From: Enoplolaimus lenunculus
Lineage: Eukaryota
Assembly: GCA_030248215.1 (NCBI GenBank)
Contig: JASANG010001414.1
Span: forward strand, 62,001 to 126,000
DNA: 64,000 nucleotides
Direction: 5' to 3'
Part shown: positions 1-64,000 of the stretch, one piece after another
Layout of the letters: the number at the start of each line of letters is the position of its first letter
Position numbering within the stretch: position 1 is the first letter of the stretch
Position numbers and translations under genes: made by a program
Notes under the pieces: generated by a model
Told to the model about the DNA's origin: nothing
The model's input: the letters and a program-made list of their open reading frames with translations, nothing else
Database searches by the model: none

Positions 1-2
1 GA

Positions 3-1217
3 GGAAGTGAATACATCTCAAGTGGTCGAAGTTTCTTAGTCCAGATCCGCCGCGACTATAAAATACCTCCTCGGCTCCAATGGTGCGATCCTCATTTTAG
101 GCGCGGATATATTATAATTCGGGCATGGTACCCGGGTATGGGTCGGTATTGTAAATCATGTTATAAATTTGGACATGAACAATTAGATTGTGTTGATTTT
201 CCTGCTTTGAACAACACTGAAGTGGACACGAACTCAGCTAAACAACAACAAGAAGAGCAAGAACCCAAACAACAGTCACAACAACAGCAGCAACAGAAAC
301 AACAAGTTCAACAACAACAATTACAACAACAACGGCAACAAATGAAAGCCGGGATAGACAAGGATCGCAGCAAGTTAAATACAAACAAGCAGTTTCTTGA
401 TATCAGTAACTTTATTATGGGGTTAATCAAAAATATTCAGTCCAGCATTAACAATGATATTATTGTGAGAGAACCATTAGCTTTAGTCATCAATGGAAAG
501 CTGGATTTGACTAAACTGCCAGAATCCGGGAAATCTTTTCTCAATTTTTCTGCTTGGTATAGATATTTGCATTTGAAACGATCGATGTCTCCGCCATTTC
601 ACCCTGAGGGTGAAGACGTTAAAACATTTTTTGATTCGAAACATCCAAGCAATTATCGTCTCTCGAATTTCCATGTTGACAATCCAGTATCTGTTTGGGG
701 CGAGTCTTTCTCATCTCCTGAAAAATTTGTCGCAGTGTGGAAGGCGAGATTCAGTGGTCGCAAAGATATCGAAGAGAAGGTTTGGGGAACAGACGATCCT
801 AAATCAATAAAATTTTTACATAGTCAGATAGTTTGGCCGGGCACAACGTTACATTATTTGTGTATCGTTTTCGAATTAATTTATACGATTTGTTTTGCAC
901 GAGCACAACAATGTGATGTGATTGGGCGCACACTATTGTCAACAGAGGGTCTATTGGTTGAGACTGTACCTGGGCCGGGGCCTTGGAGCTGCGGCCGTGG
1001 ACACTCCGATAATCGAGCTCAAAATAGAGTTACCTGGCGTCCTGGCAGTTTAAACTTAAATGGTGACTGTCAGACTCTTGTGCGAGAACACATTATGTTA
1101 CGAAAGGTGAGAACAGTAAGCACATCGTCTGATATATCTTCTCGCGTTACAGGTGTTAAGCGGTTGTATGAAGAGTCAGATGTGATTAGTGGCAAAAAGC
1201 CAAACATTGCAATGTGA
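3..1217 (+). CDS. ORF1 of L1/Tx1-clade non-LTR retrotransposon, 5'-partial (open to window edge): CCHC zinc knuckle, polyQ linker, C-terminal NADAR/YbiA-like domain
   Basis: Frame is open from base 3 (GSEYISSGRSFLVQIRRDYKIPPRLQW...IRAWYPGMGRYCKSCYKFGHEQLDC). The Y-x-G-x4-C-x2-C-x4-H-x4-C knuckle is typical of Tx1/L1 ORF1. It lies 54 nt upstream of an EN-RT ORF2. Residues encoded at 618-1094 follow NADAR motif order (LSNF, SPEK...WKARF, ARAQQ, LLST-LVE, WSCG, LNLNG...VRE). Confidence 0.88.
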   Translation, partial: GSEYISSGRSFLVQIRRDYKIPPRLQWCDPHFRRGYIIIRAWYPGMGRYCKSCYKFGHEQLDCVDFPALNNTEVDTNSAKQQQEEQEPKQQSQQQQQQKQQVQQQQLQQQRQQMKAGIDKDRSKLNTNKQFLDISNFIMGLIKNIQSSINNDIIVREPLALVINGKLDLTKLPESGKSFLNFSAWYRYLHLKRSMSPPFHPEGEDVKTFFDSKHPSNYRLSNFHVDNPVSVWGESFSSPEKFVAVWKARFSGRKDIEEKVWGTDDPKSIKFLHSQIVWPGTTLHYLCIVFELIYTICFARAQQCDVIGRTLLSTEGLLVETVPGPGPWSCGRGHSDNRAQNRVTWRPGSLNLNGDCQTLVREHIMLRKVRTVSTSSDISSRVTGVKRLYEESDVISGKKPNIAM

Positions 1218-1271
1218 ACGTGCATTTTTTTTTGTTTTACATGCCTTAAATTGATATGAAAGAGAGTCAAT

Positions 1272-4200
1272 ATGGATCTGCCAAATTTCTTTTCTTTTTC
1301 CAGTTTAAATTGCAGATCCATTAAGCATTTTCGAAAAGTGTCGATAGTTTTTGAAAGGATAAAAGATTTGGATTTGATTTGTCTGCAAGAGACACATTTT
1401 AAAAATAATTGGGATGCAGAGATTTTTGATAGAATTTTCTCACGCAATTTTAAAATATTTCACAGTTTCGGAAGCGAGGAGAATAGTAAAACAGGGGTAA
1501 CGGTCCTTATAAATAGGACAGCTCCTGTTGGTCAAATTGAAAACATTTTTAATATTCAGGGTAGGGCGGTCACGATTGCTTTTAGTATTGGTTCTCTTTC
1601 TTTTTTCTTAATTGGTATTTATGCTCCCGCGAACGGCGAGCAGCGAGTAGTTTTTTTCAACCAGCTGATGCAACAAGTGCAAAATTCGTTTTGGTTTGAT
1701 TATAAATGTGTTATTATGTTGGGTGATTTTAACTTAGTTGAGGACCCGGTTTTGGACCGATCACGGCCGTCATATGATCAGCAGCAAGGCCTGAGAGAGC
1801 TTTATTGTTTGAAGGAACTGTTGGTGATATCTGATGTTTTTAGGGAGACACATCCAAATAAAAACGACTTTTTTACTTTTCTTTCAGACATTCATGGAAG
1901 TCAGTCTCGTATAGATCGGATTTATATGCCGGCTTTTTTACAACCGGGCGCTTTGTGTACCGCTCGCGCAGTGAACAAGACAGATCATAGGTTGTTTAGA
2001 GTTAAGATTCGCTTACCTAATTTAAAGAGAGGTAAAGGATACTATAAGATGAATACAATGCTTTTGGGTGAAGTCGGCGTACAGACCTTTGTTTTAACGC
2101 GGCTCAAACATTTAATGAACATTTCCACAGGGTTTTCTATGATGTGGGAAGTATTTAAGGCTGATGTTAAAACCTTCTTTGTAAAGTTGGGTAAAAATAA
2201 AGCTAAGGAACGCGACATGTTGAGGAAATCATTAGAGAGCCAAGTTATTAATGTACAAATGCTGATAGGACAGTATCCAAACAATCCGAATCTCAGATCG
2301 GGTCTTAAAAAGCTAAAAAATGAAATCGAATTATTGAATGCATTTTATATTGCTTCTTGCAGGCATAATACGTACTACGGTAGTGAGGTAAATGACAACG
2401 CCTCTTTAGCAACAGTCAAGTCTCTTCAACGTAAGAACTGGGAAGCCAGGCATATAAGCTCGATCGAAAGGTCTGATGGCACGTTAGTAACAGACTCAGA
2501 TGCAGTTCTAGGTGAAATTACTGAGCAGTATTCCAACGTATTCAGATCGGAAGGGATAAGCGGAGAAGATCTCACTTTTTTTCTGGCACAAAATGGTCTT
2601 TCCAAGTTGAGTGAGGTGGAAAAAAATACTTTAGAGGGACCCATTACGTCAGTTGAAATAGCGAGCGCTATTAAATCTATGCAGGGTAAAAAGACGCCGG
2701 GATACGATGGTATTCCTGTTGAATTCTATTGGCTGTTTTGTGGAATATTATCTGAATTTTTGTGTAAAATGTATAACGCGTTCTTGGATGATCTTAAGCT
2801 CAATTTCTCCGCATATGATGGTGTTATTACCCTATTATATAAAGGGAATGGAAGGAAAACGTGTCGCGATAATTGGCGGCCAATTACGTTGCTGAATATA
2901 GATTATAAGATTTTTACGAAAGTTTTGGCAAAAAGATTAGAATCGGTCATGAAATCTTTAGTCCACCCGGATCAGACAAGCTCGGTTCCCGACAGAATTA
3001 TTCAAGACAGTGTTGCACATGTCATGTCTGTTATTCATTATGCCAATGAAAGCAACGCAAAGGCGTTGCTGCTATCAGTTGATCACAAAGCCGCTTTTGA
3101 TTTGGTGGAGTGGTCATTTATTTTTGAGACACTTAGGGTCATGAATTTTGGCGAAAACTTTTTAAACATGATCAAATGTATTTATAAACCCGGATGTACA
3201 AGATCATCTGTTATAGTTAATGGTTTTAAGTCAGAATTTTTTCATGTTTTGCGTGGAATTCGACAAGGGTGTCCCTTATCGCCGTCATTATATGTCATAA
3301 CAGCGGAAGTGGTAGCTCATTATCTTCGAATAACTTCAAGAATTTCGGGGATACCACTATACGGCATTAACACCCGAGTGACTAAGTTTGCCGACGACAC
3401 TAATATTTTTCTAAGTAGGATTTCAGATATAAGTGTGGTTTTTGATGTTTTTGAAAAATTTCAAAAGGCCTCTGGCAGCCGACTAAAGGAAACTAAAACA
3501 CAGATACTATTAATGGGCGATCTAAGGAACGCACTTGTACCCCATCAATATGCACGCTTTATTGTTGAAAGAGTGAAAATTTATGGCCTTTGGTTTGATT
3601 CAAAGGGACTCGATGTTCCTGAAAATTGGATAAAGTGCTATGAAGCAATTGCAAGTCTTGAACAGCGAATACCGCCCCGAGGTATCTCTGTTTTTGGAAA
3701 AATCCATCTTGTTCACATTTATTTTTTGTGTATGTTTAATTATTTGATAAAATTAGTAACACCCCCTGAGCAACTAGTGAAGGAAACTATCAATGTGGTT
3801 TATAAGTGGTTGTGGTACCCGTCCACCGCTAGTGTTATTAGAAGGGATATCCTGTTTTTACAACCTAGTCACGGCGGGATAAATTTCCCAAATATTTTTG
3901 TCAGACTGAAAGTGAATCGTTTAATGTTTTATATTCGAATATTAAGAGGTACCGAAGTTGTGAGTTGGAAGAGATGTTTCGAACATTTCTTTCGGCAAGT
4001 TCAGTTTTCGACTAAACGTCAACTGAGACGCATTGATGTACCGGAGTTATATAAAGAGATACGGATTGCAATGATTGAGTCATCTTTTAAAATGGATGGA
4101 AATTTTTGTTGGTTTTTTGGCGAAAAGTTATCCTTAAAAACAGTGTCGGCAAATAAATTGTATAAAATGTGGATACACGCTGTGTATAAGGGACTCATGC

Positions 4201-4805
4201 ATCCTAAACATGTTTTTTGGCGAGACGAGCTAGGAGTTGAACCTATTTTTGTCGAGCGATCATGGATATGGGCAAAAGCGAAATATGTTGACGGCTCTGC
4301 GCGAGACGTCCATTTTAGGTTAAGACACAAGTCATTGTATACTAATCACCGCACTAGTCATTTTACAGATGGGACAAATATATGTTCGTTTTATTTGGAT
4401 GGAATTGAAGTGCGGGAGGATAATGTTCATGTGTTTATTTATTGTTTGCGGGCGCAAGAAATTAGTTTTTTCATTACTCCCGTTTTGCAACAGGTAGCTG
4501 GAGTAAATGAAATAACGATTTCGGATTTAATTTTGGGACGAAATATTCACGACCCATTAAAGAGAATAGCTTTTAATTTCATCGTCCAACATGCACAATT
4601 GGCAATATGGAGTGCTCGATGTAAACTCGAGTGTAACAATGAAAATGTCTGTGTTGTTGATGTTTTTCAGGAAAATGTTTATAGAAATTTGTGCAAACTT
4701 AAGCTGTATCTAAAAGAAGAATGTTTTTTTAAGGTTTTTGGAACAATAACCCGACAGAATGATAGCATGCTGGGTTTTCGAATGTCTTTTTCTCAGCGTA
4801 CCTGA
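1272..4805 (+). CDS. ORF2 of L1/Tx1-clade LINE: APE endonuclease + reverse transcriptase + C-terminal Cys/His region
   Basis: EN motifs SLNCRS, CLQETH, GIYAP, LGDFN, SRIDRIY, TDH. RT motifs KTPGYDG, WRPITLLNIDYKI, DHKAAFD, GIRQGCPLSP, FADD. Uninterrupted 1177 aa. Confidence 0.97.
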   Translation: MDLPNFFSFSSLNCRSIKHFRKVSIVFERIKDLDLICLQETHFKNNWDAEIFDRIFSRNFKIFHSFGSEENSKTGVTVLINRTAPVGQIENIFNIQGRAVTIAFSIGSLSFFLIGIYAPANGEQRVVFFNQLMQQVQNSFWFDYKCVIMLGDFNLVEDPVLDRSRPSYDQQQGLRELYCLKELLVISDVFRETHPNKNDFFTFLSDIHGSQSRIDRIYMPAFLQPGALCTARAVNKTDHRLFRVKIRLPNLKRGKGYYKMNTMLLGEVGVQTFVLTRLKHLMNISTGFSMMWEVFKADVKTFFVKLGKNKAKERDMLRKSLESQVINVQMLIGQYPNNPNLRSGLKKLKNEIELLNAFYIASCRHNTYYGSEVNDNASLATVKSLQRKNWEARHISSIERSDGTLVTDSDAVLGEITEQYSNVFRSEGISGEDLTFFLAQNGLSKLSEVEKNTLEGPITSVEIASAIKSMQGKKTPGYDGIPVEFYWLFCGILSEFLCKMYNAFLDDLKLNFSAYDGVITLLYKGNGRKTCRDNWRPITLLNIDYKIFTKVLAKRLESVMKSLVHPDQTSSVPDRIIQDSVAHVMSVIHYANESNAKALLLSVDHKAAFDLVEWSFIFETLRVMNFGENFLNMIKCIYKPGCTRSSVIVNGFKSEFFHVLRGIRQGCPLSPSLYVITAEVVAHYLRITSRISGIPLYGINTRVTKFADDTNIFLSRISDISVVFDVFEKFQKASGSRLKETKTQILLMGDLRNALVPHQYARFIVERVKIYGLWFDSKGLDVPENWIKCYEAIASLEQRIPPRGISVFGKIHLVHIYFLCMFNYLIKLVTPPEQLVKETINVVYKWLWYPSTASVIRRDILFLQPSHGGINFPNIFVRLKVNRLMFYIRILRGTEVVSWKRCFEHFFRQVQFSTKRQLRRIDVPELYKEIRIAMIESSFKMDGNFCWFFGEKLSLKTVSANKLYKMWIHAVYKGLMHPKHVFWRDELGVEPIFVERSWIWAKAKYVDGSARDVHFRLRHKSLYTNHRTSHFTDGTNICSFYLDGIEVREDNVHVFIYCLRAQEISFFITPVLQQVAGVNEITISDLILGRNIHDPLKRIAFNFIVQHAQLAIWSARCKLECNNENVCVVDVFQENVYRNLCKLKLYLKEECFFKVFGTITRQNDSMLGFRMSFSQRT

Positions 4806-6320
4806 TTTGTAGTTTGTTTTGAAACTAGGTTTCTTGTGTGCTTTTTAACATATTTGCTCTGAATAATATCCTTGCAAGCAGAGTAGAATAATGGGTAATT
4901 TTCAAGGACCTTTGTTATGTTGTGATAATATGTTGTTGTGCCAAAATTGTCAGAAATTGACCACATTGCTGTGTAGGTGTACGTGTTTCGCTCTATGTCA
5001 AAATGCATTCAATAATTTATTCTTAATTTCAACATTTAATTTCGAATAAACAAGTTTGTAGATATAGTTGCTGTAAGTGCTGCCACAGTAGAGCACCTGA
5101 AATAGTGCCATGTAAGCAAATTTTTGAAGTAGTCAAACTTTTAAGCATGCGTCAATAAAAACTATCCCTCTCTGACATAAAGATTCATAGTCTATTTTAT
5201 TCTATGTGACGTCATAAACCGATAGCGATTGAAGATTTTTCCCTGCAGCCTTGCTCGAATGAGAATTTAGTTACGCATAAGCACTTATTTCAAACCAGAA
5301 TTCGAACCGCATCCTCAGAGCGCAGCGGCGTTCATTTTGCCGTTCGTAATCACACTTTGTGTTTACCATTAGACGGTTATGTATTTGGTAGTTCATTTTT
5401 AGTTCTTTCGTTTGTTTCGCGACCAATTAACATTCTTCTCCGGTAAAATCTGCTAACAGGTTAGTCTAGCGAATTAGCTCCTCTTACTCTTAGCCATCCC
5501 TTTATTAACCAATCCCAATAAATTAAAAAATTCAAACAGAACAGCGAAAAGACACCGCAACAATAAATATCAACAAACGGAAAAACTGAATTGCCATTTA
5601 CCATTTGTTTTGACCTCTGCCAGAGTGCCATAAGTAATTCTACACAAAATACGGGAATATTTCAAAACCCGGGCTTCATAAAAAACGACCGCGCTTCATT
5701 TCTAATTTGAAACTCTGGAGTATAAACATCAACTTTAATTTGAATATCACAAAATTGAAAATATTTATAGTGGAAAGGGTTATACGCATAATCGAGCTAA
5801 TACGCATCAGATATTCTCCGTCATCAGGCACATCAAAAGTTTGCTACATATTTGTAAAACAGTGCCATACTTTGGCGATTGCCATAAAATTATACCATAT
5901 TTGCGCTGCTTCAGTACTACTTTGTTTCTCGTTACCGAACAGATACACGTGGCTACAAGCAATTCAGTTGCCAACAGAACGCAATAATATTGATGACAGC
6001 AGTGTCTATTACTATTTTCATTTTCCGCCTTGAACGCTAGTTTTGTACGCTGAAAATAATCGACAGTGCCAAAAATATAGCAATACAATTACCGAACACC
6101 TCACACTTATACTCCGATCCGTTAAATGAAAATCTACGTCCTTTTGAATCATATTTCTAACCAAGTATTGTTTCTGCCAACAAAAAACACATTAAAAACT
6201 CAAACTATTATTTGTTTAGATTCTCGATTTTTATAACACAATTTTTTCAAATAACACGAATTTATCTACTGCTAAACAAACAGCGCACATACATTCTACT
6301 GTAACTTTGTTGTAAACATC

Positions 6321-9300
6321 CTACTTATTGTTACAGATAAAACGCCACAAACTAGCAAACCCACCTGTTGGTGTAAACGAATTTGGCAACTGCATATTGC
6401 CCACACCGGTGTTTGCTGTAAAATTAGTATAAACAGGCGCTGATGTCATCGGCGGTGGCGGTGGTAGAATAGATGTTGCTGGAATGCCTAAGCTACTTAG
6501 CGGTGGCATTGGGAAATTGAGCGGGGCGGGAGGCGGAATAGCTCCAGGATTAACGAAACCTCCACTTGACACCGGTGGTAGTTGCTGGTACGGTGTAGAA
6601 CTGCCACCAGACGGCGGCATCATAGGATTTATTGCGAACGTGTAGGGTGGTATCGGAGCTTAAATATTACGTTAGTTCTTAAACAATTTTGATATAGCAA
6701 TATCAATATTTATCATTATATCTCTAGCACTGATTCCAAATGAATGTGCTGTTCCAACCTGGAGGCACCACCGCAGCTGGCACTGCAAACCACAAGCCCA
6801 TGAATTCTTGAGTTGGATTCGTAGTCTGGTATTTTTATTTGTTAACGATGCCGACTCGTATCAAACATACATCTGGTCGAAACATTCCATGGGAACAGTT
6901 AGTAACCATATTATGCATACTACGGTTTCTGTAGGACACGAAATGATATCTGTAGCGTATAAGTTTGTCATTATGCTAAGAGTGTAACTTTCGGTTGTCT
7001 ATTTCGAGCCTCATTATTTAATGATAAATGACAATGTCACATGAGCGAACTAGGGATCGACCGGATGTTAATTTTACCGGATACCAGAACCGGAGTTGAA
7101 TAGTAATTTTTTATAAAACCGGATGCTACCTTTATGTAACTTTTAAATTTGTGTACTGTTGGTAGTATTCGAGTAGTGCTAAAGTATGTGTTTACTGTAG
7201 TCACCCGAATAAGAGGGTGGACTAATATTTATTTGGCCTCTTTAGAGATGAATGTACTTTCAAAACTTAAGTATGCTTTAAAGTTTTGAACTCAACAATA
7301 TTAGTCCTGGAGTCATTTATGCACTACAATTAGGGATTAGGGATGATATCCGCTTACGGACTCCTATTGATTTGGACTGAAAATGGGGACCCCTCTTATT
7401 CGGGTACCACAGTGCTGATTTTAAAGTATACCGTTAGCTTTAATCTTCATTATGAATAACTTAAGCTTAGTCGCAGCAAAATATGTAGTATCTCCACATG
7501 TAAAAAGTAGTTTTACATTAAAAATCACCACCACAAATAACTAGTATCCGGTAGGTTAATTACCGAACACTGGATACGAATGTAACTTTTCGAAATTAAA
7601 CTGGGACCGTTTTTTGGTGATCCCAGGAGCGAACTGCCCGTCATTTTGTTACTCTTTGTTCCAGTAACACATTGCTGACGAAAGCATTAACGGTTGGAAT
7701 GTAAATACTGCCTGAAACTCACCGCTTGACCCTGTGCTAAACATTGCGTTAGCCGTTGGTGGTTGATTATTGATTTGAACCTGTGTATTCGCCATGTTAT
7801 ATGCGTTTGGCTGAAATGCTTGTTGTTGTTGTTGTTGTTGTTTTTGTTGTTGTTGTTGTTGCTGCTGCTGCTGTTCCTCTTGGTTAACACTACTCGGCAC
7901 CGCTTGCATGTCATAGGCGTCTTTATTAGGTGTTGACTGTTTATCTAAAACAAAAATAGAACACGTTGAATGAATAGATGTAAGCAAGAACGGAACTTAT
8001 TTTAGGCATCTGTGCTATACATATTTAAAATACAGCATCGCGTGTGAATACTTGCGAATTACTTGGATTGTCACTAATTATTAAGAACATGTATCTATGA
8101 ATACAATTAAAATGCTCACGACCGATAATCTAAACAACTTACAGGTTGGGGTAAATCAGCAAATGTATCAGCAACACTAAGGCTGCTATGTAATATACTA
8201 CATATAGAAAGTGCCGCTAAAATATGTCAATTTGGAGATTACATATGCATGTTCACCGTATAACTCTGACTTCTCAACAGCGGGGAGGGGGCGGGGGGCC
8301 CCAGCACTTTTCGAAATGTTCATTTTCCCCCCGGCGAAAATTTTTCGTCAGGAAGGGGAATTTCGGTCGCAGAAAGCCCAGATTTCTAGGAAAATTTTCA
8401 ACGTTAAACTAAAGAATTTTTTAGGCGGAATTCGGCAAAAATGATATATACGTGAGTATAAATTTTTATAGCGTTACAAAAACCTAGAAAAAAATTCAAA
8501 AAAACTGAAAAAAGCAAGGCATACAGCATTGAAATTACTTGCAGAGAAGTTCAATCGCTGAGCTATATAAACTAAACTGTGATAATATACAAAATATATA
8601 TTAACAAGTTTAATTATAAATTATCTATATTTTATATAATTGTCTTCTTTCAATTGGTTAAGTTGTAGTAAATTAGTTAAAATATTGTATTAGCGTTTAC
8701 GAGAAACTTTTGTCATGTTGAGGATGAGAATTAAGTTGAGTTGGAAAAGGTTAGAAGAAAAAATGGTCCAAGAAGCGGTGGAAAATTTTATGCTGCCCCA
8801 GATATCTAGAAGCCCCAGAAAATGCCCAGCAAAATAGCTGCCCAGGAATTCTCCCCCCAGAATCGCCGGGAAATTAAGCGAGAAGCAGTAATGGTTAAAA
8901 GGTAAAGTACTTTCTATTCAAGGGTAAATCCAGGAATGAATTGTGAGAAAATGGAGGCATAAATACAGCTGATGGTTGAGAAAATTGTTGCAAAGTTGGT
9001 GCTTTACTAACGGCATCCGTTTGTGTCAAGTTGTCTACAATTACGCATAAATTATTGAATTTAAATTTACATGAATTTGAAAAACCGTCAAATGTATACT
9101 AGCTTCCTCGACATTGGCAAAACGTAGGTCGCAAGTTAAAAACAAGATCTAGAACTCCTAACTTGTGATGATAAACAAATAGCTAAAATAGTAAAATTTT
9201 CATTACCTAATTTAAATTACACTTTGACTACGTACAGTGACTCAATTTTAACGATGTGAGAAACAAAATGATCTTGTCATTCTAAAATTAACATAAAAAC

Positions 9301-12300
9301 TTTCACCTGCAGCGGTACTAGAACTACCCTGCATCGGTGGTTGTGCAGAACGCGAACCGGGATTCACGTTAAAGATAGTTTAGGCCAATGCTGTAAGTTG
9401 ACGCTGAACGGCTAAATGAAGAAAGTTGAGTCAACTAAAAATTAATAAAAACAGAACGTTGTTAACTTTTAAAATAACAAAATGATAAAGTTACCTTAAA
9501 GATAAACACTATAGTCCAAATGATCTGAATCGTAGCAAGTCTGCATAATAATTAACAAGAGCGTGCAACATGGTGCGACAGGATATTAATTTTTTACCGG
9601 AACATGAACCGGATGTTGGCTGAGTTTATGAAATCCCACTTACGGTAAACACTTAACACGCTGACTAAATTTGATATATTATTATACATTTCCGTACAGG
9701 TATACTAACCTTGGTCTAATTGAAATTTATTGTACACTCATGTTGTTTTCTTAACATACAGCGGTTTATTTGTTTTAGCTTAAAAAGTTAAGAATTTACT
9801 TAAATTGGCGACATAAGTAATTACTTAAGTATCACTGAAGTAAAGTTTCAGAAACCCAGCCATTGTATACGTTAACATAATTTATTACTCTCTGTATTTT
9901 CAGCGTGCTCAAGGTTTTTGTCCGTTATAAAGTTCATAATTGCTGCTGATAAACTTAAATTATTTAATGCAAAAATGCGTTTAACCACTTGTAAAAAGCA
10001 GTTTTACGATATTCGGCACCACAACTGTAAATATCCGGTATCCGGCAGCAGGGTGTAACCGGAATTCCGATTCAGATTATAATTCCGATTCAAAACGAGG
10101 TCCGATTACGATTCCGATTGCACAGTCAAACGGAATCGAAATTTTGACCTTTTAATTTTAGGCGTACTTGTTGTGATATGTTGCATAAAATTCTGCATCA
10201 TTTATATATTAAATTGTTTTCGAACAGTTAACTTATCAATAATTTTTCATTTATAATGCACACGTAACAACTTCGTCGTTTTAAGAATATAAACGGAGTA
10301 TGCATGACAGGGTGCAACTGGAACTACAATTTAGACGAAACCGGAATTTGAAAAAATTACCGGAACCAGAACCGGAAAATGAAAAATACATGGCACCGAA
10401 AAATTCATTTTAATTTACTTTTTTGCAATATTATTGGTGAAACAATCCTAGTTGGAGATTAGGTATTCACTTTATCTACTGTATTTTAGATTTTCTTGAT
10501 CCACGGAAGCGAAATCTACCTTCTGCCTTCAATGGTTTATTTTCAGCGATTGCCAAAGTTTGGATACTATACAAATAAAATCTATTTAATTTTATCGTCA
10601 TTTTTAGTAAAACATCTTAATCCACAAACCAAATTTTAATACCGGAATTTTTAATTCGGGTAAAAATTTAAGAATACTGTTTACTGAAAATTTTGACCCC
10701 ACTCTCAATAAGTAAGGGGGTAGCCCATTGCATCCTTTTCTACACAGAATGTACCCAGTTGCATGCTATATCATGCATCTTTGGTATTACCAAGAGTGGA
10801 TGATCACTCTTTATAACAAGTGTGTGCAACTGGGTACATTCTGTGTACAAAAGAATGTGCTCGGCACGCGTTGCGTTTTTGGCCTACTAATCCTTATTAA
10901 GGGTGGTAAGTTTGATAATTTTTTCAATTTTACACGTTAAAATATTGCAGTTGTAAACTAACTCCATTTATAATTTTAAAAACATGCGCATTCTACATTT
11001 CAAACATCAACTGCCCCCTCTAAATAAGGGGGGGCGGCCAAAACTGCAACGCGCGGTGGTATATTTTGTACCACACAATTTTCTGTAGTTTTGCACACTT
11101 TTGTTAGACTGATCATCTACTCTTGGTATTACCAACCTACATGATAACCAATCTTTAACTATTGAACTCTGACTATTACGTCAAGAACAAATTAACAATG
11201 TCTAATAAATGTAGCTTTGTTACTTTTGGGCTTGTAACATTCGAAAAGCTATCACTGGTTCCTTTTGAACGATCCATACTAATCGGTATCCTGTGCAAGT
11301 AGCCAAAACCAATATCACATCCTAGGCTGAAAAAAGTACACAGGTAAAATTTGGTGTTTGTAAAAGTTTAGCAAGCGTTAGACAAATAAAATGATACTTA
11401 AACATTACTGTTAAAACTAAAAGTATCTTTACCCTAAAAATTACTGCACCGATATGTCAGTAGAAAACGTCAAAACTTTTCAAAATGCAATTATTTGCAC
11501 GTCTAACAACTAACTACTCTTCTTCCATGTGCTAAGGATAGTGACACTTTGAAGTCAGCGTCAAGTTATAACAAATAATTTATTGGCTTTTTCGTGGGCT
11601 GACCAAGCAAAGATTCAAGTAAATACGAATTTGGAATACTTTTTAAACAGAGTGGCTAGCATTTCCGTAAGCAAACTTTAAATATAACCAAGGTATAAAG
11701 AAAACAAGTTGATAGTTTAAGAACGTGCTGTTACATTGGTTCTAATTATATTTACAAAATATTATTGCAATCAGAAAGTAGCAGGTTGAACATGTATGTG
11801 TTAGAAGCAGCTGAACAGTGAATTATGTAGCCGTATCAACAAGAATCATACATAACCAGTTGTGTGGCGAAGGAAACCAAAGATATTGCTTTGGCTAATG
11901 GAAGGCAATATATTTGTCTAGCCCTACTACTTCTAAATATATGAACTTACTTCGTGAAGTACAGATTCGGCGCCTATTATATAATCTTTATTTGACAACA
12001 GGCCCGCTTTCTCAGCTGGAGAGTTACACTGCACGTCCTAGAATCAAATTATAGTAATTAATGCATTTCTACTCGCTGTAACTTCACAAATGAAACGTAA
12101 AAGTTAAGAATGATACAAAATTTGTACTTACAACAGCTAGAAATTCATTTTTAAATTCCTATGCTAACATTCGTGGACTGCAAAGCAAGTCTGAGTAACT
12201 GAGCATACTGAGCAATTATGTAATTCACTCCCCAAATAAATCAGTGTCTTTCAAAATACACCTATGGTTGCCCTTTTCATAAATTTCTGAGAGAGCGAGA

Positions 12301-15125
12301 CTCGAAGCTATAATCTCTGGAAAAGAAAAACTCTTACAACCACATGTCAATGTGTACAAGTGATTGGAAAAGAACTTTTTTCTAGTATACCTCTGCAGTT
12401 TGAAATGTTGCTCCCAGCTTAACATAACTAGTCTAATTAAAACCACTCACTAAAACGTGCCAAACATTTTCGTTAGCGCCTTCAAACGAGCAGAATCTAA
12501 TAGAAACACCCAACAGACCTTGACCACCCCAATTACGTGAAGGAGTTATCTGTGTTTCTCGCACTGTTTGCGATTTACTATTATAAACTGTTATTTTCAA
12601 CGGTTTGTCAGTATAATTTTTCAAATAATCTTTGAACGTATCATCGTCTTTGTCCTAAAATATTAAATTTAAAAATTCAAAGTTCTGAAGCCATTCAGTA
12701 CATAATGAAATTCTAATTATATATTGCAGCTATGATCGCAAAAATGAAATTTAACATGTAATGAATATACTTTTAAATTTAAATTTGACGTTTAAAACAG
12801 CAAATAATTCAATATCCTGCCACTTCACTGACTAAACAAAATCTTTGAAAATATATGTTTTCTTAAACGTCGAAGTATGTATACGGAAAAGATACGCTGC
12901 ACTAAGCTGTTGCACATGTCGAATTGAGCAGGGATGGGTGGTCTCAGTTAAAAAACGAGACTGAGACCGAGACTAACTACCGACACCGGCCATAAAAAGT
13001 CTCGGCCTGGGTCAATTTTTGGTCATCACCGTAAAAAATTAAAATTTTCAAAATAAATTATTGAGCGAAGCGAAGTTCGGAGTTTCGCGAAGCGTTTTAT
13101 GTTTTGTACTTGGGGTCGAAAGGTGGATATGCGTCCGTCCGTCTGTCCGTCCGAAAAGAATCTCAGGATCCGCTGAACCGATTTTGACAAACTTTTTTGT
13201 TTGAAAGCCAATTATCTTGGGGTGTTAACCTCGCGTTGGAGTTTTAAAAGTGCAAGCCGTTTAGTAGCTACAGGCTAATTTGCATAATTTATTAAGCCTA
13301 AATTAGGACTTTCCACAATATTTCACTAATTATTACAGTTAGAAGCAATCTAATATTAGAAATAAAGGTTTTTGGGTGCGAGGAATCTGCGTAGACTGTT
13401 TACAAACCTCCAAAACCGATACTTGAGCAGCTAGCTAATAGATAATTTGCATATTAGTATAGTTTATAAGCCTAAATTAGGACTTTTTAAGTATTTCATA
13501 ATTATTATGGTTAAAAGCAAAAATTGAAAAAAAGGGTTTTTAGGTGAGGAGTTTGAATAAATAGTTTACAAACATCCAAAACCGATAATTGAATAGTTAG
13601 CTAATGGCTAATTTGCATATTAGCTTAATTGACAAGAGAAAATTAGGACTTTTTAAATTATTTCAATAATCCTTAGGGTTTACTGAAGGTTTTTTTGGTG
13701 CGAGGAATCTGAATAAATTGTTTACAACCCTCCAAAACCGATAATTTAGTAGCTAGCTAATAGATAATTTGCATATAAGCATATTGATAAGCCTAAATTA
13801 GGCGTTTTTACAATGTTTCACTAATTATTAGGTTAAAGAACTAATTCACAAAAGGGTTTTGGGTGGAGGAACTAATAAATCACCTACAAACCTTTAAAAG
13901 CGATTATCGAATAGTTAGCTAATGGCTAATTTTCATATTTGCTTAATTGACGAGACAAAATTAGGACTTTTTAAATTATTTTAATAATTATTAGGGTGGC
14001 TGAAGGGTTTTTGGGTGCGAGGAATCTGAGGAAATTGCTTAAAAACCTCCAAAACCGATATATGAATAGTTAGCTAATAACTAATTTGCATATTACCTTA
14101 ATTGCAGCTTACATGTGTTCGAGCTTCGCTCAATAAATGTAGTCCCACTACGACTGGTTTCTAATGGGCTCTTCGCAGTTTTTTGTGTTTTTCATAGTTG
14201 TTTTGTGTTTTTCAGAACATCTGCTTATAATTATTGCATAACTATGAAAATTCATAGATTCACAGCGGAATTTTATTTATCAGATATCACTTACTACAAT
14301 ATAGTGGTATATTTGCTGAATTATCAACGTCCGGTCTCAGTTCCATAAACCTCCAAGACCGAGACCAAGACTCCCATCCCTCGACTTGACCACATAAAAG
14401 CATAAACATGAATTACCAAACGTTGATTTTCAACAGCTACAATAAAATCGAAGAACGCTTCAAGCCCAGCACCTTCTCCCGGAGAACCATCTTGAACCTA
14501 CATCCAAATAAAACTAGTTTCCTTTCATATCTGATTTACAGCCTAACAAACTCTGTGGAACGGTTTAAAATTCACAGAAAAATAAATACATAAATAAATA
14601 AAATATATATTATATATCAAGGTAGTATATTTCATTAAACAAATTTCTGCAATACAACTCTGATCCGAGTGCAAGCTATGTCACGTTACTAACGTTTTCT
14701 ACGCAGGCATAACAATATCAGGGTATATATCAGGGATATATCTAGTTCCGGTTTAATATCCGACATCCGTATACGGAACATAAAAACGTTTTAGAGTGGA
14801 AATACTAGGTATGTTTTGTGACTGCATTTCCGAGAAAGTTTAGTAGCTTAAGTTTTTGACACTGAAGTAAAATGAAAAATCCAATATACATTTGCACCAC
14901 TCAAATATAAGGAAGTGTCCATACCAAAATTTTAGCCCATGCCGACTAGCCTACTCTTACTTTGAAAACGTGCCGATGCCGAACCGATGCCGATTTCAAT
15001 TTTTATTCGGTCGATGTTTTCACTTTTAGTTATTGAGTTTGAAATAAGTCACGATCACTCACCCTTAAAACATGATAACCCTCCGATCCACCACCGGGAA
15101 TTGGAACACTTTCACTTGAACCCAT
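6321..15125 (-). CDS. GORASP2: Golgi reassembly-stacking protein (GRASP55/GRASP65 family), multi-exon
   Basis: Exons with GT-AG borders: 15125-15063 [21 protein letters not shown]; 14497-14417 [27 protein letters not shown]; 12654-12451 ...[32 protein letters not shown]; 12037-11951 [29 protein letters not shown]; 11326-11224 [16 protein letters not shown]-rich tail exons at ~7944-7723 and 6659-6321. The expected exon near 11515-11620 is frameshifted; the 3' end is approximate. A single invertebrate GRASP is co-orthologous to GORASP1/2. Confidence 0.9.
7193..7414. mobile_element. Small TIR element nested in a degenerate CCGG-rich MITE (~7051-7626)
   Basis: ACTGTAGTCACCCGAATAAGAGGG is inverted to CCCTCTTATTCGGGTACCACAGT. 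Confidence 0.6.
7821..7876 (-). repeat. Coding (CAA/CAG)n polyglutamine tract in GORASP tail exon
   Basis: TGT/TGC triplet run on the + strand; reads [20 protein letters not shown]. Confidence 0.75.
10048..10660. mobile_element. Composite/nested hAT-like MITE fragments (TTCCGA and CCGGAA families)
   Basis: CAGGGTGTAACCGGAATTCCGATT at 10048 and CAGGGTGCAACTGG at 10308; homologous blocks recur at 63010-63477. Confidence 0.55.
10700..11145. repeat. Foldback/inverted-repeat element in GORASP intron
   Basis: Perfect 23-bp inverted repeat 10741-10763 / 10825-10847; 11020-11135 is a diverged inversion of 10780-10905. Confidence 0.65.
12929..14382. mobile_element. hAT-type MITE (GAGACC family) containing Helentron-like copy A
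   Basis: Starts CAGGGATGGGTGGTCTCAG and ends GACTCCCATCCCTC; degenerate TSD GAATTGAG / GACTTGAC (6/8). Confidence 0.72.
13058..14158 (+). mobile_element. Helentron-associated/DINE-1-like non-autonomous rolling-circle element, copy A
   Basis: Perfect 14-bp subterminal inverted repeat TTATTGAGCGAAGC (13058) / GCTTCGCTCAATAA (14123-14136). (GTCC/GTCT)n microsatellite at 13132-13153, internal ~160-bp tandem units, 3' hairpin GTAGT-CCC-ACTAC (14139-14151). Confidence 0.75.
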
Positions 15126-17861
15126 GTGATTTTTATTTCATGAATAAAATTTAAAATATTAGTTAGATATTATGGCGAAATATATATAACGTACATACGT
15201 TTTCTAAAACTGTAAACTACGCAGCTGCGATAATTTTAACTAGTAATAAAATATAAGAATAGTTAGATAATATAATTATGTGCCGAGTACTGGTTATCAT
15301 TTCTTCATTCGTTCTATATGGGAATTTCACTTGGCAAATTTATTTTTCTCGGCAAAAATATTGTCACCGAACATTTTTCAAACACCTAGCAATTGATCGA
15401 AAAGCGTAGAAATTTAGCGACAGAACCTTAGAAGGTGCTTGTTCAGCAAAATATTCGAACAAATTTCGCTACTAATCAAACCGAGACTATTAGTGACTAA
15501 ATTCTGCATGCCGAAATTTTCATGCCAAAGCGAACGCCACTATATACGTAGTGAGTGCATAATAGGGTGGCACTAAATCCACGAGTTGACCGAATCCGTA
15601 TTCGAATCCATTTCTAATTTGCCGAATTTGAATCCGAATCTTACATGTTGGAAATTTCAGTAATATCTATAATTTGTTTCAGAACATCAAAGCAGTGCCA
15701 GCCGTATAACTTCTAAACGTTAACATATTTCATCTCCAACGTCAATTTTGAGATTTGTGACCCGAAACAAAAATTTTTTGCAACCAAACAAGATATTTAA
15801 AATTTTTGTTGCTCAAAAATAAAAAAAATATTGCCAAACATTGTTGGATTCTATTTTTTTCACAACGGAATCCCAACCACAAATTTTTGCCGAATTCGAA
15901 TCCGAACCTTTGTTGCCACCCTGTTCCATAACCTTTCTGAAGAAAAAATGTTGGAGGCTCTAGTCTGTTCTTTCAAAGAACGAGCACTAAATTTACTTCA
16001 TATACTCACACATACGAATTAATGACAATACTGCTAAAGACAGCGAAAAATTCATACGTATCGAAAATTCAATGAAATGTAATAGACATCCGTTTATGGT
16101 GAACGTTGAGCAGAAAAACATAGCTGGTTTATTTCCGTTGGTCTCGGTTTTCGCAAAAATTTGATATATATTCGACTTTGCGCGACCAGGATATTTCAAA
16201 ATATATACCACTTACCAATGGTTCGAAAGTTTTTAATTTTTATCCAAATTTTACCCTAACACAACGGGGGCTTGGCACCCAAAATTTAGTCGTCAGAAAC
16301 CGCACGTGTTGAAAAAACAGTTTCCAGAAATAATTATTTCATTTATTATTACCATACATGGTTAAAATGAAATCGCTAGTATGGAATTATGTCGTCCAGA
16401 CAATTCAAATTATAACCTATTTTTACACTGTAGTTCAGTCTAGGATGTTTTAAAAGCAATAATTTGATGTTATTTAGGATTTGAGTGCTCTAGTAAATGT
16501 CACCACATGCAATTCCCGCTTGTCTACTTTGGTTCAACAGCACAGAAAAACAACAATTTGGCATAAATTTTTAACTATTGAAATGATTCCTTGGACCTGC
16601 TTACCACGAGTATAAGAGAAGCTACATATTTTGCAAAATTCGAAGACCTTTTACATTCTGCTAAAATTTAGACCTTATTCGTGCTTACCTGCGATCTTTA
16701 AAATGGCGGTAGTTATAGGTAACCAGGGTGAAACATATAGATATATTTGCTGTTCTCTTGATATGGTAAAGTCCTTTGTTTTTGTTTGAGCCGGAAAAAG
16801 CGAATGTCCACCCTCTTTCACTCTAGAAAAGCATGCTAGTATTACACCACTCGGTCGAGCGCAACAATTTCTTAAGAAGAGTGTTATGTTCGAATGGCAA
16901 AGCGTCCGATAGAAGATATTTGGCAACAGAAACCACTTTGAACTAGCCTTAGCACATGTTCCACGTTCGGAACTCCTAGCTATGTAGTTTATTTGCGAAT
17001 CATACATAAACTATTTTCAAACGTGTCACAAATGTACACGCTTTTCCGGAGGTATTAAATTATGTGTTGTGTACAGGCAAACAATTGGTTGAAATGCATA
17101 TGAGCAACTACTTGCAAATACGTCCTTTGTGTAAGCACAGGAGACATATTTGTCTATTAAGTGCAAATGTTGAATTGCACTGTATTGTATATTTGCCGGC
17201 AGCATACGTGTCGACATAGCTTGGATGAGAAAATCAGTTGAATGGGCGGACTATATGGCGCGGTGACAGAGGGTTGTTAGGGTGCAGGTGAAGTTGATCC
17301 CGTGTACGCTGTTTTAAGCTGTTCAGTTAAGGCTGATCGGTTTTACTTACTACAATCCGCATTGTTAGACAAATTAGTTAGTGTAGCAATCCTGCTCAGG
17401 TAGCTGGTGGGCTTTTTAAGATAATAGTACAATGTAGGCGGTAAGATGAGCCAATTTAATATTAACAGAAAAAAGGCAAAATTGATTAACGCCAATAAAA
17501 TATATTATATGAATGATAATAATATATTTCATACAATTTTGCTTCAACTTTCTCTCCGACAAATTGTTTACTTCCGGTTTCATATGAAGTTCAAAATATA
17601 GGAACCCATGTCTACAAGGTTTGCTTAGAGACGGGAAAAATCAGATACTATAATGTTAAATTCGCAAATTTTGCATTAAACATTGCCAATTATTTGTCGG
17701 TAGCTCTTTCTCGCATGTATAAAATTAGACAGTGGAAGGAACATTAAATGCTACTGACTTTTGATTTAGAACTGAAGCTGACCCTTCCTAAACATGGGCC
17801 CGTGTTAACCTCGCTACCGTCCAAAATTCCACCATCCCCTCACAAGAACTTGAGGTAAGGG

Positions 17862-18146
17862 GAAGGCGGAATTTTTAATATCGGAATACGGTCGAAGGTG
17901 GGATTTTGGGATTTCAGGATAAGGTCGAAGATGGATTTCGGGATATGGTCGAAAATGGGGTTTTGAGATTTCGGAATATCGTCGAAGGTGGGATTTTGGT
18001 TCAGGATACGGTCGATAGTGGTATTTTGGGATATTGTCGAAGGTGAAATTTTAGGATTTCAGGATATGGTCGAAGGTGGGATTTTAGGATTTCGGGATAT
18101 GGTCGGAGGTGGGATGTTTCGAATTGGATATGGTCGAAAGTGGGAT
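17862..18146 (+). repeat. ~30-bp minisatellite (GGATATGGTCGAAGGTGGGATTTTAGGATTTC-like), ~9 degenerate units
   Basis: Direct tandem repeats visible without unique spacers. Confidence 0.85.
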
Positions 18147-18241
18147 GCTCCTGAAGCATACGCCTAAGATTTAGCCAAAGGGTCATTTAACACTTAATCT
18201 GTGTTTTTAAACCATCTAAGATTTAGTCCAAGGGTCATTTA

Positions 18242-18553
18242 CAACGTGCAACCGGAATTCCCGTTCCGGCATAGAAACCCGGTATTTTTCACTATCCGGT
18301 TCCGGAAAAAATCCGGTATTTTTTCACCGGAATTTTCCGTATTGAGAAATTTTCTCATTCGAAATGTAAAAAACTGACATATATTATGCAAACTTATTTT
18401 TCTAAAACTGTCTGAGCGTTGTTTGCACCGTTAAAAGCGATAAAATAGCGTTAAAATGAATTTTTTGCTAACAAGAATTTTTTGTTTTTCGGTTCCGGCT
18501 CCGGTATTTTTTAACTTTCCGGTTCCGGTATTTTATAACCCCGTTGCACCCTG
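18242..18553. mobile_element. hAT-type MITE, same family as 34258-34698
   Basis: Ends CAACGTGCAACCGG / CCGTTGCACCCTG; perfect 8-bp TSD GTCATTTA (18234-18241, 18554-18561). Confidence 0.85.
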
Positions 18554-18906
18554 GTCATTTAAGATCTAAGCTTGGTTTAAACCAAATCCTATTCCTAAAG
18601 CCTTTATGCCTTGCTATATGCTGTTCTTGTCAAGCCCAGGCCTAAGCTTAAGCCTAAGTCTATTTGGCTACGGCACCTCTAAAATTTACATCTAAGCTTA
18701 CGCCAGACCCTACGCCTAAGCGCCTAATTCTATTTACGCTATTTTATCGCGTATGATGTAAACGCACCAGGTTGCCAAAATTCTGAATCAAACACATTGA
18801 AAACTTTGGCAATACACGCTCAGACAATTGTAATAGCAAAATTGCGGTGAAAAAATACCGGATTTATTACTAGAACCGCATAGGGAACACTACCGGAACC
18901 ACAGTT

Positions 18907-21900
18907 TAAGTTTAAGTCCGAAGCGCTCGTTTGCCGAACACCCCGGGTTTTATTAAAAGGATAAACCACATTTACATCAACGAAAGCAATTATATAAACC
19001 AAAGAAGGCAACAACATATTATCATAACATAACAAAGGTCCTTGAAAATTACCCATTATTCTACTCTGCTTGCAAGGATATTATTCAGAGCAAATATGTT
19101 AAAAAGCACACAAGAAACCTAGTTTCAAAACAAACTACAAATCAGGTACGCTGAGAAAAAGACATTCGAAAACCCAGCATGCTATCATTCTGTCGGGTTA
19201 TTGTTCCAAAAACCTTAAAAAAACATTCTTCTTTTAGATACAGCTTAAGTTTGCACAAATTTCTATAAACATTTTCCTGAAAAACATCAACAACACAGAC
19301 ATTTTCATTGTTAAACTCGAGTTTACATCGAGCACTCCATATTGCCAATTGTGCATGTTGGACGATGAAATTAAAAGCTATTCTCTTTAATGGGTCGTGA
19401 ATATTTCGTCCCAAAATTAAATCCGAAATCGTTATTTCATTTACTCCAGCTACCTGTTGCAAAAAGGGAGTAATGAAAAAACTAATTTCTTGCGCCCGCA
19501 AACAATAAATAAACACATGAACATTATCCTCCCGCACTTCAATTCCATCCAAATAACAAAACGAACATATATTTGTCCCATCTGTAAAATGACTAGTGCG
19601 GTGATTAGTATACAATGACTTGTGTCTTAACCTAAAATGGACGTCTCGCGCAGAGCCGTCAACATATTTCGCTTTTGCCCATATCCATGATCGCTCGACA
19701 AAAATAGGTTCAACTCCTAGCTCGTCTCGCCAAAAAACATGTTTAGGATGCATGAGTCCTTTATACACAGCGTGTATCCACATTTTATACAATTTATTTG
19801 CCGACACTGTTTTTAAGGATAACTTTTCGCCAAAAAACCAACAAAAATTTCCATCCATTTTAAAAGATGACTCAATCATTGCAATCCGTATCTCTTTATA
19901 TAACTCCGGTACATCAATGCGTCTCAGTTGACGTTTAGTCGAAAACTGAACTTGCCGAAAGAAATGTTCGAAACATCTCTTCCAACTCACAACTTCGGTA
20001 CCTCTTAATATTCGAATATAAAACATTAAACGATTCACTTTCAGTCTGACAAAAATATTTGGGAAATTTATCCCGCCGTGACTAGGTTGTAAAAACAGGA
20101 TATCCCTTCTAATAATACTAGCGGTGGACGGGTACCACAACCACTTATAAACCACATTGATAGTTTCCTTCACTAGTTGCTCAGGGGGTGTTACTAATTT
20201 TATCAAATAATTAAACATACACAAAAAATAAATGTGAACAAGATGGATTTTTCCAAAAACAGAGATACCTCGGGGCGGTATTCGCTGTTCAAGACTTGCA
20301 ATTGCTTCATAGCACTTTATCCAATTTTCAGGAACATCGAGTCCCTTTGAATCAAACCAAAGGCCATAAATTTTCACTCTTTCAACAATAAAGCGTGCAT
20401 ATTGATGGGGTACAAGTGCGTTCCTTAGATCGCCCATTAATAGTATCTGTGTTTTAGTTTCCTTTAGTCGGCTGCCAGAGGCCTTTTGAAATTTTTCAAA
20501 AACATCAAAAACCACACTTATATCTGAAATCCTACTTAGAAAAATATTAGTGTCGTCGGCAAACTTAGTCACTCGGGTGTTAATGCCGTATAGTGGTATC
20601 CCCGAAATTCTTGAAGTTATTCGAAGATAATGAGCTACCACTTCCGCTGTTATGACATATAATGACGGCGATAAGGGACACCCTTGTCGAATTCCACGGA
20701 AAACATGAAAAAATTCTGACTTAAAACCATTAACTATAACAGATGATCTTGTACATCCGGGTTTATAAATACATTTGATCATGTTTAAAAAGTTTTCGCC
20801 AAAATTCATGACCCTAAGTGTCTCAAAAATAAATGACCACTCCACCAAATCAAAAGCGGCTTTGTGATCAACTGATAGCAGCAACGCCTTTGCGTTGCTT
20901 TCATTGGCATAATGAATAACAGACATGACATGTGCAACACTGTCTTGGATAATTCTGTCGGGAACCGAGCTTGTCTGATCCGGGTGGACTAAAGATTTCA
21001 TGACCGATTCTAATCTTTTTGCCAAAACTTTCGTAAAAATCTTATAATCTATATTCAGCAACGTAATTGGCCGCCAATTATCGCGACACGTTTTCCTTCC
21101 ATTCCCTTTATATAATAGGGTAATAACACCATCATATGCGGAGAAATTGAGCTTAAGATCATCCAAGAACGCGTTATACATTTTACACAAAAATTCAGAT
21201 AATATTCCACAAAACAGCCAATAGAATTCAACAGGAATACCATCGTATCCCGGCGTCTTTTTACCCTGCATAGATTTAATAGCGCTCGCTATTTCAACTG
21301 ACGTAATGGGTCCCTCTAAAGTATTTTTTTCCACCTCACTCAACTTGGAAAGACCATTTTGTGCCAGAAAAAAAGTGAGATCTTCTCCGCTTATCCCTTC
21401 CGATCTGAATACGTTGGAATACTGCTCAGTAATTTCACCTAGAACTGCATCTGAGTCTGTTACTAACGTGCCATCAGACCTTTCGATCGAGCTTATATGC
21501 CTGGCTTCCCAGTTCTTACGTTGAAGAGACTTGACTGTTGCTAAAGAGGCGTTGTCATTTACCTCACTACCGTAGTACGTATTATGCCTGCAAGAAGCAA
21601 TATAAAATGCATTCAATAATTCGATTTCATTTTTTAGCTTTTTAAGACCCGATCTGAGATTCGGATTGTTTGGATACTGTCCTATCAGCATTTGTACATT
21701 AATAACTTGGCTCTCTAATGATTTCCTCAACATGTCGCGTTCCTTAGCTTTATTTTTACCCAACTTTACAAAGAAGGTTTTAACATCAGCCTTAAATACT
21801 TCCCACATCATAGAAAACCCTGTGGAAATGTTCATTAAATGTTTGAGCCGCGTTAAAACAAAGGTCTGTACGCCGACTTCACCCAAAAGCATTGTATTCA

Positions 21901-22240
21901 TCTTATAGTATCCTTTACCTCTCTTTAAATTAGGTAAGCGAATCTTAACTCTAAACAACCTATGATCTGTCTTGTTCACTGCGCGAGCGATACACAAAGC
22001 GCCCGGTTGTAAAAAAGCCGGCATATAAATCCGATCTATACGAGACTGACTTCCATGAATGTCTGAAAGAAAAGTAAAAAAGTCGTTTTTATTTGGATGT
22101 GTCTCCCTAAAAACATCAGATATCACCAACAGTTCCTTCAAACAATAAAGCTCTCTCAGGCCTTGCTGCTGATCATATGACGGCCGTGATCGGTCCAAAA
22201 CCGGGTCCTCAACTAAGTTAAAATCACCCAACATAATAAC
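18907..22240 (-). mobile_element. L1/Tx1-clade LINE copy 2, 5'-truncated within the EN domain, apparently complete 3' end
   Basis: Reverse complement nearly identical to 1710-4938. It continues into a further 3'UTR with AATAAA (~18948-18953) and a short (CTTAAA)2 tail. The 5' junction is at 22240 (GTTATTATGTTGGGTGAT = VIMLGD). Confidence 0.93.
19142..22240 (-). pseudogene. 5'-truncated ORF2 (RT intact, EN N-terminus missing) of LINE copy 2
   Basis: Open frame matching ORF2 from VIMLGDFN to the stop. The first residues of the tracked ORF (MLDRVQP) come from flanking MITE/host DNA. Confidence 0.88.
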
Positions 22241-23047
22241 CGGCTGCACCCTGTCTAACACGGAGCCTCGTTTAAATCCAAAACCTAAAACAGAGCCTTG
22301 TCTAATCGTGAGCCAAAGAATTGCCTAATCCTAAACCTAAGGAATTTCCCGCTAGGAATTCTGTAGAAATCACGAAATTCCAGAATCTCAAAATACCACC
22401 ATAAACAAACACTATAAATTTTTAGCTGGGACGGTGGGATTTTGGGACGGCATTATATATAAAGTATACATGGGTCCTAACATGTAATACTATACTAATT
22501 GTAGGAAAAACTACGCTGAGTGCGCAAATAAAGTGCGCAGACAGTGCAAATTCTCTACAAGATCTGAAAACCCATCGAACTAAATGCCAAACTCTTATTG
22601 CCTCGTGTTTGAAAGGAAATTATGTATATTTATTCGGACAAACTGAATAAAATACATGTGTCGAAAATTTGTCATTGACTTTCACTTTACACTGTTCCTA
22701 AATTGGTATCTTGCTCTAAGTTCAGAACAAAAACAGGTATTTTACGATTTAAAATGGACATCATTTTCTTAAAAATTTCGCCCCTCTTCAGATAACCGAT
22801 TGCGTTAAGGCAGTCTTATGAAGTAAGAAAATGCAAACAAGACATCTTTATTACAACAAATTTATGAATCTAGATAAAATGGGTTACCTGACAACAAAAT
22901 CGTTAATTTAGATTTCAGTAATAAACTCAGTTTTGCAAAATTAAAGCAAATAATAAAAACATTACTGTGTTGATGATCATTTCTAAGACTGTGTCCATAA
23001 TACACAGAGCTAAAGTAATTTTTAGGCGATTTCGGTTTACACACAGT

Positions 23048-26000
23048 TTATTTTCTGCGTTTACGTTTTTTGATACGTAACCTTCCAGAAAATTTCAGTT
23101 TCTTCTTTGACTGTTCTTCGCTTTTTATCATATTAATAAGCGACTGCTCCTCATCTAAAAAGCACATAATGCTGTGCAGTATCTACATCGATTATATGTT
23201 GCGGCAAGTATAGAACAGGGCCGTTGAGCATATATCTAAGCCTAATCAATAAAATTAGTCTAAAGCTTAAACTTAGTTCTGCCCCTGATCTTTACGTGGG
23301 CCTACGTTGGTATTGGATTCTCTAGCACCATTAGCTCAAAGGCGCAAACATGAGCCAAGCGGAATAATACCAACTAAACCAATATGGACTTACTATTTGA
23401 TGTGAGGCTGTCGAGATTAACCAACTTTTCGTTAATCAACTTTTGTAGCAAAATGCAACACTGTTTGTGCCTCGCTCGAATTGAAGAAATTTCGTCAGGA
23501 CCTTCAGTAGATTTCTTTCTAGAATGCATAAAAAATCGTACTACGTGTGCAATGATGAACAATGGTATTATCGGCAGGTGCAAGATAAAGTAAACTAGAA
23601 ACTAAAACGATTGTTCAACTACTTTAACCGAGTCAGATACGCAAGAACATTAGTAGTTTATTGCGCTTTTGAACACGGTTTCATTCTGTTTTACAATGAT
23701 GTCCCAACAAAACACAACAATAAAAGGTCGACACAAATGTTTTAGAAATTATGCAGCAAGTCGCTTTGGAGACAAGGATAGGACTTCACAGAACGCCGTT
23801 AGGACTATCATTTTGTTTTCAAACGAAAATAAGCAAACACTTCATGTTTGCTTGATAGTAAAGTGTAGGTGAAACAAAACACGACAATGGAACAGGGTAA
23901 TTCGTGCGATAGCGACCCCCCTCAAAACAAAGACGGGGGTCGGCCAAAAACGCAACGCCCGATGTTATATTTTGCGCCATGCGGAACCCCAAGAGTTGCA
24001 CACTCATGTATCAACCACTCTTGGTTGCTGTAACCGCGAGCCGCGCAAATCGCGTCTGCGAACGATTGCACACAAGATAAGACCAATCGCGATCAAAGTC
24101 GCTGTTTGAACGCGATCACGTTTGCACATAATTCTATCCGTGTCTGTAGTAAATACTAACATCTCTGCTGCATCATACTCCAATTCCATGGCATCCGCTT
24201 GCCGCTTAAACCATTCTTGTTTACTGCGCATTTTAGATAAATAGTGTTCAAGTTTCTCGATTTCAACTGCTAACGACATCCGTTCACGCAGAACCGCCAT
24301 AAGATTTTCTTCAATTGGGAAAACGGGTAAGCCGCGATCTAAAATATTATCTACTACAGTTCATCAGCATATACGGATAATTTTAGAAATTGGAACAGCT
24401 TCAAAATTTTTAAAAATAATTCTATAATAAACCGAAAATTACACTGCAGCACCACACATGATGGCAACAAAAGTTACAATTCGGTCCGGCAACAATTGCA
24501 GGTTTGGATTCGTATTCGTTTTTGAATCCGAATTAAACAATGTTCGACAATATATGCTTTACTATTTTAACAATAAAATTTTAAATAACTTGTTATACAA
24601 ATAACTATTTTTTATTTCAAGTCACAAATCTCACGACAAAGGTTCGGCACGGAATAATTGCTGTTTGCAAAAAAGTAGATTTGCTGGAATAATAAAAGTT
24701 ATTAGTTTTGAAAGTCGAAAAGCAACGTTCTAATTTCATTAAGTTTCCAATCATTAGCGATATATCAGAAATATACAAAATGCTAGGTTCTGATTCGAAT
24801 TCGTCAAATTAGCTATAGATTCGTTGACATACTGTAGCATCGTGTAACAAAATTATACTATGTTCATAATACCTAAGTAATAATCAGATACAGATCTTCT
24901 GTAGTGTACTTTTTTATGCTACACTAAAATAAATCAAAGAAAGACGTACCAGAAACTCTGTTTGCAGCTTGGCTCAATTATTTAGTGTTATTCACCGATC
25001 CAGGATTTTGTCCACCGGCCAAGCAAAAGGCGTTGCGCATTATAAAAACAAAACCTTTGGTTAAATTTTAAAAGCGGTCATATAACGGCAAAACGTAATT
25101 GATAGGACAACAAAATTACATTAGTCATACTTTTTCCAAATTGATGCATTAGTTTCGTATATGTTGTTGCATCGCATTCGTCTACGAGCATTGTGCTCAA
25201 GCCAACATTTTGGGCACGTGCAGTTCGACCACTACGGTGTACATAAATCTGAAACAACAGGTAACAAGTCATGTTAATTTACATTTAGTACATTACCATT
25301 GGCTAAAATTAAAGCATTTTTCAGATATTATGTCTGTGCGATTGACTTCAATATGCACACTGCTGTTTTAAAACACAATTTCCAAGTCCAATATAAAATC
25401 CATAGTAAGCAGTACAGATAATGTGACAATAGAAAGTAAACTCACTTCAACTGTTTTCGGAACCTGATAATGGATGATATGCTTTATCTGAGGAATATCT
25501 ACACCACGAGCAGCCACATCAGTTGACAATAACACAGAATTTTCTTTAGCTGAAAAAATAATACTAAAAAAGAATATTTTAGTTTAGCGACCAACCTGCT
25601 ACTCCAACAATACACCCCACGAAATTGAAGTTAGAAAACCATGTCTAGGAATTACATACAAGAATTCTAACAATATGGTAACTCGTTGTTTAAATATATT
25701 ATGAACAAGATTGTTTTGGTGAAGTTTTTTAAAAAAGATATAAACATGTTTCGGTAAGAAAAATACACCACTTTCGTCCTTGGCACAAAACAGATGACAA
25801 TTACCACACAATCCATTTTGGTATGTCTATGACAAAGAGTACGAGAAAACCAATTTGAAAATTATAGCGTACTGTTACCGGAACAGGGATGGTCGGTCTC
25901 GATCAAAAAAACGAGACCGAGACCCAACCTAACGAGACCGAGACTTTTGGTCTCGGTCTCGGTCAATTTTTAACCTGTACCGAAAATAAAAATTGATTTT

Positions 26001-29000
26001 TTATCAAAACTATTGAATATTTTTATCTGCTTTGAATTGCCGCTTCATACAATTAAACTAATAAATCGTCGCCAAAATTTATTTTTTACTTTGTTTTTCA
26101 CTTGACTACTGTCGCCATACCATTCGAACAGGCTCGGGACAAATCACGCTGTCTCAACACAACCTCGGTTTAGTACCTAGTTAAAAGATATAATGTTGTT
26201 TTTGCTCCCGGGCAAACCGAAGAAACTGGATAACTTTTTAACATAGCGTGAGGTTTTTTAAGTTTCCTTTCAAAAACAGAATTCTGGGTAACCGGAGTTG
26301 TCATTCTGTTTCTCAAATCGCTGTATACCCAGGTGGCAGTGCTCCACAATCGTTCGCTGCCTGAGTTGGTAGGCGAAATGTGCAAGCACTTCCAGGCCAA
26401 AGCTGCGATCTAAGGAAATTTTTTTGTGATTCCTTATCGCTTTTTTGTCTTGGTTTGCAAACCACCGACCGAGACAGAAAAAATCGTGATTGAGACTGAG
26501 ACAAGCCAAATCCCGAAACTTGCCGAGACCGAGACCGCCCATCCCTGTACCGGAAATGCTGGGTTAGAGAATAGGCGCACTGTATTTTTGTAGCTAAGAA
26601 ATCCGCACAACCAATCAAGGGTGCCGGAAACATGCGAACAATATTTTATTTACCTACCAACGAATTTTTCTACGCTTTTAAGTCGCCGTTTTTCTTGCAT
26701 TTTTCCATGCAAACAAAGCGGATTTAAACCAAGACGCGACAGAATATTATGTAATCTACGAATGCCGTTGATGCTATTGGCAAATATTAGCGTACGACAA
26801 CGGAACTTGGTCAAAATGTAGTACAGCTTCGTATCCTGATTAAATACAAATGTCATCACAGCTAGCATCTTGCACTTGTTATTAGGCAATAGGCAAATAA
26901 CCAATAGATTTTCACCGGGACTCCGGTTCCTGCCGCAATTTGTGCAAAAACTAGATTCATATTTCGGTCAGTGTTTCAGCCTTAGAAAACTCAAGACTCG
27001 AAACTTTTTGTGCTTTTGTGACAAATCTCTCATAATTCTTAAAATACTAAAGTATTTGCAAAACACAAGCCATAAACCATAATTCTTCCATAAATGAATT
27101 TTTAAATCGTTTGTCTGAAAACTAAACATTTCACATTAATTTTGTTAGTTTTCAACCAAAATACAAGATATACCTTATCTTCGCAACTAGAGCAGTTTAA
27201 CCTTGCTTCAGTCACATTTTTTGCCAATGAGTTCTGCTCTGTCAAATCCACAACAATATGCTGTGATCGCATATTGAAAAAACTAACCAGATTTTCTATA
27301 AACAAAACAACACACGTCATAGCAATAAAACATGCAAAACTATTGAAAGATGTGCAAAATCTTAAATAGTAATTCTCGAACTAAATTCAGAAATAGTTTA
27401 TAAAACGTTAATTTAGATGCAACAAATTCGCAATGCAACACTACGTCACATTGCATTGGAAAAAGTTTGCGTTCTGAGTAAAGTTGCACGTTGAAGCAAT
27501 ATCGGAATACACAATTTGCAAACCAAACGTTTAATACATTGCAGTATGACACACCATATACCATGTAACACTATACTGAAATGTAAATAATTGATATTCA
27601 GAAAGAAAAAAGTAATAAAAAAAGTTATAAATTTTAAGGCTGATTAAAACATTAAAAAAGTTCCGCCAACCTATTTTATTTTCAGGAGTTCGATGCTGAA
27701 CTTTCTGCTTTGTTAACAGACGTTTTGGAGGAGGATGTACAAAACTAAGAGTTGCACTAAACACAAATGTTTGTCGCCGCCTGTTGCAATTCGGGTCACT
27801 GCAACAACTATGGCCTATGTCAATTATATGGGTTTGCCCATTGGGACAAGAAGACCAGTCCACTTAGAGAGTTAAAGATATAGGCTTGGAATTAGATTAA
27901 TGGCAGATCCAAAGGGGCTGCTTGGCTTAGGGTTGCGCAACTAAGATCAAAACCAAATTTTTGTAATTAAGGTTTAGCACTATAATTTCGATTGGCTTCC
28001 GTTTGCCAGCTTTTTTGCATTATAGCAAGCCCCTCTTTCAGAAATTTCTGGATCTGATACTGGGCTAGGCTTGGACTTCGGTTTTAGCTAGGCTTATTGG
28101 TTACGCCCTTTTAACATGACCTGCAGTTACAACTAGAATTAAATTACGTGCAGCCGTACACGTGTGCGATCGCAGGAGCACGCGAACACGCTGATAGTTA
28201 ACCGCGGACGAACATAACCGAGGGCTGTTATGTAATTTAACATTGATTTTATGTCAAGTATAAAATTGTCAGTTATGCTTATAGAAAGAACATTTTTGAC
28301 GCGAGTCTGCAAAGACATGCAGAAATCAGTAACCGCATCCATCTTGACTTGCGTGCGTCTGCCCATGAGAACTGAGCACTCTGTGAAAAAATAAAAACCT
28401 AACGTTTTACAACAATTATAAACAACATAAATAAACGCACATAATAAAATAAACAAATTCCAACTATAACCAATACAGTTTCTTATATTCAGACAGCGAA
28501 GCGTACCACTGGATATGTTCAAGAATATTCTGCAATTCAGGGAAGTGTCCACTTTCAACCATGCGATCTGTTTCATCGATAACAAGACATCGCATTTCGT
28601 GTAAGTTTTGCAAACTTGGCAGCTCCTATAGAAAAACGTAGTACTGAATACATTGGCCATGCAATAAAAAATAAAAGTACCCAAATGGTTAAACTTATTA
28701 AATGTTAAAATCATACCCGTGGCCAAAGTAAACGTCATGCTTACATCTTGCATCAAATCAAATAATCTTCCAGGAGTAGCAACTATGATATGCGGATCGC
28801 GCTTCAAAATCCGTTTCTGTTTTTCAATTGACAATCCGCCAATTACTGATGCTACCTATAATGAAATTTTTACGCCACTATTTAACTAACAGCCACTCAT
28901 GGAAATTAGCAAGCAACCATGTCGTGTTAGGTTGTATTCAGGAGACAAACGGAACTCCGATTCCGGTTAGAATTGCTATTCGAAACCAGTTCTGATTCCG

Positions 29001-32000
29001 ACTGCAGTTATATAATCGGAATCGGAATTTAACATACGCACGCGAAGTCTTTGTAACATATTGTGTATATATTCAGGGATTGACCGGATATCCGGTTCCG
29101 TTTAATATTTTTCGAAAAGTCGAAATCCGTGTACGGTTTCGGTATAAATCTACCGAATACCGGATTTTTGCGATTGTGATTCCAAATATCATAAAACTGC
29201 TTTTTACATGTCGAAATACTATATATTTTGCAGCGACCACAATTCCGGGCAAGTCAAAAGTGGACACTGTAATGGAATGAAAAATCCAAGCCAAAAATTA
29301 ATCTTATGTCCATACATACATATTTTTATACTACTCAAATACTTCGAACAATGTATAAATTTATATCCTATATCCGGTTGACATCCGACTCCGGTTCCGG
29401 TACAAAATTCATTATCCGACACCGGTTCCGGTATCTGGTAAAATTATCATCCGATCGATTCCGATATATACATATATATCGGATTAGAGCTCATACAAAT
29501 TACATTTGCAATGTCACGGCAAATAAGAAAATTGTACGGGATTGAAAAGTTTTAGTTCCGATTTATTTAGATTCCGGCATAAAATTCCGATTACTATTCC
29601 GATTACAATATAATTTAGTTCTGTTTGGCACCCAAATTATATTTTCAATAGCAAACATGGCTGTTTATATTTTGATCCAACCTACATCGCTAAGCAAAAG
29701 AAAAGCAAGCAAGTATTGCTACCAATCTTCTCTTATTTTCAAAAACAAACATGTCATTTTTCAAAAGTATATAACAAAAAATCAGACACCGTATGAGGGT
29801 TACAATTTTGATCGGATGCATGATTTCATCCACAAAATGATGTAACAAAGGCTGTTATATTTTCGCGATTTCTCGCACCATTATTTTACACAACGCATCA
29901 AGTAAATTTTAAAAAGTCATTACTTACATTGCCATATGCATTTGATTGCAATGGACATATTGATTCCGGTTAGTTAACTGGATTCCGTGTATACTTTACT
30001 ACACATATATTTTTTCTTTTAAACTCGTGAAACATTTACCTTAATTTGATCGTCAGGTAAAATAGCTAATATGTGGTTTTTAGTTTGCACTGCAAGTTCA
30101 CGCGTTGGTGACAAAATCAGCGCAAATGGCCGTTGGATAACCTGAAAACACATGACACTTAGCCATAAGCGCGTCAGTAACTGTTATTTTTAAAAACAAT
30201 ATTTAAATTACATATCCTTAAAAATCAAATAAGAACCAAATGTTAAACACTACATACGTGCTAATTGGTCTTACAACTGATTGCAACAAATTGCCGTTGC
30301 ACAAAAATTACCTTTGTTTTACGACTTAATAACAATCAATTTCTAAAAAAAAATGGTTGAGTCGCGAAACTTTGCATACTTTGTTTTCAGTGACAGCATC
30401 TAAAATCTTTGTCACAATTGGAAGCGCAAACGCAAGAGTTTTACCACTACCCTGAAATAACCCATCACAATCCGCACTTCTTTAACAATAAAATACTGGT
30501 CAACGTGGATGCAACATTTGCAACACCAATATTTCAAAGCATGTGTAGCAGATCACGGTTCTAAGTGATTCCTGAATACAAGTTCCAAGTTACAAAAACA
30601 AACTTTTTGTTCTATTCTGGAATGACGCCCAAAATACGTTTGTGTGGCAATACAGTTTGGACAGTATAATACACCGTCTAAAATTTTGCTCACCGTATTG
30701 TTACAAAACGCAATAGGATATATGGTCATTGTGTTGCGCATATGAATATCGTAACAGCAAGTTATCCCAAAATCAATGTCGTAACCGAAACTTAAAATTT
30801 CAAGACATAATGAAATAAAACTTGAAAAAGCTAAAACACATTATTTGCTACGCGATATTGCGTCTTGGCTATGTCTGCAAAATAAGTAAATGCCAACTTA
30901 CAGTTTCTGAAGCTCCCAAAACATCGCAGCCATCACAGATTGCACGAGGAAGGACCTGTGCTTGTATTTCCGTCGGTCTACAGAACTTCAATGCTGCTAA
31001 AGCGGCGAACAACTTTGGATGAATACACATATTGCTCCAACCAATAATGGCGTCTGAAACAGACTGCTTCAACGCGTAACTTTAACAATACACCAAATTA
31101 CAACAAATGATAAAACTGTCCGAGCGTCAAACACTTCACCAGAATGTTTTTTAGTTTCAAGCGAGCTGGATAAATGTAACAACGGCTAATGAGTTTAAAC
31201 TGCTGAAATACAAGGATGTAACCAGAATTTATTGTTGAAGAATAGAAGTCAAGAGGTAACTGCAACTACTTGAAGTACTTGTAGAGAGCTTCTGCTTAGT
31301 ATCAGTGACCTCCGTTGAACGATTATTAGTCTACAACAAAACAAGTAATAATATAAACATACGTAATGTCTGAATAACACAAGACCTTAAAACCGAATAA
31401 ATTTGTCACAACTACTGAGTCGAATAATAAAAGCTGTATACAGCAAGCGATGCTTGTCACCCAAAAGAAAGACTAGCTTATAAAATTACTTCATACAAGT
31501 TATCCGTATAGTTACAAAATTTGCAGTTCCGATTCCGCTTCCAGTATAACTTTGGTATTCCGATTCCGGTATAATCCAGTTCCACTTTGGACCCTGGTTA
31601 TACGTGCACATCTATGCAAATGTACTAACGTGACATGTCCTATGCAGATACACATATGCTACACCACGTATAGAAACATGTATGACACACACTGGTAGAT
31701 CGGCTATCTGAGTATCTGTGGCGGGAAGTACGTAATAATTTCGTTCCTGCTTTTCCAACTGGTAAATTAAACAACATCTGAAGTTCTGATCGACCTATGC
31801 AGACACCACTTCTCTTTTACTCAACGTTCTGTCAACTTTATCCTTGAATGACACCATTACCTTATTTTCTTGTTGGATTGGTGTCCGCCGTTTTCTCTTG
31901 GGCGAAGCATACATAAGTTCGTATTTTTCTAGTTTTTGATTGCAAATTCCAGTTTGGGCTGTATCCTGAAACTTCAAATACAGTCTAAATTTAATATTCA

Positions 32001-32236
32001 AAAGCTTAAAAACTCATCCAGCAAAATCTAAGCCTATCTTCAGTTCCCTACTTGTTATTTTCTCAATACAAAAATATTGCCTCACATACACTGCAAACAC
32101 TTACAAGAGATGGCTCCAATTCTTCAAAACACGATAACAAAGAAAATTCAGGATCACGTTGCATCAGCTCCGGATCGACCTGCACGGTGTTCCATACTCC
32201 AGAAGCGCATATCGTGTTCTTACCTTTAGTATTCAT
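23048..32236 (-). CDS. DDX24: DEAD-box RNA helicase DDX24/Mak5, multi-exon
   Basis: N-terminal exon W-x-x-V...FEEL (32236-32105). Q motif FCRPTEIQ (~30975), [60 protein letters not shown] (~28575), [14 protein letters not shown]...[32 protein letters not shown]. Basic last exon ends ...KKRKRRK* at 23048. Confidence 0.9.
25884..26547. mobile_element. hAT-type MITE (CAGGGATGG/GAGACC family) in DDX24 intron
   Basis: TIRs CAGGGATGGTCGGTCTCG / CGAGACCGCCCATCCCTG; perfect 8-bp TSD TACCGGAA (25876-25883, 26548-26555). Confidence 0.88.
28939..29634. mobile_element. TTCCGA-family MITE with nested CAGGGATTGACCGGAT-family MITE (~29073-29485) in DDX24 intron
   Basis: TTCCGA repeats at both ends; inner element starts CAGGGATTGACCGGATATCCGG with ATCCGG repeats. 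Confidence 0.5.
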
Positions 32237-33122
32237 TTTGTTTAAGTTATCCACTGTAATCACTAAGTGCAAACAAAGGAAAGACAGGATGGCGCTGTAT
32301 CAGCTCCAAGTGGACTTGCACAGTGTTTCATATTCCTGCAGCACAATCACAACTACACTGTCCAGTGGAGCCATAGTGTGCAATGTGTCTCAGACGGCTG
32401 CTCCCACTCGGTATCCCTGACTCCTAGCTATGTCGTTTCCTTTGCATCAGCAACTTTCGTTCAATTCCGCGTTTCTAGCTTGTGATCTGTACCTATTCAT
32501 TGTCATGCTGCTCTTGTCATATTGCCCTCTTGTATGCCAATATAGTTGTGCTTTATTATTTCTCGCCATATTCCCTAAAACATGTATCATTCCCTTCCAA
32601 ACTCTAGTTCATTGTGATGCTTTATCATATGGGCTTTAACTATTATTTTCAGGTACGAAACCACACGTTTATACTAGATTTCATACACTGCTTCTCGGAA
32701 TTTTGAAAACTTGGGATTTTGGAAATTGGAATATTACCCGGAAAATTCGGATTTTGAGAAATTGGAGTTTTGTGAAATTACAATTCTGCCGGAAATTGCG
32801 GTGTTGAACGCTACCTTTTTCGTTTAGACTTTGGGAAATTGGGATTGGGATATTTTACACGGGAAATTTGTGTTTCGGGGCTATGAAATAACATTAACTG
32901 ATGCTGACACGTGCAGTAATTGTTTGTAGGCGCTAAAACCGCAAAAAACTATCTATGTCCATGGCTGAATTCGATCCTGACTTTTCGACACAACATACAG
33001 AGCACTGATTCAACTTTTTATATGCTAGGCTTGGCTGAACTGACGTAACTATTGCAAGAACCGGTGTGCTCAAAGCGTAAACATAGTCAACTAAATTTCA
33101 AAAAATTTAAATTATAGAGTTA

Positions 33123-33192
33123 ATAGGGTGTGTAATGGTTATCATACTTTGGATTTGTACTCCAGCGATCGGAGTTCAAAACTCTGTGGGAC
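33123..33192 (+). mobile_element. Degenerate tRNA-derived SINE head
   Basis: GGTGTGTAATGGTTATC ... GGAGTTCAAAAC spacing resembles A/B boxes. Confidence 0.35.
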
Positions 33193-33285
33193 ATACAAAT
33201 GTTGTACGGTCGGCACTCCAAGGAACGTCTTAAACATTGCCGGTTTACTTAAAGCACAAAGCTGCTCGCTATGTACTAATCACTA

Positions 33286-33630
33286 CAGTGTACAACCGGA
33301 GGTCTGCCTCCGGCTCCGGCTTCGGCAGAAAATTGGCCTCCGTTCCGGCTACGGCTGCGTTTGATTTTTTGCCGGAGGTTGTGGTAATTTCGGTAGTAAA
33401 ATTTTGCATAATTTTGCAAAATTTATTTGTTAAACGCCTTTCATTCTACTTTTGTCACAATTTTCAGGAAAGAACTTCCGAAAGTTCGCAGAAAAGTAAA
33501 ACCACACAACTTAACAATAAATTGCAGATATTGGCTAACATTAACTATTTTACCATGTTTTCTACCTAATTTCGCTTCACCGCCGGCTCTGGCTCCAGGT
33601 CCGGTATTTTTCACCTACAGTTGTACCCTA
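33286..33630. mobile_element. hAT-like MITE, same family as 50815-51154
   Basis: Starts CAGTGTACAACCGGAGGTCTGCCTCCGG and ends GTTGTACCCTA; interior colinear with 50815-51154; no clear TSD. Confidence 0.65.
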
Positions 33631-34257
33631 GACTACCAATCCTCTAAAATTTACAGCTTTGACACGCTTATCCAAATATTCTCATAAAAATTTACTTGGC
33701 TTGCAAAGATTCCCAAAAAGAACATCGGTACACTCACTGAGGGTTATAAGTACTCCTATAAAAATAAACACGATACAGAAAGGCGATTAGAATACTCGGA
33801 TGTCTGGCAGGACTATCCACTAACAACTAATTCCAGTGTCACTAAAAATCAATTTACAAACGTTCACGCTGCAGCAGGTAATTATAACTTCAGGATTTCT
33901 GTCGTATACAATACTTAACTCGGAACTCACAGAAATGAAGCGAGTTTTCTGAGAGTATGTTGGTTTGAATGCTCGCACGTTTGTAAAAAATGTCCCTCCC
34001 TGCTGGGTGCCCGCGTTGTCTCTACCCACTCCCTTTATACACTGTCTGAGATGTCAATATGTCATAGTCTGAGCTTTTTGACAATGAATATGCTCGAGGC
34101 ATAAATATATACTTGTCCTGTAATCATTATCGGGAACTGTTATTGTTCATAGTCCCTCGGAAGGGACTCAATTTTTTGCGTTGAATGATGCGTCTGAATA
34201 TGTGCGCACAGCGTGTGTTTTTTAATGTGTGCGCGTTTGCTAACGTATTGTCCTGAG

Positions 34258-34698
34258 CAGGGTACAACGGGAATTATAAAATACCGTAAACGGAACCGGA
34301 ACCGGAAAGTTAAAAAAATACCGGAACCGGAAAGTTAAAAAATACCGGAACCGGAGCCGGAACCGGAAAAACAAAAAATTCTTGTTACCGAAAAATTCTT
34401 TTAACGTTTATCGCTTTAACGGTGTAAACACACCATTTAGGATGCCAAAATCCTAAAACAAATGCAGTAGCTGGAAACGTATGATCAATTATAAAGTATG
34501 ACACAAATTAAAAATGTTGGCAATACACGCTCAGACAATTTCAGAAAAATAAGTGGCAATGATATGTCTATTTTAAAAAATTTTCAATACCGAAAATATC
34601 GGAAAATTCCGGTGAAAAAATACCGGATTTTTTTCCGGATCCGGATAGTGAAAAACACCGGATTTCTCTACCGGAACCGGAATTCCGGTTGCACCCTG
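34258..34698. mobile_element. hAT-type MITE (CAGGGTGCAACCGG family)
   Basis: TIRs CAGGGTACAACGGG / CCGGTTGCACCCTG; perfect 8-bp TSD GTCCTGAG (34250-34257, 34699-34706); CCGGAA subterminal repeats. Confidence 0.88.
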
Positions 34699-37602
34699 GT
34701 CCTGAGTCCTGACATCCTACAGACAACATGTATTCATCCAGAGTCCCTTCCGACAGAGTCTAGACAGTTAGCACTATCTACGTACAGCTATGAATCCGTA
34801 CCTTGCCTCAAGCTAGTATGTGTATTTTGATGCTGCTCTGCTGTTTCTAATGGGGTAGGTGGAAATTGATTATATCGGCGCGTACATTTTAACGTGGATG
34901 ACCCATTGTATTTACCTGTTGCAGGATGAACGTTTGGAAACTGATTTTTAGTGACACGGGAATATAGTTGTTGGATAGTTTTACCAGACATCCGAGTATT
35001 CTGGTATCGTGTTTATTTTTAGGACTAGTTGACACCAACTGTGGGTGTACCGCCGTTCTTTTTGGGAATATTTGGATAAGCCTGTCAAATCTAATTGTCA
35101 TTTTTAGAGGATTTTGCTACTGAGTGAGTAGTTTTGTGCTATTAGGTACCGGCAGTGCTGGAAGCCATTCCTTGGAAAGCCGAACTTCTATACTGTATAA
35201 CGCTGTTGAAGTAAATCCTCCCATTCCTATCAGTCTACTAAAAATCGGCTGGTTTGAAGACTCTTGTCAAGTCAGATACAAGTGGGCATTTTTAAATCTA
35301 TATAAATCAATAGCTGGCGAAAGTTGCGCCATTTTTCAGCTACTAGTTGTATTAACACTGCGTTGAAGTACACAAAGACACCTACAGGGGCTGCCGATTT
35401 ATCAAAAATCTCGAACCGCTGCAAATACAGGCCCAGACGCAAAGGTAGACTGGGATTAAGGGAAGCAGAGGTTTTTCAAATGTAAGGGCTCATGGCATTT
35501 TTCTAGTATAGAAACTGAACTATAACTATGTCGGCCACCATGTATGGGTTTATTATGTTTTGATATAAACGGCCTAAGGTTATTTGAAATTCTTAAGTTT
35601 CTATACGGATGTTAGATAATACCATTCAGAACCGATTGCAACTTTTGGTATATTATTGGGTTGCAAACGGACGGGCCAGGTTTTCAATTTCGACTACCGT
35701 TTCGATCCTATGGTATTGTATGATATACAATTGTAACTTGCTGTCATAGCTATACACGTACAATCTGTTAGATTTGAGGAATTTATTGTATACATGCGAT
35801 CAAAATATGAATAGTGGTAGGAAGTACAGCACACAGTCCAGTTGCCCTCAAGGGCGAAAATTGAAACGTGAATTCGTTGACACATGGATTGAGGTACGCA
35901 CTGTAAGTACTAAAAGTACTGAAAGATTGAGTTACTCCCATTTCCATCAATTTCAGAAACAATACGTTGTTAATTAACCTCTGGATTTTATTTTTGCCAA
36001 ATCTGAAACTGACTTCGTACTTTTCTTGCCACCCTGATTCACACGTTTTTTGCTGAGCAAAAACTTGCACGTGTAATCGTTAGTATATGAAGGCTTAAAC
36101 TTAAACCACAACCATCATAAACGATTATAATTTTATAAAAACGGTTAATTTCCCTTATTTTTTAAATACAAACGCAAGAGAGATAACAATTTTCCTCAGC
36201 AGACACAAGCATTCGAACTGATTGTTATATGGGCAAATAGTATCGGCAAAGAATCGGCAATTTTTTGCAGTGCCGATGCCTATACTCACTAAACGTGCCG
36301 ATTATTACCGATGCCGATTAATCGGCACATCCCTATTTATTACCCATTTGATCTTTCTAGTTTCCCAACCATTTGTAGTTTCTATATCGTTTTAAGATTC
36401 CGCGGGTAGTCTAAATCCCGGCCTGGAGCAGGAGCTTTACCGATTGTTGAACTCTTATTGGTGCCTATTAGCAATTGAGTTAACTTAGATATTTACAATT
36501 GCTTTTTAGAATCGCGATTTAGTTTTAACTTAGAGGTATTATCAAGTTGCAGAGCCTGGATTAACGTAGTGGCACTGGGTTAGTCTAGGTTTGCGTGCAA
36601 AATAAGAATTTTTTTGCGCAGGATGCCACTCTATGAAACTATGAGGACTGAGGACTAGACGTCAGGGAGAGAGGTGTCGCTCTCAATGCCGGTTTTTCCA
36701 GTTGCAGGGCTAAAAAGTCTGAGGTAAACCGTCCATCGGATGATCATTGACTGCTTTTCGCGCTGCGGGTTTAAAAAGTTGAGTCGCAATTTTTTATGTT
36801 TATGCTGCGAGCAACATATTATATTACTGCTTAATTATCTGTTTAAAGGTGTCGAAGATAGCTCATGTGTTACTAGGAGGAGCGAATTTTAGCAAGACCC
36901 TAATCATCCATCGTCGCGATCTAAGAAGAAACTAAATCAGCCAAGTATACTATATATTAAGTTTGTCGTTAGGATCATTTAAATAGCAATATTATTATTA
37001 ATCTTAATGAACACGTTCTGCGTATTATATCAGTCGGCTATGGTTCGCTGAAGAATATAATCAGTACGTATACACAAGAACACATGTATTAGTCAATCGG
37101 GGCCGTGATCACCGCTGATTGTTGCACCAAAATCAACAAAATAAATGTTCCCTTTTAAAAATTATGTATAAATTGTTATTCACGTTTTAGTACGAAATAT
37201 AAATACGTATGCCTTTTCACTATCGCTGAAAGTCTGGCATGTCACTCATTAATTTATTTCTTGTGTCATTTTAGGAGAGAACAATGCTGTACATGATACA
37301 CCAAACTCATCTCACTCTGTAGCATTAAACGAATTTTGCGTTCAAGCAAGAGAACGGCATAACCCAGTTCTTCCTGCACGCAATCTTTTCTGTTACGTAG
37401 ATTTCAGAAGGTATATAAGAATTATTTATCGTCAAGTCGGTACCAATCAAAATTTCAGAAAATCCTTGCAAATTTGGGCTCGTTCGTAAGCTCAAAGCCC
37501 GAGGAATACGATTTTCCGAATTTGAAATATGCTTTTGCAAAATGTTATGGACTAAAAGATCAAGTGTTGATCCCCCGAAATCTTTCTGCAGCTAATGGTA
37601 TG

Positions 37603-37709
37603 TAGGTTTTCCTGCAATGTGGTTTTTTATGGACACTTAATTGACATAAACTTTCATAGGTTTTCCTGCAATGTGGTTTTTATGGACACTTAATTGGCAT
37701 AAACTTTCA
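37603..37709 (+). repeat. ~54-bp direct tandem duplication
   Basis: TAGGTTTTCCTGCAATGTGGTTTTT...CATAAACTTTCA occurs twice. Confidence 0.85.
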
Positions 37710-37923
37710 AACTACGTAGAGCCCAAACAGAGATTCTCTTATTCATTCGTCGCTGGCTCATCTCAAAAAGTAGGTAAAACATTAGCGTTTTGTGAAAATT
37801 TTTTATTTTAGTATAAAAATGACTAGTGAAAGTGAAATAGCTATTGAATCAACACCTGCAGTTTGAGGAACAGAATCAACGCATATCTTGTACTGCAGTT
37901 TCAAACGTCTAATTCCTGGGGAA

Positions 37924-38563
37924 TTATTGAACATTTCGCGATGTGTTTTATGTTTTGTACTCTGGGTGTCGAAAGGTGGAGATCTGTCTGTCCGTCTGTC
38001 CGTCCGAAAAGAATCTCAGGAACGGCCGAACAGATTTTGATAAACTTTTTTTGTTTGAAATCCAATTATGCTGGGCTGTTAACTTCGCATTGGGGTTTTA
38101 GACAGTTTATTAGCTACAGACTAATCTGCATAATTAGTTAAGCCTAAATTAGGCTTCCTGCATTATTTCTACAAACCTTTGAAACCGATAACTGAATAGT
38201 TAGCTAATAGCTAATTTGCATATTAGCATAATTGACAAGACAAAATTAAGACTTTTTAAATTATTAGGGTTACAAGCAATCTAATTTAGCAGTAATGGGT
38301 TTTTGGGTGCGAGGAATCTGAATAAATCACCTACAAACCTTTAAAAGCGATTATCGAATAGTTAGCTAATGGCTAATTTGCATATTTGCTTAACTGACGA
38401 GACAAATTGCTTAAAAACCTCCAAAACCGATATATGAATAGTTAGCTAATAACTAATTTGCATATTACCTTAATTGCTTACATGTGTTCGAGCTTCGCTC
38501 AATAAATTGTCTGCAAACCCTCAAAACCGATATTCGAATAGTTAGCTAATAGCTCATTTGCAT
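37924..38563 (+). mobile_element. Helentron/DINE-1-like element, copy B (rearranged, no 3' hairpin)
   Basis: Homologous to 13058-14158: GTCC microsatellite, AAGAATCTCAGG, ~160-bp units, TTCGAGCTTCGCTCAATAAA at ~38486-38505. Confidence 0.7.
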
Positions 38564-39931
38564 AGTTTGCACCAAGCAACAGAAACAACACCTTAGACTG
38601 GCTATGCTTAATATTCCAGCATATTTTTACACTCTGTGTGTTATACATAGTGCTTTAAAACTATAGGTACATCTACATAGCATGACAATATAGCTACAAT
38701 CAGTGTTGTTGAAGTAACTTGAAGGAAAAATTACAGCAGTAAAAAGCTGAATGAGGGTACCTGCGCAAAGACTTGTTTTTTAGATCACATTAAAATCGGC
38801 ATCCATTATTGCTGTTTAGATAACATAGAGCACACAACTCTCATTTAAATTATTGTACGTCGCTAACCAGTCTGTGATTACGTAGTTATGTCACGTAAAC
38901 CGCATTCAATTTTTTGAAGAGATATTTTGCAAAAACTTTAGTAAACGGTACACCGCTAAAACTATTGAAAACGGACAGGTTAGAACGGGTTAGCACATTT
39001 TTTGCCATGTTTGGGAAGTAAAATGAGGCCAAGATTATCTCATTTGGCCCACCAGTGCAGGAGTTTACCAAAAATGACAACAAATTCCGGGGGGATCAAA
39101 ATGTGAATTTTTGCAGTTATACCTTTAAGTCAAATTGTGAAGAATATGCTTAAAAATAATAAATTTACATATCAAAAAAATTTTAAAATTTTGCTGAAAC
39201 ATTTAAGTTCTTTTTACAAATTTTTTTCATCCGCAAATTGATATTTTAATTAAAGTATTTGACGCATGTTATTGTAAAATTTGGAAGACTGTTTAGTTTT
39301 AAAACGCAAAACAGTTAATGAACAACATATTTTGTTTTGAAGTGTCATCAGTTAACAGTATTTTGGCGGTGCAATAGATTCAAAATTCCTGTTTCGGTGA
39401 AAACATGATTTCCTTTCTCTGCTTCCTGTACAACACAGTTCTTGTTACAGAACCGTGTCCACATCTGCATTTGCTTAGTACATCTACAGTACTTACGTTT
39501 ACTTACTGACTAACGATTTTCAAAACATCTGCGTTTGTTGAAAGTCGGATGTATATGTTGTATATTGGTTTTTTCTTGTTGCAAATAACATTGTGGCACT
39601 ACTGCAAGGTTTTCTTTTTTAAACATAGGAGTGCTTTTTAAGTTCAGTGGATGTTTTTACAAAACTAGGTTAAAATCGTATTCCACAAGGCTTCTGACTG
39701 TGACTCGTGGTAAGAGAAATTGGGCTAGGCAAAATGTTGAGGGAGAAGTAAATTTTTGTACCTTCTAATTCATTATTGTGAGCATTGAAAAATTGCTAAG
39801 TATATACACACCTGATTTAGCGTATGTAGACGCATAAATTTGTGTACTGGTACCCTGTCTCGACTAGCAATTCACGGAAAATGGCGTAAATTTATTTTAA
39901 AAATCTGGAAATTGTAAATTCTGGTTTTTAG

Positions 39932-42900
39932 AACAAACGGTATGCCAACGAGTGGTTTCGGAGCTCACGAGCCAAGATATTGCTACGATCCTGCTGGATC
40001 ACCGGATACACAGTCGATATGTTCAGAGGATTCGTCATGCACACCACCTTATCTTAAATGGGCGGAAAGTTTACCACAGTTGTTGGATGATGCTGAAGGT
40101 AAATATGCAAAATACCGTAGCGGTTAACATCAAAGACTCTTAAATGTCATTTTAATGTTTTCGCGGCTCACAGAACTTCCTGTTATAAAAAGTTGGTATG
40201 AAAACAAAAATCTACTGTTGACACAAAAACGATACTTGTTAACTGTTTAAAACAACGATTGCTCAAAATTAATGTACTGTTTCTGCTTTTGTATTTAAGG
40301 CGTTTCTCTATTTGCCGAATATCTCATCGATGAAGAAGGCACCAAAAACGTTCTCGATTTTTGGTTCGCGTGCAAAGCATTAAAATCCGAAACAGTACCC
40401 GAAACCCTGGCGACATACGCTCGCCTCATATACGATAACTTCGTTTGTTCACGTGCTGAAAATCGTATTGCGGATTTGAAAACTGAAACACGGCAAGCAC
40501 TTGCACATCGGCTTAATTCAGCGTCGGCACCAGCGCCCGATGCAGGCATTCTTGATGCTGCGCAGTCGGAAGCGTACGCAATACTTGTCGTCAAGCATGC
40601 TGCATTTGTGCGCTCTGAACTTTACTTAACTTTCGTTCAAAATGCACAAGACACTGCGCTTGAACTGTATCACGCAGGAGTCAACGATTATGATTCACCG
40701 AAAATTTGGTCGGTGTCACAAAATTCGCCTACACAATTACAGCAGCAAATATCAGGAATGTTTGCGCACACTCCTAACGATCCTAGTGGTGCGATACCGG
40801 CTTATGATACGTCTGTGAACACTGGGTCCTGCTTACCGCTTGGTAGTGACATTGGCAGTGGTGAGACTGGTTTGTATACCAATGTGCCACAACAATCTAC
40901 TACGTATTTGCCTACAGTTGTGGAAGACATTGAAGAAGAAACGTGTTCACCACCGTTACGTACGCAACAAAATAATTCCTCTGGGATAGCCGATAGGAAA
41001 CTAGAAACATCGACAACTACAGCAACAAATGTTAAGCAACGACGTTGTTCACCAGAACCTAATTCAACCGATATCTGTGAACCTAGTTCAACTGATGTAC
41101 AGGTGTTTGCTACGGCCGAAGAAGTACGAAAATCAAATATACAAGAAGAGAACACTTCGGACACAGCTGCTCTAGGCGCATGTTGCTCTACAATATGTGT
41201 GAGGTCGTCCCAGCCACAGGGTGCCTCGGCTACAAATCACTCCGCACGGCCTCCTGCGGTTCCAGATCGTTCGACTAAGCCGTGCTATAACACACAGAGC
41301 AAAGGTATAACAGATTATTATGATGATGTGAACTTTGTTGATAAATTGCTTTTTATTTAGTAGGACGAATGTCCAAAGATTTGCCTATGCCGAATAAATT
41401 TATTTTGCAGAAATGCTAAGGGTAATACTAAATATATACGATGATTTTGTATTAACTTATTATTGAACGAAGCTATACTCCGAGCAATGCTCGGGCTTCA
41501 CGAAGTGTTTTATATTTTGTGCTCGAAGGTCAAAAGGTGGAGGTTCGTCCGGAAGGAATCTCAGAAACCGCCGAAACGATTTTGATAAACTTTTTTGGTT
41601 TGAAAGCCTGTTATCCTGGAGTGTTAACCTCGCATTGGTATTTTAAAATTTTAAGCCGTTCATTAGCTAAAGGCTAATTTGCATAATTGGTTAAGCTTAA
41701 ATAAGCCTAAATTAGTACTTTTTGTTCACTAATTATTAGGCGTACACGCAAACTAATTTCAGCAATAAATTGTTATGGGTTCGAGGAATCTGAATAAATT
41801 GTCTACAAACCTTCAGAAACGATAATTGAATGGTTACATAATAGCTAATTTGCATATTAGCATTTTTTAAGCCGAAATTAGGGCTTTTTGCAATATTTCA
41901 CTAATTTTTAGAGCTACTGGAGGATTTTTGGGTGCGATGGATGTGAGTAAATTGTTCACAAACCTCCAAGACCGATAAATGAATAGTTAACTAAAAACCA
42001 ATTCGCATATTAGCTTAATTGCTTAAGTATGTTCGAGCTTCACTCAATGCATGTAGTCCCACTACGACTGGTATACGTTTGTTTTGCATTGCGTGTTAAG
42101 GAGGCTATGCATATTTTGATGTAAAACTTTACAGCCTTCAATTGAAACAGATCAGTCGTATCACAACGCTGCGGGTTAAGGACATCTAAAGTGTGAGTAG
42201 ACCAGCTAAATCGTGGCTATATTTTTCGAGCGAAGCTCGGACTCAATGTGAATAGTTAGTTCGGTAATTCACGAGTACGTATTTTACTAATCTGCAAAAA
42301 TAGAAAATTTTGGCGAAACTCCGAGCTTCGTTCAATAAAGTTTCTGCTTTTTCGTATAAAACATTTGGTATTTGTCTACAACTTTGAATCTATTCGATTG
42401 GTTTTAGCAGTTTGTGCACTTGTTAATGTCAGTTCTGAAACGTCGACACATAACGCAGATAACAGTGCGCCGTCAACGACTACTTGCAGCAGTAGTACGA
42501 ACACCAGTTCTAATCAAGACTCTGCTCTAGCCGTTGTAACTGGATCTAATCTGCCTGCGAACTCTAGCCATCTTTCTACGCAACCACGATTTGCCAAAGT
42601 GAAACCGGGCGCGCAGTATACATTCAGTGTCATGAGAGCTGTACCGCATTCAGGTCGTTATAAGCCATCGTTATCTTCACAAATGTAAGTGGAAGCTTTC
42701 GGAACTTTTTTCGCTATGAAAACGTGGATCTAAATTGTAACTAACGTGCTGTACTCTTGTGGAAAATAAGTGCTGAACGAGATACCGATTAGCAATGTCA
42801 CATATTGTGCTCCGCATGGTTTATATTTCTATTTTTCAAATTTATTAATTCAATGAACCTGTATTCTTTGGTCTTTCGGCGCTATTTACTCATGTATATT

Positions 42901-45900
42901 TGATGTATTTTGCGGACTTTGCGGATTTTCAATAAATCACAGCTGTTACATTTTGCTATTTGAACATTTTACGGGTGTTTGAATATTGAGTACATTCTGG
43001 TAGTTATTGTTAATAGTACTATTTGCAGTGGTACGTTGCCAAACCCATATCATACGAATTACGTTCCTCATTTGCCAACTAGTGCTCAAGACTCAGATAT
43101 TCAATCTAGCGATGCGGACACAACGGTTTCGAACAATTATAGCGAACCAAGGTATTGCTGAGTTTATTTAATTTTATGCACGTTTAGACGTTGCAATATT
43201 TTGCAGCAAAGCTTTATGTATAATGAATATAACTGTCATCTATGTATTTATTGATGTATTTATTCGGATCTTTTTCAGATTGTTATTGAGTCATATTTTA
43301 ATGTTACAATTTAAGTTAACGAGCGAGATTATTAGAATTGTGATTGTGGTTTTTATTCAAATTTCATAACGTTATCGAAATTTATAAAAAATTTTCTTCA
43401 ATTCATAATCAATGATTTTTTATGGATCTCGATGAAAATTTCATACTCGTCTTTGTCTTGTCTTGCACTGTACATGGGAAGGATTTATAGAAGTCAGGCT
43501 TTCGTATTTTACCTCTGTGTCTTTTGCTTTAATTCATGGTATAGGTATGGATATTCGTTAGCTTTGTGATGTAAGTTTGCCACTGACTCAATATTTGATT
43601 TTTAGTGACGTGTTTCCAATTAGACCAACGAAAAAGCAATTGCGAAAGCAGGAAGAAATTATAACGCGCAATGCTCAGCAAAACAGGAATCCTGACATGC
43701 AGCTCCAGCAGCCGATACCTGTAAGTGTAGCAAATCCTTAAGCTTTCGACTTTTAAAAGCAAATGCGTATTTAGTTTTATAAATGGTGGTCTTGGTGATG
43801 TACTAGAGTAGTCCTCATGAATAAGCAGTTTCATTGTTGGAAGTGCAATTGTTTTGTAGTTAAACATTGTACTTCCAATTTGAACGTAGCGTTGTTTTAT
43901 TTTTAACCACAATTTGTCATATTTTGGTTGATTATTTTAAGAGAAACCAAATTGTGGTTAAACATATCGAGATCTCTGTTATTAATACCTGTTTATCTAT
44001 CTAGTGTACTTCATGCCAAAACAACATTTTATGGTTGCCGTTTAATTTATTTGTATTACTTCAGCGAACGCAACGAAATCAAGTGCCCGTGGATCATTCG
44101 CCTACACGCGCAACGAATCAACCGAAACGTTTTGCCGAAGATCTGATTCGGCGTTTGGAAGCAGTTGAACGTGAACGGTGCCAAGATGAACGCCTGAAAA
44201 CATCGCTGCGGAAACTTTCAGAGGTAGTATTTGGTTATATGTTTGTTTAATACTTTAAGGAACATTTTGACACCAATAATAGATGTGTTCTTGCGAACCG
44301 TACGAGGTACATAGGGCAGCCATATTCTGTCTTTGTGCCAACGCTCTTCAGTCAGAAGAAAATTTCGGGGATGGTCAGGACTTGCTATTATATATTTACA
44401 TATTTTCGTACGCGATCACAGAAGCAAGTTTTTTATTTGAGAAATTTTTATAATAGAGGATCCTTTCCGTTTTAAAATTTTAGATAAATTTTGAGGGAGT
44501 GGGAGAGAAATACCCTTCATTCAGCCTTGGCTATCCCCTTGAATCATGGGTTAACTGCTATCTTTTGTTTTAGGTCGACAGTAGCTCAAATCCAAATAGT
44601 CGCCGTGAGGCTCTAATGGCTTACGGATCTACTTGCGATGATGACGAGAAAAACACTATTCTCGACGAACATTTTTCACGCAACTGGCAAGAAACACCGA
44701 AACATTCTCCGATGCGGTCGCCAGGTTTATTTGCCGGCACGTCAAATGCGCGACATCCGCTATTGCCACACAATATCAATCCAGTTGCGTTCTCGTTGCT
44801 TCAGAATCATCGTAAAAAATCGCCCAGAAGATCACCAGGTAGGAATAATGTTTTTTATTGCTTGGCCTTTATTGGGTGTGGCATGAAGTTTTTAAATTTT
44901 AACAGTCGGAGGTGGATAATTATTTTTAAAAACTTAGGTTAAGAAACAAAATTTTTTGAGAAATGCGGAGAATTTTTACAAATATGTGTTTTCAGTTTGT
45001 GTGATGATAAAATTATTTGAGATGCACTAAAATGCGGAGAATGTTTACAATTATGTGTTTTCAGTTTGTGTGATGATAGAATTAGTTGAGATGCAACGTT
45101 TAACATTGAACTGCATTATTATTATTCCTGTCGAGAACGTATAAGCTTAGACAATAATTGGCGATTCCAGTTGGATGTACGCAATTACCGGATTTTTTAC
45201 TGTATTTTCTATTGTTGTCTCGCAAGAATACGGAATTGATCTGTTTAGGTTCCCGATCACCAGATCGCAGACATTATGCTCAGTCGTCTCGAATGTTTAC
45301 CTTGCCTTACGCTGCATTCGCTAACAACGGTGGCGGTGTTTTAATGCCGGCAAGTGGGATTCCAGTACAATCCATGCCATACCAATTGCAGCATCATAAT
45401 ATGACTGATGTAGCCGTACAACAATCTGTTTCTTCTAACCCACACACTAATTCTTGCCAAAGTATCGCTGTTCAGGGCTTAATCGCTCAAACGTCGTGTA
45501 CAGCTGCTTCTACTGGCACTGTCCATCGAGCCCGTGTGTATAATGTAGCAATGACTGGACCTCAAATAATAAACAATGTATCTATGCAACAACAACAACA
45601 ACAACAATTGTCTGGCTATCCAACCGATGGTACTCAAATTTTAGCGCATTTGCAACAAAAACAACAACAACAATCTCAGTCGCTGTCGCAGTATCAACAA
45701 AAACAACAGGTGATGCTTGATGAAAACCATCTCTATCAACAACAAGTATACGTGGCAGGGCATGAAGACCAACAACAGCACACAAGCAATGCAACCGGCG
45801 GTGACTCGTTATCGTGTCCACAAGATCTTTCGAGCGGCGTTATAGCAGGTCATGTTGCGAGTAATTTGCAAGCTGGTCCAAGCCGACCTCTTGGTGGCGT

Positions 45901-48900
45901 TAATGTTGCTAGTGGACAAATGGCCAACAGAAAGTAGGTTTCTTGAGTTCTGAACATCTGTAAATTTAATTAGTAATACTCAAGAAATATATATTACAAA
46001 TAAACATAGTTGCGTATTGCGCAACATTTTAAAACCATTTTTGCTTATCACGCGTGTATACGTACCTTTTTGCCAAAAGAGCTCATGTCGCGTTAAAACT
46101 GGTGTTTGCTAGTTTGCTATAATGAGTTCTACACACTATCCATTTTGATTTCACAAAATACACCCAAGAAAATAATATTCACACATTCTTCTTATCGAAC
46201 AGGTTTTTCTTTTCCGAATTTTTGCAATACTGTTAATGCTGCAACATTGCCCAAAATACATATGTGGGGCGTTCCAGATTTAATGATATGGATATTGCAA
46301 TAAAATAACAAATGCCATATGTAAAAATCAACAAACGAAATAGACATTCGTTCATTGTAAATGTTGGACAGAAAAACGGGTACTTGTTTTTTCCATTGGT
46401 CTCAAACCTACTGAGAATTGGCGACCCCGAGAGCACACATCTGTTCTGCGGTTGTGTATTTTAGATGTTACAACACTAGTTTGTATTCCCTTGCGGTGTC
46501 AATTTTATATGTCCCTACATATGTTCAGTTAGCTAATTCTGTTTAACTGTAGCTACATTGGCAAGTAGAAATTTGTTTGCGAATTGAACATGTTTGTATT
46601 GTGTGATTTATAGAGTATCCCGTCGAAGTGGCGGCGGTGGTGGCAGCAGTCAGTTCTCAGCGAACTCACATTTAATATCAGATACAAGCGGTATTGAAAC
46701 CGAATCAAGCGGGTGCTCATCGGGCAACAGTCTAGTATCGACGTCTGCTGGATTTCAAAATCGCGATAGGTATGCATCAAGGCGCGGTAGGATGTTTTGT
46801 TACTGATAGTTGAAACAGATTGCTTTCCTGTATGTCAAATGTATAGACCGTACTGTGCTACTTCTACGTTGAGTCTCAATTTAGTAAAACTTTCTGGTTT
46901 GATTAAAATTTGTTGGCTTAGTTTTTTTAAAAATTAACAATTTTGGTAAGCAATAATATTTCGTTGTATAAGGTACGCTAGCCCCGGAAAGTAAGCAATA
47001 GCAGCCTACCTTGCGCCAGCGCAACTAATTCAATATATGTATCTTTCTTTTCATGGACTTCTGTAGATCCGGAGCTTCTCAATTGCCAGACGGTGACAAA
47101 AAGAAGTATTTCATTGGCGGAGGTGGCGGTGCTGGAGTGGTTTCTCGATTCGGGTACCTTATGATATGTATTTTCGCCTGTATATTTTTTATTTATAAGG
47201 TAATTTATATCTTTAATTTGAAAGAAATTGTATACGTGAGAACTTGTATCATTACCGAATGATGAGATAATGTAGTTTCTAACGATTTAGTTGATTTAGC
47301 TCTGTTGGTAGTTTAATTAATTAATTTTAGAGCATCAAGCAGGGAAAAGTCGCGTGGCGCAAAGCAGTTCGTTGGTTATGATGGCTGTGACAAAGAAGGG
47401 TATGGCGTGCTAAATATTAACTTTCTTCAAACTGATATTGTTTGCATCAGTTATCCAAAAGACTTGGGTATATTTATTTTTATTTAATTGATTTCTGCAA
47501 AACTAAAGAAGTAAAATTAGTCTTCTAACTTTAGCTTAATTTCACGCCTGCATATTGGGAGAGTTAGCCTGAAGTTTGCTCCTTGTTCGTCTAAAGTAGC
47601 ATGCATATTTTAAAGAACGATAAGAGCTGGTGCGTCAACAGCTGTGCCACCTGGAATGTGCACAACACAGGGATCAAAAGGAAAAATGCCCGACAATCCA
47701 TCGTCATTACCCACGTCCATGATTTTGCCCAGTAAGTAGCAAAATTGTCTGACATGCTGTTAAAACCATAAAATAGACGCTTTCTTGAAATCAAAGTTTG
47801 TTTTTCAATGTAAAAGTTTAAACATTGTCCTGCAGCTTTACTTCGCAGACAACGGAGTATCTAGAGAAACAAACTTTGACCGAAATATTTATCAAACGTA
47901 ACTTATTTCCAACCTAATGCTGTCCTTTTAGCTGTTGTAGGTTAAGATATGCTTCCAACTGTGTTTTAGCCAGGGTTGGAGCCGAAAAAACGGTTTTTCC
48001 GAAGGGTTGGAAAAACGGAAAACTGTATTTACCAATTAACTGCAGCAAATAAGTTGTGTAACAGCGACGAAACATCGCGGAAGTGCAAAAATCAACGAGC
48101 TTCGCGTAAGAGATAGGGGCGCTGATTTGTCATTTAGTAATTCCTGTTTGTTTGAGTATGTCAGACGTTTTTGCTGGTTCTGTTTTCTGTCACCGTATGT
48201 AATTTCTGTTGCTTCAGCAGAGGCCTAATTTTAATCACTACGTTTTTGCTAATCAATTATACTACTGTGATCTTAGAACGATTGTTGTATATTTTAGATT
48301 TGTTGTTTTGCTTGATCCAACCGTCCCAGCTGTGTAAACGCATTAGTTTTTAACTAAATTCGAATCAAATTCATGTAACGATTAAATTACAAATCCTGTT
48401 CGCAGATTTTTTGCCGAACTCAAACCCGCAACTTTATGGCCAGCCCAGCTGGTTGGCAGATGCTATTTTTCGACTACTGACACTTTTGTAGTGTGTTCCT
48501 TACCTTTATCATGACGTTAAAAATGTTGACAGTTTGTGAAATAGTCGGAATTCTTAGAAATGGCATTCTTATGACAAACACTTCAGATTCATCAACAAGT
48601 GCTACGTCTGCTATACAACTAGTGTACCATATGGGTGACGAAAAAATTCCTTACGTTAGCAAGTTTGTTGGTCGACCTGAAGAGTTTACATTAAAGAAAT
48701 TCAAAACAATTCTTGGCCGCAAAGGAAAATTCAAGTAGGTGAACAAGATTAATAAAAGTTTTATTGCTGACGCAAACATTTGAACAATATTGTGATTTGC
48801 AGATGACAAATTGGAACCGCGGTTTAGTTGCTATTTTTCACGTGTTAGAACAAACGTGTGTGGTGTTTAAAAAACTATTTTAACACTCTTCGTGGTTAGA

Positions 48901-49105
48901 TATATTTTATTTGCAGTAAGCTAAAACAAATATATCGATTTTTAGGTATTACTTCATGTGTGAAGATACATATTTGACAACCCCTGCGTGGCTAGAAGTA
49001 CAGGCAGACAATGAGATACTGCCAATTTATGGCTCCAAAGTACACGGTAAAGTCGTGGTTGCTGCAGACTCTGCAACCGAATCGGATTCTGCAGAAACTA
49101 TTTAA
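39932..49105 (+). CDS. AXIN: Axin (Wnt destruction-complex scaffold), multi-exon; 5' exon(s) not resolved
   Basis: YDPAGSP...TPPYLKWAESLPQLLDDAEG followed by RGS domain (LDFWFACKAL, 40300-40650). PNPYH...PTSAQDSDIQS (43040-43110). GSK3-binding PKRFAEDLIRRLEAV (44120-44170). Beta-catenin-binding ILDEHFSR (44660). DIX domain IPYVSKF...FTLKKFKTIL.RKG.FK|YYF...LEV..DNEILPIYGSKVHGKV, stop at 49105. Confidence 0.93.
41460..42073 (+). mobile_element. Helentron/DINE-1-like element, copy C (Axin intron)
   Basis: Starts TTATTGAACGAAGC and ends GTTCGAGCTTCACTCAAT...GTAGTCCCACTACGACTGGT, the same 3' end as copy A. Confidence 0.72.
42201..42338 (-). mobile_element. Short internally deleted relative of the Helentron-like family
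   Basis: Minus strand begins TTATTGAACGAAGCTCGGAGTTTCG, carries CCGAGCTTCGCTCG and ends ...CTGGT. Confidence 0.5.
44961..45095 (+). repeat. ~69-bp direct tandem duplication in Axin intron
   Basis: AAATGCGGAGAAT...TGTGTTTTCAGTTTGTGTGATGATA...TTGAGATGCA occurs twice. Confidence 0.8.
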
Positions 49106-50509
49106 AAGCAGACGCGGTGATCAAATACAAAACGATAAACAGCCTGTTTATCGCACGCCGTCAATCTGCTACAATAACATTGTGACGCTTCACAAGTTAA
49201 ATGTTCTGGTCACTGTATTTATGTTAATTACTCGTGGATATTGAACGATGTATGGAAAATAGACCGGCAACACATTTTACATGCAAGCTGTAGCTGTAAA
49301 AGCTCTGACTGCAAAAACTAGCACATGTTAATAATATTTCACGCTGTCTACGCACCATTGTGTTGCTTTATAGAAACTATTATTACCAATGTTAACGTTG
49401 TTAGTAGGATCATTTTTCAATTGATGCGCTAGTTATTCTGTATATATCGTGTTTTATATTTTTATTTCTTTTGTTATATTTTCTTATCTTTTGTTAAAAT
49501 TATTCTACAATTGGAATGTAGAAATATGGGGTTTTGTGTTCTAATAGTATAACGTTGCGCAATTGCGTGAGCAGTTTGTAGTAAATCACCGATACGAAGT
49601 ACTCTCTTCGGCCTAGAAACTTATTTTATACGTTGTTGAAGCTTGATTTTCACTTTGTTTGGCCAATGTATAGAATGGGTCAAAACAGTAGTATAAGCAT
49701 AAGCATATTCTTTAACCTAAGCATAAGGATAAACGTATGCCTAAGCGTAAGCAAAAATTAGTCCAACGTTTAAACTGTTGCAGTCCCGCGGAAAACCTGT
49801 CGGTCCCTGATCTATACATAGACCCACCTTTTTGTTATTAGTGCTGATGCTTCGAATCTCACGGTATACTCATTTATTAATATTCTGGAAATAAATTTTT
49901 ATGGAAACACTAAGATATTAATTGCAATATTTGGGCCTACTTGTCCTAACGCCATGACACTGTATTGAATAATGTCCGTATTTGCCAAGCGATACATTTT
50001 AGTAAATTTACGGCTTTCAATTTGGTATGAGAGCGTTTCGCTGTTGGATTCTCAGATCCTTCCCTAGTTATGCGGGATTGACATTATTGTCCCATGTTGA
50101 CTTGTCGTCAACATTAAAATTCGGGCTCTGATATTGGGTCAACCGAAAAAACTCGAACGACATATGACATTAGCTTAAACCACCGCTCTCAAATGTTCAA
50201 CGTGTACGAATCTGCATGTTTACGTGATATTGTGGGACGTTTGTGAATGTCGTCTATTACAAAATTTCAAGCATATAATATTCAACAGGACAATTTGGGT
50301 ATGTTCCTCAAGTATGCAACCATTTGAAAACATGATGGTGAATCACTGTATTCAACCGGTTCGCTCGGTTCAAATAAATCAGATCATTTATGTACACCAA
50401 CAGACATTAGTGCGTTCAGTTAACACGCAGAAGCGACATCACTACACTTTTAACTGGATCCGTTTAACCCTTTCTCACATGAATATTTTCTATTTCACCT
50501 GAGACCTAC

Positions 50510-50581
50510 TTTTATGCTAGGATTCGAACTCCAGTGACTAGAGTGGGAGGCGTATACCATCACCACTCAGCTATAGGAGCT
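50510..50581 (-). mobile_element. tRNA-derived SINE head / tRNA pseudogene
   Basis: Minus strand A box TAGCTGAGTGG and B box GAGTTCGAATCC; no intact cloverleaf. Confidence 0.5.
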
Positions 50582-50814
50582 TGACGCTCGAGCCCGAGGG
50601 GGCTCTCACGTCTTGTGGTAATTTAGTACTATGTATACGTGTTGCAATGGTTAAACAAGGTGCGATATATACTATTTAACGTATATACACTTCGCTGAGT
50701 TGCCTACAGGCAACTCAATGTGAGAAGGGGTTAAAAGTTTCCGACAAAAATTTGTGTGCGTTTCCGTAATGGAAATTACGGAAATCTCCCGTTTTTAGGT
50801 TTATAGCTTAGTGG

Positions 50815-51154
50815 CAAAGTACAACCGAAGGTCTGCCTCCGGCTTCAGCAGAAAATGGGCCTCTGGCTCCGGTAGAATTTTTGCCGGAGGTTCTGGCAAT
50901 TTTGGTAAAAAAAGTTTGCAAAATTTATCTATTTAGCGCGTTTCGTTTTACTTTGTTTACAATTTTCAGGAAGGAATTTCTGAAATTTCGCAGAAAATTA
51001 GCGTAAAACCAAACAACTTAACAACATATTGCAGATATTGGCTAAACTTAACTAATTAACCATCATTTTTACCACCTAATTTTGCCTCACCTCCAGCGAC
51101 GGCAAGTTTCGTTGACTTCCGGCTCCGGTATTTTTCAACTTCGGTTACACCCTG
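50815..51154. mobile_element. hAT-type MITE (CCGGCT family)
   Basis: Ends CAAAGTACAACCGAAG / TTCGGTTACACCCTG; TSD CTTAGTGG / CTTAGTTG (7/8); homologous to 33286-33630. Confidence 0.75.
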
Positions 51155-51452
51155 CTTAGTTGTAAATCGCCTATAACTCATTCAACTTTTGATTATATAT
51201 CTACTGCAATTGCTTGACTGGAAATGAACGCTGACGAAATTCATACAAAAACCTAACCATTTAATTAGAAAGCCGAATAGATGCTAGTATGTGGCAATAT
51301 TGGCACGATTCCGATATTTTTACCATAAGTTTATACTCTGTTTCAAAGCCAGGAAAATATCAAACCCAACTTTTCCAGCTAGATTTTTGCTTTCAACGGT
51401 ATTTTTTAAAATTTCCTTATTCTCACGATCAACGAAACTGTCATAATCAACT

Positions 51453-54400
51453 CTAAAATTTAAACTGTTTATATACTTTTTGCGCTTTTGCATCAGTTTG
51501 TGCTTTCCGCTTTCTCTGAAACAAAAACAATTACAGTGTAAATAAAGCGGTCTGGAATATCTTACAATATTGTATACTAAATCAAAAGTCGTCAAGTGTA
51601 AGGCGCATACAATACAATTACTTTGCTAACTTTACTGCGTTAAATGTGTTCATTTAATGTATGTTAAAAGACACTAACCCAGCACCAAACAGGCCGAAAA
51701 TATTTAATTCAACGTACCTTTTGTTTCGCTGAATGTTCTGCAATCATATCTGACAAATCTTCGTCTTTGCCAAGTTGTTGCTCTTTCAACTTTTCTTCAT
51801 ATTTAGCTGTCATTGCTGCTGTGTTCGCGAGATCGAGTTCTTCCGGGTTTAATGCAACCTCAACTCCACCAGCATCTGTCGATCGGGTTGCGTCCATCAT
51901 TGCGTCTCCCACAACGCCTGCTTTTTTCGGCAACGCCTGAAACTGCTATTTGGAATTGAAAAATGTTTTAGTGCCTTACCCCAAAGCCAATTGTGGCAAT
52001 GATTTATATACAAATGACGGCGCCGACAGAGAAACAACTATTTCGCCGATATATATGTTTGTATGCGTGAAAATATAAGAAAAAACGCTGTGTTCAAAAA
52101 TTCGCAATACTTATTAAAGTGACCAATCGGAATCATGTTCGAAGTTATTTGATTTTAATTTGTTGTAATTATCTACCTCCACTCAATTTGTAACACGTCA
52201 TATTTTCCAAAATAACTTTTTTGTTCAACCCTCTTAAATCGCAAAATAAAAAAACCTACCGCATTTATGTCGTACACGTGGCTTGAATGCATAAACGCTC
52301 CAGCAACCTTGTCAACTTTCTTTTCTGGTAACACAGTAAACAACGCTGGGGTTTCGCCACTAAAATTCAAAAACTATTAAATAAAAACGAAACAAGATAA
52401 AACTTTTAGTCGCCAAAAATTTTTCGAACACAAAAAACGGAGAATCTGATGGCACAAAATTACGTAAAAAATGAATGCATTAAATGTAAACTATATCATA
52501 TCGATGTTGAACTTCAAGTTTAATGAAGTAAACTCAGTCTCGAACAACCATGTAAAGATCCATACCCTTCCATTTCTAGCTGTGTTTTCTTTTTCCTAAA
52601 CTCGATAGTATCAGGAGTTTCCATTCCAGCTGTAACAGACGACGACAAACCACTTGGAGTAATGAGTCTACAACCAAAAAATATTACTACATTAGAATAG
52701 TATTTAGGGCCGTAATGTTTATTTGAACCATAGTTTGAGAACAATAGACCACCTAGCAACAAACTCCACTATTGTGAAATCACAAACAATCAGCAATATA
52801 AACCCCTTCTCTAATTATTTTCATACATTTCTGCAAGTGAGCAAGTGTGACATAATATTTTAGAATATAATGTATTCCACCAACGAATTTTCGTAAAACC
52901 CCGACCTCCTTGTATCCTTTTCCTTCTACAGTTGTGACAATCCCAGTCTCATCTACAAGTCCTGCTAGTTCAAACGCCGCCAACTAACAAATCTAACAAT
53001 TACGTAGTTAAAAAAGTCCAGCAATCAAGGATGAAGTTTTCGACTCAAGCTACCCAGAAAAATACTTTCAAAACCTTGCCATGATTGTTTTTGTTCAATG
53101 ATATAATGCATCGTTCACTAAAAAATTTCATTTTATTACCGAAAATTCTATAGATAGAGTTACACGTGTCAATTTTGAAAAAAATCGTTCGTTAACCATA
53201 TCCCAACGCAAAACTTCCGTTAACCCTACCCTTACACATGTTACAGCCCTATCCTAATACGTGTCACGGAGCATTTCGCAACACGCTTTAGGGTAGTGTT
53301 AACGCAATATTGCCTTATGATAGGGTTAACGTATAACAATTTTGAAATTTGACACGTGTTAACTCTACCTTTTACTGTTTTCTTTGGCACAATAAATTTT
53401 TCATTGTAAACGATGCACAAGCATGCATTGCCAGTCTCCACCAACGAAATAACATAAAACCTGACCTTGTATTCTTACCCTTCAGCAGATGTGACAATCC
53501 CAGTCTCATTTGGATGTCTTGCTGGTTCAAACGCTGACAGTCAGAACGTTTAAAAATTCTGCTACTATCCAATCTCAAACGATCAAGGTAATTCTCTCTA
53601 GTCATGTGTCACGCTAAACTCTCATGATTCTGCCCACCCTTATTTACCCTTCTGCTGGTGTGACAATTCCAGTCTCATCTGGATGTCCAGCGGGTCCACC
53701 CGTTGTATCACCCGTTTCTACAGCTTCGTCCGCGTCAGAGTCGTCTTCAGATTCATCTTCGCTTTCTGATTCTAGCTCACCCCATAGCGTTCGGTCAATA
53801 TCATCATCTAATTGATGTCGCTGCAAGCAAAGATACAATAAATTTTACCTCGTTTCCGTTATAGTTTCACACACGCTAATCAGAACAAACCATCAATATA
53901 TGCCCTTGTACACATTTCACCCCGAGTTAAAAGCTAAGAGTAATGTCAAACCTAGTAGTTGAAAGTTAATTAAATGATAGTAAATTTTTTACAATCTTTC
54001 CGCAATACAGTCCCACACTAATATTTTCAACACGTAAGACTACCATTAATGATTTCTGTTCTACGCCAAAAACGTCACCATATAGCGCACGTCCTTGCTC
54101 GTCCACTGGAGGTTTGCCCCAGCCACCTGAGTGATAACCAAATGAACAAGACTGAAATTAATACAAAACCCAAACACTAGCATCATCCCACATTAAGCGC
54201 ATCGAAACACAGCTCTATTTAAAACTCTTTATGCAAAAACAGCAACAACTTCTTACATAGACCAGAAAAAAATTAATGGTTTAGAAGTAGAATTTTCAAA
54301 CGGTTTTCTTTTACTGACACAAAATGCGACAGAATATTTGAGCCGCAAATTTGACGCAAGTTCGACGTTTAGTGTTTTCGGATATATAAGCCATTCGGAA

Positions 54401-57400
54401 ACTCGTTTACTTACTTATTTACTCACTCATACGTCTTTAATTAGGCTTTGACTTCGACTAACTAACAAACTACACCTACTTCAGGAATAGGCGCATTAAG
54501 ACCAGGAATCCGCAAGTTCGGGTACGATGGTGGGGGACCATAACGTTGCATTGCGATTAACCATGGCGGCGGATAATTGTTCATGTTCTAAAAAACATTA
54601 AATGATATTCCATTTTGATCAATGATTAAAAAAGCTTCCAAATGATTAACAATATTAAGCAATAATTTCCTGCATTACTGTTGTGATTTCGCTTTGTGTG
54701 ACACGCCGATAACAATGGCTATGGTTGTCCGAAAACTCAATTTTCAATGTACATCTATATGATATCATAACTACAGTACAGTTAGGACTGAATCACCACG
54801 AGTGACTGTGACTGAGCACGTTTGCTTGAATGACACGCATATTTTTGCTTTTCAAATTAATTCAATTGTATGCCAATGTACTTAATTTAATTCTGTTTGT
54901 GGGTACCATACAAAACTCTATATACAATATAAAAGAAACGTAAATCAGACGCTTACCGCACCAATAGGCATGCCCAAAGCAACTCTAAGGTCGTCAGACA
55001 ACTCTCCTGGTTTCTTTTCACGCATCTTGGTTTCAGTTTCTTTACCCTGTTGAAAGATTAATATTTCTATAGTAATCATATGAATGAACATTATTTTTTT
55101 GGTTTGGATACTAGGGAAACAACCCAGAGAGATTCTGTGTGATTACCTATTGTGAATTTGATAACGAGTCGATTGCTGTTGATATTACTCCTTCACCGAG
55201 TTAAAAAATAAAACATTTAGCGTGACGAACTGCGAAAAATTATCATTATTCATTTAGTCTCACTAGACTTCGAAACTTCACCGTAGTAACTCTGCTTACT
55301 TCGTAGTAAAGTTCTCCGAGCGGCAGCATATGAGGCTTTGTCTGCCATCTGGAAACAGAAAACACACTTTGCCTGTACCACACATTTGACGCTTGACGAA
55401 GAGCCATAGCAGTAATGCCAGTAATAAAAATCTGTTTATAAGACTAGTTATGTTCCGATACCAAAATCTTTGCCGATTCTTATTTTGAAATTTTGCGAAT
55501 TCCGATTGAAAATGTAGCACGTGACGCTTCAGAGAACGAAAATATAGTACGCGACGCTTCAGAGAACGGTTAGGATTGGTATATTACATAAGTTATTATA
55601 AACACAAAAACTTTAAACCCCACGTCCGTAAACCATTGTGCGACCGGATATCCGGCTCCGGTCAAAAATCGATATTCGGCTACGGCATTTTAACCTGCCG
55701 AACGTTTTTTAAAAACTTCAAAAACTGAAACCATCATTTGTATTTATTCCAACTATCATGGAACGGATTAACTTACTTTTACATATTTTTTTCTCTCATA
55801 CAAGTAATGTAAATGTTTGCAGGTGCCCGTGTACCTTCACAATCTTGATTGGGTTAAAATAACGCTGGAAATCATAATAAAGATAACCAGCGTTATTTTA
55901 GGGACGTACAGTGTCTCAGAGTCTCCTTATTCTTAGCCCAAACTTCAGGATAAAAAGAAATTTAAAACTAAACATAATCGAAAAATAATAGCCTTAATCT
56001 GAAGCCACCCCTATATTAAAGAATATAGGGAAAAATGGGCCAAACAAGTATTGCAACTGAACGTAGCGCTACAAAAACATAGAATAGTGGAATAGAGTCA
56101 TTGTTAAAGTCATCAAAGCGCAACGGCGTGAGATACTAAGTTTTGCCACGTAGACTCCTCAAATACCTGAGGCCATGGAAAAAATAACTGTTAGCTACGT
56201 TCTGATTTTTGAATGGCATTTAACAGATTTGAATTAAATATCCGGCTCTGGAAAGTGAAAAGATATTAAAATTTCCGCCCCCGCATTTTTGGTATCCGGT
56301 CACATTCTGGTAGCGATGACTCGGCACATCCAAAACCAACCAGAATACCATTCCGCAAGTCGTAACTATTTTAAAATGCTAAAAACCAAAATTACCGGAT
56401 GACGTTGCACTATATCAACTTACCATACGAAAAAACAAAACCCCAGCTTACCTGAAAAACGCATCATGTAATTTCTGATAGTCGATATCAATTTTGCCCA
56501 ATTTCGGTCGAATCTTTTCGCGCATTTTCGCCTTCATCGCTTTTTGATCTTCTTTTTCAGTCAGTGCTGCGCGCATTTCCATGATGCCAGTCTTTTTAAT
56601 GAAGTCGGGTAGCTCAAACGGAGGTTTTTCAATTCCACGCTTTCCGGCTAAATATTTTCGCTTGAAGCACCAATGACGGGGCACTGGTACTGTATTTCTT
56701 GTAGCCTAAAATATACACATGTATTTATAAGAGCTTCAGCGATGTAAACAAAGGCCCAGCAACTAGAAATGAACTAAAGTTTGTTCAATTATAGCAATTT
56801 CAAATGTCTTTTTAACGGGTGATTAACACACAGACACGAGCGCTTTCTGCTCGGTGACTTCAAGCGGTGGAACACGAAGTATATTTCCGAATTTTATAAA
56901 AACAATTGGAAAAGTGTTTTCAATAATTTGTTCAACTTAGCAGCTAATATTGTGTCGCTACAACAACAAAGTTTATGCTGCTCTTTGAATGAACTAACCT
57001 TTAAATGAACTAGAAGTGTTGGATCCTTTGCTGTGACATCATGCCACTCAACAACATCTGGTCGAGTAACTTTCTAAAATTATGTACAACGCAGCATGAA
57101 ATGAAAATTTTTCATGGAAGGCATCCAATCTACACACGACTCAGGACTTAAAATGTGCTCAGGAAAATGACATTATTCTGACTGATTTCCAGTTATAAAT
57201 ACTAGTTTAAACTTAACTAACGAAAACAGTAATAAAATATGAATTTCTTCTTTGCGCTATTAACGATTATAACATTTTGACTGCCATTCACCTAGAACGG
57301 AACTTAATTACCCTCTTTAGTTCAGCTTACGTTCGTCACAAAAACAGCTTAAGCTTTCTTATTTTACGTTTCACATAGTTGTGAGTCTTCAGATAGTATC

Positions 57401-60400
57401 CTTCATTTGTTAGCCTCCACTTATTCCTGTCACATGAAACATTTTAAACAACAAAGCCAATGACAAAAGCGAAAACTAACTGATTTCAGCTCAGCAATGC
57501 TCGGTCTTGTCATCATCTTCCATTTTTTCTTCGACATCCTCGACGGATCTCGTTCGTTTTCTTTATTTCGATTCTAAAACAAACTCTAAAACTATGATAT
57601 CGAGTGGGGATTGAATACATGCTCGTTGCTAGCGGTGGGTTTAGCAGGTACTAAACAATTCGCGTGACTACAGCTTGAACGACCGCAGACATTACAGAAT
57701 AGCCAAACCGGATAGCGAATGTTCTGTAAAATCCGCGTCACATATCAACTAAATTTCTTCTCATGGGCTCACCTGTTTTTTGAACTTGCCTTGACTTAAA
57801 ACGCTCGACTGCTGAAGCTAATATGTGAGTATGTACTTTGAAACAGAAATTCGCTTACAGTATCTATCTATCAAACAACATGATGTAAAAAAATATAAAC
57901 GTCACGCGTCGGCAAAACGTTGGGGATACCACATTTACCTTATTTCGTTTATTATATTTGACCCATACAGCTTTCATCCCCAAAGAAACATACTCTCCTC
58001 TTTCACTACTAACATCGTTTATGACTTGCATTTTCACACACGGTGAAAGGTTCAATAAAAATTCCGCGGACAGGTATTGTAAGACAAGGAATAACTTGTC
58101 AACTGTCATCATTCCGCTATTGTGTTGAAAATGCCTTAATGTGCCAGTGTCAGTTAAATGCGCATATAGTTTTGCATTTGCGCAACCCTGTGGCCAATTG
58201 GCCGCCTGTCTGCCGAGGAACGTGTGTGATTTGCTACATCGCATGAACACATTATTTCATTCTTACCTCATCGTCATCCTCATCATCTTCCAGCAACGCA
58301 TCCCGCTCTTCGTGTTGCGCGCCAGTCTTTTGCGTTTTTTCTGCCGCAGCACTGGCTTCATTAGCAGCGTTAGCCTCGCTCTGCTCGGGTTCAAGTTTCA
58401 CTTCAACTGGTTTTTCTTTCAGCTGCAACAAAAATTAACTCATGCTAGTTTACACCACACTTCAATAATGCAGACATACGTAAGTGCTGCTTATGCGACC
58501 AATATCTTTATATTACTACTAATCTAACACATCAGATTAGTTCGTAGCGCAGCGTTCTTTGTATAAACGTTAGCGAAATAACAAAAAATTCGTTATGTCA
58601 ACTCTGCATTTTTATTTACTATCTACAACGAAGGAATGACCTACATATCGTTCACAACACAACAGCAACCAAAAAACCCGCTAACCTTAAATGCTTCGAA
58701 AATTTTAGTAAACAAGTAATAGTTCGGGTCGTTTGTATTCACAAGACTTTCGTCAGGAACGTACCTAAAATAATGTTGACACACAGTGACAGGTATTAAA
58801 TACGACCGGTTTATAACTCCCATACATTCAGCAACTAAATATTGGTGTGATGCACTTTCACATTCACATCGGTTAATGGCTGTACGCGTGTTATGAACAT
58901 GAACGTGACATTTTATATAAGCGCGTCACCATTGCGTAGCCACCATTTTATGCTTATACATTTTACTATTTATTGCAATCTTTTTATGGTCACAAATAAA
59001 TAAACAAATGAACAAAAGAAACTTCTATTTTTATATGAACAAATCAGACATAACCCTCAACTCACTCAATCTCAACATTATCAGTTTCTGCGGGCTCTGT
59101 TGGTTCTATGGACGACGATGACGCGTAACCTGATGTATCTCCAGTTGTTGCAGCCGTCTCTTTTTCAATAATCTTACGTAACAGTTCTTCTCGGCGGCGT
59201 TGTTTCGATCGTTTCTTTTTCTGCCGTTTTTTCTGATTTTTCTGAAGTGAAATTACTGCCGCGTAATAATAGTACCAGATAACCATATTACAGGTTGCGT
59301 TACATATCATGTCGTATTTGGTAAAAGGCAATGCGCTAAAGCCAAAGAATAGAACCTACTATTTGCGCCGCTAAAGAAAAATGAATTATGGATATATACA
59401 AAAACAAAACAAATATTTGATGTTATATATGCCTTAAACTGCGGCTAGTGTTGGCCGAAACTAATTTATTCCTTAACTGTTTGGAATTACATGATTCTGC
59501 GTAATCTTTCGAGCCATTAAACGGCAAAAACTAGCCTAAGTTTCTGAAACAGTTTCTGATGCAATGCTAAGCGCTAGCCTCCGATGATTTAGTATTAGTA
59601 CATACCATTTTTTGTTTAATCTGTTTTTCGTCAGGCCCACCACTCGTTTGAGTATCTTCATCACTGGAATCTTCGGAAATTTCGTCACCTGCTGCAGTTT
59701 TATCATCGAAACTTTCCACTTCTGTTCGATTTGAGTCTTCCATTACTTTATCGATTTCGGCTGTAAAAGTTCGGTGAGCAAAAGGAAGTTGGCTATACAG
59801 GGTACAACTTAATATTAGGTATGTGCCTTTTCGTGAATATCAGCAACGGCATCGACACTGCAAAAAATTGCCGATTCTTTGCCGATACATTCTGCACGTA
59901 ACAATCATCTGTACGAAACAATCAGTTGGAACGCTATCAATTTCATTTCTGGGCGCATATCAGTGTGTCTCCTCAGTCTCATAAAATTAGAATCGTTCGT
60001 GATGGTTAGGGGTTAAGTCTTCATATAATGATGCAATGTAGTATTCTATCTGTTTTAAGCATGGTGTACTAAAGTTGGAATCTTCATCGGTAAAATTTCA
60101 AAAGAAGAATCGGCATCGACAAAAATTTTGGTACCGGCACATCCTTATTTAAAACAAAATGACCTTTAAAAATAACGTTCCGAAAGCTTATTTCTTTAAA
60201 TCATAAAGTGAAACAATACAGTAATTTTACATATTTTTCGTCTATTAAACTTATGAATATAATTTCCCAGGAACACGTACACCGTATCACCTAATCGAAT
60301 AATGATATAATCTAAATGCTTACCAATTTCGCTCGGTTTTATCCCTATTTCTTTAGCACGCTTTTCCATGAGCGATAATGCATTTTCCATGGCTTCCGGA

Positions 60401-61983
60401 AAATCTGACTTGTTGATTCCCTTAAAGATGAGTATGAACATGAATAAAATATTTAGTAACTGAAGTTCTGTTTCTGAATATTTGTGGAGATAAAACCGGA
60501 ATAAGATCAACACCTTGCTTAAGTATTTACTTAAGTTATATTTAAGTATATACTTAAGTCGCCGACTTAAGTAAATACTTAAATTTTCGAGCAAAAACAA
60601 ATAAACGCCAAGCATCAGCCACTGTCATAACAAGAAAGTAATAGTTTTGCTTTATATTGAGGAAGGACCAATAGTCTACGATTTCAATTCGACCAAGATT
60701 AGTATGCCTGAATGGTAAATTTGTAATTTATCAAATTTAGCCAGCGGCTTAAGTATTTACTTAACTTAAGTACGCTTTTAAAAACAACGAAATGGTTATG
60801 TAATTACTTAGCACGTATTTAAGTACTAAATTGTACTTAAGTAGGGTTTGGAAACCCAGCCCGTAAGTGCTAAATATATGACAGATATAAACGAAACATA
60901 TACCTACAAATTTCCATCTTAAAAATGCAATACATATATAACCGAGAACAAACACACCTTAGCTAAAACTTAAACCAGATGTTTCCCGTGCGTCGTCATT
61001 ACGGCTAGACCTAGCGAAACAAATTTCCATCTCAAAACTGCAATACATATATATAACGGAGAGCAAAAGCATCTTAGCTAAAACTTACCTGTCCTTTATT
61101 ATTTGAATCAGGTGTTTCCCGTGTGTCGTCATTACGGTTACTGTCATTTGATCCAGGGCGACCACTATCTCGATTTCCCCTACCTGTACCCATACTGCCA
61201 CGACTGCCGCCTCCATAAGTTCCGCGAAAACTTCCGAAAGAGTTCCCACTTCCGGAGGGTCCCCGACCGCGTGCGCCACTACCTCGACCATAATGCCTAA
61301 ACCAGAAAATCAAATTTCATGTACTAATATTATAAATAACCCGACGCTACACAACTTTAAAAGCCTTCGCAACATAGTTATTTTACTCTCAAACAAACAG
61401 ATACGCTAATTATACATTTCTTGTTGGTATTTCTTCTGGTCACACTATGCCTTCAAAATGGTATAAACGCTAAATTACAAATATTTCCACCACAGAAATG
61501 CCGATTAATTGCCATCGGTAATATAGGCACTTCTAATGAATATCGGTAGCGGCATCCGCACTGCAGAAAATTGCCGATTCTTTGCCGATTCTTTTCGAAT
61601 ATAGCATTAGCAGCGAGTTAAAACGATTTAAATTTCACTTGGTGGCTTATAGCAGTGCGTTTGATCATGAAACAATGCTGTTCTTTGCCTTTGTGATTGC
61701 AACAAATCGCAACAAATCGATTGAAACGAACAGCGCTCTTGGTAGTATAAATTGTAATAGTTTATATATAATTTTTAAATGTAAAATTTTCACGATTATA
61801 ATCATGCAATTTAGTAATCCCAGAGCTTCTCTTGCGTGGTCATTCATGTACTAAGCCTAGTATTGGCATCGGCACAATTTCAAATGGAGAATGGCATCGG
61901 CACATCCCCTACCTTGGATGCAGGTAGTGATACAACCGCAACTCTTGCACTTAGATATTGACAAATACTTACCTAGTGTCCAT
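51453..61983 (-). CDS. SF3B2: Splicing factor 3B subunit 2 (SAP145/Cus1), multi-exon
   Basis: Exons encode PDVVEWHDVTAKDPTLLVHLK (57000-57075), TRNTVPVPRHWCFKRKYLAGKRGIEKPPFELPDFIKKTGI...KIDIDYQKLHDAFF, WQTKP...GELYYE, GKETE...KKPGELSDDLRVALGMP, PPPWLIAMQRYGPPPSYPNLRIPGLNAPIPE, FGYHSGGWGKPPVDEQGRALYGDVFG, GMETPDTIEFRKK, and the C-terminus YKQFKF* (51453). The start (MDTR|HYGRGSG, 61983) is inferred from splice phase. Confidence 0.94.
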
Positions 61984-63009
61984 GATTCAATCCAAAATGC
62001 AACAATTAAACTAATAAACTGCGCAATATATGCACAAACACATACGAATTAACTTATAGCTATATAACCTTACAGCTTATTCTGCAACAAACAAATTAAA
62101 ACTCATTCAATTTGCTAGTTAAACGCATAAACCGAAATAACTGGCTAAAGAATAAAACTGAAGATCTGGATTCTTACCAGTTTCCCGGACTCGAAATTGT
62201 TACCGGAGCCGAGTCCGCCACCGGTACTACTAACAGGGGCCAAAGAATATTCTGTAAGAATGTATTTTGTTTTGTTAAAATAGATGTTTATTGCAACGAC
62301 AATCATGGTTTTCAAGTCAAAATGACCGTGAACCATGTGTGCAGACGGAGCTTTTTTTAGATTGCAGTATTGTTGGTAGTGTAGTGTAAAAGTAGTTTTG
62401 CCATTATATATATAGGATACTATACATGATATGTTAAATAATGGCACACACAATTTCAAGCCGCATAACTTTAGTTGATTTTTGTTAAAGAGTTTAATTT
62501 TGTCATAAAAAAGTTACTGGCTCCAAGCAAAACCATGTCAGAACGACCGCGAACCATGTTTGCAGACGGAGCTTTTTTCAGTTTGCAGCATTATTGGTAG
62601 TGTAGTGTAAAAGTAATTTTGTCATTTATTGTATCGCTAATAATCTTGTTTGAAGCACTCTTGGCAATTATTTTTATTCGGCACGATGAACCAAAAAAAT
62701 TAGAGACAAGTCAGAAAATGACACCAAAACGAATCAAAATTCAAACCAAACTTTTTAGGTTGAACATTTTGCATGAAATTTATTTCGAAAAAATCAATTT
62801 CCACGACAACTGTAAAATTTTATTACCAATTGATAGTTTGCAATTCAAGACGTGAGCTCGCAGCTTTGCTAAACAATCTGTACAAACAGCATCTGTGCGA
62901 AAATGTCACCATTTTCCTCATATTTTGGAACAGTACAGGTATCTAAAACTTCAACCTGGCAACAAGAAATTTTGTACAAATTTCGGATGTGCTTGAAATT
63001 CTTCAACCT

Positions 63010-63477
63010 TAATTCCGGTTTCGGTTCCGGCATTTTTCACCTTCCTGTTCCGGTTCCGGTAAAATTTTACCGGAATTAATAATTCCGGTATTAAAATTTG
63101 GTAGATCGAAATCGGGGTGCAATCTGAATTCCGATTCCGATTAGAATCAATTCAAAACAAGTTCCGATTCCGATTCCGATTGCACAATCAATCGTATATG
63201 AATTTCCACATTTTAATTTTAGATCTACTTGTTGTGATATGTTGTATAAAAACTCTGCATCATTTATCTATTGCTTTCGATAATTGCCGAAAATAAACCA
63301 TCGAAGGAAGAAGTGAACACCCAGTTCCAACTAGAGTTATTTATTTCACCAATAACATTGCACAAAAGAAAATTAAAATGAATTTTTCGGTGACATGTAT
63401 TTTTCATTTTCCGGTTCCGTTTCCCGTAATTTTTTCAAACTCCGGTTCCGGTAAATTGTAATTCCGGCTGCACCCTG
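63010..63477. mobile_element. Composite hAT-like MITE fragments related to 10048-10660
   Basis: Terminal CCGGCTGCACCCTG at 63464-63477; TTCCGA repeats at 63129-63182; blocks shared with 10100-10440. Confidence 0.55.
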
Positions 63478-63539
63478 GTTGGAATATAATTGGAGTTGCT
63501 TGTTGGAGTTGTGTTTATTTTGGAGTTAAATATTAGCGT

Positions 63540-63692
63540 AAAGGCCCGGACCGCGAATTCCAACTTCTCATCCCATGGGTCTGCAATTTACAGCGCCCGT
63601 TTTGCGAATATACATGGTTTTCCACTCCGGGAATCGAACCTCGGACCTCTCGCTCGTGAGTCAAGCGCGCTACCCATTATACCACGCGGCCG
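63540..63692 (-). mobile_element. tRNA-derived SINE-like element (head 63692-63621)
   Basis: Minus strand GGCCGCGTGGTATAATGGGTAGC...AGGTCCGAGGTTCGATTCCCGG has A and B boxes, but the acceptor stem does not pair. Confidence 0.6.
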
Positions 63693-64000
63693 ATATTACA
63701 ATTTTCTTAAGTACGTACTATAGTGGTATATGTGTGCGTGTATGTGTAAGCATGTGTCTTAACGTTACATACACATTAGAACATACACTACGCCACGTAT
63801 CGCCACGCTTGCACCCATCATATGACGTTTCAGCGCAAAATAATTTGGTTACCTAGGCAGGTGGCGCCCACCTCTCAAAGCATTTGTTCCATAAAAATCA
63901 AGTTAGAAACTTTACCAGAGAATCAAACAATTTGTGCTCGATACGATGCAAACATGAACTAAGGAAACTAGCTATGTATTAACCATAAGTGTAACAAAAG

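What the first reader, a model, noticed from the sequence alone, without database searches (positions are those of the whole stretch)
618..1094. NADAR/YbiA-like domain fused to ORF1 of an L1/Tx1 retrotransposon
Seen: after the CCHC knuckle and polyQ linker, ORF1 encodes ~160 aa: FFDS...LSNF...PVSVWGESFSSPEKFVAVWKARF...EEKVWGTDDPKSIK...ARAQQCDVIGRTLLST..LVE...WSCG...GSLNLNGDCQTLVREHI. By eye, against my recollection of E. coli YbiA, this matches block for block, in order and with similar spacing (FYS..FSNF..PIKVDGKTWPTSEHYFQAQKF..EEIRRVSSP..AKFEQHAELRALLLAT..LVE..WGDG..GKNRLG..LMELREQL). Known: NADAR proteins are N-glycosidases. YbiA/RibX acts on riboflavin intermediates, and DarT1-associated NADARs remove ADP-ribose from guanine in DNA; they also occur in phages and some RNA viruses. 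Usual LINE ORF1 accessory domains are RRM, CCHC, PHD and esterase. Inference: this young element carries its own ADP-ribose eraser or reader in the RNP protein, possibly countering host ADP-ribosylation of its RNA/cDNA or of RNP proteins. I do not know a characterised LINE with this architecture, but cannot exclude database precedents.
Basis: partly seen in the sequence, partly recalled or inferred. Interest (0 to 1): 0.92.

Follow-up and report, generated by a model that had tools for sequence, protein, structure and literature searches.

The report
Remodelled NADAR domain on LINE ORF1
A recently copied jumping gene in an animal genome has, fused to its RNA-coating protein, a domain from an enzyme family that elsewhere strips ADP-ribose off DNA and RNA bases; it keeps the three cutting residues but has an altered binding pocket, so it likely still cleans chemical marks off the element's own nucleic acid (untested), and this kind of fusion was noted once in print for oyster elements.

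Summary
ORF1 (3-1217) of a two-ORF L1-superfamily LINE ends in a NADAR domain (618-1094): Pfam E 6e-7 over 161 of 163 positions, below the curated cut-off; predicted fold matches solved NADARs at Z 16.5 and 14.4. It is not a one-off: 8 of 21 close relatives carry the same zinc knuckle upstream, and an unrelated contig has NADAR-ORF1 directly before an endonuclease ORF2. The element is young (second copy 99.66% identical). The catalytic Glu-Lys-Glu is kept; the phosphate-binding Arg79 and Asp130 are lost across a retroelement-linked clade (Asp130 in 0 of 20 rows against 44 of 47 outside). Best reading (0.45): an N-glycosidase that removes ADP-ribose from the element's RNA or cDNA. A non-catalytic binder is the main rival (0.3). 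No activity was tested. The architecture is not new: PMC12477816 (2025) notes NADAR in ORF1 of oyster Tx1 LINEs, and this scan noted it on other DNA (15 findings, at least 4 genomes). What is added here is the clade-wide remodelled pocket. Tx1 membership could not be tested.

The parts
3..1217 (+). ORF1, 404 aa in the window, 5' part cut off by the window edge
   Evidence: homologous at both ends to the complete 575-aa ORF1 P0183 (45% over aa 1-65, 33% over the NADAR)
150..191 (+). single CCHC zinc knuckle (aa 50-63)
   Evidence: read directly from the translation; aligned in relatives
246..344 (+). polyglutamine linker (aa 82-114), absent from aligned relatives
381..617 (+). helical extension before the NADAR core (aa 127-205), shared with relatives; last two helices predicted with confidence
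   Evidence: alignment; model pLDDT 52-72 for aa 122-161 and 76-94 for aa 162-201, pTM 0.87
618..1094 (+). NADAR (YbiA-fold) domain, aa 206-364
720..722 (+). Glu240 = YbiA Glu48 / Phytophthora NADAR Glu43, ribose-binding, kept
   Evidence: role from PMC11543638
741..743 (+). Lys247 = YbiA Lys55 / Phytophthora Lys50, phosphate-binding and essential, kept
   Evidence: role
819..824 (+). His273-Ser274 in place of the Gly78-Arg79 phosphate-binding motif
960..962 (+). Glu320 = YbiA Glu125, the catalytic glutamate, kept
   Evidence: role
975..977 (+). Pro325 in place of Asp130
1158..1199 (+). KR-x10-KK motif at the ORF1 end, like a bipartite nuclear localisation signal (motif definition recalled; untested)
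   Evidence: similar motif in 10 of 21 relatives, no shuffle control
1272..4805 (+). ORF2, 1177 aa: AP-type endonuclease (about 1347-1934), reverse transcriptase (about 2865-3563), C-terminal Cys/His knuckle lacking one Cys in this copy
4806..4938 (+). 3' untranslated part shared with the second copy; no poly(A); true 3' end unresolved
19009..22240 (-). second, 5'-truncated copy of the element (matches 1710-4938), 99.66% identical, no ORF1

Best explanation
This is a young two-ORF LINE whose ORF1 protein ends in a NADAR-fold domain that keeps the three catalytic residues but has a remodelled phosphate pocket, and it likely works as an N-glycosidase that removes ADP-ribose from bases of the element's own RNA or new cDNA. 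Shown: the fusion, the fold (predicted), the residues kept and lost, the spread of the fusion in other genomes. Inferred from known LINE biology: ORF1p coats the element's RNA in many copies through its RNA-binding domains and knuckle, so the NADAR is held at high local concentration on single-stranded nucleic acid. Inferred from the C-terminal KR-x10-KK motif: the protein goes to the nucleus, where target-primed reverse transcription happens. Inferred from characterised NADARs: it cuts the bond between ADP-ribose and guanine or cytosine, an adduct that would block reverse transcriptase. The lost Arg79 and Asp130 and the added helical extension would shift specificity or lower affinity for free ADP-ribose, with tethering to the RNA making up for it. 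Which enzyme writes the mark (a host transferase or a microbial one) is not known.
For: Glu240, Lys247 and Glu320 align with the residues whose mutation abolishes or impairs guanine-ADP-ribose hydrolysis (PMC11543638 passages; PMC12945103 section 2.5; phage AdfN E36A and K43A, bioRxiv 2024.07.11.602962 passages). Across 22 clade rows only 23-43% identical to this domain, Glu125 is kept in 20 of 20 rows with a letter, Glu48 in 16 of 18, Lys/Arg55 in 18 of 18, Ser30 in 17 of 17, Trp133 in 18 of 20; Glu125 is one of only 5 fully invariant columns of 171. All four E. coli and phage NADAR subtypes tested hydrolyse guanine-ADP-ribose in vitro (PMC11125620 section 2.1), a sponge NADAR does so too and RNA is a substrate. 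T4 gp30.3, shown active in that paper, appears to lack Asp130 and Trp133 (weak alignment there), so loss of Asp130 need not kill activity. Fold: Z 16.5, rmsd 2.5 A over 161 residues to 8bau.
Against: Arg79 (3 of 19 clade rows; 36 of 47 outside) and Asp130 (0 of 20; 44 of 47 outside) are gone, Trp89 is Tyr and position 93 is Val here; these contact the pyrophosphate in the ADP-ribose co-crystal. T4 gp30.3 keeps Arg79. This copy sits on a long branch (1.26 versus 0.54 for its sister) and departs from its own clade at 7 conserved columns, such as Lys104 to Arg and Asn to Cys at aa 297. It scores under the Pfam cut-off while its nearest full-length relatives pass. No ADP-ribosyltransferase acting on this element is known; my one search linking LINE-1, ORF1p and ADP-ribosylation listed 6 of 7 papers, none by title or abstract start on ADP-ribosylation of retrotransposon nucleic acid. 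Conserved acidic residues could also serve binding alone.
Confidence: 0.45

Rival explanations
1. The domain is a non-catalytic or weakly catalytic binder: it would hold RNA, ADP-ribosylated nucleic acid or poly(ADP-ribose) and so help to package the RNA or to steer the particle to nicked DNA.
For: Loss of Arg79, Asp130, Trp89 and Arg93; long branch and sub-cut-off score; two clade members have Gln at Glu48; a nematode protein with three NADAR domains acts in trans-splicing (stated in PMC11125620). Earlier scan notes report LINE NADARs that lost catalytic residues (not checked by me).
Against: The residues kept most strictly are the catalytic ones, and those lost are the ligand-binding ones; a pure reader would be expected to show the reverse.
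Confidence: 0.3
2. It is an active glycosidase for a substrate other than base-linked ADP-ribose, such as an RNA end structure, a damaged base or a small nucleotide, and would process the transposition intermediate.
For: The catalytic set is kept while the pyrophosphate clamp is changed in the whole clade; YbiA itself cleaves riboflavin intermediates and authors note flexible recognition (PMC11543638 discussion); PMC12477816 proposes RNA processing for TE NADARs.
Against: Lys55 and Trp133, which also bind the pyrophosphate, are kept. No alternative substrate is indicated by any search.
Confidence: 0.18
3. The domain is a passenger with no function for the element, or the fusion is a one-off chimera or assembly error.
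For: The second copy in the window lacks ORF1, so it cannot confirm the fusion. No whole genome was available. The NADAR diverges faster than ORF2 (33% versus 44-51% for the P0183/P0003 pair).
Against: Open frame with catalytic residues kept at 23-43% identity; knuckle-plus-NADAR in 8 of 21 relatives; NADAR-ORF1 next to an endonuclease ORF2 on contig L001; contigs of 3 runs (1 study, perhaps the source of the window) cover the domain with one synonymous difference and one bridges ORF1 into ORF2.
Confidence: 0.05

Closest known systems
YbiA-family NADAR in ORF1 of Tx1 LINE families of Crassostrea gigas (Repbase; one paragraph and Fig. S2 of PMC12477816, Genome Biol 2025)
   Same: NADAR domain within ORF1 of an L1-superfamily LINE; function unknown.
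   Different: In the passages I saw the paper gives no active-site analysis, clade or test.
NADAR at the N-terminus of Pol in lineage IV Gypsy elements of Ectocarpus (PMC12477816)
   Same: A retrotransposon protein carrying a YbiA-family NADAR.
   Different: LTR element, Pol fusion, described as highly conserved and closest to bacterial NADARs; here a diverged clade on ORF1.
Phytophthora nicotianae NADAR (PDB 8BAU) and E. coli YbiA (PDB 2B3W)
   Same: Same fold (Z 16.5 and 14.4); Glu43/48, Lys50/55, Glu125, Trp133 kept.
   Different: Stand-alone enzymes; they keep Gly78-Arg79, Trp89 and Asp130, which are replaced here; 17-18% identity.
DarT1-linked NADAR antitoxins (DarG1, PDB 8BAT) and phage gp30.3/AdfN counter-defence NADARs
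   Same: Fold (Z 7.4 to 8BAT); AdfN is the functional model of a mobile element carrying a lone eraser against host ADP-ribosylation.
   Different: Last-strand residue is Asp (DarG1) or His (phage), Glu here; no transferase partner in the element.
Type I ORF1 proteins (RRM plus CCHC) and accessory ORF1 domains PHD and esterase (PMC4120745 passages)
   Same: Knuckle preceded by an RNA-binding-like region; an added C-terminal module as with esterase ORF1s.
   Different: NADAR is not among the domains in the passages and Table 1 that I saw; single knuckle, polyQ linker.

Membership tests
NADAR superfamily (YbiA fold) | YbiA fold: helical core flanked by small sheets | tested here: met
   Model pLDDT 87.9; Z 16.5/rmsd 2.5/161 aligned to 8bau, 14.4/2.9/154 to 2b3w, 7.4/4.0/144 to 8bat, next 3.6. 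The alignment used held canonical NADARs, so the fold is not independent of it; a profile of the domain and 9 clade relatives alone hits 8bau at E 1.8e-8.
NADAR superfamily (YbiA fold) | Full-length profile similarity to NADAR | tested here: met
   PF08719 E 6.2e-7, positions 2-162 of 163; shuffle control; 60 of 62 homologues carry PF08719.
NADAR superfamily (YbiA fold) | Conserved Ser, Glu and Lys of the substrate channel | tested here: met
   Ser221, Glu240, Lys247.
NADAR superfamily (YbiA fold) | N-glycosidase activity on base-linked ADP-ribose | not testable with these tools
   Needs an enzyme assay.
Canonical YbiA-type enzyme (PF08719 / TIGR02464 as curated) | Score at or above the curated cut-off | tested here: not met
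   30.3 versus 35.1 bits; 28.1 versus 73.7. 55 of 62 homologues pass the Pfam cut-off.
Canonical YbiA-type enzyme (PF08719 / TIGR02464 as curated) | Glutamate in the last strand (Glu125), which marks the YbiA family against BC4488 (Asp) and phage (His) | tested here: met
   Glu320; criterion.
Canonical YbiA-type enzyme (PF08719 / TIGR02464 as curated) | Pyrophosphate clamp Arg79, Trp89, Arg93, Asp130, Trp133 | tested here: not met
   Only Trp133 kept; Ser274, Tyr285, Val289, Pro325 at the others. One small alignment put Trp278 at Trp89; the larger ones did not.
DarG1 / BC4488 NADAR antitoxin | Aspartate in the last strand and an adjacent DarT transferase | tested here: not met
   Glu at that site; neighbours are the ORF1 knuckle and ORF2.
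L1-superfamily LINE | Two ORFs; ORF2 with AP-type endonuclease, RT and C-terminal Cys/His knuckle, closest to L1 | tested here: met
   human L1 ORF2 E 5e-79 versus R2 E 2e-9; knuckle complete in the second copy and in relatives.
Tx1 clade of L1 | RT groups with named Tx1 elements | not testable with these tools
   No named Tx1 reference among 57 ORF2 homologues; the tree places the element with 3 unnamed relatives at support 99.
Tx1 clade of L1 | Target-site specificity (common in Tx1, recalled) | tested here: inconclusive
   Two insertions in the window, no clear target duplication, different 3' flanks, 3' end unresolved.
Type I ORF1 (RRM + CCHC) | CCHC knuckle directly after one or more RRM domains | tested here: inconclusive
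   Knuckle present. The RRM region is mostly outside the window; the same region of P0183 has Atlas look-alikes among CCHC, RRM and ZCCHC3 RNA-binding clusters at 0.85-0.91, a lead only.

The most novel reading that the evidence does not exclude
A retroelement-specific NADAR subfamily with a rebuilt phosphate pocket is an active counter-defence: animals ADP-ribosylate the bases of retrotransposon RNA or cDNA by an undescribed pathway, and LINEs (and at least one LTR-type Pol, P0197) carry and exchange an eraser against it, as T4-like phages carry AdfN against DarTG1.
Probability: 0.2. Interest if true: 0.9.

Novelty: new variant of a known kind. Interest (0 to 1): 0.5.

Why it matters
What animal NADARs act on is open, and PMC12945103 says endogenous guanine or cytosine ADP-ribosylation in eukaryotes may exist undiscovered. 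A selfish element that has kept the catalytic residues over deep divergence points to such a substrate in the retrotransposition cycle. This element is young, with both frames open and a second copy 99.66% identical, so it gives a direct test: enzyme assay plus a retrotransposition reporter with and without Glu320. If the eraser reading holds, it implies a new host defence against transposons. If not, it is an accessory ORF1 module already mentioned in print.

Tried and rejected
No whole genome held, so no genome-wide copy count or dN/dS. Word-based homologue search with aa 180-375: 0 of 91 candidates scored; phmmer over all representatives then found 62. Single-domain phmmer against PDB sequences gave only chance hits, best E 0.26. 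Single-sequence AlphaFold: pLDDT 32, discarded. Viral contigs: 0 of 6 candidate stretches encode a relative. Clade alignment too diverged for locus scans. Prokaryote genomes with P0181: 1 of 38 stretches, a 31-residue match to its tail at E 2e-4, judged chance, not followed; so no donor of the domain is identified. ORF2 scan of metagenomes gave only 23-33% relatives; 1 of the 80 loci kept (of 98) has a NADAR, and many are short or lack upstream DNA. No RNA holder listed: no evidence on expression. Read depth is not used as a copy number. Whether the second insertion is polymorphic, and where the element's 3' end lies, stay open. A third, esterase-like gene, reported by earlier notes for other families, is not seen: no further + strand ORF of 80 aa or more in 1-4805, spacer of 54 bases; the element's 5' part is outside the window. 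Literature: NADAR+retrotransposon (140 papers, 20 listed), NADAR domain+LINE+ORF1 (1), NADAR+non-LTR+ADP-ribose (1), YbiA/retrotransposon/ORF1 (20 of 1,247 listed; only PMC12477816 holds YbiA), NADAR+transposable element+horizontal (7; two checked were the name Nadar). Only PMC12477816 describes the architecture. Subscription papers, de Souza and Aravind 2012, Repbase and Dfam were not searchable. No complex prediction was run, as no binding claim is made.

Full report
What is there. Window 3-1217 (+) is an open frame of 404 aa running off the window's 5' edge; 1272-4805 is a 1177-aa frame with AP-type endonuclease (Pfam E 1.4e-6) and reverse transcriptase (E 2.8e-32). Its best solved relative is human L1 ORF2 (E 5e-79; R2 proteins E 2e-9 or weaker). 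The host is likely an animal: an RGS-domain exon lies at 40299-41360, and the genes are in short exons. A second copy at 19009-22240 (-) is 5'-truncated and 99.66% identical over 3232 bases, so the family has copied itself recently. ORF1 holds a CCHC knuckle (aa 50-63), a polyQ linker, a helical stretch, the domain in question (aa 206-364) and a basic tail.

The domain is a NADAR. Pfam PF08719 matches positions 2-162 of 163 at E 6.2e-7, 30.3 bits, under the cut-off of 35.1. TIGR02464 (E 2.1e-6) and the ESM Atlas (top clusters NADAR, 0.93) agree. By tblastn, 8 of 8 plasmid hits are annotated NADAR and the best phage hits are COG3236 proteins (E 1e-4). Against my profile of 126 canonical NADARs it scores 18.2 bits; the best of 2000 shuffles scores 7.0. 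phmmer over 1.84 billion representatives gave 62 hits; 60 carry Pfam NADAR and 55 pass the cut-off. A profile of the domain and 9 clade relatives, with no canonical NADAR in it, finds Phytophthora NADAR (E 1.8e-8) and YbiA (E 2e-7) as the only significant PDB sequences. AlphaFold with a 53-row alignment gave pLDDT 87.9, pTM 0.87. It matches 8bau at Z 16.5 (rmsd 2.5, 161 aligned), 2b3w at 14.4 and 8bat at 7.4; the next row is 3.6 (Foldseek agrees). That alignment included canonical NADARs, so the fold supports but is not independent of the sequence result. Against: pairwise BLASTP to YbiA is not significant and the single-sequence model failed.

The fusion is real and old. Contigs of three runs (at most 2 samples, 1 study, possibly the window's own source, so not independent) cover the domain; the only listed difference inside it is silent (C1007T), and one contig bridges 977-1277 from ORF1 into ORF2. 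In a tree of 64 domains (rows under 120 aa left out), this one falls in a 17-row clade at 99/94 support. Of 21 relatives (16 in that clade, 5 fragments assigned by similarity), 8 have a CCHC knuckle upstream; many of the rest are N-terminally cut. P0183 is a complete 575-aa ORF1 of the same build. Direct linkage is seen on L001 (PJEL010111433.1): an ORF1 end with NADAR (47.6 bits) followed by an endonuclease ORF2 30% identical to this one. It is 1 of 80 loci scanned. One clade member, P0197, carries the domain after RT and RNase H of an LTR-type Pol.

The active site is half kept. Numbering follows YbiA, fetched from the K-12 record. In the ADP-ribose co-crystal, Glu43 and Glu125 hold the distal ribose, and Lys50, Arg79, Trp89, Arg93, Trp133 and Asp130 hold the pyrophosphate; mutating the equivalents of Glu125, Lys50 and Glu43 impairs hydrolysis or rescue (PMC11543638, passages and discussion part 1). 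Glu125 is essential in SCO5665 too (PMC12945103, sections 2.5 and 3). Here Glu240, Lys247, Glu320, Ser221 and Trp328 are kept; Gly78-Arg79 is His-Ser, Trp89 is Tyr, position 93 is Val, Asp130 is Pro. The pattern is clade-wide. Among rows with a letter: Glu125 20 of 20, Glu48 16 of 18, Lys/Arg55 18 of 18; Asp130 0 of 20 (44 of 47 outside), Arg79 3 of 19 (36 of 47 outside). These rows are kin, so this may be one ancient loss, not 20. T4 gp30.3, active in vitro (PMC11125620, parts 1-2 of 6 read), appears to lack Asp130 but keeps Arg79 (weak alignment). This copy is also more diverged than its sister rows (branch 1.26; 7 departures from clade consensus).

How it most likely works. From established LINE biology (recalled, and PMC4120745 passages) ORF1p coats the element's RNA. 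The NADAR would thus sit in many copies on single-stranded nucleic acid. The tail has KR-x10-KK, like a bipartite nuclear signal, and 10 of 21 relatives have a similar motif (no control; several misses are truncated). Strict retention of the catalytic residues at 23-43% identity argues for chemistry rather than binding alone. I therefore favour an N-glycosidase that removes ADP-ribose from guanine or cytosine of the RNA template or new cDNA (0.45), in the way that phage AdfN erases DarT1 marks. Rivals: a non-catalytic binder (0.3), a glycosidase for another substrate (0.18), a passenger or artefact (0.05). Guanine-modifying transferases exist in animals (pierisin, CARP-1; listed's table and one search's listing), but nothing ties them to this element.

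What is known. PMC12477816 (passages; supplement legend) reports YbiA-family NADAR in Ectocarpus Gypsy Pol and in ORF1 of several C. gigas Tx1 families, and suggests RNA processing. Its Fig. S2 alignment is an image that I could not see and may bear on whether the oyster domains belong to this clade. Five other searches found no further description (see Tried and rejected). This scan's own notes hold 15 similar findings in at least 4 genomes, none in this genome and none by sequence look-alike; they are unchecked and not counted as support.

Verdict. It is a NADAR-superfamily domain by fold and catalytic residues, not a canonical YbiA enzyme by cut-off or pocket. The architecture is in print in one paragraph; the clade-wide remodelled pocket, the shared helical extension and tail motif, and the LTR-type member are not in anything I found. 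New variant of a known kind; interest 0.5.

Noticed in passing
window 4390 and 1471, 3251, 3834, 4633: This copy's ORF2 lacks one codon (a Cys of the C-terminal knuckle) and has four private amino-acid differences against the laid contigs (three of them also against the second copy); it may be a slightly decayed copy or carry assembly errors.
   Followed up: partly
window 4938 and 19008 downwards: No poly(A) tail; the shared part ends in short TTG repeats. Loose ends at 4938 in two runs resemble the second copy's 3' flank, which has an AATAAA about 60 bases on, so the true 3' end may run further than in copy 1.
   Followed up: partly
run X1, loose ends at window 1986, 2439, 4199, 4891: The loose letters look like a template-switching cDNA adaptor (recalled), so this run, guessed as DNA, may be a cDNA library.
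   Followed up: no
protein P0197: LTR-type Pol fragment (RT, RNase H) followed by a NADAR of the same Asp130-less clade, but keeping Gly78-Arg79: the module may have moved between retroelement orders.
   Followed up: partly
proteins P0207, P0215, P0221, P0225, P0237: Other ORF1-like proteins (by eye: coiled coil plus L1-like RNA-binding region, or knuckle type) carry more canonical NADARs elsewhere in the tree, hinting at several separate captures; Pfam did not name their N-terminal parts.
   Followed up: partly
window 1289-1303: A strong pyrimidine tract ending in CAG lies in the first codons of ORF2, like a splice acceptor; no joint to it was listed.
   Followed up: no
window 13069-14158, 37934-38570, 41483-42072: Three arrays of a diverged repeat, 70-85% alike.
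   Followed up: no
window 40299-41360 (+) and 28139-28855 (-): Host exons: an RGS domain (Axin-like by eye) and a DEAD-box helicase fragment.
   Followed up: partly
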